Below the pieces are notes generated by a model. It ran no database searches. It had not been told where the DNA came from and was given only the letters and a program-made list of their open reading frames with translations. Shown here piece after piece: positions 1-64,000 of a stretch of 64,000 bases of DNA (position 1 is its first letter; each line of letters opens with the position of its first letter). The stretch covers positions 96,864,969-96,928,968 of the forward strand of contig NC_092370.1 of assembly GCF_030028105.1 (NCBI RefSeq). The letters run 5' to 3'. Made by a program: the position numbers and the translations under genes. This DNA comes from Mobula birostris. Lineage: Eukaryota.

Positions 1-572
1 CCTCTTGAACAGAAAAGCCTACAAAAAGCAGTCAATACGAACCAGTCCACCACGGGTTAAGTCGCCCCCACCACTGAGCACATCTACATCCAGCGCTATC
101 GCAGGAAAGCAGCATTCATCATCAACAACCGCAAAGGACTTCAACCATCCAGGCCATGCTCTCTTCTCGCTGCTGCCATCAGGAAGAAGGTACCAGAGCC
201 TCAGCACCCACACCACCAGACTGAGGAACATTCAATCATTAGGCTCTTGAACCAAAGGGGATAACTTCACTCAACTTCACTTGTCTCATCACTGAACTGA
301 TCCCACAGTCTATGGACTCACTTTCAAGGACTTTTCATCTAATATTCTTGATAATTATTGCTTATTTATTTTTGCTATTAACTTCCTTTCTCTTTGTATT
401 TGCAGAGTTTGCCTTTTGCATAATGATTGTTTGCCTATCCTGTTGGGGGTAGCCTTTCATTGATTCTATTGTGTTCCTTACAGTTGCTGTGACTGAGCAA
501 AAGAAAATGAATCTCTGGGTCATAGATGGTGATATATATGTACTTTGAAAATAATTTTGCCTTGAACTTTGA
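1..572 (+). mobile_element. Rex1/Babar-type LINE 3' end (ORF C-terminus and 3' UTR)
   Basis: Encodes 'KDFNHPGHALFSLLPSGRRYQSLSTHTTRLRN', the typical Rex1/Babar C-terminal motif. The tail (GGTGATATATATGTACTTTG...GAACTTTGA) is echoed at 4700-4750 and 33900-33935. Confidence 0.8.
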
Positions 573-1099
573 TTGTATTTCTTGGTTCTCCCATTCCTTA
601 ACAAATGTAAGAACTCTCACCAGCCCAGTCTTCTCTATCGGTTAGGCCTTTCATTCATCTCCCTGTAGTAAATAGTCCTTCCCCTTCCCAGACCAAGCTG
701 CATTGTGGATTGGATTCAATGTATGAAAATAAAGGAAGCAGAGGTAGACTTATCTATCGTTCTCTCAATACATTCCAGAAGTTGGACCTTAGCTGCAGTA
801 GACACCTAAGGAAATATGCTAAAAGAATTTCAAACTGCTTGCTTTTACTTCAAACCTGAAACATCAGCACTACACCATTATATCACTATGTGATTTCTAC
901 ATATATTCATCAGCCTCTCGTAACTGACAGTGCATTCCTAGAAGTATTTAACTTAACTGTTATGAAACTCCAAAGTGGAGAGAATTTCTGTGATTTGTTA
1001 ATGACAATTCTCTGGTTCTGACAATGAATTTTACTTGAATATTGTTAAGTTCACATATGTTCAATAAATGCTATATGCATTTTGAGGGGACCAACTGTT

Positions 1100-1250
1100 A
1101 CATTTCCAAGTCTGCTGATGATATTATGCAAGTGTGAATAGAGGAGGAAATATATTGGTTGTAAGGGGACGTGGATAATTGAGTGACTGGATAAGGCTAT
1201 GGTCGATGTAATATAATTTGAAACGAGATGGCATCTATTTTAGTGCAATG
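1100..1250 (+). mobile_element. Highly decayed CR1-type RT fragment
   Basis: TCCAAGTCTGCTGATGAT (SK-[F]ADD-like) followed by an LQGDVD..LSDW-like remnant. Confidence 0.45.
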
Positions 1251-1349
1251 AATCAAATTGTGATGTGCAGGTAAACCACACATTACAGCTATCTGGTTTG
1301 CAAAATTTCTCCCTTATGAAATTCCACCTCATGGAATTTTGTAGACACT

Positions 1350-2350
1350 GTGGCAAAGAAAATGCATCAGCATTTCTGCATCCTCAGGAATCTAAAAAAA
1401 AGGTTGCATATCATCTTAACAATTTTCATCGTTGCACCATTGAAAGCATCCTACCCAGCTTCGTATAGCAACTTTTCCATCTGAAAGCAGCTCTCCCGCT
1501 AACTGTCTACACTTCTCGCTGCCTCGGTAAAGCAGCCAACAAAATCAAAGACCCACCCACCCTAGATGTTCACTTTCCTTTCTGCAACTATTGGACAGAA
1601 GATAAAAAATCTGAAAGTTGCATACCCCTTATCCTAAAGGCTTGGGTCAGAAATATATTTTTATTTTGGATGCTATTGGATTTTGTATTATTTGCATCTA
1701 TACAATGAGATATCTTGGGGATGGGACCCAAGTCTAAATACAAAATCCATTTACATTACATATACAGTTATTACATATATCCTGAAAGTAATTTTATTTA
1801 ACATTTTAAATATTTTTGCATGAAACAGTAATGAACACATTGAACAATACTGTATACATGAAAGATAAGCTTAGCCACCCAGGTGGACAGACAGTAGCTG
1901 TTTGGCACTGTTAAGCAGCATATGTTCACTCCAACACTGATGAATCCACTCTTACAATATACGACCGAGATCTTCATTGTTCACGATGCAGTGTTTATCT
2001 ATTTTTCATACACTTTTGCTCATTACATATGTGAGGCATCTTCTCAGAATTGTATGTGGTGTGCTGTGACCTGTGCATCGCCTGAGAACAGTCCCAGTGC
2101 CTTGTGGAATTTTCCATTTGTGACATCATAACAGTCCTCAAAAAATTTTTGGATTTCAGAGGTTTTCTGATTTTGGACTTTCAATGAGGTGTGCTCAACG
2201 TGCACCATCAGGCTCAATGACGACACTATCCAACTGTTCCATGACTATTAAATAGTCCCTTAGTATGATAAGGATGGACTTTGACCTAACAATCTACCTT
2301 GTTGTGGCCTTTTACCTTAATGTCTGCTTGCAATGCAATTTCTCTAGAAC
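1350..2350 (+). mobile_element. Rex1/Babar LINE 3' fragment, interrupted by the Tigger4-like element
   Basis: NFHRCTIESIL motif. CTGAAAG (1611) and CACCATCAGGCTCAATGAC (2203) rejoin to match the uninterrupted copy near 45910. Confidence 0.65.
1616..2202. mobile_element. Tigger4/Zombi (MER46)-like non-autonomous DNA transposon
   Basis: Contains AATGAGATATCTTGGGGATGGGACCCAAGTCTAAA, TAGCCACCCAGGTGGACA and a right end TGTGGAATTTTCCATTTGTG...GCTCAACGTG. All match the Tigger4/MER46 consensus as I recall it. The left TIR is eroded. Confidence 0.7.
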
Positions 2351-2399
2351 TTTGAAAAATTATTGTCACAACAACATGTCACTAGGATCTCTAACCCTT

Positions 2400-2770
2400 T
2401 CCTATACACTGACTCATCAGTTTTTGAGATACAGACCAGTATGATCGCATCATCTGCAAACCTGTGGAATCTACAATGTAGATGGAGTTAGAGCATTACT
2501 TGGCCACATACAGGGTGTAGAGTAGGGGACTGAATACACAGCCTTGTGGAGCAGTAATTTTGAGAAAAATCGTGGTGGAGGTACTGCTGTCTGTCCTTAC
2601 AGACTGTGGTCTGCTGGTGAGGTAGTTAGTGATCCAGTTGCGAAGCGAGATGTTGAGGCCCAGGACGAGATTGGAGATGAGCATGCTTAGAATTATGGTA
2701 TGGAAGCCACAACTGTAGTCAATAAACAATAGTCTAACGTAAGTGTCTTCACTGTCCACATGCTCCTTTC
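2400..2770 (-). mobile_element. Rex1/Babar RT fragment
   Basis: ORF 2496-2798: 'DTYVRLLFIDYSCGFHTII', 'APQGCVFSPLLYTLY'; FADD remnant at about 2450-2462. Confidence 0.8.
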
Positions 2771-2910
2771 CCAATAATGATTCTTCTAAAATAAACATTC
2801 TTTCCTTTGCTTAATCCACTTTTCTTCTTTTACTCAGTCTCTTGGATATTTTTATCCTAAATATTACAACTCAACTTCTTAATTTCTCTCCCCTGCACTA
2901 AATTTTTTCA

Positions 2911-4580
2911 AAAGACCATAAGATAAAGGAGTAGAATTAGGCCATATGGACCATTGAGTCTGCTCCACCACTCATCATGGCTGATCCATTTTTCCTCTCA
3001 GCCCCAATCTCCTTCCTTCCCCCACCCTATCCCGTATCCTATCATACCCTGATTAATCAACCTCTGCCATAAATATACATAAAATCCGGCCTCCACAGCT
3101 GTCTGTGGCAAAGAATTCCAAGATTCACCACTCTCTGGCTAAAGAAATTCCCTTTCAACTCAGTTTTAAGAGGACGCCCCTCTATTCTGAGGTTTTGTCC
3201 TCTACTCTTGGATACTCCCACCATAAGAAACATCCTCTCCACATCCATTCTATCAAGGCCTGTCATCATTCGAAAAGTTTCAATTAGGTCACCCGTCATT
3301 CCTCTGAATTTCAGTGAATACAGGCCCAGAGTCATCAAACACACTTCATATGACAAGTTGTTCAGTCCTGGGATCATTTTCTTGAACTTCCTTTGAACCC
3401 TCTCCAGTTTCAGCACATCCTTTCTAAGATAAGGTGCCCAAAACTGCTCACAATACTCCAAGTGAGATTTCATCAGTGCCTAATAAATTTCACCAACTCA
3501 GGGTTACATCCTTGCTTTTATATTCTACTCTTAAAATGAAAGCTGATGTTGCATTTCCCTTCCTCACCACAGACACAATGTGCAAATTAACCTGGTCAAT
3601 CCTGCTCAAGGACTCCCAAATCCCTTTGCACTTCAGATTTTCATATTTTCTCTCCATTTAGAAAATAGACAACTCTTTCATTTCTTCTACCAAACTCCAT
3701 GAACATATACCTCCCAACACTGTATTCGAGCTGCCATTTCTGTGCTCATTTTCCTAATCTGTCCAAGTCCTTCTGCAGCCTCCCGATTTCTTCAAAACTA
3801 CCTGGTCCTCCACCTATTTTCATATCATCTGCAAATTTTGAAACAGGGCCATCAATTCCATCATCCAAATCATTGACATTTAACATAAAAAGAATAGGTC
3901 CCAACAGAGACCCCTGTGGAACACCATTAGCCATAGGCAGACAACCAGAAAAGGCTCACTTTATTCCCACTCTTTGCCTCCTACCAATCAGCTACTGCTT
4001 TATCCAAGGTAGAATATTTTCTGTGATACGATGGGTTCTTCACAGCTTGTTAAGCAGCCTTATGTGTGATCCCTTGTCAAAGGCCTTCTGACAATACAAA
4101 ACTTAACTACCTTCAGAACTTTCAGTTTCTTAAGAACCTTCTTCCAAGTAACGCTAACTTCTCACACATCTTGATTCCTGACACCTTTCCTTGTCCCCCA
4201 TTACTATCTCTCCAGCATCATTTTCCAGCAGTTTGATATCCACTCTTGCCTCTCTTTATATATCTGAAGAAACTTTTGGTATCCGCTTCAATACTTTTGT
4301 CTAGCTTACATTCATATACCACCTTTAAGATCTTTTTTTTTAGTTTCCTTCTGTTGGTATTTAAATTCTTCCCAATCGTCTAACTTTCCACAGACTTTTG
4401 CTTTATTATATGACCTCTCTTTGGCTTTTCTGTTGGTTTTGATTTCCCTTGTAAGCTATGGTTGTGTCATCTTGCCTTTAGAATATTTCTTTCTCTTTGG
4501 GATGTATATATCCTGCGCCTTCCAAATTTCTTCCAGAAATTCCATCCATTGCTGCTCTGCATCATTCCTGCCTGTGTCCT
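2911..4580 (-). mobile_element. CR1-type (HER1-like) LINE, decayed RT and 3' tail
   Basis: 'GVPQGSLLGPILFMLNVNDLDDGIDGPVSKFADD' (3746-3934) and 'HLEYCEQFWAPYLRKDVLKLERVQRKF' (3057-3473); terminal repeat ACCATAAGATA at about 2915. Confidence 0.9.
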
Positions 4581-4748
4581 TTGCTATTTATTAATATCTG
4601 CATTTGCACAGTTTGTTTACAGTTTACAATGGAGGTTTACAGTTTACAGTTACTAGATTTGCTAAGTATGCCGGCAGGAAGAGAATCTCAGGGCTGTATG
4701 TGGTGACATGTATCCACTCTGATAATAAACTTTGCTTTAAACTTTGAA
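4580..4748 (+). mobile_element. Rex1/Babar-type 3' tail
   Basis: AGAATCTCAGGGCTGTATGTGGTGACATGTAT...GATAATAAAC...ACTTTGA, the same tail as at 500-572. Confidence 0.6.
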
Positions 4749-4975
4749 GTTTGATGTCATAGAATTTAACAATGCCAGGTTATTCCTTGTTTCTCTTTGT
4801 ATTTCAGAATTTATTACCAGCAGCTGGTCCATCAAAGCTGTGTGGAACACCACTGGTGGGTCACAGAATGAAGACTTTTCTTCTTCAGTTGCCAACAGTG
4901 GAAGTCGGGACAATCCATCAGTGCCACTGTGATGTTTGGTATCCCTGAACTCTGTCATAAGACTGAGCTCCGAGG

Positions 4976-5788
4976 TAAGAAGCCGAATCGAGTGATGATG
5001 GTGCTAAACGGCGACTCCTTTGCTTCCATCTTCAGAAGCAGCTCTATTTCCATCTTTAATATCTTTACTTTTCCATTTCAGGGTTCTTTTGAAGACCCTG
5101 ACTTGGAGTTACATGCTGACTACGGTTCTTAATGGGAATGGGACTTGCTCTTGGGGTTTCATAACCAGCCATTATTATTCGGCACACCAATAGCTCGGCC
5201 TAAGAGTCTGGCTCGGATTTGGAAGCCTAGGATCTCGGGGCTCTGGAGATGGGCGAATTGAGGGTCAGTGTCATGACAGGAGACCCATCGTCGGGAGAGT
5301 TGGAATATCTGTGTGTCCAGTCTTTTGGGTACAGAGCTTGAAAAAAGCGACCTGGCGGACTTTTAACGTTGTAAACCGACAAGTTGTTTGTAATGTCTCC
5401 CCGCTCACTGGGAAAATGGAGACACCCCTTTCTCCCTTAGTAGGGAGAGAGAGAGCCTGTGGTATGTCGTATACCAGGTGAAATGCGGAGTCTTTGGAGT
5501 AACTGCAAGTCTGTGTCTTTGCTGTTGCTTTGCTCACGCTTGAGTGCTCGGTGGCGGGTATCAATGCTTTTTTTTTGCCAGTGGGGGGGGATTGATGCTT
5601 GCTGCCGCTTACGCTTGGGAGGTGGGAGCTGTGGGGGGACTTCTGGCTTCTAACATTTGACTATCATTCATTTATTGCGGCACTCCTCTGTTTTCGTGGA
5701 TGGTTGCGAAGAAAAAGTATTTCAGGATGTATATTGTATACATTTCTCTGACATTAAGTTGTACCTTTGAAAGCTTTGAAACCTTTGA
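4976..5788 (+). mobile_element. Non-coding non-LTR (SINE-like/non-autonomous) insertion within the Gypsy RNase H
   Basis: Interrupts the Gypsy frame between 'VMSAT' and 'LGAQSY'. Starts with ATGATGGTGCTAAACGGCG and ends in a LINE-like tail with TTTGAAA repeats; no coding capacity. Confidence 0.6.
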
Positions 5789-7426
5789 GTAGCAGACATC
5801 ACTGGGATTCCATTCCTGGGATTGAAAATATGCACAAAGGGCTGATGGTCTGTCACTCAAGTAAAATTTTGTCTGTGCAGGTCATGGTGGAACTTCTCTA
5901 TTCCTCATACTAGACTAAGGGCCTCTCAGTTGATCTGTGCATAGACGAGTTCTGCGCTCATCAGTGACATTGATGCAAATGCAATCAGAAGTTCAGATCC
6001 ATCTTTCATAGCATGTGACAAAATGGCACCAATGCCATAAAGGAACGCATTGCACACTAGTCTGATGGGCAGAGATGAGTCATAATAGGTGAGCAGATCA
6101 TCTGATGTTAATAGACTCTTTATTTCCTTGCATGTTCTTTCACATATTTCTGATCATTCCAATTTTGCTCCTGTCTGTAAAAGTGCATTCAATGGGTGCA
6201 GCACTGTGGCAAGATTTATGAGAAATCTGTGGTAGCAGTTTACTAGGCCCAAGTATCACCTGAGTTGTGTCACATTTTCCAGTCTGGGTGTCTGCAGCAC
6301 TGCTTCAATCTTCTATTGTGATTTATGTAAGCCATGCTTGTCAATTACATGTCCACAGTACAAGATTTCATTCTTGAAAAACTCACATTTCTCCCACGCT
6401 GCGTGCAAACCATACTCACTCAGCCTGGTAAACACTTCATCAAGTTTCTGGAGGTGCTCTTCATCATTCTTGCCAGTCACAATGATGTCATCAAGGTGAC
6501 ATTGTGTTCCTGGCATATCTTGGTGCACTTGGTCCATTGCCCTTTGTGAAAGTGCTGGAGCTGATGCGATGCCAAAGATGAGATGATTATACTGGAACAG
6601 TCCTTTGAGAGTGTTGATTGTGAGGAACTTCCTGCTTGATTCCTCAATCTCCTTTTGCAGATAGACTTGTGACAAGTCAATCTTTGAAAACCTCTTCCCG
6701 CCTGCCAAAGGTGCAAAAACGTTTTCTATTTGTGGCAGGGGATACTGCACAGTATGCAGCACTGGGTTGATACTCACTTTGAAGTCCCCGTATAGCAAAC
6801 TGCTCCAGCCTTCCCTTTCTTGATCACCAGGACAATGGGCATGGCCCAATCACTCCACTCAACTTTGGAGAGAATGTCAGATGCCTGCAAGCACTGAAGT
6901 TCAGCACCCACTTTGTGATGGTGTACGTATGGCACTCGATGTGCTTTATGAAATTGTGGTGTTGTCTCTTCATACAGTTCAATTTTGGCCTTCATGTGCG
7001 ACTGTTTGGGCTGCAACTGCCTGTTGATGACACATTGAGACTTTGATTGTGTGTCAGCCTAGTAGGATTTTTCTCAACCATTTACTTCCAGAAAGTGCTG
7101 GCCCTCCGCTTTTCAACATATAAAACTCTAACTGCTGTGTTTTGCCTCCATACTTCACGTTTACTTTCAGTTTGCCCTTGGGAGACACTTTTTTGCCTGT
7201 GTAGATCTTTAACATCACTGAAGTCTTTTCTGATAGCAGCCTAGAAAATATCTGTTGGAGTCAGCCTCAGAAATTACAGACAAAGCTGACCCTATATCCA
7301 GTTCCAACTTTAGTTTTACACAAGACACATCTATTGTTATCCAGGTGATTTCATGATCTGTTTCAATAATGCTGTGCAGTTCTAGGCATGACAGCTCACC
7401 TTTGTCAGACTCTGTGTTGGCTGATT

Positions 7427-7952
7427 CATAGAATATAGAAATCTACAGCACATTACAGGTCCTTCGGCCCACAATGTTTATACCGACCATCTAACCTACT
7501 CTAGAAAGTGCCTAGATTTTCCCTCGTACATAGCCCTCTATTTTTCTAAGCTCCATGTACCTATCTAAGAGGGTCTTAAAAGACTCTATTGTATCTGCTT
7601 CCACCACCACTGCTGGCAGTGCATGCCATGCACCCGCCACTCTCTGTGTGAGAAAACTTACCCCTGACATCCTCTGGGTACCCATTTCCAAGCACCATAA
7701 ATCTATGTCCTCTCATGTTAGCCATATCAGCCCTGGAAAAAAAGCCTCTGGCTATCAATGCCTCTCATCAGCTTATAAACCTTCATCAGGCCACCTCTCA
7801 TCCTCCATCACTCCATGGAGAAAAGACCAAGTTCACTCAACCTACTCTCATAAGGTACGCCCTCCAATCCAGGCAACATCCTTTAAAATCTCCTCTGAAC
7901 TCTCTTCCTGCTGTAGTGAGATGACCAGAACTGAACACAGTACTCCAAGTAT
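7427..7952 (-). mobile_element. CR1-type LINE 3' fragment nested in the Gypsy element
   Basis: CATAGAATATAGAA tail; ORF 7576-7758 'MANMRGHRFMVLG...DVRGKFSH'. Confidence 0.75.
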
Positions 7953-8324
7953 TCCAGTTTCACAGTCAGTCACTTTATGCATTTGTTTCATTTTCTGTTT
8001 TCACTCTGTGTGTTTTTTCTCTTTGGTTATGTTTTTATCTGACTTACACATTCTCTCTGTGGCCTTGTCTGTGACACTTAATGCAAACTTTTTCTTTGGC
8101 ACAACAATCATTTGCATCATGGGAAGATTTGCCACTTTGATAATATTTTTGACTTTTTGCACTATTCAGGGAGATTTTGTGCATTTCATATTCTAAATTC
8201 TTTTTTTTGTAGTTTTGTCGCATCCTTTGCTGCAGCTCTAAGGATATTGTGACGGTCAATGCCCATTCTAAGTCTAGGTCTCTTTCTCACAGTAGCCTCT
8301 TTTGAATGCTTTTGACTATGCATG

Positions 8325-8436
8325 CCATTTTCAGCACCATGGTCCTGAAAAACATTGCCTCGTTTTTACTGTGTACTGTACCAATAGTTATGGTCGAAAT
8401 GACAATAAAAAGTGACTTGACTTGACTTGACTTGAT
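8325..8436 (+). mobile_element. LINE 3' tail ending in (GACTT)n nested in the Gypsy element
   Basis: ACAATAAAAAGTGACTTGACTTGACTTGACTTGA, flanked by CATGC..CATT-like host sequence. Confidence 0.55.
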
Positions 8437-9234
8437 CCAAGCCTGCCCTTTAATGCATTAGTGAGTCCATCTCCAAAGTCACAGTATTGAGATAGTTTTG
8501 CGCAGCTCAGAAATGCTTTCATCCTTTGATTAGTTCCTTTTGTGAAATCTAAATCTCTTTGCTATTACTAGTAGTTTAGGGCTCAAGTGATTTTGCAAAA
8601 TTGCAATAATTTTGTGGCACATCTTGCTTGCCGGCTTTTCAGGAGTTACTAAGTTGTGTAACAGCCTGTACCTTTTAGCACCCATTATGCTACGAAGCAT
8701 AGAGGCTTTCTTTTCCTTCCATGTCTTTCGCGTTATAATACAGTTCAACCCCCTAGATGTACAATTTCCAGTTTTCATTAGCACTATCACATTCGTCAAC
8801 TTTCCCGAAGAAGGCCATTGTCATGTTATTTTCACTTTAGCTTTGCTAGTTGTGTGTCCTTCCTGTACCATGCGCTGCACTCAAGCATCCCTTTGTTAGT
8901 GTATGTAACAGCCTTCTCCATCACCGTACTGGTTCATTCTTTCCTCTGGCTGTTTCTTTGTCTTCCTCCAAATTCTGGCACCTCATAACTGTCTGTGCAG
9001 TTACTGATATTCGCTGATATTCAGGTTCATACTCGTCACTAATTTGTTGTGTCTATATCACAACATTTCAATTAAATAACAGCACGCACGTGGAGCTGAG
9101 AATAACAGGGGAGGGGGAGAGGGGAAACAACAGATGAATGCACTTTTAAGCTATCAGCCAATAAGTAGTGTTAGGGAGAGTTATTGCAATAAAAGAAGTA
9201 GATACATATATTACGCCAGAAACAGTTTCATATT

Positions 9235-9580
9235 TTTCCCTCCCATTCCCCTTTTCCTCTGTTCCCCACTCTGGCCATTTACCTCTTCTTGCCCACTTAT
9301 CACCTTCCTCCTATGTCCCCTCCTCCTTTCTTTTCTCCTCTGACCCACTCTCCTCTCCAATCAGATTCTTTCTTCTCCAGCCTTGACCTTTCCCACCCAT
9401 CTGGCTTCACCTATCACCTTCCAGCTAGTCTCCTTCCCCTCCTCCTACTTTTTTATTCCGGCACCTCTTCCTTCTCAGTCCTGAAAAAGGGTCTTGGCCT
9501 GAAAGATCAATAGTTTATTCATTGCCATAGATGCTGCCTGACCTGCTGAGTTCCTGCAGCATTTTGTTTGTGTTGCTTAA
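9235..9580 (+). mobile_element. Penelope-like element terminus (pyrimidine tract, decayed hammerhead, 3' tail)
   Basis: AGTCCTGAAAAAGGGTCTTGGCCTGAAAG followed by ATAGATGCTGCCTGACCTGCTGAGTTCC...; homologous to 15365-15759. Confidence 0.7.
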
Positions 9581-10744
9581 TATTTTTCCCCGCTTTTGTT
9601 TGAAAATATGTTCATCTAGTGATACTTTTAAACAGAAATCGTTGTTCTGTTGATGTCTAAATTCGGTCTTTGTTTCTTCGTGGGACAGACTACCAGACAC
9701 TGAACCTGGTGTCAGTACAGTAAGAAATCGCCTCCAGGTGTTCTAGTCAACCAATCAATGAAATAAAACTGTTGCTCAGATTATCACCAGTCTTACAGGC
9801 TTCCAACTATTGGTAACTATATGCCAATGTTAAATTGCTTCATTAAGTCAAATTTAGAATGAAAGTTAGGGCTCGGTTTCAGGCTGTCAGCTTTAATTAG
9901 ATAATTCAAAAGCTGTAACACAGAACTTTTCAGAACACGCATTCTACAGACACCCTGGAAAGTTTTTAAGTTATTTTTTTAATGGAGTTGTGAAAGAGTA
10001 TGTTTGCTCTTCTTGGCTCCACAGGAACAATCCAAACTCTTCACACTCCTGTTCCCAATAATTCCAAACAATTCCCACCATGGTGAGACAGCTATACTGT
10101 TTCAGGGAGCCCAGGTAGCTAGAGTGAAATGCCCATTTGAAGCTGACAGTTTGCCTTTAACTAATTTTAGACTCTTCACTGTCAGAACAGGAGATGTAGC
10201 AGAACAGCACAATAGGAAGGGGGCAATTATAAGTCTATGCCAGCCCAATATCCAAAAGTTGCTTTTCCTAAAACTATGGGAATCCACTAAATTTGGACAG
10301 CAACTTCAAATTGATTTAGATTTTCTTTTCTGTAGTTGCAGATGGACTGCAGAATCTCTCATTTTAAACAGCAGGAATTCTCTCTTTCTCTCTCTCCTGG
10401 AAAAAAAACTCTTCTTCCAAGATTTTAACATTTTAATAGGAACTGCCAGTCACACAATAACCTCACCAATCAAACAACATTGCTTCAGCTGGGTTATTAA
10501 TCTTTCTAGCCTTTAGCCAATGAAATGTAAAATATTGAAATAAACTCCATCTCCTGCAGTTGTTATCCTTTATTTTATACAGTAGTCCAGTTGTGCTCTT
10601 TCAAACTTTTTTTAAAATCTTGTGCCAGTATACGGTTGTCCACATCAAGTTCTTTGACAGGCATCACAGAAATCAAATTATGATATGTTTTGTTATGTAT
10701 GTGTGTCCTTTTCTTCAGGAATACTAATGAGATAAAAATATCCA

Positions 10745-11110
10745 AAGCTAGGGAAATTACAAGGCATATTATAAAGGATGCGATTCAAGGACACTTAAAA
10801 ATGGGATTTGGCAAAATTAGCACGTACTTGTGAAGAGAATTGTGTTTAACAAACCAGCTTGAGCATTTTGTGGATGTCACCGGTGCGAGGTTGATTTCAA
10901 TGTTTCAGAGAAGTTTGGATAGGTACATGGATAGTAGGGATATGGAGGGCTATGCTCCCAGTGCAAGTTGATGGCAGTAGGCAGTTTAAATGGTTCATCA
11001 TTGACCAGATGGGCCAAAGGGCCTGTTTCTGTGCATTACCTCTCTAGGTCTCTAAAAGATCAGGGAGAATTGGTGGATGTGCTGTATTTTGATTTCAATA
11101 TCATCTTTGA
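10745..11110 (+). mobile_element. Decayed CR1 RT fragment with a nested CR1 3' tail (about 10890-11050)
   Basis: C-LTN-LE-F.DV..VDVLYFDF remnant; the tail includes GGGCCAAAGGGCCTGTTTCTGTGC. Confidence 0.55.
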
Positions 11111-11144
11111 TAAAAGTTCCAGAAAAGAGTTCCACAATTTTACC

Positions 11145-11235
11145 CAAGGGTCCAGGCCCGAAACGTCGACTGTACTTCTTCCTATAGATGCTGCTTGGCC
11201 TGCTGCATTCACCAGCATTTTTTGTGTGTGTTGCG
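11145..11235 (+). mobile_element. Short Penelope-like 3' fragment
   Basis: AAGGGTCCAGGCCCGAAACGTCGACTGTAC...GCATTTTTTGTGTGTGTTGC; lacks the CTGANGA half of the hammerhead core. Confidence 0.7.
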
Positions 11236-11714
11236 TGTATTGGTCTTTATTGCAAAAGGCTTTGAGTACTGTAGATAAACATCTTAGCAAATGGTCAACT
11301 CTTTTAACATCTTCACAATGGTTTCTGACTATGCGGCCAATGTCAAAAAGTGGGAGAACAGAAATTTTCTTCTGGGTTGAAGAAATCTCACTTCACCATA
11401 ATCATTAATGTCATATCCTATATCCCAAAAGTCTGACAACTTAATGGAGAGACATTAATTGCCTGGTATTTCTGAGGTGGAAGTAGGTGGTTTGCAAGAA
11501 TGATGTTGGATCTGAAACCACAATGAGCTTGTGAACAGCCTCAATACTTGAACCGCCAACTTCCTACAATGTAACTTCATGAACCTCTCTTCTGCTTTAG
11601 CTCATCTACTACTGATCTACAGCTTTGTTTGCTTCCTCCACATTCTTTGTCAATCTCCTACCTCCTATCCTCTTGAAGTTAACCAAAAGTTTTGCTGTCT
11701 ATGTCCTAACCCAG

Positions 11715-11875
11715 AGCAAGTTACAATCACACATCTCTCCTGGCCTGATGACCTAGAAGAGTTTCTAAAAAGACAATGCTTCATTTTCAAAATTCTTGTC
11801 CTTACTTTCAAGTTCCTTTATAGACTTGCAACTCCCTTTGCCTGTAAAGACCTCCAACACTACATTGTTCAATGA
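11715..11875 (+). mobile_element. L2-type LINE ORF C-terminal fragment
   Basis: 'QCFIFKILVLTFKFLYRLATP' resembles the L2 'HITP.L..LHWLP...RI.FKILLL.FK.L.GLAP' motif. Confidence 0.55.
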
Positions 11876-13823
11876 ACCTGCTCAATTCCATTATTTGTCT
11901 TTATCACAAGGAGCGCACTATCACTGTCTTCAACAGCTACAGTCATTGGTTGAGAAATTCCTACCTTAACCTTTCCAACTATTTACCCTCTTCTTCCAAA
12001 TTACCTTCCAACATCTGCCACGAGAGATATCATCACGTTGGACCAGTTACGTAAATACACTTTGTAATCAATACACTTAAAACACGGACACAGGTGGTTT
12101 TCCTTCAGCGATATTTAATGAGCAATGAAGCAAGACAGTTGGTGGAATACTGCACCAGCAGCCTTGCAGTCCCTTTCATTTTGTCAGCAGTCACATCTAT
12201 CAACTCCCTGCTAATAGGTGAATATACTACACACAGAGAATAGTAATGGTGTGAAGTTTCAATGTGTTAATCCTAGCACACCCTGCTCATCATATTGCAC
12301 AAAGAAAACTACTACTTATGACCTTTCAGTTCAGTTTTAAACTGTCAGTCCTCAAGCATTTATAACAACTAGAGTCGGTATCATATAGAGGGATATGCTG
12401 TAGAGAAAAACCTCCTGGTTTTTATTATCATTGATGCAGCCAGTGGAAAGTATTAAATACGGCAACACAGATCAATAGATCAACCAAAATAATTGGATGT
12501 GCTCTTACTGGTTTTGCTGCACTGCTGAAATTAAGCTGGGAAGGTTTTGCTTACTTTAAAACTAACACTTAGATCTTGAGGCGTACACAGAAATTGTAAG
12601 ACAGATGGATACTGGTGTCAAGATAAATGTTTGTCCATTTCAAAGTATAGCTTAGCTGGCCAATAATAAATCAGAAGGCTATGGTTTCATAACAATAACA
12701 GCTTTGGGAGGAAAACCAAGATTACGTTACCACATCTTCAGTGAATATACTATAACACTAAGAACAAGTAAGGAGAGGGAAGTGGATCTGTACCAATCAA
12801 AAATGACTGTGTGCACAAGATAATGGATGAGAGAAACCACTCTATGCATTTTAGTTCGTTCATCGTTTGGGGAAAAACAACTCATTTTCTTTAATCACAT
12901 CATCTATACCTTGTGGAACGAGGACAGTTGTGAAACAGTTTGAAAGACAAATGGTTACATTTCTTGAGAGAATAGATGGGAAGATGTAGTAGGAAAGCTC
13001 GTAGATAGCCTGTTCAATGAACAAGGAATGGACACATTGGTCCCAGTGAAATTTTCTTGTTTCAGAATGCTTATGTGCTTTATAAATTAGATAACAACAA
13101 AGTTAGCCTCTCTTTTAATGTACTCTGTGCTTATGAGGGCAGCAATGAATGTGGTAACGTGGTTTGTGCTGAAGCTTTAGCAAATGTATTCTTTATCAAA
13201 CAAGGGCAAAACATGTTCAAATTATGCTTTGACAATTGAACATAAAATGAGTTTCTCATCTGCTATAAAGCATTCAGTACTTTCATTATTACACACACTA
13301 TTCTATACCTCTGTTCTATACACTATACCACTATTCTACAGGTGTCCCCAACTTTTCAAACGTTCGCTTTACGAAACCTCGCTGTTATGAAAGACCCACA
13401 TTAGTTACCTGTTTTTGCTAACAGTAGGTGTTTTCACTGTTATGAAAAAAGGCAGTGCGCGATACAAGGCATAAAAGGATAAAAGGATAAAAGTGCCCCG
13501 AGCAGCCAAGCTTCTCCCCCGGAACTGCATTCTCGCCGGCATTGCTTAAACACCTGCCTGTGAGCAGCCGTTAGCAGGACGAGTTCTACGGTATCGGAAA
13601 AGCCTAAAAGAGCTCGTAAGGGTGTTACACTTAGGGTAAAACTAGACATAATTAACCGTTTCAATCGTGATGAACGAAGTAAGGACAAAGTGAGTTTGGC
13701 TTGTGGAAGCTGACAAAGATGATGTTGACACGAGGAATTCTGCAGATGCTGGAAATTCAAGCAACACACATCAAAGTTGCTGGTGAACACAGCAGGCCAG
13801 GCAGCATCTCTAGGAAGAGGTAC

Positions 13824-13859
13824 AGTTGACGTTTCGGGCCGAGACCCTTCGTCAGGACT
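13824..13859 (-). ncRNA. Minimal type I hammerhead ribozyme motif (Penelope terminus)
   Basis: AGTC-CTGACGA-A-GGG-TCTCGG-CCC-GAAA-CG-TC^AACT. Core intact; one C:A mismatch at the base of stem I. Confidence 0.7.
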
Positions 13860-14154
13860 AGCTGAAGGAAGAGCTAGTAAGAGATTTGAAAGTGGGAGGG
13901 GGAGGGGGAGATCCAAAATGATAGGAGAAGACAGGAGGGGGAGGGATGGAGTCAAGAGCTGGGCAGGGTGATTGGCAAAGGGGATATGAGAGGATCATGG
14001 GACAGGAGGTCCAGGAAGAAAGACAAGGGGGGGAAAAACCCAGAGGATGGGCAAGGGGTATAGTCAGAGGGACAGATGGAGAAAAATGAGAGAGAGAGAA
14101 AGAATGTGTGTATGTAAATAAATAACGGATGGGGTACGAGGGGGAGGTGGGGCA

Positions 14155-14487
14155 TTAGCGGAAGTTAGAGCAGTCAATGTTCAGGCCATCAGGTTGGAGG
14201 CTACCCAGACGGAATATAAGGTGTTGTTCCTCCAACCTGAGTGTGGCTTCATCTTTACAGTAGAGGAGACCGTGGATAGACATATCAGAATGTGAATGGG
14301 AATGGGATGTGGAATTAAGATGTGTGGTCACTGGGAGATCCTGCTTTCTCTGGCAGACAGGGCGTAGGTGTTCAGCAAAACGATCTCCCAGTCTGCGTCG
14401 GGTCTCGCCAATATATAGAAGACCACATTGGGAGCACCGGATGCAGTATATCACCCCAGCCGACTCACAGGTGAAGTGTCGCCTCAC
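14155..14487 (-). pseudogene. Penelope GIY-YIG endonuclease domain (open reading frame, truncated element)
   Basis: 'VIYCIRCSQCGLLYIGETRRRLGDRFAEHL...RLEEQHLIFRLGSLQPDGLNID'. Confidence 0.85.
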
Positions 14488-15672
14488 CTGGAAGGACTGT
14501 CTGGGGCCCTGAATGGTGGTAAGGGAGGAAGTGTAAGGGCATGTGTAGCACTTGTTCCGCTTACAAGGATAAGTGCCAGGAGAGAGATCAGTAGGGAGGG
14601 ATGGGGGGACGAATGGACAAGGGAGTCGCTTAGGGAGCGATCCCTGCGGAAAGCAGAGAGAGGGGGGGAGGGAAAGATGTGGGATCCCGTTGGAGGTGGC
14701 GGAAGTTACGGAGAATAATATGTTGGACCCTGCGGCTGGTGGGGTGGTAGGTGAGGACCAGGGGAAAGCTATTCCTAGTGGGGTGACGGGAGGATGGAGT
14801 GAGAGCAGGTGTGCGTGAAATGGGGGAGATGCGTTTGTGAGCAGAGTTGATGGTGGAGGAAGGGAAGCCCCTTTCTTTAAAAAAGGAGGCTTCCCAATGT
14901 GGCCTTCTATATATTGGGTCGGCTGGGGTGATATACTGCGTCTGGTGCTCCTGATGTGGCCTTCTATATATTGGCGAGACCCGACACAGACTAGGAGATC
15001 GTTTTGCTGAATTCAGGGCCCCAGACAGTCCTTCCAGGTGAGGCGACACTTCACCTGTGAGTCAGCTGGGGTGATATACTGCATCCGGTGCTCCCGATGT
15101 GGCCTTCTATATATTGGCGAGACCTGACGCAGACTGGGAGATCGTTTTGCTGAACAGCTATGCTCTGTCCGCCAGAGACAGCAGGATCTCCCAGTGGCCA
15201 CACATTTTAATTGCACATCCCATTCCCATTCTGACATGTCTGTCCACGGTCTCCTCTACTGTAAAGATGAAGCCACACTCACGTTGGAGAAACAACATCT
15301 TATATTCCATCTGGGTAGCCTCCAACCTGATGGCATGAACATTGACTTCTCTAACTTCCGCTAATGCCCCGCCTCCCCCCGTACCCCATCCGTTATTTAT
15401 TTATATACACATATTCTTTCTCTCTCTCTCCTTTTTCTCCCTCTGTCCCTCTGACTATACCCCTTACCCATCCTCTGGGTTTTTTTTCCACTACTCCCCC
15501 TTTTCCTTCTCCCTGGGCCTCCTGTCCCATGATCCTCTCATATCCCTTTTGCCAATCACCTGTCCAGCCCTGGGCTCCATCCCTCCCCCTCCTGTCTTAT
15601 CCTATCGTTTTTGATCTCCCCCCCCCCCCCCGCCAACCACTTTCAAATCTCTTACTAGCTGTTCCTTCAGTT

Positions 15673-15708
15673 AGTCCTGACAAAGGGTCTCGGCCCGAAA
15701 CGTCGACT
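15673..15708 (+). ncRNA. Minimal hammerhead motif with a core mutation (CTGACAA)
   Basis: AGTC-CTGACAA-A-GGG-TCTCGG-CCC-GAAA-CG-TC^GACT. G8 is replaced by A at 15682, so it is probably inactive. Confidence 0.6.
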
Positions 15709-16225
15709 GTACCTCTTCCTAGAGGTGTTGCTTGGCCTGCTACGTTCACCAGCAACTTTAAAGATGATGTTGAAGAGGTTTCGGCATCCCATGACCAAGA
15801 ACTGATAGATGAAGAGCTGATGCAATTGGAAGAGGGAAGGATGACAATTGAAACCAAATGCAGTAGCGAGCGGACCAAAAGTGAAGTTGTCCAGGAACTG
15901 AATGTGAAGCAACTGCGTGAGATTTTCACTGCGATGACTGCAGAAAAGTACAACTTTAATTTTGAAAGGGTACATCGGTTTAGGGCATATTTGCAGGATG
16001 GTTTGAATGCTTACAAAGAACTGTATGATACAAAAATGCATGAGACTCAGCAGTCAAGCAAGCCTTCCACATCAGCCACAGCAGACGACGAACCTCGACC
16101 TTCGACATCGAGGCAGGCAGACATAAAAGAAGATGACCTGCCTGCCCTGATGGAAACAGACGACACCCCAGTGTCCCACCACCCCAACACCCAGGCCGCA
16201 GACCGATACATTGCCACGGAGAATG

Positions 16226-16411
16226 CAGCAGTAGCCGGGACACACCCAGCACATCTTTAAGAAAAAAAACGAAATAAACAAGCTAATTAATTTGGTGCCG
16301 CCCAGCACATAAATATTGGCCCAGATCAGAGGCAATTGCTACCTAATTAGTTAGCTTGTTTATTTCGTCTTTTTTCTTAAAGATGTATTAGGTGCGTCCC
16401 GGCTACTGCTG
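16226..16411. repeat. Inverted repeat with ~68-bp arms inside the Tigger element
   Basis: CAGCAGTAGCCGGGACAC...AAATAAACAAGCTAATTAATT versus AATTAGTTAGCTTGTTTATTT...GTCCCGGCTACTGCTG. Confidence 0.85.
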
Positions 16412-17236
16412 TACCCCTGCATGCTTCGCAGATCGGTATCGGCTCACTGCCCGGAGGTTGGGGACCACTGCACCACCCTAACCTCTGACGACTCAGCCTA
16501 ACACACCATCATCAGTGTGCTCGGCGCTGTCCCAATTCCGGTAAGTGATACTACACTATACATACATTATTTCTACTTTATATAGGCTGTGTATTTTTAT
16601 GTGTTATTTGGTATGATTTGGCAGCTTCATAGCTTAAAGGTTACTGGAGAGAGTGTTTCTGCTGAGAGCACTTGTGTGAGATTTTCGCTATGGAGAACAA
16701 TGCGGCAACGATTGTAGAAAAGTATTTCTACCTTATATAGGCTGTGTATTTATCATATCATTCCTGCTTTTACTACATGTTACTGTTATTTTAGGTTTTA
16801 TGTGTTATTTGGCATGATTTGGTAGGTTATTTTTGGGTCTGCGAACGCTCACAAATTGTTTCCATATAAATAAATGGTAATTGCTTCTTCACTTTACGAC
16901 ATTCCGGCTTACAAACCGTTTCATAGGAACGCTCCACCTTCAGATGGCGGGGGAAACCTGTATACACTGTTCTGCTAAGAAGAATGTATTTCACACTTGG
17001 TACCTGCAGATGATTTTACTTTTTTTCTAACCTTCGTAAACAGTTCACTTACAGCAGACAACCCCAATAGGCGAACCACAGGCCAGGTCCGGACCGTGAG
17101 AACCAAATGTCTGGACTGCACTGACCCATTGGCACTTACGTGAATGCACCTGTCATAACAAGTAAATAAAGCGTGCGCTGCTCTAATTTATTTTAACCAC
17201 ATCCCACACCGTACATTTGACCTACACCCTCGTAGA

Positions 17237-18757
17237 GTGCACAATGCCGAGTTGATTGAAACGTGTGCAATTGATATAGTTGGCCAAGTTTTAAGTCATG
17301 GTGAGAAAACCAAGAAAACGGTTGTGGAGCTATTAAAGACGGTGCCACTGTCGGCTAACGCGGCAACAAGAAGAGTAGAAGTTTTAGCAGAGGAGTGTTT
17401 TTCCAATCTATTCACTGATTTGGAGAAAGCAGAAGCCATATCACTAGCCATAGACTCGTCCTGTGACCGAACCGATATGGAAGAGCTAACTGTGTTCACA
17501 AGATTTTTTGATGGGAAGACCTTTCGGGAAGAGCTACTTTGTTTGCACCCTCTGCCTGGGCGCACACCTGGGGAAATAATTTTTAAAGAATTGATACAGT
17601 TCTTTGAGAAGAATGGCTTGGATGTGAGCAAAATTGTGTCCGTTGTCACCGATGGGACTCCATCAATGTTGGGACAACACAAGGGCTTGGTAAGCAGGTT
17701 TGCCGCTGTTAACTCAGCACTCTTGGCATTTCATTGCATTATTCACAAATCAATGTTGTGCGCTAAACTGTGTGGGGAAATGAAAGAGATGATGGATACT
17801 GTGATGAGACTGGTAAATTTCGTTTGTGAGAGTTCTGGTCTGCAATATCACCTTTTCAGAGCATTGCTGGAGGAAAAGTCAGTGGGACACAAAGATCTCT
17901 TGCTGCATAATGATATTCGCTGGCTAAGCAAAGGCCGTGTGTTGGAGAGGGTGTGCGACCTCGCAATGAGCTTGTGTCATTTTTATCCAGCCTGCAGAAC
18001 CAAAAACCCCAAGGATTTAAGAGGTTTTTAAGTGACAACAAGGTGATGGCATACGTTCTTTTCTTGTGTGGCATCATGTCTCATCTAAATCAACTTAATC
18101 TGCAATTACAAGGCAACAACCACACTGTTGCAGATACGTATGAGGCAATTGAAGCTCTCCGGTCAAAGCTGAACCTTTTGGAGAGAGACATTCATGGGAG
18201 AAAGTTGCGCTTTCCATGTCTGCAGGAGCATTGCGAGAAGAACGAAATGTGGGAGGATCCACTGATGAAGGATTTTGTGACGAACCTGGCAGAAAACTTC
18301 AGGGAACGATATGAAAGCTCCCCTAAACTCTCGGGTGACATCCTCCTCTCCTTGAGACAGCCGTTTTCTATTTCGGCTGACGGCCAGTGGACTGCAGAGG
18401 CCGAAAGGTTGGTGCCTTCCATAGATGAGGCAATTCTTCAGGTGGAGGTCTTGGAATGGGAACATCTGATTTGCTCAAAGCACAACACAAGGACGTTGGG
18501 GTGAGTGACTTTTGGATCAACGTGGTTCCCAAGCTCAATTCAAAAACGTGACAGCTATTGCAATGCTGCTACTCACATTGTTCCCCTCCATGTACATATG
18601 TGAATCATCGTTTTCTTCAATGAACCCTATCAAGAACCAGAACAGAAACAGACTCTCTAATGCACATCTTGGCCAGTGCCTCAGGATTGCCACAACAGAA
18701 TACAGGCCCGACATCAGAAGGATTGCCTCATCCCATCGCTGTCACTTCTCTCACTGA
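17237..18757 (+). pseudogene. hAT transposase pseudogene (Buster/SPIN/ZBED8/GTF2IRD2-like), two frameshifts
   Basis: Catalytic motifs across three ORFs: 'SLAIDSSCD' (D), 'VVTDGTPSM' (D), 'HCIIH' (CxxH), 'RWLSKG', 'CESSFS' (E). No N-terminal BED finger. Confidence 0.9.
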
Positions 18758-18986
18758 TAGGTGAGTGAATCAATTTATTTTTGTCCATTTGTCAATCTTA
18801 TTGTGGTATAATATTACAACAATAATACTGATAATTTCATTTATAGCTACACTTCATACTTCAAATGGAACATAACTTAATTAAATGAGAGAACAGAAAC
18901 AGTGGAAAAGGCAGTACTAATAAAACTCTTCGTGTGGAAGAGAAGTGTTCTTTCTGTGGAAGAAAAGTGGTGAAGACTACCATGTT

Positions 18987-19028
18987 TGGGGGGGGTGTGT
19001 GTGTGTGTGTGTGTGTACGCGCGCGCAT
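18987..19028. repeat. (GT)n-(GC)n alternating purine/pyrimidine microsatellite
   Basis: G-run followed by GTGTGT...ACGCGCGCGCA. Confidence 0.9.
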
Positions 19029-19082
19029 GTATTTTGAGTCCCAGATGAGTTTTCCGTGTGACAGCTGACAGTTGTGATAGCT

Positions 19083-19400
19083 TTAAAGGCATCCGTTAGT
19101 CTTGCGAGACCATGGATCTCCACCTGGAAAGTCTTCACTCTCCAGGGCGTAGGCCTGGGCAAGGTTGTATGGAAGACCAGCAGTTGCCCATGTTGCAAGT
19201 CTCCCCTCTCCACAACATCGATGTTGTCCAAGGGAAGGGCATTAGGACCCATACAGCTTGGCACCAGTGTCGCAGCAGAGCACTGTGTGATTAAGTGCCT
19301 TACTCAAGGACACAACATGCTGCCTCGGCTGGGGCTCAAACTCACGACCTTCAAATCACTAGTCGAATGTCTTAACCACTTGGCCACATGCCCACACGTG
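19083..19400 (-). mobile_element. Full-length tRNA-derived SINE with CORE-like middle and RTE-like tail
   Basis: A box TGGCCAAGTGG (19376-19386); B box GAGTTTGAGCC (19333-19343); CORE-like TTGTGTCCTTGAGTAAGGCACTTAA; TSD GTT(G/A)TGATAGCT at 19071-19082 and 19401-19412. Confidence 0.85.
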
Positions 19401-19517
19401 GTTATGATAGCTGGAGTCATAATTAAATGGTTGGTTTTGGACCTATTTTGTTTCAAGAGTGCATTTTTTTTTTCTTGTGTGACCCACAACACAGACTTTG
19501 AGAATCCCAGGCCTAAA

Positions 19518-19575
19518 TTATTACTACTACTACCACCACTACCACTACTACTACTACTAATAATAATAATAATGA
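19518..19575. repeat. Compound (CTA)n/(CCA)n/(TAA)n microsatellite
   Basis: Read directly from the sequence. Confidence 0.9.
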
Positions 19576-20694
19576 TGGTAATAGCAGCAACAACATTTGC
19601 CCATAAAACAACTTACTGGCACAATGAAAAAAACTCTGGATGTTTTGGCCCTTGGCTTGGCATGCTTGACATAATTTGGCCCTTGTGGAAAACTAATTGG
19701 GGAACCCTGACTTACAGCATTTAAAAAAAAATAATAGCTTTGATGAGTATTTGAGTTTGCTAGTAACATGTTATGGTTGTTAAAGGTGCTAAACCCATTC
19801 CTTTTAGCCATGGAGAAGAAAAATGAAAAAAAAAAATCAGCCTCATTTCGTATTTGGAAAATATCAAGGCAATCCCTTATTCATCTTGGCCTACCATCTA
19901 TTTCAGCAAAATAAAGAGACAAGCACATTGGCAGGTTTAGTGTTACTAATCAGTGTTGAATGGTGATAGACAATTGACCATCCCATTGAAGATTTCCATC
20001 TTCAACATTGATAGGGCCCTACTACCACTATTTCTTCAGTGAGTGCAAAAGTTAAGCACTGAAGCACTCATGACCATGTCTACAGAGGTGTGCTAAGTGG
20101 GTGATCCAACTGGGTTTCTATCTGAGATCTCCACCATCAAAAACAAGTGTTGAACCAATTTAATTCACTCCACACAATACCTAGAAATGGCTGACACCAT
20201 TGCAGACAATAAAGGCTATAGCATCAAAGGAGCTGCAGTACTGAAAAACTGCAATCCAAGAATAACTACAGTTCCGACCAAACTGCTCTAGTACATCTAG
20301 CCAGCGATGCGGGACAATTACATAGGCTTTCCATTTTCCCAAAAGAAATCAAGGGCAATCTAACTTGGTTAATTATTTCCTAATTAATCTATGTTTATTT
20401 ATCAGCTAATTGAAGGCAGGTGTTGTCATTTGTGCTATCAATCACTATTTACTCATTGGCACCTTGCTCACCAATACCCATTTTAGATTTTCAAAGGAGC
20501 ACTTAACCCAAACATTGACCAAAAGCTGAACACTCAACGATTCAGAAACAGCTTCTTCCCATGCTATCCAATTTCTGAATGGACATTGCGCCCATGAATA
20601 GCACCTCACGACTATTTTTTTAATTTCCTATTTTTTGCACTACTCATTTAATTTAATTATATATAGACATATACATACACATACATACTGTAAT

Positions 20695-20845
20695 GGTTCC
20701 AAGGTTGTCTAGCCGAGGAGTGGTAGTGGGGACAAGCTCCCACTACCTAAAAGTACTCCTCACGGCATGACAACCAAGTCCAGCTACTGGCCTTCTCATG
20801 TGGCTTAGCCTCTAAGCCCGGCGGAACTGTTTCTACTGACAGGAG
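20695..20845 (+). ncRNA. Candidate HDV/CPEB3-like self-cleaving ribozyme
   Basis: P1 GGTTCC(20695-700)/GGAACT(20823-28); P2 CTACTG(20784-89)/CAGGAG(20840-45); P3 GCC(20790-92)/GGC(20820-22); L3 TTCTCAT; GT after P1; J4/2 CTGA(20836-39). Confidence 0.6.
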
Positions 20846-21272
20846 AAGGGGCGAAGGCGGGTCCCGGTGCCTTAAAACCAGTGCTTCGGGTAGATGGAGC
20901 TCGTCAGCCTGGGAAGGCAGTCCATCTAAGAGAGGGAAAGCTCTGATTTTAAACCTCCGCTGCCTTGTGGCCATACCCACTCATGGGAGAGGCTTCAAGA
21001 TTAAACCCTGAGGACAAGTCTGGAGCTGGAGTCCCTAATGCAGTACAATGTTGCCTTCAAGCTCGTTCTGGCAACTCCTGCAACGACACTGGCGCCAAGC
21101 TGTATCGGCCCTTGCCCTTCCCTTGGACAACATCGGTGTCGTGGAGAGGAAAGAATTGCTGCATGGGCAACTGCCGGTCTTCCATACAACCTTTTCCCAC
21201 ACCTGTGCCCTGGAGAGTGAAGACTTTCCAGGCGCAGATCCATGGTCTCGCGAGACTAACGGATGCCACCAC
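20695..21272 (+). mobile_element. Full-length non-autonomous RTE-like retroelement (578 bp, non-coding)
   Basis: 11-bp TSD CATACTGTAAT at 20684-20694 and 21273-21283. RTE-like 5'UTR motif GGGAAAGCTCTGATTTTAAACCTCCGCTGCCTTG (family from recall). 3' end TCCATGGTCTCGCGAGACTAACGGATGC(CAC)n. Confidence 0.75.
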
Positions 21273-21544
21273 CATACTGTAATATAAAGTTTTTTTCTAT
21301 TTTTATGTATTGCATTGTCCTGCTGTCACAAAGTTAACAAGTTTCATGACATAGGCCAGTGATATTAAACCTGATTCTGATTTTAATTCCAGAGGTGAGG
21401 TGAGAATTAATGGCCCTGACATGGAAACAAAATTTGGCTGAGGTTGGCATTAAGGACTTATGATAAAAGAGGCTACATTCACACTTAAATCGTCTCCACC
21501 CGAGAATCTCACTGCAAGGTTTTCTCAAAGTAATAAACCGGCTT

Positions 21545-22630
21545 CAACCATCTTTAACAGCCTCATCAATGACCTTCCTTCCATCGAGAAAAGGTTGGAT
21601 AGATTTTTGCATAGTAGGGGAATTAAGGGTTATGGGGAAAGGCAGGTAGGTGGAGATGAGGGTATCGTCAGATCAGCCATGATCTTATTGAATGGTGGAG
21701 CAGCCTTGATGAGCCAGATGGCCTACTCCTGCTCCTGTTTCTTATGTTCTTATGTTATCAAGAAATTGGACATTTATTGTTGAATGCACAATGATCAATC
21801 ATTTCACAGATTTTCGAGCAAATCAACCGACCCATGTCCAGTTTATAGCAGGATTTGTCAAAAATTCAGTCAAGGGCTAAAGTAACATTCATGCCATCCA
21901 AGAGGCAGGGAATGATTTTCTCCAACAATAGTTCCATTCACCTACCCTTAACATCTAAGGCATTACCATCTGAGTCCATTACCATCAACACTATGGAGTC
22001 TTGACTAACAAAAACCTCAAGTGGCCAGCAAATATAAACACTGTGCTACAAGATACCTTAGCAGCCAGGTATTCTGTAATGTGCATCTCCTAATACCTAA
22101 TTCCTTCCCATCACCATCCAGGTAGAGGTCAGGATAATGATACAATATTCAATATTATACTGGATGAATGCAGCTCCAACATTACTCAACACATTCTGAA
22201 CAACACAACCAATTTAAGTGGCATTCACTATCCAGAATGTTCATTCCCTATACCACAAGTGCACAGTGGCTGTAATCTGTGTCATCTGCAGTTGCATCAT
22301 TTGGGTCAGAGTTGCCTAACTGTGTATGACTATTACTCATCCAAGTGACTCTGAATACTCCTCCCAAATCAATAACAGGGGTATTAGGAGGCATTAAAGA
22401 ACAGAATCAGCAGCCCCCCCCCCCTTCAAGTCACACACCATTCTGATTTGAAAATATATTGCTGGCCCAACATTACTGCCAGGTGTAAATCTTGGAATTC
22501 CTTTCCTCGGAGCACAGATGCAACACCGGTACGTGAAGGATAACGACAGCTCAAGGTGGCAGCTCAGTACCACCTTCCAAAGCTGATTAGCAATGGACAG
22601 TAAACCTTGCAGAGATGCCCAAATCTTAAA
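21545..22630 (+). mobile_element. Old CR1-group LINE RT/3' remnant with a nested CR1 tail (about 21586-21757)
   Basis: 'TIFNSLINDLPSI' RT motif, decayed downstream ORF, and tail GCTCAAGGTGGCAGCTCAGTACCACCTTC...GATGCCCAAATC. Confidence 0.55.
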
Positions 22631-24091
22631 AACATGAACAAAGACAAACAAGGTAGGGGAACAATGGCAGATTTTCTTTCATAATGACATCAGCGGTAGT
22701 TCTTTTCTGACAATCTGATGGTTTCATGGATAAATATAAATCATATTAGTTTTTGTCATATTTCCTTAATTACTTAAGCATATATTCTCCAGGTGGGAAT
22801 GGATATACTTGAACACCCTCCAGACACAACCATTATACCATCCGGGTGTCACGCTTATCTCAATCCACTGTTTCTCGTTGGAAATCACACATGTTAATAG
22901 CAAGAACAGACTGAATTAGGTTCAGCTGTGGAGTAGCTCCTGGCTATATTTACCACCAGCCTCAAGCAAGAACTTTAAAGTGTTCAGTTGTAGCACAAGA
23001 AATAACCAATGCTCTCAGAATTCCGTATCATGTAAATCAGTGCCTGCACCAAAGCATGGGGGAAAAATGGGAAGGAAAAAGTGAAAGCTACTGTGTACTA
23101 ATGCCTAGTGTCTTAGAAAAATGCTTACAGTGTTCCTAAATAATTAATGGCTTGTACAAAGTCAGAAAGCCAGGAGACAGAAAAGTACACAATTTTAACT
23201 TCTGTACTCAATACAAGCAAGAACAATGGAAATATAACTGCCTTTCCCAAAAGATCCCTTCTGGAAACACCATAGGGCTATTAAAACAAAAGCATCATGC
23301 CATCTTGAAAGTTTCTTCCCACCAGCAGTTATCAACCACTCTCATTCCCCACATTTCTTCCAAGTAGTCTCCCATTACTGCACTGTAGGCACTTTAAGCC
23401 AGTTTTTATAATTCTGTTTACATTGTAAATAAATGCTGGTATTTATGTATTTATGCACATTTTATCTACATTTTAACTTCTAACTTCATTTTTGTACAGT
23501 TTTTAATCTTTATAATTATTGGATGTTAATTTTTGGCGCACGTCACACCCTAACCAACACAACAAATTCCTATGCATGTAAATAAATGTATATGGTGAAT
23601 AAAATTGTTACATGATCCTTGAAAGATGAGTTATAAAGGATCTGCATTCAATGCTTTAAGCCATCACAGTACTCACATAGAACTGTAAAACCATAATATC
23701 GAGATGCTAAAAGTTTAGCGTGAATTGAAACAAGCCAAAAGCTGTATGTAACATGCTTGTAAGGGGAAGTGGAAATTGCACTGAAGCAGGAGGCAAAGTC
23801 ACATTGATCAGGTTTAACAGGGATATTTTGATCCACTAGATCAGGTTTCTTTTAGCTTGGGATATTAAATCAGTGAGTGTTACATTTTTAAACCAAATAT
23901 CTGATCACAGATAACCAAAAAAATTGCTAAAGGAAAAATAAAATTGATCTGCCCATTACATCATTTATCAAGAGTAAGCCACGTTCTGAAAATATAATTC
24001 TCCTTGCATCTGTAGTCTCACGTGTCTGTTCATCTCTTCTGTTCCCTGTGACCCAGTCAGTCTTTTTAATTGAAGCAGTGACTCCAGTGCA

Positions 24092-24180
24092 GTGTACTGC
24101 AATCGTTGTTCACAATATGATCTCCTCTACATTGGAGAAACCAAACATACATTGGGTGATTGTTTTTCAGAACATCTATT
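24092..24180 (+). mobile_element. Isolated Penelope GIY-YIG fragment
   Basis: Translates as VYCNRCSQYDLLYIGETKHTLGDCFSEHL. Confidence 0.75.
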
Positions 24181-24506
24181 TGCTATCAACATCTTGGGGA
24201 TTCACTATTGACCGAAAATTCCTCTTACTACTAGTACTATCATGAACACCACCACCACCACAACATTGTACTTTTCTCATGCAGAGGGCAATGTCTCCTG
24301 GCATTACAACACAGCAGCAAAAGGAATAGCGAAATAAACATAACAATTTGTAAGAGTAAGCAGTGCAGTTCTACGGCACTGTGATTGCAAACTATCTCTG
24401 CAAATCAGTGATCTGCAGAAGTAAACATTCAGAAGTTTAATCACTTATTAATGATTGATAAAAGATATTTACACACATATTTCTTATTTTTCTCTTCACC
24501 CAAATA

Positions 24507-25322
24507 CAGTGTTCAGCCCCTAACTGTCTGATCACATAAATGAGTATTACAACTAGGGATTTTGATAGTTTAACTGAGAATTTTCATTGGTAAATCACAT
24601 GCATCTTTTTTCCCCTCATAGTAGGTCCCAAAAAAAAACAGGGAAAAATTGTAAGCATGAAAGACTATAAATCAAAAAACTGAAATGTTAGCAGTTCAAA
24701 AGTATTCTTCTCCCTTTACTCAGTACTTAGTTGCATCACCTTTTGCAACTATTACAGCCAGCGGTCTTTTTGGATAAGTCTCTATTATCTTTGCACAACA
24801 TGATGGAGCAAGATTTGCCCATTCCTCCTTGCAAAATTGCTTAAACTGTGCCATGTTAGTTGGGGGAACAGCAGTGGACAGCTTCGAGGTATGTTTTGTG
24901 CCTTTGAAATGGTCATGTGCCCTTCCCCAGATTCATGCTTTTCTATTATCATTTCTATGACTTGTCTTGAATGCATTTTTGTCTTACTTTTGGTTTGGTG
25001 CGTTGAAAATTTACCATACCTTACAGAGATTCAAGTAATCCTCCAATTTTCTACATCAACAAATTGCATGAGTTGGTTAGGTAATATACAGTATTGCACC
25101 TGAGGAAAGTTAGCATACTAATTATAAAGGGGGTGAATACTTTCTCAGCCTCACAATTTTGGTTTTTGACTTTTAGTAAATTGTTGTCAGGTTTTGTCAT
25201 TTTACTTTTGAAATACACAGTTTTTAGATTAGCTCAAAAAATTAAGTATAATTTAAATTTAGAAAATGAGACAGTAAAATGTGAAAATAGTTGTGGGGGC
25301 CGAGTACTTCTTCAAAGCACTG
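24507..25322 (-). mobile_element. Tc1-family internally deleted DNA transposon
   Basis: TA|CAGTG...CACTG|TA ends; paired-like N-terminus 'HSRQVIEMIIEKHESGEGHMTISKAQNIPRS' (24785-24976). Confidence 0.8.
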
Positions 25323-26169
25323 TACACTCTAATCAGTTCGGATCCAGGTATGAACGGAGGCCTCAGGTTTCCTGTCACACGCGCACGCACGCACACACTT
25401 ACACACCCATCAAAAATAAGGAACAAATAATTTAAAACTGCATTTGATATTGTCATCAGATGAGATGTTTGCACAGTATTAATGTTGCTAAAACAAAGCA
25501 GCTAGGGGCAATCATCTCAACAGAAATAAACAGCCAGTAAGATAGAATTTATGTTGATATTCTAATTACATGGATAAAATGGAAAGATCAGTGCTTGTTA
25601 CCCTGTTCATGTCTTTCCTTTGCAATGAAGATAAATTCAAGGCACATTACAATCTTAACTTCAGTGGCAACCATTTTACAAAAGCCAACATTTATATTTT
25701 GTCCTTGCTTCTGGCATTATGATTTCTGATTTCTATTTGTCTTTGTTGTTTTTTTTGTGAACATAAAAGAATTGAAAAAAATCGGATTGCCACAGCTACA
25801 ATTGCACGATTTTGTTGAGTGCAGATTCCACATGCTTTTCAATTGCTTTTGAATAGATATCTTCCACTATTTCCATATCATTAGTTACATTATGCTTCAT
25901 ATCTATTCGTACAATAGAAGCATTTCACAATGCATCTAACCTCATTTACAACACCCCCACTCAATGCTGCATATAGTTTCCTGCTTTGAGTATATATTTT
26001 CTTGCCTTTCAGTGAACTTCAAGCAGTAATACATTTGATCATCAGTCTGACACTGAGAGACACACAATCCTAAAACTATTATTGCAAGCTTCATTTTGCC
26101 TTTGTGATGTTACTTGCATCTGGGGTGGTGTTGAGGAAATAATCAGGCATTAAAAACAAATAGAGAATA

Positions 26170-26688
26170 CAGGTTTCCCCCGCTACCCGAAGGTAGAACG
26201 CTCCTATGAAACCGTTCGTAAGCTGAAATAGCATTAAGCGAAGAAGCAATTACCATTAATTTATATGGGCAAAACTTTTGAGCGTTCCCATATTCAAAAG
26301 ATAACCTACCAAATCATACCAAATAGCACATAAAACCTAAAATAACACTAACATATAGTAAAAGCAGGAATGATATGATAAATACACAGCCTATATAAAG
26401 TAGAAATAACATATGTACAGTGTAGTTCCACTTAACAGAATTGGGAAGACTTAGCCAAAACCAATTTGTAGAAAAAAAAATTGGCACGTACACGCATGCG
26501 CAGACACCTGCCCACACAGGGCTTCACGGTCATGGTAGTCTTTCTCGGGGTAAACACAAGTTTACAGCTGGCGTCTTTTTTCGTAAAAACGAAAATCCTC
26601 CTTCGGTTATCGAAAACAGGTACTAATGTAGGTCTTTCATAAAAGCGAAGTGGCGTAAAGCAAACATTTGTAAAGCGGGGGACACCTG
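26170..26688 (-). mobile_element. Tigger-family MITE (519 bp), same family as 13339-16960, opposite orientation
   Basis: TA|CAGGTTTCCCCCGCT...GCGGGGGACACCTG|TA; both ends align to the two ends of the 13339-16960 element. Confidence 0.9.
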
Positions 26689-27019
26689 TATTACAAACCA
26701 GGCTTTTATTCTCAGGACATAAATTGATCTTTTCTCTTTCAGGTACCAGTGCATTCACAATGCGTGCATTGTTGGCAAGTAAGAGGAAAGCAAAGGAATT
26801 ACAAAACTGCGGTGTGTGGCCTCTTCTCACTTGGGTTTTGTAGCTATCTGAACAGCCGAAGTATACCTGGATTCAGATGGACTGGAAGTAACACCAAATC
26901 GACTTGAAAGAGTTATTGCAACATCCAGTGAAGGCCCAGAATTCACTCTGCAGCTACCAGCATCTATTCTGAAACTGACCATTTCATTCATTAACATCAA
27001 AGAGTACTTTCAATCCAAT

Positions 27020-28475
27020 AAATCCCATTTCTGACACCTCCCTCCCTGTTCTCGATCTCTCTGGCTCCATGACTGGAGACAAACTGCCGAGTGACACCCT
27101 TTTATAAACTTACCAATTCCCAGAGTTATCTTGACTATACCTATTCCCACCATGTCTCCTGTAGAAATGAAATTCCCTTTTCTCAGGTCCTTTGATTCCA
27201 CCTCATCTGTTCCCAGGATACAGCTTTTCTTTCCAGGTGCCCCCTGTCTTCAAAGAATGGGGGTTTCCTTCCTCCACCATTGATGCAGCGCTTACCCGCA
27301 TCTCCTCCATTTCTCAAATAACCGCACTCACTCCATCTTCCCACCGCCTCAACAGTGAGAGTTCCTCTCGTCCTTAACTACCATCCCATGAGCTTTTGCA
27401 TCCAACACACCATTCTCTGCAACTTCTGTGCTCCCTAAATTTACCCCCCCCTCACCCCACCATCTCCGCTTTCCACAGAGATCACTGCTTCCATGATTTC
27501 TTTGTCCATTTGTCCCTCCCAGCACGTATCCCTGCAAGCAGCTTGAATGCTATTCACCTCCTCCCTCACCTCATTCAGGGCTCCAAATAGTCCTTCCAGG
27601 TGAGACAATGTGAATTTGCTGGGGTTGTCTATTGTGCCCGGTGCTCCCAATGCAGCCTCCTCTACATTGGTGAGATCCACCGTAAACTGGTGGCCAAATA
27701 CTTTAATTCCCATTCCAACATGTCAATCCATTGCCTCCTCTTGTGCCACGCCGAGGCTACCCTCAAGGTAGAGGAGCAATGCCTCACATTGCATCGGGGT
27801 AGCCTCCAACCTGACCGTATGAATAAAAATATTTCCTTCCCGTTCAAAAAAATCCCTCCCCTTGGTGTCCCTCTTCCTCTATTCCCCACTCTGGGCTCTT
27901 ATCTCTTCTCACCTGCCTATCGCCTCCCCCTCCCCTCTTCCTCTATTCCCCACTCTGGCCTCTTAGCTCTTCTCACCTGCATATCACCTCCCCCTCCCCT
28001 CTTCCTCAATTCCCCACTCTGGCCTCTTATCTCTTCTCACCTTCATATCGCCTCCCCCTCCCCTCTTCCTCTATTCCCCACTCTGGCCTCTTATCTCTTC
28101 TCACCTGCATATCACCTCCCCATCCCCTCTTCCTCTATTCCCCACTCTGGCCTCTTATCTCTTCTGACCTGCATAACACCTCCCCCTCCCCTCTTCCTCT
28201 ATTCCCCACTCTGGCCTCCCCTTGCTGTCCCTCTTCCTGCCCTTTCCCCTTTGGTGCATTTTCCTCTCCAACCATTTAACTTTCCCATCCATCTGGCTTC
28301 ACCAGTCACAATCTAGCTATTTTCCTTTCCCATCTCCTATTTTTTTTATTCTGGTGTTTTCCTTCATTATTTCCAGTCCGGAAGAAGAGCCTCGGCCCAA
28401 AACATTAACTATTCATTCATTTCCATTGATGCTGACTGACCTGCTGAGTTCCTCCAGCATTTGTGTGAGTTTCAA
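27020..28475 (+). mobile_element. Decayed Penelope-like element (RT C-terminus, GIY-YIG, terminus)
   Basis: 'FKEWGFPSSTIDAALTRISSIS', 'GVVYCARCSQCSLLYIGE', and a degenerate hammerhead at about 28375-28410. Confidence 0.8.
27868..28218 (+). repeat. Tandem repeat, ~64-bp pyrimidine-rich unit, ~5.5 copies
   Basis: Unit TCCCCTCTTCCTCTATTCCCCACTCTGGCCTCTTATCTCTTCTCACCTGCATATCACCTCCCCC starting at about 27868, 27931, 27995, 28059, 28123 and 28187. Confidence 0.9.
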
Positions 28476-28929
28476 TCCAATAGTTTGGATTCTATTTTTC
28501 ACCTTTCAATTAAGCTGCGCAGGTCTCACCATTGAATATCAGTTAACTCTGTCTAGAAGCTTGGGTACAAGGTCTTGTTCCTTTAAAATATTGGAAGAAT
28601 ATTTTGGTATGATACATACTACCTTTCAATGAAGCATACCACACAGAATTCCCAAGGAGATGAACATAAAACCATCACATACCACTGCTCAGGAGGCAAT
28701 ATCTCTAAAGTAAAGGTAATTTAGTGCAATGCTGCGTGTTAGTGCTTGCTGTGATTAAATTGACTACCACGTTTCCCACTTCACTACAACAGTATCCACA
28801 TTTCAAATATCATTCAATTCACTGTAAATGCCTAAAACATTTTGCAATCATAGAGCCACACTATAATCATAATTCGATCTTGGCTTCCCACAGGTATGAC
28901 TGTAACACAAATACATTCCAGGGAAGTTC

Positions 28930-29250
28930 GACAATGGGTTGTAGCCTAAATAACCTGTTCCTCGAAGTCAACAAGACAAAAGGGATGGTCAGCGACTTCA
29001 GAAGAACTCCCACCCTTCTTTATATCGGTGCAAAGCACTGTAACAGCCATCCTCGTCCCTCTTTGCCATCCATCCACCTTCTCCCTCACCTGGTTTTACC
29101 TACCACCATTCCCCTCCCCACCCACCTTCTTATTCTGGTTTCTACTCCTTTCCTTTGCAGTCCTGATAAAGGATTGCAGCCCAACGGACTGAATGTTTAT
29201 TCCCCTCTGCTGCCTGACTTACTGAGTTCCTCCTGCATTTTATGTGTCAC
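28930..29250 (+). mobile_element. Rex1 RT fragment followed by a Penelope-like terminus fragment
   Basis: 'NNLFLEVNKTKGMVSDFRR', then AGTCCTGATAAAGG...CTGCTGCCTGACTTACTGAGTTCC. Confidence 0.6.
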
Positions 29251-29939
29251 TATCATCTTGTCAAGAACAATTAAGCATAGACAATAGGTGCTGGCTTTGT
29301 TACCAACGCCCACATCTTGCAAAGTGAAGCTTACTAACAACTCAAGTATGAACAATCTTGCTCAAGAGATAAACTGAATGGAAATTTAGATAACTTAATT
29401 TCCCTGTTTTCAAAAAAGACAAGCTCTATACAAAGTTCCATGACTTATTAGCAACTCTATGTTAAAGGTCAATGTTTAAGAAAGATAACATACTATTGCT
29501 GTTCTATCTCCAAAGAGAATGCTTCCAATATATATAATTGCCGAGATCCATGTCCAAGAGCAACCTTACTGATCACAGTCCTTACAACTACGCACAGAGG
29601 AATGCAAGCATGATTCAGGTAACATTTCCTAACTCTGGAGTCACAAATCTCTTCTGAATACATTTCATTGCTGCCTTCAGAGACAAGCTTAAATGTGATA
29701 ACTACAAAATGATGATGAGGAAATTGGTTGTGGTTCATTTTCGCGAGTTCTCAGAGCAATATAGCTCTTTCATTCAGCAGAACCAAAGATAACTTCAAAG
29801 TTCATTTAGCCTACTGCAGTATGCATATTACACTTATCGACATAACTAGAGGTGTTACATTTCAATAAGTCACGCTTTCACTTGGCCTGTGCTATGCATG
29901 CTTAAGTCACTTACTAACTTGAAGTAGTCAAGAGATACA

Positions 29940-30965
29940 AACCATAAGACATAGGAGCAGAATTAAGCCATTTGATCCATCAAGTCACCTCTGCCAAACG
30001 ATCATAGCTGAGTTATCTTCCCTCTCAACTGCATTCTTCTACCTTCACCGCATAACCTTTGATGCTCTTACAAACCAAGAACCTATCAGCCTCTGCCATA
30101 AGATACCCAATGATGTGGCTTCCTCAGCCATCCACGTCAATTAATTAAACATATTTACCCTGTGGCTTAAGAGGGTGATCATGTGACCCATTGACTAAGA
30201 TTCAATGTAAAATTAGAAAATACTGGGAATACTAGTCATGAACAAAGCAGCAACAGGTCACTGATGTCAACTACCATTGTGGTGAATAGTCAATGAGACC
30301 CAAAGGACTGAATGGTTTAATCCTGCTCCTAATTTCTGTGTTTCCATATTTACTCAACAGGTTGGGCAGCATTATTGGTCGGTAAAAGAGAATTTACATT
30401 TCAGGTCAGAAACCTTAACATCAAACATAGAACAGTAAAGCACAGAAACAGGACCTTCAGCTGACAATGTCTGTGCCCCTCGTGATGCCAAATTAACCAA
30501 TCACATCTGTCTGCATGCGGTGTACATTCCGCCATTCCCTGTCTGTTCATCCACCTACATGACACTTAAATATTACTATTGTTTCTGCTTCTACCACTTT
30601 CCCCGTCAGTGTATCCAGGCTCCTTTGTGTAAAATATTTGCCTTATAAATCTCCTTTAAACTTTCCCCCTCTCTTTAAAGCTATGCCCACTAGTAATTGA
30701 CATTCCCACCTTCCAATAAAGACTTTCAACCTTATCTATACTTCACACAAACTTTATGTATTTCTATCCAAGTTGCCTCTGACATTCCAGCGAAAACAAT
30801 CCAAGTTTCTCCCACCTCTCCTTATTGTTAATACTCTCTAATCCAGGCAATATCTAGGTGAACCTCTTCTGCACCTTCTACAAAGCCTCCAAATCCTTCT
30901 TATAATGCAGTGAACAGAAATAAATACAATACTCTAAATGTGATCTAAGCAAAGTTTTGTACACC
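29940..30965 (-). mobile_element. CR1-type 3' fragments (about 29940-30175 and 30425-30965)
   Basis: ACCATAAGACATAGGAGCAGAATTAAGCC and ACATAGAACAGTAAAGCACAGAAACAGG tails. Confidence 0.65.
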
Positions 30966-32368
30966 TTTTGCCAGAAATATTAAAAAATAGGAAATCAAAT
31001 ATGTTTAAGGTTGCAGGAAAGGAGAAGGTTATACAGGACAAAAGGTGTGTCTGTAATTGGGTGGAGGCTGAAAGTCTAAATGGTTACAATTGTGAGAACG
31101 TAATGAGGACTTGTTCACAACATATGGGAATGAAGAATTAAATAGAAGAAAATAACACAATGCATTTCTCAGTGTTATTTTAATTGCTCCCATTAAACCA
31201 AATGGTCTTGAATATTCCCTCTATTCTACCCATTTTTTCTCACTGTCTCTGCTGCTGAAATGAAAAGTTTATTTGTTTTTTCTTAAGTTCTGACAAAAGG
31301 CCTTAGAACTTCAAATGTTAAATCTATCTCTTTTCAAAGATGCTTGCTGAGCTCCTGAGTTCAGAAATTTTGTTTTTTTTTAGTTCAGGTTTTCAGAATC
31401 TACCGTTTTTTTTCCTTAAATTTCATTAACCTGCATCTTCTTTGGTCACAGAATTTCAGGATAGGTCATTAAAGGTGAGCTGCTAGTGTCCTGTCTATTT
31501 TGCATTAGAATAAACATCCCATTGATATTTTTTGATCTATAAATCAATTTGTTTAAAGTAGTTAAGAAACTAGAATGTGAAAATCAATAGCCTTCAAGAA
31601 TTATGTTACCCCAAAATTGTATTCATATATGGAAACCAACAAATAATGTTTTTCTATTCAGCAACTGCATATCTTAACACTTAAAATCGTTACCCTTGCA
31701 AGGATTTTTCTTTCTGAACTATTTTGTAAGCTGTAAACTCACCTAATTCATGCAGATGAAGCATCTGTTTTTTTCCCCCCTGTTATATATCTGTCCAAGA
31801 ACAATGCGTTGTCATTAAAAATTCATATCAGCGCAGAGAGGGTATAAGAGGATACTACAGAAGAAACCTTCTCTCAGTGGTTTTAGCAGCGAGTTTAGTA
31901 TTGAATATTCTGTTATCCAAGAGAACTTACAGGCCAGTTAAGTCTTTATATTTGCTCCAATTTAAGCGTTCCAAAAAAATGAAAGCAAAAAGGTTCTTGC
32001 ACTCAGATTTTCTGAATGAGTCTGTCTGAAGTAACTTCAAAGCCAATTAAATGACAATTGCATAACTGTCATTTCACAAAATACTAATTACAACTGTTAT
32101 GCAGCAACTTGTGCATTTCTTCCTCTGTTTCCAAGCACTGATATAGTAAGAGCTACTTGACATTTCTGAGTAGAGTTTTAAATTGAGAGGCTGACACTTA
32201 CTGCATAATGCAATAAAATTGTTTGTTATGCTCTGTTTCTGAAACTTGGTTCGATTAACTTACTGTAACTGAATTTTAGGAAAGTAGTCACCGATGTATT
32301 GCATGTTCAGTGCTGGCACACTATTTCTTCAGTGTGGAAGTTGAAAACCCTGATGCAATCATGAATAA

Positions 32369-33460
32369 GACCATAAGATATAGGAGCAGAATTAGGCCAT
32401 TTGGGCCATCGATTCTGCTCCGTCATTTCATCATGGCTGATCCAATTGGCCTCCCAGCCTCATTCTCCCTGTATACCTTCATGCCCTGACCAGTCAAGAA
32501 TATATTGACCTCTGCCTTAAATATACATAAAGGATTGGCCTCCACAGCAGCCTGTGGCAAAAAATTCCATAGAATCACCACTCTCTGGCAAAAGAAATTC
32601 CTCCTCATCTCAGTTCTAAAAAGGCACCACTCTACTCTGAGGTTGTGTCCTCTGGTCTTAGACTCTCCCATCACAGGAAATATCCTCGCCACATCCACTC
32701 CATCACAACCTTTCACCAATCAATAGGTTTCAATTAGGTCACCCCTCATTCTTCTGAATTCTAGTGAATACAAACCCATGGCCATCAAATGCTCTTCTTA
32801 TGATAATCCATTCAATCCTGGAATCATTTTCTTGAACCTCTTTAGAACCTCCCTAGTTTCAGCACATCTTTTCCAGAATAAGGGGCCCAAAACTACTCAT
32901 AATACTCACCTGTGCTTTATAAAGTCTCAGCATTACTTTCCTTGCTTTTGTATTCTAGTCCTCTTGAAATGAATTCTAATATTGCACTTGCCTTCCTCAC
33001 CACAGACTCAACCTGCAAATGAACCTTTAAGGAATCCTACACAAGGACTCCCAAGCCCCTTTGCACCTCAGACTTTTGAATATTCTCTCCATTTACGAAA
33101 CAGTCAACCCTTTCATTTCTTCTACCAAAGTGTATTACCATACACTTCTCAACATTGTATTCCATCTGTCACATACTCCACCATTCTCCTAATCTGTCAA
33201 AGTCCTTCTGGAGCCTCTCTCCTTCCTCAAAACTGCCTACCCCTCCAAGCAACACACACAAAATGCTGGAAGAACATAGCAAGGCAGGCCAGGCAGGACT
33301 GGAAAAAAATGATGAAGGGTATCGACCTGAAACTTTAACTGTACACTTTTCCATAGATGCAGCCTAGCCTGCTGAGTTCCTCCAGCATTTTGTGTGTGTT
33401 ACTTAGATTTCTAGCATGTGTAGATTTTCTCTTGCTTGTGACTGACCTACCCTCCATACT
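32369..33460 (-). mobile_element. CR1-type LINE 3' part
   Basis: ORF 32423-32719 'KTRGHNLRV...EMRRNFFCQRVV..WNFLP'; same family as 2911-4580. Confidence 0.85.
33248..33440. mobile_element. Fold-back Penelope-derived mini-element
   Basis: Arms AGCAACACACACAAAATGCTGGA / TCCAGCATTTTGTGTGTGTTACT; central TGATGAAGGGTATCGACCTGAAAC; imperfect ~16-bp TSD at 33232-33247 and 33441-33456. Confidence 0.7.
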
Positions 33461-33644
33461 TCGGCAGTAAGGTGAAATGAGAGATTTAAAGAACTTTAAG
33501 CCCACCCTTTTCATTCAATTATATGTTTAGCAGATTTGGGTATAACTGTTTGACTTAACTTTACACCACAGTTTTTAACCACACAAGCTCCAACTTATCT
33601 AAAATACCAAAATCGAAGTTGTAATTATTCTACCAAAGCAATTT

Positions 33645-33940
33645 GATAACTTCATTCGCCCCATCACTGAACTGTTCCCACAACCGATGGACTCACTTTC
33701 AAGGACGCTTCATCCCATGTTTTTGATAGTTATTGATTATTTATTTATTTGTTATTACTATTTCTTTTTTCTTATATTTTCTTTTTCATTTGTAAACTTT
33801 GTTGTCTTTTGCACACTGGTTGTCCGTCTTGTTGAGTGTGCTCGTTCATTGATTCCATTGTTGTAATTGGATTTACTGATGCCCGCAAGAAACAAATTTC
33901 AGGGCTATATATGGTGACACATGTGTACTTTGATAATCCA
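33645..33940 (+). mobile_element. Rex1/Babar 3' UTR
   Basis: Homologous to 260-572. Confidence 0.7.
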
Positions 33941-34234
33941 CTTTCTCACTCCTTCAAAGGGTAAATAACTGTGCAATTGCACCCTCCATTTCTTTCTTCT
34001 GCGCTCATACGGTATAAATTTCCGTCTGATTGAAATGCTGTGCTAATTGTTAATGTAAGCGTTCCTTAACTAAAGTTTGTTATAATAAACATGCTTTGAG
34101 AGAAGAAGTCACAGAAAATTCAAACTAGCATTTTGAGATTTGTGGATCATATCTCTGAAAGACCACATTATTCATGTAGACTATCAAGTAATATAGGGTT
34201 ACAGGTTGAACAAATTTGGTGTAGTAGTTTGACA

Positions 34235-34850
34235 CTTGATCTGATGGAAGTGTTTAAAATGCTGAAAGGATTTGATAGAGAAGATACTGTGAAACAATTT
34301 CCTCTGCTGGGATAATCAAGGATAGAAGTACTTAGAATTAAAGCTATTCAACAGAGAAATCCAGAAATGTTCTTCCAGAATCAGTATCAGAATCAGGTTT
34401 ATTATCACCGGCATGCGTCATGAAATTTGTTAACTTGGCAGCAGCAGCTTAATGCAATATATAATATAGAAGAGGAAAAAAATTATTAAAATAATTTAAA
34501 ATAATTATAATAAATAAGTAAATCAATTACAGTATACGTATATTGACTAGACCAAAAATTGTGCAAAAAATTGTGTTCAAAGTCCATCCAGGAATTGGAT
34601 GGCAGAGGGGAAGAAGCTGCTCCTGAATCGCAGAGCATACAAAAAAAATAAAAATTTGGAATTCTCTCTGCCAGCTGGCCCTGAGAGCCATAACAATTGG
34701 AGATTTCATCACTGAGGGACGTTTCCTAGATAACAGTGTCATGGGCTATGGATCAAGGTGATAAAGAAGACCTGAAACACAGAGAAACATGGCCTAATTG
34801 AACGGTAGAGCAGGCCCAGGATGCTGAATAGCCTTTTCCTGACTCTTACG
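34235..34850 (+). mobile_element. CR1 3' fragment with a nested minus-strand Rex-type tail (about 34376-34640)
   Basis: 'DLMEVFKMLKGFDRED'; AGAATCAGTATCAGAATCAGGTTTATTATCACC tail. Confidence 0.6.
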
Positions 34851-35944
34851 TTTGCATTAGTCAATCTCCTTTTATTCAGTGGTCCATGTTGCAATGTAAT
34901 ACCTGAGGTATTTTTTGATACCTCTGATGACTAGAGGAAATGCTATGTTTATATGCATGCGAAAGTGTGGAACTGTCTTAAGCAAGTTATATTACACCAG
35001 GTCACTGGTCTGGAATTTCCAAAGAAAAATAAACAAAGCATCAAGATTTACCGTGTGAGTATGCTGCTGCCTGACAGCGTAAACTCTACAGAGCAACCCA
35101 GGCGAAAATTAGGCAGCAGATGGTGCACAGGGACTGAATGGTGCAGTGGAATGGAAAAATATATCTTTAATCTCAGACCTAGGCTTCGATCCAACATAGA
35201 ATGATGGGGAAACAATTTCTTTATCTGAAAGCTAAAACCATCTGAAACAAAGTGTGTCTGTCATGGGTGTGATGTAGTTTCAACTATGAAAGTGACAACC
35301 CTTTAGGTTCTCAAGATCTAGTGAAATAAATTGCACACTAATAAAGTTTTAACTGCAGAGTGCTTCTCTATCACTGCAGCTACAAAAACACATTTCTATC
35401 AAAGTGACTTGACTTCAAGCTTTTTGCTTAAAATGTCTTATTTTCTCCCTCTTAGAATCAACACTTTTTCTTGTGCATTCCTCCACCCATTTGTTTTATT
35501 CCCTCACACATGATATATTCCCTTCTCCTCCTCCATTCTCAGAATCTCTGTCACAATCACCAATGCTCTTGTAAAAGGCCAATGATTATTCAATGAAGAC
35601 ACTACCTGTTTTATCTCTAATATCATATCTCAGCATGGGTCAATTACAGAATACCTAGCTTGTAATATTAATACTTCTTTCACGCAGAATCCAATTACTG
35701 TACTTGCCTCACATTCTAATTAGTGCAACTTGAAGAAAATAGGGCAAGTGATTTATTATCAATATTGCCAAAGAGACATTGAAAATAAAAAGGACTGGTG
35801 ATAAAAACGGTTCTTCTCCCAATTCAAGGCAGACACCTCAGAAAAAAACAGCCCTGCTGTTCAACAAGAACACAAAAAATATTTATTCATTGTAGTGAAT
35901 TCCAGATCCATAAATTGCACTAATTAAACATGTATTACTATCAT

Positions 35945-36122
35945 AAAAACAGAAAATGCAGGATGTACTCAGTAGGTCAGGCCATTTCTATAGGAAGAGA
36001 AACAAAGTGAATGTTTCAGACCCTTCAACTTTGACCTGAAACATTAACCCCACTTGTCTCCCCACATATAAGGCCTGACCTATTGAGTATTTCCATCATC
36101 TCTATTTTAATTTTAGATTTCA
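35945..36122. mobile_element. Old fold-back Penelope-derived mini-element
   Basis: ACTCAGTAGGTCAGGCC...ATGTTTCAG versus CTGAAACAT...GGCCTGACCTATTGAGT. Confidence 0.6.
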
Positions 36123-37684
36123 TATATATGTTTTCTTTTCATGTGCTACTATAATATTATGTTCAGTCATGTACCTATAACACAGCTTTGTTGTAAGCAA
36201 ATAGTTTAATACACTGTAATGATTTATGAGTCCCTTGGGTATAAAGATGGGCAGTGACTGGAAAGAAAATAGTCATGTGTTCATAATCATTTCCACTCTT
36301 GTATGAGCATGTGGTTTCAATTGTCAAACACCGTCATATCATGTTGTTTTTACTGCTTTCAGCTGACCACATACAAAGCTGTAACAGCTGCTTCTTCCCA
36401 CCCTCTTGTTCAAAGCAATGAATTACTTTACTGAGAACTAAAAAGGGTACAGGCTTGCACACAGGACCCTCCAATTAATATTCACTTTAATTACTTCTAT
36501 TATTGCCAAATTATTTTACAGTAAAACAGACTGCATCTTTTGCTTTGCTCAAACTTCAAAGGTCTACTGAATTATTTAGGTTGAAGTGACAATTCAACAA
36601 CTGTTAATATTATTCAGCTTTGCCCTGCCTAAAGTAGCTTTTGCTTTCTATATTTTTAAGCAAAAGCCTCTCCTCCCTTTACCTTGTCTGTATTCAGATC
36701 TCTGGTTGGAGGGTATTAAAACAACTACCCTCAAGAGTGAACACATACAGTCATCACCTCCACTAGTTCCCAACATATTGACAAATTCGACCTTTGAAAG
36801 TTATTTTGTTTGGTCTTCTACCTTTCCCAAAACTGCTGTGTGGCAGTTTTTGAGTATATTGTTCAATCTTCATACCAACAGATTTCCTTCAGGCTCTAGA
36901 TGACAGGCAGTACATCAACGGACTCAAATTCCTTCTCAGTGAGGCTGGGCTTCCAGCAGTGATTACAAGTTTGCATTCCAATAGCAGGTACACTGACACG
37001 CAATTTCCCTCTCCCGTCTGAAACTATCTGACTGCTTCAGATATGGCCACAACTAAGGTCAATTTATTATCACTTGGGCATTCAACCTAGATTAGCTCTC
37101 GGTATACCTCACTGCATCAATATGATCTGCCTAGAAACAGCATTAGTTTAATTTATAAAATCTTGCATCCAATGAGGACACATCTGTTCACTGTTAATTC
37201 TCAAACAGCCTCTCTCATCTCTTTTTCTGACTCATAGTAATAGAAAAGTCCTGAGTTGTGTTGAAATATTGAATTAGTTTTCTTTGAACTTGTTGAAAGC
37301 TTACTCATATGCCATTTAAAAATGCACAAGGCAATAGAGAGAAGAATCCTCATCTTAAGTATATTCAAAACTAAATTCCAAAAAGTTTTAATGCAATATC
37401 CAGGAAACTTAGCTTTCAACAATGTGAATACAATGCAGAAAGCTGAAACTTGGGAGACAGTCTGCATAACAACAAGCTATACAGATAAGCTACAAAGAAA
37501 TAAAGCCATTTTATTCAGGAGCACAGTTAAGAGAAAAGAGGAAATCCATTTTATAGTTCAATGTGTACAATGATGATATACCTTTGACAAAGAGGAAGGA
37601 AGTGGTAAATTAATCGTTTAATGGTTACATTTACTCACAAAGAGAAATGAATGGGAAAGCTAGATTCTTAAGATCATTATTTAT

Positions 37685-38313
37685 TAGATTATAAGGACAT
37701 TCAGTCCTCATTTATTGTCATTTAGTAATGATACAATGTTCCTCCAGTATATCACAGAAACACAAGACAGACCAAGACTAAAACTGACGAAACCACATAA
37801 TTATAACATATAGTTACAACAGTGCAAAGCAATGCCGTAATTTGATAAAGAGCAGACCATGGGCACGGTAAAAAAAAGTCTCAAAGTCCCGATAGCCCAT
37901 CATCTCACGCAGACGGTAAAGGGGAGAAACTCTCCCTGCCATGAGCTTCCAGCGCCGCAAACTTGCTGATGTAGTACCCTGGAAGCACCCAACAACAGCC
38001 AACTCTGAGTCCGTCCGAAAACTTTGAACCTCCGACCAGCCTTCTGACACCGAGCACCGAGCACCATCTCTGCCGAGCACTTCGACCCCACCCCGGCCGC
38101 TGAGCAACAAGCAAAGCCGAGGACTCGGGGCCTTCCCCTCCCGAGATTCAGGATCACACAGTAGCGGCGGCAGCGAAACAGGCGTTTCAGAAGTTTCACC
38201 AGATGTTTCTCTGCGCTCTCACGTTCTGTCTCCATCAAATCAGGATACTGTACAACATCCTACTTGACAGATAACAGATATTCTGGCGTCGCGCCGCCAT
38301 TTTCTCCTCCTCC
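37685..38313 (-). mobile_element. Non-coding GC-rich non-autonomous retroelement
   Basis: On the minus strand it starts GGAGGAGAAAATGGCGGCGCGACG and ends in a LINE-like tail (CAATAAATGAGGACTGAATG). TTTATTA occurs at both flanks. The interior is CpG-rich. Confidence 0.6.
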
Positions 38314-39311
38314 TTTATTATCCATAACTAATTTCCCCCATGAACTGAAGTAGGTCATTCCAGCAGATATTTAAGATTCCAACAATTTAGAGGCTCTAGA
38401 GTCACATTAAGACCAGACATCACATTTCACAACATAAACAGCTACGATGCTGAGGTGGCCATAGAATCAGCAAGTTCACTAATGGTTATATCCAGGATTT
38501 GTGCAGTGGAAAGGTTAAACATGAAGCTCAAATTTAATTGAAGCAGTTTACTCCAACAATCTCACCCTAAACATCCGGAGTCATGTCCTTAGCCAAAGCT
38601 TCCTGAACTTGCAAAAAAAAAATTAAGGTCCTTCCCAGTTCCATGAAGCTCTTGACTGACCTTCATTTGCAAGTTTCTTGAAAACACTATGGTTACCAAG
38701 TGAAATCTAAAAACTCCTGTTAAAATCAAACTTAATAAGCTACTGACATAATGAAACCAGCTGCTTTCCTGAAAAAGATGCTCTCCAGCAGACTGAAAAG
38801 CTCCACTTAATTATGCAAAGCCAATAGGTTGGAACTGACTTTGCAACATTGTTAATTTCAGTGCAGTTAACCTCTGACCTCTTCAAAAAGCATGAGAGTT
38901 AAAATCAGTGTTTGACTCAATGGTACATTTATTTTTCTTCAATTATTTCAAACATATAGGATGCATTTCCAGTTTTCTCCTCTTCTTTCTCATGGTCATT
39001 CAATGGCAACATTCTCAGATGGCTCTCTAAATGTACAGTCAGCTTGCCACCCAAAACTCATCCATCTTTCACCTCTTGCCTTCCACTTTTCCTGTCCATT
39101 TCTACTTATCAATCCTCCCACGTGATAGGATCATTCTCTGAACATTCTTCCTGGCAAGCACAGGCAATGCACAGAGCTCAGCAAACCATAACAAAATTTC
39201 ACTGCTTTATCTGCCTCCAAGCAAGAAAAGAGTGGTGAATTGGGGGGGGGGGCGATATCCAGTATCTCCAAAAATGTTTGCCTCCTCAACTGGTGGAGGA
39301 GCTCAAGGTGC

Positions 39312-41065
39312 CATGAGACAATAAGACATAGCAGCAGAATTAGACCATTCAGCCCATCAAGTCTGTTCCACCATTCCATACTGGATCCCACTCAACCCCA
39401 CAGATCTACCTTCTCGCCATATCTTTTGATGCCCTGACCAATCACAGACTTGGCCTCCACTGCAGTCTGTGGCAGAGCATTCCACAGATTCACTACTCCA
39501 TGGCAAAAAACAAAACAAATTCTTCCTTACTGTGTTCTAAAGGGTCACTCCTCAATTTTGAGGCTGTGCCCTCTAGTTCTGGATACCCCCACCATGGGAA
39601 ACATCTTCTCCACATCCACCATATCTAGTCCTTTCAGTATTTGGTAGGTTTAGATGAGATCCCCACCCGCATTTTTCTAAATTACAGTGAGTACAGGCCC
39701 AAAGCTGCTAAAGGCTCCTCACATATTAACACCTTTATTCCCGGAGTCATCCTCATGAACATCCTCTGGACTTTCTCCAATGATAATTCATACTTTCTGT
39801 AATATGGGACCTAAAACTGTTGATAATTCTCCAAGTGCAGCCTGTCTAGTGTTTTATAAAGGCTCAGCATTATTGCCTTGCTTTTGTATTCTAGTCCCTT
39901 TTTTACCACAGACTCAACCTATAAATTAACCTTCTGGGAGTCTTGCAGAAGGACTTCTATGTCCCTCTGCACCTCTGGTGTTTGAGCCTTCTCCCCATTT
40001 AGGTAATAGTCCGCACTATTGTTCCTTTTACCAAAATGCATTATCAGACATTTCCCAACACTGTATTCCAGCTGCAACATTTTGCCCATTCTTCCAATTT
40101 ATCTAGGTCCTGCTGCAATTGCATTGCTTCCTCAGCACTACCTACCCCTCCACCTATGTTTGTATCATCCGCAACCTTTGCCACCAAGCCACCTATTCCA
40201 TTATCCAAATCATTGACAAACAATGTAAAAAGTAGCGGTCCCATACTGACCCCCAAGAAACACCACAAGCCACTGGCAAACAAACCAGAAGCCCACTTTA
40301 TTCCCACACATTGCCTCCTGCCAGTCAGCCACCCCTCAATCCATGTCAGTATCTTTCCTGTAACGCCATAGGATTTTATCTTGTTAAGCAGCCTCATGTG
40401 TGGCACCTTATCAAATGCCTTCTGAATATCCAAGTAAATGACATCCACTGCCTCTCCTTTGTCCATCCTGCTTGGCACTTTCTTGAAGAACTCTTGGTCA
40501 GGCAAGATTTCCCTGTACAGAAACCATGATGACTTCGACTTATTTTATCAATAGTTTTGAAGTACTTCGAAACCTCAAACTTAGTAATAGACTCCAACCC
40601 TTTCCCAACTACTGAGGTTAGGCTAACTGGCCCATAATTTCCTTGATTTTGCCTTCCTCCCTTCTTAAAGCATGGAGCGACATTTGCAACCTTCCAGTCC
40701 TCCGGGAAGATGCTAGAATCAAGTGATTCTTGAAAGATCATCACCAATGCATCAGTAATCTCTTCAACAACCTCTATCAGGACGCTGGGATGTAGTCCAT
40801 CTGGCCCAGGTAACATACCCACGTTAAGACATTTGAGTTTGCCTAGCACTTTCTCTTTTGTAATAGCAATAGCACTAACTCCTGCTCCCTGATAATCACA
40901 GATCTTTGGCACACTGCTGGTGTCTTCCACGGTGAAGACTGATGCAAAGTACCCATTAAGTTCATCAGCCATTCTTTGTCACTGATTACTACCTCAGCAA
41001 CATCATTTTACAGTGGTCCAATATCAACCCTCACCTCCCTTTTTCTCTTTATATTACTGAAAAAA
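39312..41065 (-). mobile_element. CR1-type LINE (RT and 3' tail)
   Basis: 'PGPDGLHPSVL', 'PEDWKVANVAPCFKKG', 'VDVIYLDIQKAFDKVPH', 'AKVADD'. Confidence 0.92.
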
Positions 41066-44000
41066 GTGAGTGAGAGGGAACTTGATAAAGCACTTTCAAA
41101 GACAAGTTTCCACCAGCAACTTCTCCAAACACATCACCAACAACGATACTGCTGTTCCATCAATTCACTTCATTTAACAGACAAGAATGGAGATGAGTTA
41201 GGTCACAAATCCATCACTGGAAGTCACTGCACAAACTGTTCTAATACAAGCATTATCTTAACGTCTGAAGTCCAATTTAGCTCATTCACTCAACATGCAC
41301 ATTAATAGGACCAATCGCTCTCCTAACTATCTACTGATTATTGAAGGCATGATGGAAGGAATTAAAACCAATCCCCTCCATTTGATTGTTGATGTAGCTG
41401 TCAAAACCACATGACTTTTGACCCAAGCAGGATCACACAATCCAAATGTCAGTGAATAGATGAAAATAAGTGGCTTTTGTATCAAGACATCTGAGTTACC
41501 AAAGAAACTGAACAAAACAGGATTCACTCAGTCTGGTGAGTTGGTCAGAAGTTAACCTCCAAAATGGCTGAGGTCATCCCTTTCACAAGGGATAAAGAAA
41601 AAATATTTTTGGCAATCAGACAACGTAAAGCAAAGAGAGAGCAGCAAGTCTCAGCTTGGATATCTTCATCTGTTTCAGTGTCAACTTCAATCTTGTTAAA
41701 TGATTAAATGACTAGATTAACAAACAGAAACCAAGAATGAGAATAAGATGTGTGGGAGATGGAGGAATAAACACTTCTGTTATTTAACTGACCCAGATTG
41801 TACACTGAGTTAGCAAAGTAAACTACTGAGATATAACATCAAGTAGATACTATTCATTGGGAACTGTTCTCATACTATTACTTAAGCAAGAGCACCTGAT
41901 ACATTTCATACAAACTGTAGCTTTTATAAACATTTTGACAGATTTACTGATGGGCAATTGTACCAAACTCTTATTCCTTTAAAATATTAAGCTTTGAAAG
42001 TTTCCTTACTTACCAATTGCATCATTATGCATAAATCAACAGCATGAAATCCTGTTTCAGTATATTATCCTTCATTTCAAGGATTGGCACTGCCTCTTAT
42101 CTTTGAAATGGGCTGTAATGTGGGCACACTGCTCCTGAAAGCAGGAAACCCACAACTTTAGCCATTCAGGTGGTAATCAGAATTCCGTCATTGTGCATTT
42201 ATTGCCACAGTTGCACAAAGATGCCCAGAATATGAAGCAGCACAGCTGGGCTGTGTGCCACACATCAGTTCCAAAGAAGCTGCGGTCTTTTTAGTCCATC
42301 TGTCTGCCAAAATGCAGCATTGATAAATCAACGTGGGGAGTTAGTGAAAGTAGAATCAACATCCTTTAATTCACAAACAGTTCTCAAATTCTGCACTCCT
42401 TGTTTAAATGTTGGTGAGCCATCTCAGGATCTTGCAGTCTAATTTCTGTTTGTAAGTCAGAAACATACATCATGTATTCTGCTCACCCAGCATTGCAGTC
42501 CCAGCCCAAAGGTGAAAGTCAACTTTAAAATGTTAAACACTGCTGTATACTGTTTACACAGTGTTTTATTCCTTTACTCTTTGGAAACACATCAAAACTA
42601 TTCTGTGAATTCAAGATTACTTCTTTTATTCAATCTACAAAGTACGTAGGAAATATTATTTTTGGTTCGTGGGGATGCCCTTTCATCTCTATTGCTTAGC
42701 AGGTGATGATGTCAGTGAATGTATGATCACATGGCAGCAGCAGAGTCTTATGAGCACAAGCACCTGCAAACCTCCAAAAATGACCCTCCTGCCATTCAAC
42801 TTCCATTTTTTAATAATAGGGATACTCTTCATCTGGCTAGATGAGGGAAACATGAACAACACTCAAGCAGCTTAATAGCGGAGCAAATCAAGCTACTTGA
42901 TTGACAATGACTCACTTCTCCCACCACCAGGACACCTTGGTTATGGTCTGTACAATCTACAAAATACAATACATATGCTAACTAGACTAATCTACTTTCA
43001 GGTCACATGTAGCTTGATACAATTCGAAAGAAATTCTGCTCAATTTCACGAAATAAACTTTAGCTGCAATTCCAGAAGTAACCAGCTTCAAACACTCTTG
43101 TATGAAATGTAACATAAAATTCAATCTCACAAATTTTATTGCATTACACTAAATGCTTCACGTTGAACATTAAATAGTGTGTAAGCTGTTCAAGAAAATA
43201 GATCTCAGATTTAGCTCAATCATCCCAATTGAATGTTCTCCAGCAGTGCTGTTGATTTAGTGCAAGAGAAGGGACAGTCATCACAGACAAAACATCACAA
43301 TAGCAAAGCAGCATCTTTTATCTGACGCCGTTATTGCTTCGTAATCATTTTGGCAATGGATAATAAATTCTCACAGTCCAGAAATTCTGATAAAATATCT
43401 CAGATGGTTTGTTTGAAGATACGAACCCCGTTGCTGTAGATTTAGTTGATCCCTGTGCTGACACAATTCAAGGCATTACAGTTTGACCTTGATAGTCCTA
43501 AAAAGTGTGATTAAGAAAGAAAAGTCAAACTGGTTATTGCTTGTCATGTTTGGGATGCAGACAGTAGTTACAGTATTGTTGGAGGTGGCAATAAAGCCCT
43601 CCTCTTTCAAATATCCAACTACCAGTCAGAATGATCACCACGTGATGTAGCCTTTTGGATAGGAATTTAAGATCGCCAAAGAAAAATGTATATCTTCATT
43701 TGTATATGTGACTCAACTTCAAATGAGTTCTGCTGAAAAGGAATTAATTACGAGTTCCTCAGCAGGATCATTAAAATATAGCAAGGCTATTAAATATACA
43801 GAAAGCAAAGTCAGAACAGATGCCAGTCAAACTCAACACCTCTAGCTAACTATCTCAAATGTCTGAAAGCTTGATTTCAATCGACAGGAAACATAAAACT
43901 TTACTTTCTAACTTAAGATGTTGATTAGTTTAATAATGATTCATTCTTTCCACAATAATGTACTAAAATAAGATTGCAATGATTTTTACATAAAAAAACA

Positions 44001-44154
44001 CTCTTCCCTCCTCCAGCAATCAAATGAAAATTGGCAATGATCACGCCACAGGGAATATTACACAAAATTTCTACTTGATGACAACATGTCCAAAATGTTA
44101 AAGATTCTCAGTGGCTTGGCCAATGAATGCTAGACTTAGCAATGTTAAAATATT

Positions 44155-44830
44155 CATAGAATCATAGAGTCATAGAACTGATGAGCATAAAAACAATTCC
44201 TTTTGGCCCACATTATCTATACCAACCATGATGCCCATCTATGCTAAGCCCATTTGTGTTAGGCTATTATACTTATGCCTTTCCAATATAAGCAGTGACC
44301 AAAATGCCTTTTAATTGTAATAACTTATCTGTCTCTATTGTGTTTTTTATTGTGTTCTTTATCTTCTGGTGTTTTTAGTGCTGCATCTGATCCGGACTAA
44401 CAATTATTTTATTCCCCTTTCCACTTGTGTACTGGAAATGACACTGAGCAATCCTGAATCTTTAAAATGCGAGAACAGAAAACGATTACGAATTTCACTC
44501 ATTCGTTAAAACTTGCAACATTGGGGAGGGGGATCAAGGGTCCAGAAATCAAAACTTAAAGGGGATAGTTTGCAGGTGGGAGGGGGAAAGATTTAATAGG
44601 AAGCTGAAGGATAAACTACGCACCAAGAAGGTGGCCTGTAGATTAAACAAGCTGACAGATGAAATGTTTGAGGAAGATACAACAACATTCCAAAGACATT
44701 CGGACAGGTACATGGATGGAAAAAGTTTACAAGGATATTGATGTAAGTGGGACTAACTTAGATGGAATTCTTGGTCAGCAGGAATGAGTTGGGCTCAAGG
44801 GCCTGTTCCAGTACTGTATTTCTCTGTCGG
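44155..44830. mobile_element. Cluster of CR1 and Rex tails (CR1 minus 44155-44335, Rex plus 44335-44460, CR1 plus 44540-44830)
   Basis: (CATAGAAT/GT) repeats; GGGCTCAAGGGCCTGTT tail. Confidence 0.55.
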
Positions 44831-45714
44831 CCAGGGTTAAGCTTACACTAACCTGCACATCAAGATGCTGAGTGGATTGGTGCAGCAATAACTTTACAAC
44901 ACCCCTCATTCAAGCTGGTTAGAGTTTCAAGGCAGGAGTTGGCTGTATGTTGCGTCTCACATTCTATAATTTCCAACAAAATAAAAATAAGCCAATTGGC
45001 CCATTGATGGTATTGCAGATCACACAGCAAATCCACACCCTCATTAATTTTACAAGGACTAATATCACGATTTTACAAACTCAATTGAATATGGCCGAAA
45101 GGGAGAAAATGCAAAGGTAAAAAGTTGAAAACACACTGCTTATTTGCCATTAGAAGAATGCTATGTATTGCATCACATAATTCATGTGCCTGGACTGGAT
45201 TCTACAGGAAACACTGGCAACAGTTTCCCATGTTAGTTGACAGCAGCTTTGAGATTTTCACACACATTTGGTCAGTCCCTTAATTCACTTTTCAGAGTTC
45301 TTTTCGAAAATGCACTCTGCCATTGAACTCCACACGGAGCAAGACAGCACACTGTTATGACAGTCCTTCTCCATTAACAGCAAGGAGACCAGCTGAACCA
45401 TCAGTACAGCTGCAGAGATTTTTTCTCCATTGTTTTCAATGGAATATAACAGGCACATACAGTATAATTAAGTTGCTAGTATTTTAGATTGTTTTAAATG
45501 AGTTTTAATGTTTTAATCTTTTTTTTAAATAGCTTGAAGGCTGTTTCACAGTTTTTAATCAGGTTTGAATGTATGAGAATGCCAGAAACATTCAGTACTT
45601 ATGACGATTTAAATAGCTGCCTAAGCTGGAAGATGTCACTTGGCCAATCATCAAAACATTTTCTTCAGCTCTTTTTCTACCTGTGCTTGTTCTGCATCTC
45701 CACCACCAACTACT

Positions 45715-46150
45715 TCACCCATTCAAGACTGCAAGAAACTGCAGAGGTTTATGAATGCAACCCAGTCCATCGTGAAAACCATCTTCCCATCTGTTGACTT
45801 TGTCTACACATCCCACTGCCTCAAGAAAATGGTCAATAACATCAAGGACCCTTCTCACCATGGCCATTCTCCCTTCTCCCTCTTCCTATCAGGCAGGAGG
45901 TAAAAAAGCTTGAGAACATGTACCACCAGGCTCAATGACAGCTTTTATCCCACTGTAATAAGACACTTGAACTGACCTCTTGTATGATACTCCTGATCTC
46001 TCAAACTACCGCATTATGGCCCTTGCATTTTGTTTGTCTACCTGGCTACACTTCCTCTGTAACATTATATTCTGCATTTTATTACTGGTTTCATTTTGTA
46101 CTACTCCAATGTCCTTATGTATGGTAAATCTATATCAGTACATGTGACAA
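45715..46150 (+). mobile_element. Rex1/Babar 3' fragment
   Basis: 'QDCKKLQRFMNATQSI...NIKDPSHHGHSPFSLFLSGRR'. Confidence 0.8.
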
Positions 46151-46857
46151 TCATAATTACCAGTTATCATCCATATGAGGCCATTTACACCACTGTATAC
46201 CTTGTTGCTGTGCAGGGCCTCATATCGTAGAGTTAAAAGCAAATTTTCACTAGGGGAATGGCACAAGGTAACTGATCTAGGTGAGTAACAAGTACAAGGG
46301 TTCACAGTTAGTCTCAAATTTGGGGCTTTTGCTTTTCTGAAAATAATTCCTAGTGGTTGAAACGTCAAGATTGGATGATCCAGAGGAAGGACGTGAGTTG
46401 ATGGCATTTAGGGATGAAATGGGTAAATTTACTTGATAGACATTACAGGTTGATAATGCATCAACATTTCTATGCATTAGAATGACAACCACAACAATGT
46501 GCAATGGTCATTACTGTAGTTCCTTCAATATAATAACTGCTTTTCGGATTAGATCAGAAACTAGGAGAGTGATAAAGCATAGTATTAAATCTCCAGTCAA
46601 AGACTGCTTCAGGATGTAACAATTCTCAAACAACATCCAACAGGGACTCACATGAAGCAATATTAGGATTGCGATTTAGGTTTCGATCAGAGGCTTGTTT
46701 CCAGATGTGGATGCTGAAGGATGCAAAACAAATCTGAGGATCGTGAAGCTGAGTAACTGTCAGAGTGGAAGCCAATGTGGGAGAGTGGGTCAGTGGTTAT
46801 GGGTAAATGGAACTTCTTGCAAGCTGAAATAGGGGCAGACAAGCTCATGCTTTAGAG

Positions 46858-47130
46858 TGGCAAGGTAGCGTAGTGGTTAGCACAGCGCTTTACTGTACCA
46901 GCAAGCCGGGTCCAATCCCACCACTGCCTCTAAGGACTTTGTACATTCTCCCCAACATCCTGTGGGCTACCTCTGGGTGTTCTGGTTTCCTCCCACAGTT
47001 CAAAAACATACTGGTTGGTAGGTTAATAGGTCGTTTGTAAATTGTCCCGTAATTAGGCGAGGATTGAGACGGGAGATTGCTGGGCTGCCCGTCTCAAAGG
47101 ACCGGAAGGCCCGATTCCACAATAAATAAA
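46858..47130 (+). mobile_element. HE1-type V-SINE (tRNA-derived)
   Basis: A box TAGCGTAGTGG; B-box-like GGGTCCAATCC; V-domain GGGTGTTCTGGTTTCCTCCCACAG; CR1-like tail GGACCGGAAGGCCCG. Confidence 0.85.
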
Positions 47131-48239
47131 TATGTGGGATGGAACAGCCAACTAGGAGAGCTGAAACAATGAAACGATAAAAAGACATGAATGAGATTAT
47201 TTTACACCAGATGATCTAGGTGTGATGCAGGGTGCAACACACAGTCAAGCAGATCAATGCCTAACAGAACAATAGAGAACACATGGAGTGGAAGAAGAGA
47301 AGATTCCAAGCCTCCTGCTCTCGCAGGTCTAACCCTACTGACATATGCATTAACGATAAAATATCCACAGACTTTTCTAAGCGCTTCCTTGACAGAAATT
47401 AGGCTAGGAAGACTTCATGCTGACATTCAGTAACTGCTTTGTGGATATGATCAGAAACTCTGAGATTGTAAATTGCAGTGTGATTAGTGCAGATTCAGAG
47501 GAGCTAATTGCACCACAGGGAGCCCACCAAAGAATGCATTAGCATAAACAACATGTAGAAACGAGTTCACACAAAGCTTAAGATTAGTACCATGAGCTGC
47601 AGGTTAATTTACCAGCTAATCTTCTGAACCGTCATAAAATTCCTACCAACCAACAACTGAATCATTAATTGAAGGATGTATGAGAATGACAATTCAGCTC
47701 GGCTTCTCACTAATCCACTGACGATCATTTGGTCTTAATTTTGAATCCTGCCAAGGGTAATGGTAAGATTCAGTCCTGTGCCTGCCCAATACATTTGTCA
47801 GTTATTGCTGTTAGTTTAGTGATACTATTTTCAATAATGTTCAATTTTTCAATTACACTAAGCAGCACAGGAACAGAAATGCCATAATCCTTCACACAGA
47901 TGACTGCAGCGATGGATTGATGGCATTACAATGAGAAATAAATAGATATTTATTGATGAATAAACAATATATACCTCTAGCACTTAATAATTGAGTTTAC
48001 AGCAACACATAAAGTCAGATTATTTGGGTTAGTTTAACGCTTCAGCTGAACGTCTAACATTGCCTCCGAGTTGCAGAAAGGACAAATAAAATTCTGTAAT
48101 GGACATAATTTTATAAATATTAAACATTTATGAAAATCAATAGGGCATATTCATTTGAGGAAAAACAGTTTATACTACATATTATGTTCATACATTAAAA
48201 AACCATTTAGTATATTGTTGTCCTGCAGTTACTATTAAC

Positions 48240-48990
48240 ATCACTGTGCAACTGGGTATTGGACTTCCTAACCAACATATCTCAGACCAGTCAAGATGCA
48301 CAACCACTCTTTCTTCCCATTAATCTTCAACACAGGTCACATCCCAACCCCCCAGGGCTGTGTGCTCAGCCCAATACTGTACATTCTGCTCACACACGAC
48401 TACATGGCCAAACACCCAAGTAATCACATTGCCAAGTTTGCTGATGACATGACGGTCTTAAAGCTCATCACCAACAACAATAAGACAGCCTACAGAGAAG
48501 ACATGGGAGAGCTCGAAACCTAGTGCCAGGCAAATAACCTCTTCTTCAATATCCACAGGACAAAGGAGATGCTTAATGACTTCAGGAGAACTTGCACCAC
48601 TCTTTACATCGGCAGCAAGGAGCAGAGCCTGCAAGCAGTTTCGAACTCCTGGGAGTATACATCTCCCACAACCTCATGGTCTAAGAACACATCCTACACA
48701 ATCAAGAAAGTTCACCAACAACTCCACTTTCTGAGGAGACTGAAGAGAGCTGGACTATACACACCAATACTCACAATCTCTAAAGATGTGCAGTAGAGAG
48801 ATTCCTAACGCTGCATCACTGCACAGTATGGAAACTGCACTGCAGTGGGCAGGAAGGCTTTACAATGGGTAGTCAAAATTGCCCAAGCACTAGCCAAACT
48901 GCCATCGGGGACATGTATAGAGAAAGATGCCAGAAAAAGGCAGGCAATATCATGAAGGTACGCACTCACCCTGCTCATGGACTGTTTCAT
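48240..48990 (+). mobile_element. Rex1/Babar RT fragment
   Basis: 'TPQGCVLSPILYILLTHD...IAKFADD', 'KKVHQQLHFLRRLKRAG'. Confidence 0.85.
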
Positions 48991-49116
48991 AGGAATATTG
49001 GGGTTCAAGATCATAGCCCACTGAAAGTGACAATGGAATCAGAAAGAGTGTAAAGAAAGCATATGATGTGCCCCCATTGGTTGGAGCATTATGTACAAGG
49101 GTTGGGAAGTCACATT

Positions 49117-52100
49117 TGTTACGTATTTAATATTTCAGTAATATTATAAATACATTGTTTGATGAGGCACTCTTTGTTGTTTACATAAAGCATTGTAGGT
49201 TATAGTTTAAATTATGTAAACAGCATACATCATTACACCACCGTGCCAAACGTACGTGCCTCGCTTGGAGTAAGAGCAGCCTGGTAGCGTAATGGTTAGC
49301 AGAAGACTTTACAGTACCAGTTTCAATTGCAGCCACTACCAGTAAGGAATTTGTACACTTTCCCTGTGGCCGTATTGGTTTCATCCAGGTGCTCCCGTTA
49401 GCTCCCACAATCCAAAGAGGTACTGTACTTGGTTAATTGGTCATTGTAAATTATCCCGTGATTAGGCTAGGATTAAATCAGGGGATTGCTGGACAGCGCA
49501 GCTCCAAGGGCCAGAAGGGCCTATTCCATGCTGTATTTTCTTAAATAAAGGAATAGTTAAAAAGACAATTAGCTTTAATATTTTGGAGTTATAAAACATA
49601 ATCGTGGTGACAAAGCATTTTTAAAAGGAACCAAGATGATTACCAACCTGCTGAAGTGCAGTGAAACATCTGTGTTTTTTTTAAAGCGCAGCAAGAAACA
49701 GTAGAGGACACTACAAAAGTGCAACATGTTTTCTCTTCATGGCAGCAATTCCGTTCATGAAACAAAAGACGATCAAGTTAACATAAAGGCAGAAAATGGA
49801 AGAATTCACAGCTACATAAACAGTGGGTAACAGGTGATAATAATTAGATAAAAAGAGCAGAAGCGGCTCACTACTAGGAAAGAATAAACTCATATGATTA
49901 CACAACAGATAACTGGATATGGTACATGAAGGCAACTGAGCGGTTAAAGCAAAAGGATTGGCCAATCAGAAGTGAGTGTTAATTTTTGTGATTACATTGG
50001 ATTTAAAGGCATACAGTTTTCTTAGCAGTTTGAATGCTCCAACCAAACCAGCCAAAATGAGCTTTGGTGATATTGTGAAACTAAAGCAAAAACATTTAGA
50101 ACCACTGTTGATTGCAGAACATTTTAGGTTTCCCAAGCAGAATAAAGACGAAGGGGATCCATGACTGAGTTGAAGAGATTGTCTGAGCATTGACAGTGAT
50201 GGGCTTAATGATGCACAGAGAGATTGTTTAGTCTGTGAACTCTTATAAGAACACAGTCAAAAATGACACCTAACTGAGGCACATCTTACATTTAAAAGAG
50301 CAGCTGAAGTAGCTGTATCAATGGAAACAGCAGTCAGAGACGCAACTAAGTTGCAGTGAGGAATGAAAGTGTGCGTGACAAAATTATAATATGTCAATCA
50401 AGGATTTTCAACCGTTTTTATACCAAGGGCCAATACCATTAAGCAAGGAGTCCCTGGACCCCAAGTTGGGAACTCCTGGTCTTAACAGAAGCTGGCCTGG
50501 ACAAACAAATTGTGTTATTGTTATGGCAGGGCTAACTTACACCAGATCAATGTTGGTTTAAAGGAGAAACTTGCAGAAAATGCAACCAAGTAGGACACAC
50601 ACAAAAAGCACGTCAGCCAGAAAAAATAAATGGACTGCACAGGGAAGAGAAAAAGATAAAAAGTCAGGTTGCACTTTTAAAAAGAGCACTAATCTGCATG
50701 CTGTTGATGAAAAATCTGATAATGATGACAGTGACATAGGAATAAGTACTCTTGAGAATTACAATGTAAAAACTAACAATAGACAAGAAATATACAGTAG
50801 CTTACACCAGAAGTGAACAGCAAATTAACCAACATAGAATTAGACACTGGCCTGGCTGTTTCAGTCATTCCACAAATGATTTTGAATGGCATTTCAAAGA
50901 TACTAAATTGAAGCCTATAGATGTATAACTAAGAACTTACACTGGGGGAAGGTTAACACCTGTGGGAGTGACATTTGTAACAGTGAAATACAACAACCAA
51001 CGAGCCACATTGTGCTTTGTATGTTGTAAAAACAGGTGGGCCAGTATTGTGGTGTCGTGACTGGCTGAGCGAACTACAACTTAATTGGAGATCCATCCAC
51101 CATTTGCATGCCACATCCCCCGCAATAGAGTTAGATGAAAACAATTAAGAAAGGGACTGGATGATGACAAAACAGTCTTCAATGATGGCACTGGAAAACT
51201 CAAACTTATCAAGGGTAAAATAGTGTTAAAAGAAAATGCCGCACCCAAGTTTTAGAAAGTTTGTCTGGTTCCTTACACCATCCATGATAAAGTAGCTAGT
51301 GAGTTAGATCACATGGAAGCAAGCGGAATTCTTTCCACAGTTAAGTAGAGCACATGGACAATGGCAGTGATTCCAGTAGCCAAGAAGAATGGGTCCATCA
51401 GGATCTGTAGTGATTTTAAGGTCATCATGAACCCAGTACTGAAAGTAGATCAATATGCTCTGACCAGGATAGAGGATAACTTTGCAAACCTTTCTGTAGT
51501 AAAACACTGCAGTAAAGTAAACTTAACTGAGGACTACCTACAGATGGCAGTGGAAGAAGAGACTAAAGTATTTCTCACCATAAACACTCACAAAGGGCTT
51601 TATTGATATCATAGGCTTACTTTTGGAGTAGCATCTGCACTGCACTCCAGCAGAAAGCTGTGGACAAGATGCTGCAGTTCTGGCCAACCTGGATGACATC
51701 ATTGTTCCCAGTAAGGATGACAAGAAACACCTCCAAAATCTCGAGACCGCATGAACAAGATTTGAAAATTAGGGGCTCAGAGCTCAAAGCAAAAAGTGTG
51801 AATTCTTTAAACCAAGGACCACTTACTGTGGTTACAGCATTGACACACGAGAGTGCTGAGAAAATTCAAGCAGTGGCAAATGCCCCAAGGTCAAAGGATG
51901 CGTCACATTTGCAGCCCTTCTCTACCTTGTCAATTACTATAACAGGTTCCTGCCAACCCTGGCTACTGTACTCAACCTCTTGAACTCATTACCACAGATT
52001 GGGAAGAAATGTCAATGGACAAAGAAACATGAGTTGGCTTTCGAAAAGGTTAATGAAATGGTGCCGTCAGACACTGTACTCACACGTTATGTTCCACATT

Positions 52101-52728
52101 GTCCGGTGAAGCTTGCCATGCACTGTTCGGGATAATGATACATCCAGACAAAAGGTGTCCAGAGCTGTCAGAAACTTTTCCTGTAGTCCCAGAATCAACT
52201 TCTACAACCACTATGGAGGAGGCCACAGAACCTGAAATTGTTTTACAGCCACGAGTCTCTCTTGCCAAGCAGAGTGATGTCCTGCTCCCACCACCCCCCG
52301 CCCCACCACTAGTCAGGAAAGTTATTATCCCACAAGAGTCAGAATGCCTTCAGAGTGATTTGATCTTTAGGCCTGAATGGGACAATTTAATGTTTATTAC
52401 GCTGTGGACATCTGTGTTACATGGTATACTGTGCATATAGTTGAGATGCATTCTATCTGAGTTGGATTTTACAGCAAAGCAGAGAGTAATGTTGCATGTT
52501 TAATATTTGAGTAAAATTGTAAATACATTATTTGAGTAAACATTCTTTGTTGTTTACATAATGCATTGCAGGTTGTGTGTAAAAGTACATACATGGCAGG
52601 CATCATTACTCTGCCAACGTCATACCTCCACACCTTGCTTAAAGTAAAAATTAAGTTAGAAATGAATTATAGCCTTCCTATGTTTTCCTTTAATTAGTTT
52701 TTATGTTTTGGAGTTACAAAACATAACA
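49117..52728 (+). mobile_element. Gypsy LTR retrotransposon with both LTRs; internal deletion of RNase H/integrase; inserted into a CR1
   Basis: 5' LTR 49117-~49603 and 3' LTR 52490-52728 (TGTT...AACA); PBS-like TGGTGACA; purine tract 52476-52489; near-TSD ACATT/ACTTT; gag 49976-50164; protease DTG at about 50843; RT 'IRICSDFK', 'NLDDIIV'. Confidence 0.9.
49274..49545 (+). mobile_element. HE1-type V-SINE inside the Gypsy 5' LTR
   Basis: Homologous to 46858-47130; absent from the 3' LTR. Confidence 0.85.
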
Positions 52729-53245
52729 ACTTTGTACCGGTATAAAATGTTATTACTTCTGATTGCCCCATTACACTAAGGACATAGAGATTTTCAAAAG
52801 GGTGAAGAAAAAGTCTACCAGGATGTTGCCTGGATTAGAGGGTATGAGCTATAAGGAGAGGCTGGACAAATGGGTTGTTTTCTCTGGAGCATCAAAGGCT
52901 GAGGGGAGATCTGACAGAAGTTTATAAAGTTAGGAGAGGTGCAGCAGGGTTGACGGTCAAAATATGTTTGCCAAGGTAGAAATGTCAAATACTGGAGGTC
53001 ATTTAAGATGAAAGAGGGGGAGTGTAAGTACAAGGCATTTTTTTTTAAATATACAGAGAGAGTGGTAGGAGCCTGGAATGGCTGTCAGGGATGGTGGTGG
53101 AAACAAAGATGGGTATTAGACCAATACTTGAATATGCAGGGATGGATGGATATGGATCACTTACAGGCAGAAGGGATTTAGTTTTATTCAGTACCTTGTA
53201 AGGCACAGACACTACTCCAGTGCTGAACTGTTCTAAATTGTTCTA
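52729..53245 (+). mobile_element. CR1 3' part, continuing 48990-49116
   Basis: CCAGGATGTTGCCTGGATTAGAGGGTATGAGCTATAAGGAGAGGCTGGACAAA. Confidence 0.75.
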
Positions 53246-54849
53246 CCTTCTATATTCAGTCACCAATTTTGCAACAATCAAACAAGCATTGAATTCTCAT
53301 CCACAGTGTGCCCAGCAGCTTTTATACATAGCCTCACTGCATATCCAAGGTCCAGCAATAGAGGTGGCAATTACAAAAGCAAAGTGATTTTCTACTTCAC
53401 AGTCCATAAAGAAGCTTTCCTGCCATCTAAATCTGTTCTAAAATAATACGTCTTCAAGACTGCTGAGTCTGAGAGCGGGAGTGGCAGGGTCTGAAACAGA
53501 TACCTCCTGCCTCCTGGTTATAGTAGTCACAGGGGGAGCACATTATAGCAGGAGAAAGGCCATCAAGTTCATGCTCATGTCACATCCTAGCTTGTGCACA
53601 ACTGGATGAGAACAGGTACATTGACAAGTGATAGCAATCCATCACAAAATTGTCACAGTGTGAAAGAAGATTGTTCAGTTAATCAGGTATCATACGAGTT
53701 TTCCGAGAAATATTCCAGCTTGTCCACTTCTTAGCTATCTTTCCCCAATGCCCCATGGTTTTCCGCTATTCAAATAGTTATACAACTCACTTTTAAATGC
53801 AACAATTAGCACTTTGATTGCGCATTTCAGACCCTAACCTATCAAAAGATTTTTTCCTTATATGGTTTATGACTCTTGCCAATCACCATTATGCCAGCTT
53901 CAGGATCAATTCAAAAATAGGAAGAGCTTCTTCTCACTCTATTGTACATACCCTGCATGATTTTAAATACCTCTTTTGACCATCCTTTACCTTCCTATCA
54001 TGTTCAGTTCTGGACACCACATTGTAGGAATTATGTGGAAGTTTAAGAGAGGGTTCCGAGGAGATTTACCAGGATGCTGTCTGGATTGAAGAGAATGACT
54101 TATGAGGATAGGTTAAGTGAGCTAGAGCTTATCTCTTTGGAGTGAAGACAGAAGAGAGGTGACTTGATAATGTTGTACAAGAGGATAAGTAGCATAGGTC
54201 AAGCTGACAGAGACTTTTCGTCAGATTGGAAATGGCTAATATGATGGGGTATCATTTTAAGATGATTGGAGGAAAGTCTAAAGAGGGGATGTCAGAGTTA
54301 AGTTTTTTTTTCTACACAAGGAGTGCCAAGTGTGCGGAACACACTGCCTGAGGTTGTATAGTCGCAGATGCATTAGAGATCTTTAAGTTAAATAATTTTG
54401 TTCTTTCTTGTAATATCTATTTTAATTATTTTTTTAAACCATCAATTTTGGATAAGACGTTTTTAATTTGGAAAACCAAGGGAATAACGACTTTTTCAGA
54501 TTTGTTTTTACGGGACTGTTTGTCTTTTTCTCAGTTAGTGGATAAATATGGTTTACCTAATGTACATTTCTTTAGATATTTACAAATTAGGAATTTTTTT
54601 ATGTGGTTTGCTGCCAAATTACCCTTCTGCTTATCCACCTAATATGACAGATGCTCTTTTTCAGCTTAAACCACTTCAAAAAGGGTTGATAGCTATAATT
54701 TATAAACGGATATTGAATTTACGAATGATATCTAACGATAAAATTAAACGTGCTTGGGAATTGGAAGTTCAAGAGTCATTTTCAGATAACCAATGGAGTA
54801 AAATTTTTCATTTGGTTAATAACTCATCTATTTGTGCCAGTCATTCCTT

Positions 54850-54946
54850 CAGTTAGTCCTGACGAAGGGTCGGCCTGAAACGTCGACTGCACCTCTTCCC
54901 ACAGATGCTGCCTGGCCTGCTGCATTCACCAGCAACTTTGATGTGT
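54850..54946 (+). mobile_element. ~97-nt Penelope-terminus insertion within L1 ORF2
   Basis: ATTCCTT duplicated at 54843-54849 and 54947-54953; removing the insert restores L1 'ICASHSLIQFK'. Confidence 0.85.
54855..54888 (+). ncRNA. Minimal type I hammerhead ribozyme with intact core
   Basis: AGTC-CTGACGA-AGG-GTCGG-CCT-GAAA-CG-TC^GACT. Stem I 4 bp; stem II 3 bp; palindromic ACGT in place of stem III. Confidence 0.75.
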
Positions 54947-55715
54947 ATTCCTTGATACAGTTCAAGGTAGTGCATCGGGCCCATATGTCAAAGGATAAAC
55001 TAGCACGTATGTTTTCCAACATCAATCCTATTTGTGACAGATGTAATCTGTGAGGTGAGGTGGCCACTTTAACTCATATGTTTTGGTCTTGTATAAAGCT
55101 AGACAATTTTTGGAGAGATGTTTTTAAAACATTATCAAAAGTCTTGGATCTGGACCTACGACCTAATTTACTTAGGGCAATATTTCGGATTACCTCATCG
55201 AAATCAGGAAATATTCCTGCTTCTGCTCAACGTATGACAGCCTTTTCAATTTTATTGGCTAGAAGAGCCATTTTACTGAAGTGGAAGGATTCTAATCCAC
55301 CTACTGTTTTTATTGGCTTTCCTCTATTATGTCCTGTTTAAGTTTAGAGAAAATAAGAAGTCGGACATTTGATACATCCTTTAAATTTGAGCAAATCTGG
55401 CGACCTTTTATTCAGTTTGATTTATCACTCTTCCAATTTTTTTTCAAAGTTTTAGATTTGATCAGCAAGTCTTTCTTTCTTTTTTTTGGTCATATCCTCA
55501 GAATGGACTGCCCAGTCGCTCTTTTTTTTCTCTTCTTTTTTTTGTATAGTGTAATGGGGGTTATTTCTTCATTTAAAATTCAAAGTTTTTTCTTTCCTCT
55601 TCATGAACTGATGAGAGGAGAATTGCTGTTTTCATTTTTATTATATATTATATACTAGTTTAGCACTATGTATCATTTTGACAAGGTCTATTTCAATCTC
55701 TGCTTGTATTGTTAT

Positions 55716-55752
<37 letters not shown>

Positions 55753-56189
55753 TTTATATAAGATAATTCTCCTCTTGTTTGTATTTATGTTCCTTTTAAT
55801 TCAATAAAAAGATTAATAAAGAAAGAAAAAAAGAGATCTTTAAGAGAATTTTAGAGAAACGCGTAAAATGATAGAAAAATGATAGATGTTGGGCAAAGTG
55901 GGAGGGTAGGGTTAGATAGACTTTACAGTGGGTTAAAAGGATGGGTTGTACTGTGCTGTAATGTTTGAGGTACTATGAACATTCAGTTACCACATTCTAC
56001 CTATAAAGCTAAAGTCCCTCATCTCGGATGCATTCTTTTATGTCTTTTGTGGATCTTCTCTACATTTTTCCTAAAGTGTAGTCGCTAGAATTGGGCAAAA
56101 TATTGCAGCAGTGGATGAACCAATGTTTTATAACTTCCTCTCTCTTCTATTTTATACCCCTGTTTTTAAGAGCCCAGGATTCCATATGT

Positions 56190-56330
56190 AGCAAACAACC
56201 TTCGGGGGAAGTCAGCAGGTTAAGTAACATCTGAGAAGAAAAGAATTCTTTTCCTCCCACAAATGCTACTTCATGCTTTCAGTTCCATCAACAGATTATT
56301 TGTCGCTTCAGGTTCCAACATCTACACACT
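56190..56330. mobile_element. Decayed fold-back Penelope-derived mini-element
   Basis: GCAAACAACCTTCGGGGGAAGTCAGCAGG versus CAGTTCCATCAACAGATTATTTGTCGC. Confidence 0.45.
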
Positions 56331-56842
56331 CTCATGGATTATATTTGCTTAGCTGAAATAAATTAGCCTGCAACAGACCCACTGTACCACAGGGGCTGAT
56401 ACCTCTGGGAGTTATAGGATCAAATTACTCAAAAATAAGCTTATAATAAACATGACTGTTTCAAAGTGTTCATATACCATTTCAAGTAACAATGGGCTAT
56501 AATTGCCACTAATGTGTGCACCATTCACCTGTAAAACTCTCTCACCTGGATCAGGTGTCCGACCAGACATCCTCAAATTAGATATCCTTGAAATTGATCA
56601 GTCCTCAGCTCCTTATTAATTATTAATGGAAACCCTGCACACCTGATTGCTCTGACAGCCAATTAAGCTCCAGGCTTATCAGCTGTCAGGGAGCTTGAAT
56701 AATTGTAAATTTTTCTGACATTTACAAATGCTCAGACAAAATCAAAAACTATTAAGAATTAAACAGACCTTTAATATTTAAAAACATGGAACATAAAGAA
56801 GGAAATGTAAAATAAAATAAATAGAATAGGTTCAAGTATAAA

Positions 56843-57830
56843 TAGAACATAGAACACCACAGCTCAGTACAGGCTCTTCAGTCGATAGCATTGTGCCAAG
56901 CTTTTAAACTACTCTAGCATCAATATAACCCTTCTCTCCTACATAACCCTCCATTTTTTCTATCATCCATATGCCTATCTAAGAATTTCTTAAATACCTC
57001 CAATGTTTCTGCTTCTACCACCATCCCTGGCAGGGTGTTCCAAGGACCCACCAATCCCTATGCCAAGATCTTAACTCTGACATACCCCCTATACTTTCTT
57101 TTAATCACCTGAAAAATATTCCCCCTTGGATTAGCCATTTCCACCCTGGGGAAAACATCTCTGGCTGTCTGCTTTATGTATGGAGATAAATGGGCGTGCC
57201 TAACTTATACAATGTCTAACCCAGGGCAGAAACAGTAGGCAGATATCCCAAGTCAGGTGCTTAAAGCATAGAGTCATATAGCCAAAGTGGAAGTTGGTGG
57301 AAGTTTACCACCAAAAGTGTGTACGCTAGGGTCCCATGTCCTGATGCAATTGGGAAATTGCAGCAATTAGCTGTGTAGCAGCTTGTGACTCACAATTTTC
57401 TGCTGGAGTCCTAAACTCTCAGAATCAGCGTCAGGTTTAATGTCATTGGTATATGTCATGGAATTTGTTGTTATGCATCAGCACTACACTGCAATATACA
57501 GAAAAAATATTGTAAATTACAGCAAGATGTGTGCGTATATATATTTGAAAGTTTAAATTAAATTAAGTAACGCAAATAAGAAAAATATGCAGTGAGGTAG
57601 TGCTCATGGATTCAATGTCCATTCAGAAATTTCATGGCAGAGGGGAAGAAGCTGTACCTGAATCATTGAATGTGTGCCTTCAGGCTCCAGTACCTCCTCC
57701 CTGATGGCAGCAAAGAGAAGAGGGCAAGTCCTGGGTAATAGGGGTTCTCACTGATGGATGCCACCTTTTTGAGGCATCACTCTGTCAAAACGTCCTGGAT
57801 GCTGGAGAGGCTAGTGCCCATAATGGAGCA
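56843..57830 (-). mobile_element. CR1 3' tail (56843-57175) and Rex-type 3' fragment (57420-57830)
   Basis: ATAGAACATAGAACACCACAG; AGAATCAGCGTCAGGTTTAATGTC...GGCAGAGGGGAAGAAGCTG. Confidence 0.7.
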
Positions 57831-59319
57831 TACAGTTATAAAGCTAATAGACAGCAGCTCCATGCACAACTATCACCTTTTTTTTTTAAATCTAAATAAG
57901 CTATTATATGAAAGAAATGTTTTATTTGAATTTTCAGTTGATATGTTTCAATGGTTTAATCAATCTAAGAAGATGCACGGAATCACATAATTCCTGATGA
58001 ATGTCAAGAACTGAAACATTACTTTTGTTTCTCTGCTGTCTAACCTATGTAATTCCAACTTTTCTGTTTCTATTACCTGTAGCAGAACTAGACTTCTGAA
58101 GTTTATAGAATGCCTAATTCAGATTATTTCTGTGTCCAACTGGATTAAACAATTCATCATGTAGTGAAACAAATGTAGCAGAAATAATTTAAGACATGAT
58201 TTTTTGTTATAATCTTCATAGATGAGGCCAGGCACAGTATTAATTTAACTAATAACATGTTATTCTAAATCTTAAATAACTGCTTTGAAAATTACAATGC
58301 ACACTATGTGTTTGACACCTAATTGCCTCTGAGATGGCCTGGAGAACCACACACAGAGAGCTGAGAATCGGCAAAAAATTGCAATTGTCAATGCCACATT
58401 CACCCTAGAATTAGTGAGGAATGGGTAGGTGGGTCAAATTTTAGTACCTCACAGTGGCTTGGCACGTCGAGCTCAGTGTGTCAGTAACACATTAACAGGT
58501 TACATCAAATAGATAATACTTTCTCAACTGAGAGTAACTAGATGACCCTTGTCTTTTTGGCATCTTTTGGCATTGGTTGCTGGAATTCTTCCAGGATGCA
58601 CATCTTACTATTCCATTAGCCTGTAGCTAGATCACATTCCTTCAGCAATTCTCTTGTTATGACTCAAGGAACCCTGGACCTGTTTTTTTTAAAGACAATT
58701 AACTACAGGGCTGTCCCCAAATGCTTGAGATATGAAATTTCTCTTCACTACGCTTTACAAGTTTCTTTAAAGAAATAAATATTTCCCCATTTTAAATATT
58801 TATATCTAAATGAATTCTTTGTGACATTTAGTGAACAGCTCCTAAAGTACTTTGCAACTTCTGTTTCACAAACAATCCACTTTGTACACTTTCATTAAAT
58901 ATCCTACAGAATACATTACAGATGGAACATGCATGCCATTTGTAATATTAGTTGGTTATCCTTTAAGAAATTCCAGTTGGTCTCAATGTTGAGATGACAT
59001 TGCTTGGTTTGGAACTTATCAGAGCCTCCAGAGACCATAGGAAGTAGAATATTGTCCCTCGCTTTAAGCTTTTCTTTCATAAAATATTGCATTTTTAAAA
59101 ATTGTGATGACTAATTATTATCTAGTATTTTAGAGAGAACATATCACAATATGATATATGAAGAGTTGGTTGCAGATCTTATGCCTGAATTGGAATGTAG
59201 AAAATTAGACATGATCCTCTCCAATCAATTACGCATGCAGACATGAAAGAAAAATACTAAACTGTGTGATCAAATTGATATCATATAAAACGCAACGAAT
59301 AAATGAAAAGCTAAATAAA

Positions 59320-59440
59320 ACTGCAGAAGTTGGAAATCTGAAAAAAAAAGAAAATACTGGGGATATTCAACTGGTCAGGGGGCATCTTTAGAGTGAGAAG
59401 TAAAGTTAAAGTTTCAGCTCAATATCCTTCATCAGAACTT
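59320..59440 (-). mobile_element. Penelope-like terminus with a near-intact hammerhead core
   Basis: Minus strand 59440-59403: AAGTT-CTGATGA-AG..CT-GAAA-CT-TT^AACTT. Confidence 0.55.
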
Positions 59441-59779
59441 GATCTGTTGGTAATCCTCATCATTTGTGATTATGAGTATGAAACATGTTGCCTTTATTGC
59501 TGGAATCTTAGACAAGTGACATCCAAAACTGACCACTGCAGATTCCTTACACTTGACTAGAAGCAGAGAATTATTTGGGAATGAAGAGTGCTGTAGAAAA
59601 TTACAGCTTTGCTGACTTAAGGAATTCATTCATCCAGTATCAGGTTGCCTGTGGAATCTGGGAGTCCAGTTTGAGGGACCAGCTACCTCTAACAAAGTAC
59701 ATACATATGTGGAAAGCTGGCAGGCCATCCAAAGAATAGCTCAACATTCTGGGCAGCTAGAAGAAGGAAATACAAGATA

Positions 59780-60160
59780 GAGAGTCATAGAGTTTTACAA
59801 CATGGAAATGGGGCTCTCACACCTTCCTAATTCAGCTTGTTCCATGTACTCTGTGTGATACAGTTGCCCTTTCAGTCCCTTTTTCCACCTCTCATTTTAA
59901 ACCTACTTCCACTATTTGCATACCTTTCTAACCTGAAAAAAAGACTGTGACCATCTCCCTATCTATACCCCTCATGATATTATAAACATCTAATCAGTAT
60001 CCTTCAGTCTCCTATACTATATGGTAATCAGCCTTAGCCTGTCAGTCTCCCCTTATAACTCAAGCCTCCCAGTGCTAGTAATATCCTCGTGAATGTTTTG
60101 GACATTTTGAAATGCTTTTTCAGCTTAATCATGTTCTTCCTATAACAGGGAAGTCCAAGG
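59780..60160 (-). mobile_element. CR1 3' fragment
   Basis: 'PCYRKNMIKL...KTFTRILLALGGLSYKGRL'. Confidence 0.65.
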
Positions 60161-60524
60161 TGATTATATGTTCCAGATTTTGTGGACTGCAATATCGTGC
60201 ATGAAGTGGATTGGCAAGTCACCATGCACAATAAAGAGGACACTAAATGCCAATCCAGTGGACAAGTTAAGCAATTCGAGGGTAGAGATTGGAATTGATT
60301 GCTCCATAGTGTCTAATCAGCATCATTCCATATTCTCCTTGGTTCTTTCTCCAACTGCCGCACACATATCACTCAGGTAATGCGCAAACTTGACCCAGGC
60401 TCGATCTGGAACTGCACCACATACTACCTGCCCTCTCACAAAGCACCTGCCCTATCTGTGGTTCACACATTGGCCTCAAATAATTCACTAAACTAGAGTG
60501 AAAGCAAGTCAACAATCAATCCTA

Positions 60525-60620
60525 ATGGACAGAGGAAAAGGTAGAGGAATAGAAATGGGAGTAGGAAGGAGGAAGAGGAGGAATAGGAAAAAGAGGAATA
60601 AGAAGAATAAAAAGAAGAAC
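60525..60620. repeat. Purine-rich low-complexity tract
   Basis: GGAAGAGGAGGAATAGGAAAAAGAGGAATAAGAAG; gives rise to the K/R-rich pseudo-ORF. Confidence 0.85.
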
Positions 60621-61249
60621 CAGCTAAAGATGATATACATGGTGCCATACAAAGTTAATTCTGTGGAAGTAATACTTACTGGATATAATTGCATCAAAAT
60701 ATACGACGACAGACTATATTGAAGGCTGGTGGGAGGTTCTTCCTGAAGGAATGAACCCAATAAATTAATGAAGAAAAGACATGGATTTCACTGTATTTGT
60801 GTATCACAGCTACAATTTGATATATATTACAATACAGTGGAAGGAATGAATGAATACACAACAGTGTCTGAAGATTGCTTCACTGTAAGCAACCCCTTAA
60901 ACTGCACAATTCAGATTCATTCATCTGGTATTCCTTTCATAACGAAATATTTCAGTAGTCCTCCAAAAAAAAATGTAATCTGAGTTAGTAAGACTGACCA
61001 AGGCAGCAAAGGTAGCCTCAGCTGATATGCTTAATCTTTGGGTATCAGATGTATAGAATGTTGAGAAATTAAATGGCAAACTCAAATTCTGCTGCAAACA
61101 AGAGTCTTCAGTGGAACTTCTGGATCCAGTGAAGACCATTTATTCCCCCCCAGATTGAGTAAGACAAAATATTTCCAGTGTGCTGTAAGAAAGAAATAGA
61201 GTTTGATAAGAATCTGCTAAAATATGCTACTCTATAGATATCATTGGGG

Positions 61250-61520
61250 AAGAAATCCATGTATAATTAATGAAGCACCAGATGTGTTTCCACAAGACTG
61301 GAAGCTGCACTTGAAGGTCTCAATGGAATAAGAACAATAGCTGATGAGGTGCTTGTGTTTGGATAGGGGGAAGTAGTGGGAAGACCTGCATTGGACAATC
61401 AGTATCAGAAAAGTGAGCAGATGTAGCTTAAGACACATAAAGTTGAAAGACTGAAGTTCAAAATGAAAGAAGCCACCTTCATGGGTCACTTGATCATTAA
61501 AGATTTGAGATGCAAGGAAG
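61250..61520 (+). mobile_element. Ancient Gypsy RT remnant
   Basis: 'ADEVLVFG' and 'KFKMKEATFMGHLII' resemble the DDILI.G and K..F...EV.F.GH motifs of Gypsy RT. Confidence 0.45.
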
Positions 61521-61729
61521 TACAATACTTCAATATCAACAGTCTAAGCAAAGTCCCACTCCATCTGAGTGAGAAGTGTGCAGAAGTTAGAGAGAGAACC
61601 AAGGAGAATATGGAATGATTCTGTTTAGACAATAAGGAGCAAGCCATAATAACAAGTTAGGGGACATTAATTGGAGAGCCTGTGTTACGATACTCTAAGT
61701 ATGCAAGCAGATGGCTCAGACATGATCTT

Positions 61730-62405
61730 GAGCCAAAGATCTTGGGTCCAAGTTCATAGCTTCCTGAAGGTGGCTTCACATATTGACAGGGTGGTAAGGA
61801 AGCCATAAGGAATGCTTGCCTTTATTAACTGAGGCTTTAGCTTCAAGAGTCAGGAGGTTACGTTGCAGCTCTAGTTACGCTATATCTGGAGTATTACATT
61901 CAATTCTGGTCACCCCATTATGAGAATGATGTGGAACTTTTTGGAAGAGTGCTGGGGATGTTTGTTGAGATGCTCTCTGGATTAAGGGGCATGGGCTACA
62001 AATAGAGATTAGACAAATTTGGGTTATTTTCTCTGCAATGGCAGAGGCTGTGGAAAACCCTGATGGAAATATATAAAAATACAAGGGGCAAAGATAGACA
62101 GCCATTATCTTTTTACCAGGGTCAAAACATCTAGTTACTAGAGAGCATGCATTTAAGGTGACAGGGGGTAATTTCAAAGGAGATGTGAGGTGCACGTTTT
62201 TTTTTACAGAGTGGTGAGTGACTAGAGTGCTCTTCCAGCAGTAGTAGTGGAGGTCGATACATTTAAGAGGCTCATAGATAGGTACATGAATGTGCAGAAC
62301 ATGGATGGGTATGGACATTATGTGGATAGAAGGGATTAGTTTAGATCAATATTTAATTACTAGTCTAATTATTTTAGCATAGTATCATTCTGTGTTCTAT
62401 GTTCT
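61730..62405 (+). mobile_element. CR1 3' part
   Basis: LG VQVH SFLKVASHIDRVVRK; LEYYIQFWSPHYENDV; tail TGTGTTCTATGTTCT. Confidence 0.8.
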
Positions 62406-64000
62406 TACAGGAAGCTTGGTTGATAACATACACAAGCAAATCTCTGAAAGATGTAGATATGTTTTATGCACAAGTTAAGGAGATACATACTGTGATTAAT
62501 GGTTTGGAGCTTTCATCAATGAACAAACCAAAAAGAAAATATAAAGGATGCTAGTGAGGTTGGAGACATGTAATGTATAGAGCCTACACAAAGAAATATA
62601 GTCAATATACAACACCTGTCAAGGAAATATGTGATGCTGAAGATGCTGAGCTGGAGATAATCGACATGATGAGAAATCAGTTAAAATTTCAAAAACTGAT
62701 GCAAAAGCCCAAATCTGCCAGATAATATGATCTAATGCACAGTTTGGTGAATAATTCAGACAGGATAGACAAAGATACAGCTAAGGCTAAATATGTTCTT
62801 GTATCACATTTCATCTGAGAGATGATAAAGAGTTAAGGGTTGCAGTTCACAAGGACCAGCTTTGTATGGACGTCTATCTGAACAGAGAACTACATTGTCT
62901 CATCTTCCAAAGAGAAATAGCACAGCAAAGGAGGCTGTGTAAGTACAGAAAACATCACAGTCAGACCCCTACTTAGCACCTGAACATCTGAAATACCCCA
63001 GTCAAAAAGATGAGGAGCAGCCATGTTCAGAGATTCATGCAGACTCTGCACAGGACCACAGAAAGGCTAGCAGAAACAGAAGTGTAAAGAAGCACGGGAA
63101 ATTAGTTGGAGGTGGCCAGTGAAGATTACAGGGTACTTATGGCACAAGTGACAAAAATAAAATCTAGCATGTGCAGTGAGAACGAGCTCTTCACAATACT
63201 AGCACTAGATATTGCAGAAGGCACTGGTGGCTCAACATACATCTCTGCCCGGATCAGATTGGCGGGGGGGGGGAGGTATCCAGTATCTTCAAGAGAAGTA
63301 CAGAAACATTTCTCTCCTATTTTGTCTTTGAGGTGCCCAGAAACCCAATGGCATACCTGATATTCACTCAGAGAAACAATATGCTTCATGATAAAATCAA
63401 AAGGATTAACTGTCAGATGGAATGCTTCAAAGACATCAATCAACTTGTTGCCCATGCCAAAAGCTATGATAATCAAGTTTTAAATATCTTTATAAAGATC
63501 ATAGCAGTTTAGTACCTGAAATATCCATGGTGTCCTTCTCACCACCCACTCTCTGAAAACCATAATAAAATCAATGATGGTCATATACCTCTATTGACCT
63601 TCTGGTGAAGTTACATCTCTATTTGATGTCAATTTTGGACAATCAAAAACCTCTCTGTCATTTTAGCTGTTGTTTAGGGAAGCGATATGCCCCATCATTC
63701 AGATTTCCCTCAGTACAGCTGCGGGCTTCAGTAGACATTTGTTCATGTCTATCTAAAGTGAAGTCGTCTGTCTAAGCTCTTTCTCTGAATATAGGTCCTC
63801 CTCAACTTATGAACACCTGACTTATATGTAACACCTATATATTAATGGGCTTTTGGGAGATCAGTGGAATGGATTTGCCAGCTATTGTAGGGCTGCAGGT
63901 TTCTTCTGCTATATGGGAACTCAGTTTACGGCTGGATTCCTGAGTCAGGTATGAACAGTTAAAGGGAAATGGAATGCTGCATGATTTTTAAAATGCTTTT

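What the first reader, a model, noticed from the sequence alone, without database searches (positions are those of the whole stretch)
20695..20845. Candidate HDV/CPEB3-like ribozyme with unusual architecture at the exact 5' end of a non-autonomous retroelement
Seen in sequence: the 11-bp TSD fixes the element's first base at G20695, which is also G1 of a possible P1 helix (GGTTCC/GGAACT, G.U at the base). The other parts follow in the order required for the nested double pseudoknot: P2 CTACTG (20784-89), P3 GCC, L3 TTCTCAT, P3' GGC (20820-22), P1', GT, J4/2 CTGA (fits C-N-R-A; putative catalytic C20836), P2' CAGGAG. Established: HDV-like ribozymes process the 5' ends of R2, RTE and L1Tc/ingi elements, and CPEB3 has L3 UUCACGU with GU after P1. 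Unusual here: a perfect 7-bp hairpin (GGCTTAG-CCT-CTAAGCC, 20802-20818) is inserted in L3, P4 is reduced to TTCTA, and J1/2 holds an ~80-nt three-helix domain. Standard descriptors with a short L3 would miss this. Inference: this copy may be impaired (L3 CG>CA at 20798; one A:G mismatch in P2), while the family consensus could be active.
Basis: partly seen in the sequence, partly recalled or inferred. Interest (0 to 1): 0.82.

Follow-up and report, generated by a model that had tools for sequence, protein, structure and literature searches.

The report
Delta-type ribozyme heading a ray retroelement
A 578-base non-coding jumping-gene copy begins exactly where a hepatitis-delta-type self-cutting RNA fold would cut, and relatives support that fold, which here carries an unusual extra hairpin in its catalytic loop; cutting itself has not been tested.

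Summary
An 11-bp target duplication (20684-94 and 21273-83) brackets a 578-bp ORF-less insertion. Its first base, G20695, starts the only solution of an HDV-type descriptor.

Chance is unlikely. The descriptor hits 26 of 25,514 G-anchored positions in the window and 16 of 5,000 shuffles. With the P1.1 rule, only this site hits.

Support from relatives:
- Read depth shows a very large family. In 47-85% of laid depth, 20796 and 20798 carry the letters that make the first seven L3 bases match the CPEB3 loop described in print.
- I back-translated antisense ORFs of 25 other copies. The P2 mismatch is private to this copy.
- The J4/2 cytosine is kept in 20 of 21 copies.
- The second P1.1 pair switches between U/U and G/C in 14 of 16 copies.
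- Three or four of 19 relatives lack the hairpin by a clean 20-nt gap, which leaves a canonical 7-nt L3.

This copy is probably impaired. No Rfam model matches it, and no cleavage data exist.

The last ~190 nt are shared with a tRNA-like SINE nearby.

I read it as a new structural variant of a known arrangement. The scan has already noted this family in other windows of the same genome.

The parts
20684..20694 (.). left target-site duplication CATACTGTAAT
   Evidence: Only two exact matches in the window; 0 of 100 shuffles with two.
20695..21272 (+). the inserted non-coding retroelement copy (578 bp; family sequence ends at 21267)
   Evidence: Bracketed by the TSD. Read depth starts in bin 20673-98 and stops in bin 21271-96. 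GC 55% against 38% in the flanks. No Pfam family in 5 ORFs.
20695..20700 (+). P1 5' strand GGTTCC; predicted cleavage is 5' of G20695
   Evidence: Descriptor solution. First base fixed by the TSD.
20701..20783 (+). J1/2 with a long bulged hairpin (20703-20775), a peripheral domain
   Evidence: MFE fold, z = -5.08 for 20695-20850. By-eye reading: relatives carry 18 more nt here.
20784..20789 (+). P2 5' strand CTACTG (A20786 mismatched in this copy)
   Evidence: Five relatives read in the shifted frame require C at 20786.
20790..20792 (+). P3 5' strand GCC
   Evidence: Unchanged in 10 of 14 relatives covered.
20793..20799 (+). core of L3 (TTCTCAT here; positions 2-3 form P1.1)
   Evidence: 20796 T>A in 47-85% and 20798 A>G in 52-82% of laid depth. 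With those letters it equals the CPEB3 L3 as given in passages of PMC4836649 and bioRxiv 2022.09.22.508989.
20800..20819 (+). 20-nt insert in L3: GT, hairpin GGCTTAG-CCT-CTAAGCC (20802-20818), C
   Evidence: Perfect 7-bp stem. Absent as a clean 20-nt gap in P0012, P0016, P0025 and, by eye, P0021. Pair 20806-20814 changes from T-A to C-G in P0010 and P0020.
20820..20822 (+). P3 3' strand GGC
20823..20828 (+). P1 3' strand GGAACT
   Evidence: 20828 T>C in 26-42% of laid depth keeps a pair with G1.
20829..20830 (+). GT, the 3' strand of P1.1 (G20829-C20795, T20830/T20794)
   Evidence: 20794/20830 read T/T in 9 and G/C in 5 of 16 copies. This is the highest mutual information of the 8 testable column pairs.
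20831..20835 (+). TTCTA in place of P4
   Evidence: P4-less active R2 ribozymes are in print (PMC3774820 passages).
20836..20839 (+). J4/2 CTGA with the putative catalytic C20836
   Evidence: C inferred in 20 of 21 relatives and A20839 in 17 of 21.
20840..20845 (+). P2 3' strand CAGGAG
20880..20975 (+). central block that is best kept among relatives, containing a strong hairpin; role unknown
   Evidence: Best-conserved part of the antisense translations. Hairpin in the MFE fold.
21078..21267 (+). 3' tail module shared with another SINE-like family; presumed reverse-transcriptase recognition end
   Evidence: 87.5% identity over 192 nt to 19088-19278 on the minus strand. Depth is 10-20 times that of the 5' part. 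Loose ends in 273 contigs behind 21267.
21268..21272 (+). ACCAC, extra letters between the family end and the TSD
   Evidence: Not shared with the second copy or with other copies (loose ends at 21267).
21273..21283 (.). right target-site duplication CATACTGTAAT

Best explanation
Window 20695-21272 is one copy of a very abundant, ORF-less retroelement family that depends on a LINE for its movement. Its first ~150 nt derive from a hepatitis-delta-type (HDV-like) self-cleaving ribozyme. The inferred mechanism follows R2, RTE and L1Tc. The element is transcribed as part of a longer RNA. The ribozyme folds into the nested double pseudoknot: P1, a big J1/2 hairpin, P2, P3, L3, P1.1, no P4, and a J4/2 cytosine. 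[quoted passage not shown] A LINE reverse transcriptase recognises the shared 3' module and copies the RNA into a nicked target, leaving a target-site duplication that starts at G1. The family type differs from canonical HDV-like ribozymes by a 20-nt insert, a 7-bp hairpin, between the 7-nt L3 core and P3'. Relatives without the insert exist. This copy carries private changes: A20798 at the position equivalent to CPEB3 G25, A20786 in P2, and T20796, which creates a competing stem. It is probably a poor ribozyme or a dead one. Shown here: the TSD, the anchored fold, family size and boundaries, majority letters, the P1.1 switch, the kept cytosine, hairpin-less relatives, and the shared tail. Inferred: cleavage, co-transcription, and the LINE partner.
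For: TSD: 2 matches, 0 of 100 shuffles. One descriptor solution starts at the TSD-defined first base. Background is 26 of 25,514 G anchors and 1 of 25,514 with the P1.1 rule; shuffles give 16 of 5,000 and 0 of 5,000. Family: 18,676 and 17,772 contig pieces laid in two DNA runs and 1,675 in a possible RNA run, with depth confined to 20695-21270. Majority letters at 20796 and 20798 make the L3 core identical to CPEB3's U20 U21 C22 A23 C24 G25 U26. 20828 T>C keeps the G1 pair. Relatives (30 antisense translations, 25 used): C20836 in 20 of 21; C at 20786 required in 5 shifted-frame copies; 20794/20830 concordant in 14 of 16, in both hairpin-bearing and hairpin-less copies; a clean 20-nt gap removes the hairpin in 3 of 19 (4 by eye); hairpin pair T-A to C-G in 2. 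A 5'-truncated or tail-only relative at 19088-19278 shares the 3' module. No ORF with a Pfam family. Precedents for no P4, a long J1/2 and P2 mismatches are in PMC3774820 passages. J1/2 helices that activate the ribozyme are in PMC4908430 passages. Ribozyme plus 3' end as a non-autonomous element is in the PMC3414825 abstract.
Against: No Rfam family matched, not even at E up to 10 over 20500-21500. No cleavage data exist, and no run on record as RNA holds the element. An insert inside L3 has no precedent that I could find and might disturb the active site. In this copy the nested alternative fold is 6.3 kcal/mol better than P1+P3+hairpin, and P2 is weak. Relatives were read only through back-translation. 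Third codon positions default to this copy's letter, alignments with frameshifts are uncertain, and the copies are related by descent. Within the hairpin, inferred one-off changes are 6 compatible against 8 disruptive. P2 and P3 show no two-sided changes, and P1 could not be tested because only 2 relatives reach its 5' strand. The shown rows (40 of 87) do not list 20786, 20794 or 20830. One search reported no pile-up of molecule ends; contigs cannot show one.
Confidence: 0.75

Rival explanations
1. The head descends from an HDV-like ribozyme, but the hairpin-bearing form no longer cuts. The 5' end at G1 is set by transcription initiation from an internal promoter, as proposed for the dual Pr77 region of L1Tc, and the kept pairings are only a slowly decaying relic.
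For: An L3 insert is unprecedented in my search. The L1Tc 5' end is described as both promoter and ribozyme (PMC3383444 abstract, listing). A precise 5' end cannot tell cleavage from initiation. In this copy the predicted fold prefers another structure.
Against: The hairpin-bearing form is the abundant one: 15 of 19 relatives and tens of thousands of contig pieces. It keeps the catalytic C in 20 of 21. Its P1.1 pair switches in a compensated way within hairpin-bearing copies too, which points to selection on the pseudoknot after the insert arose.
Confidence: 0.17
2. The resemblance is chance. The 5' region is a structured RNA of another kind, such as the nested fold with the 20791-97/20843-49 stem, serving for instance as a reverse-transcriptase or translation signal.
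For: The MFE fold uses the nested alternative, z = -5.08. Rfam finds no ribozyme. The descriptor is loose and was written after the fact.
Against: Anchored hit rates are 0.1-0.3%, and 0 with the P1.1 rule. The alternative stem depends on T20796, which 47-85% of laid depth replaces with A. Hairpin-less relatives collapse to a canonical 7-nt L3. The P1.1 pair covaries.
Confidence: 0.06
3. The conserved antisense ORF (20750-20980, minus strand) encodes a real small protein, and its conservation explains the kept letters.
For: 29 database proteins match it.
Against: No Pfam family. Many relatives are frameshifted or truncated. The matches are gene calls on repeat copies. The switch at 20794/20830 changes the amino acids.
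Confidence: 0.02

Closest known systems
HDV-like ribozymes at the 5' ends of non-LTR retrotransposons (R2, RTE, L1Tc/ingi)
   Same: The ribozyme's first base is the element's first base. The order is P1-J1/2-P2-P3-L3-P3'-P1'-P1.1-J4/2-P2'. P1 has 6 bp and P2 has 6 bp, tolerating mismatches. J1/2 is large, P4 is dispensable, and a cytosine opens a 4-nt J4/2 (PMC3774820 passages; PMC3185411 abstract).
   Different: A 20-nt hairpin insert sits between the 7-nt L3 core and P3'. The host is a cartilaginous fish according to earlier scan notes, which I did not verify. Insertion is not site-specific, in an AT-rich target with an 11-bp TSD. No Rfam HDV-type model scores.
SIDEs of R2 and NARTc of L1Tc (non-autonomous elements made of a 5' ribozyme plus a LINE 3' end)
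   Same: Short, ORF-less, ribozyme head, 3' end presumed to be read by a LINE enzyme (PMC3414825 abstract; PMC3383444 abstract).
   Different: The source LINE was not identified here. The family is far larger than the 'rare' Drosophila SIDEs. Its tail is also used by a tRNA-like SINE.
Mammalian CPEB3 ribozyme
   Same: With the family's majority letters, the seven L3-core bases equal U20-U26 of CPEB3. P1.1 is likewise one G-C pair plus one U/U pair, formed with a GU after P1'. J4/2 has 4 nt.
   Different: Not in a CPEB3 intron. No P4. Large J1/2. Hairpin insert. Half of the relatives have G-C instead of U/U. The Rfam CPEB3 model does not match. [quoted passage not shown]
P4-less R2 ribozymes of silkmoths with a 216-498-nt J1/2
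   Same: No P4 stem, a long J1/2 partly needed for activity, and a C-to-U change abolishes cleavage (PMC3774820 passages).
   Different: Those keep a short conserved L3 and use 28S sequence in P1.

Membership tests
HDV-like (delta-type) self-cleaving ribozymes | Strand order of the nested double pseudoknot, with P1 starting at the cleavage site | tested here: met
   One descriptor solution at G20695. Background 26 of 25,514 anchors and 16 of 5,000 shuffles.
HDV-like (delta-type) self-cleaving ribozymes | G1 paired at the base of P1, typically as G.U | tested here: met
   G20695 with T20828. 26-42% of laid depth has C at 20828, still a pair.
HDV-like (delta-type) self-cleaving ribozymes | Catalytic cytosine opening J4/2 directly before P2' | tested here: met
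   C20836 in CTGA. Inferred C in 20 of 21 relatives.
HDV-like (delta-type) self-cleaving ribozymes | Two-pair P1.1 between L3 positions 2-3 and the two bases after P1' | tested here: met
   C20795-G20829 and T20794/T20830. The second pair reads T/T in 9 and G/C in 5 of 16 copies, with 2 discordant, and has the top mutual information of 8 column pairs. The mapping to U21/U38 and C22/G37 comes from the bioRxiv 2022.09.22.508989 passages.
HDV-like (delta-type) self-cleaving ribozymes | Short L3 of 7-8 nt (typical of all described members; used by standard descriptors) | tested here: not met
   L3 is 27 nt in this copy and in 15 of 19 relatives. 3 of 19 (4 by eye) have 7 nt. For this reason I file it as a variant and not as a plain member.
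HDV-like (delta-type) self-cleaving ribozymes | Match to a curated covariance model (HDV, CPEB3, drz families in Rfam 15) | tested here: not met
   0 matches at gathering scores in the window. No ribozyme family up to E = 10 in 20500-21500. The inserts in J1/2 and L3 would be heavily penalised.
HDV-like (delta-type) self-cleaving ribozymes | Mg2+-dependent self-cleavage 5' of G1 that is lost on changing the J4/2 C | not testable with these tools
   Needs a bench assay.
Ribozyme-headed non-autonomous non-LTR retroelements (SIDE / NARTc type) | Target-site duplication, no coding capacity, many copies, 5' truncated copies | tested here: met
   TSD. No Pfam family in 5 ORFs and no homologue of the longest plus-strand ORF. 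18,676 and 17,772 contig pieces, with the 3' part 10-20 times deeper. However, the one tail-only match in the window belongs to a different, tRNA-like SINE, so 5' truncation of this family itself is only suggested by two back-translated relatives.
Ribozyme-headed non-autonomous non-LTR retroelements (SIDE / NARTc type) | 5' and 3' ends shared with an autonomous LINE | not tested
Earlier scan notes name an RTE LINE; I did not check that.
CPEB3 ribozyme | Location in the CPEB3 intron, a 68-nt compact fold with P4, and a match to the Rfam model | tested here: not met
   It sits in a TSD-flanked repeat copy, has no P4 and gives no model match. It shares only the L3 core and the P1.1 make-up.

The most novel reading that the evidence does not exclude
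The hairpin-bearing form is a catalytically active, naturally selected subclass of delta-type ribozyme in which a helix emerges from the 3' side of the catalytic loop L3. The added hairpin would be a functional module, for example one that keeps the palindromic L3 core from the loop-loop dimerisation seen in CPEB3 crystals, or a protein or regulatory handle. The hairpin-less relatives, whose L3 and P1.1 equal those of CPEB3, would be living examples of the kind of retroelement ribozyme from which the mammalian CPEB3 ribozyme arose.
Probability: 0.4. Interest if true: 0.72.

Novelty: new variant of a known kind. Interest (0 to 1): 0.56.

Why it matters
Delta-type ribozymes are found with descriptors that fix L3 at 7-8 nt. 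A family of tens of thousands of copies with a helix inserted there would show that the active-site loop tolerates, or even exploits, an insertion, and that current searches undercount the class. Natural pairs of relatives with and without the hairpin, and with U/U or G-C in P1.1, form a ready-made mutational series for testing how L3 geometry and P1.1 strength tune cleavage. The identity of the L3 core and P1.1 with the mammalian CPEB3 ribozyme makes the proposed retrotransposon origin of that ribozyme testable in a vertebrate outside mammals. For genome annotation, it defines a class of SINE-like elements in cartilaginous fish whose head is a ribozyme, not a pol III promoter, yet whose tail is the same as that of a tRNA-like SINE.

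Tried and rejected
Hypotheses rejected:
- Known RNA family or retropseudogene of a structured ncRNA. Rfam gave nothing at gathering scores, and only weak unrelated matches at E up to 10.
- tRNA-derived SINE head. ARAGORN found no tRNA in 20600-21400.
- A tRNA-like CCA 3' end, which I first suspected from ...GCCACCAC plus the CA of the TSD. The family ends at 21267 and ACCAC is private to this copy.
- Antisense protein. No Pfam family, and relatives are frameshifted.
- A coding remnant on the plus strand. No homologue of the 105-aa ORF (only proteins of 0.55-1.75 times its length were candidates) and no Pfam family.

Attempts to get DNA of other copies:
- The window holds no second full copy. 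It holds only a tail match.
- Pattern scans of metagenome contigs and viral contigs found nothing.
- The raw-read run X21 laid no reads.
- Covariation therefore rests on 40 of 87 variant rows and on back-translation of proteins. No covariance model could be built.

Literature:
- One search was badly designed and is uninformative.
- 'HDV-like' with 'cartilaginous' gave 2 papers, unrelated by title.
- 'HDV-like', 'ribozyme', 'L3 loop', 'insertion' gave 4 papers (3 listed), none describing a natural L3 insert by title or abstract start.
- These searches cover only the held open-access library. Supplements were not opened.
- The organism was not identified (coded names); 'ray' comes from earlier scan notes only.
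- I did not fold a version carrying the majority letters.
Full report
THE THING ITSELF. The 11-mer CATACTGTAAT occurs exactly twice in the 64-kb window, at 20684-20694 and 21273-21283. None of 100 shuffles gave two matches. The 578 bp between them (20695-21272) have 55% G+C against 38% in the flanks. They contain no ORF longer than 105 aa, and five ORFs gave no Pfam family. The longest plus-strand ORF has no homologue within the searchable length range. ARAGORN sees no tRNA. Rfam has no match at gathering scores anywhere in the window. With E up to 10 it has no ribozyme family over 20500-21500.

THE FOLD. The descriptor asked for:
- P1 of 6-7 bp whose first G faces a U;
- J1/2 up to 100 nt;
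- P2 of 5-8 bp with at most one mismatch;
- a 3-bp G+C-rich P3 abutting P2 and P1';
- L3 of 5-30 nt;
- up to 60 nt in place of P4;
- C-N-R-A directly before P2'.

Across every G in the window on both strands, the same descriptor hits 26 of 25,514 anchors, this one included. That is 2.0e-4 per position. When a G after P1' must face a C in the first four L3 bases (P1.1), only 20695 remains. Dinucleotide shuffles of 20695-20954 with the first G kept hit 16 of 5,000 times, and 0 of 5,000 with the P1.1 rule. Even tenfold worse, a chance fit at the one base fixed by the TSD is unlikely.

RNAfold cannot see pseudoknots. It puts 20703-20775 into one long bulged hairpin. For the rest it prefers a nested alternative whose outer stem is 20791-97 with 20843-49 (z = -5.08). 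Forcing P1, P3 and the L3 hairpin costs 6.3 kcal/mol. P2 with its A:G mismatch is worth only -1.7 kcal/mol, against -9.1 for the competing stem. So this particular copy does not favour the ribozyme fold.

THE FAMILY. No public run holds more than 0.48 of the element's 31-mers, but at least ten coded organisms hold 0.37-0.48. That is the signature of a shared repeat family. I laid the contigs of four runs at 85% likeness. Two DNA runs gave 18,676 and 17,772 pieces. A run guessed to be RNA gave 1,675. The raw-read run gave none, so it is no test.

Depth is zero upstream, begins in the bin holding 20695-20698, and collapses in the bin after 21270. Behind 21267, 273 contigs run on into unlike, A+T-rich sequence. 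The 3' quarter is 10-20 times deeper than the head.

Of 87 variant rows, 40 were shown. Within the ribozyme they are (X1, X2, X15):
- 20796 T>A: 47, 53 and 85% of depth;
- 20798 A>G: 57, 52 and 82%;
- 20810 C>T and 20811 T>A, both in the hairpin loop: about 29, 29 and 82-84%;
- 20812 C>T, which turns G-C into G.U in the hairpin: under 1% in DNA runs, 56% in X15;
- 20824 G>A, which would break a P1 pair: about 1% in DNA runs, 48% in X15;
- 20828 T>C, which turns G1.U into G1-C: 26, 30 and 42%.

With A at 20796 and G at 20798, the first seven L3 bases read the same as the CPEB3 loop. Passages of PMC4836649 and bioRxiv 2022.09.22.508989 give that loop as U20, U21, C22 followed by 5'-A23CGU26-3'. 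In those passages G25 forms the metal-positioning wobble with U20, and U21 and C22 pair with U38 and G37 in P1.1. The 20796 change was not predicted. It also removes a pair from the competing nested stem.

OTHER COPIES, READ THROUGH PROTEINS. Direct DNA of other copies was out of reach. The antisense ORF 20750-20980 spans the ribozyme core, and gene callers have translated the same ORF on other copies. There was one hit in the word-indexed search and 29 in the full HMMER search of cluster representatives.

I dropped five. P0017 and P0028 are long repeat proteins. P0019, P0026 and P0027 are tandem repeats of a 22-residue block outside the core. I aligned the other 25 to the window's minus strand, first with tblastn and then with a frameshift-aware dynamic programme. 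For each aligned residue I took the codons nearest to this copy's codon. This is indirect. Third positions default to 'unchanged', and alignments around frameshifts are uncertain.

Results:

(1) Val49 is kept, so C20836 is inferred in 20 of 21 copies and A20835 in 18 of 21. The third J4/2 base is G or A.

(2) Five copies read in the shifted frame (P0006, P0012, P0016, P0021, P0025) have Glu where this copy has a stop. That requires C at 20786 and closes the A:G mismatch, giving six Watson-Crick pairs in P2. Nine copies in the ORF frame have Arg where this copy has Ser. That is compatible with the same C, but also with a T at 20786 or a G at 20788 (read by eye).

(3) P0012, P0016 and P0025 align with one clean 20-nt gap over 20799-20818. 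P0021 reads the same by eye, but the programme misaligned it. In these copies seven bases lie between P3 and P3', a canonical L3. Fifteen of the 19 copies that cover the region keep the hairpin.

(4) The second P1.1 pair, 20794 with 20830, reads T/T in 9 copies (this one included), G/C in 5, T/C in 1 (P0003) and A/T in 1 (P0030). That is 14 of 16 concordant. P0004, P0013 and P0021 were left ambiguous by the programme and read G/C by eye. Only 5 columns in 20778-20850 have a minor state in four or more copies. Of the 8 column pairs that could be tested, this pair has the highest mutual information, 0.66 bits against 0.38 for the next. Both states occur with the hairpin (for example this copy against P0005 and P0023) and without it (P0012 and P0016 against P0025). 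A single split by descent therefore does not explain the pattern.

(5) In the hairpin, pair 20806-20814 is C-G instead of T-A in P0010 and P0020. These two are related, so it is probably one event. Other inferred hairpin changes are 4 wobble-compatible and 8 disruptive. P3 shows only G>A losses at a CpG plus one G.U. P2 shows no two-sided change. These copies are decaying insertions, so disruptive transitions are expected, but these helices gain no positive covariation support.

(6) Only P0005 and P0023 reach the P1 5' strand. Both keep it, and their similarity ends at about the first base; P0005 runs on into four Ile codons, an A+T-rich flank. P0007 and P0030 appear to start about 9-10 and 3 nt inside (by eye). 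That is too few, and too indirect, to speak of a pile-up of 5' ends.

(7) By eye, four relatives carry six more codons (18 nt) in the J1/2 domain than this copy.

THE TAIL. Sensitive blastn of the element against the rest of the window finds one match. Positions 21078-21267 match 19278-19088 on the other strand at 87.5% over 192 nt. The two copies end together at ...GGATGCC, after which they differ. So ACCAC (21268-72) is private to this copy. Upstream of that second tail lies a different head. By eye it looks tRNA-like, with box-A-like and box-B-like motifs that I recall from general knowledge, although ARAGORN calls no tRNA there. The 3' ~190 nt are thus a module shared by two SINE-like families. 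This also explains the much higher depth of that part. It is presumably the end recognised by a LINE reverse transcriptase. No LINE with this head or tail is in the window.

WHAT IT IS AND HOW IT WORKS. The best reading is a non-autonomous retroelement headed by a delta-type ribozyme. Shown:
- insertion with a TSD starting at the predicted cleavage base;
- the full strand order of the double pseudoknot;
- a conserved J4/2 cytosine;
- a compensated switch in P1.1;
- canonical-L3 relatives;
- a shared tail;
- a very large copy number.

Inferred by analogy with R2, RTE and L1Tc: co-transcription, self-cleavage 5' of G1, and target-primed reverse transcription by a LINE enzyme. The sources for the analogy are the PMC3774820 passages, the PMC3185411 and PMC4035085 abstracts and the PMC3414825 abstract.

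Absence of P4 and a long J1/2 are not unusual. Passages of PMC3774820 describe R2 ribozymes with no P4 and a J1/2 of 216-498 nt that cleave and are killed by C to U. PMC4908430 shows that a helix in J1/2 can speed cleavage by bringing P1 and P2 together.

The real oddity is the 20-nt insert with its 7-bp hairpin between the L3 core and P3'. In the one search I made for it, I found no natural precedent. This copy has A at the G25-equivalent position, a mismatch in P2, and a private T that strengthens a competing stem.

RIVALS. (a) A relic ribozyme, with the 5' end set by an internal promoter. This cannot be excluded without 5'-end chemistry. The compensated P1.1 switch within hairpin-bearing copies and the kept cytosine argue for continued selection. 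(b) Chance. This is made unlikely by the anchored statistics, the majority letters and the canonical relatives. (c) An antisense protein. There is no support for it.

NOVELTY AND EARLIER NOTES. Ribozyme-headed LINEs and their internally deleted derivatives are known. The L3 insert and the CPEB3-like core in a non-mammalian vertebrate repeat are the new elements. Hence I file it as a new variant of a known kind.

The scan has met this family before on other pieces of the same genome. Searches list a dozen first-reader notes and three follow-ups (s1-145075, s1-145485, s1-145255). Those follow-ups read it as a ribozyme-headed deletion copy of a LINE, one of them naming RTE, in a ray genome, with an extra hairpin in the catalytic loop. 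I treated them as leads. I reached the ribozyme reading from my own tests. I did not test the LINE-deletion, RTE or ray claims.

Literature searches of the held library found no description of delta-type ribozymes in cartilaginous fish and none of SINE-like elements with such heads beyond SIDEs and NARTc. Subscription papers and supplements were not seen.

Noticed in passing
window 19088-19400, minus strand: A SINE-like copy with a tRNA-like head (box-A-like and box-B-like motifs by eye; ARAGORN calls no tRNA). Its last ~190 nt are 87.5% identical to the tail of the ribozyme-headed element, so two different heads share one tail module.
   Followed up: partly
window 20880-20975 and proteins P0019, P0026, P0027: The element's central block is its best-conserved part. 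In three database proteins, the 22-residue antisense translation of this block is repeated two to three times in tandem. This suggests that somewhere the ~66-nt block has been amplified into a tandem array.
   Followed up: no
window 20765-20770: By-eye reading of P0003, P0005, P0007 and P0023: relatives carry 18 more nt in the J1/2 domain than this copy, just 5' of the closing stem's 3' strand.
   Followed up: no
window 21297-21372 and beyond: Read depth resumes about 25 bp after the element (about 90,000-148,000 in the DNA runs). The insertion therefore sits next to, or inside, another high-copy repeat.
   Followed up: no
window 27805-28282: Tandem array of a 64-bp C+T-rich unit, six to seven copies at 94-96% identity in the middle (families D1 and D2), with a single related unit at 9239-9308.
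   Followed up: no
window 11155-11237, 15692-15774, 54872-54954: Three copies of a short repeat (family D8). The third overlaps 54843-54953, which a first-reader note calls an intact hammerhead ribozyme plus tail. I did not examine it.
   Followed up: no
window 14915-15154: Two adjacent 97-nt direct repeats, 92% identical, 143 nt apart start to start (family D13).
   Followed up: no
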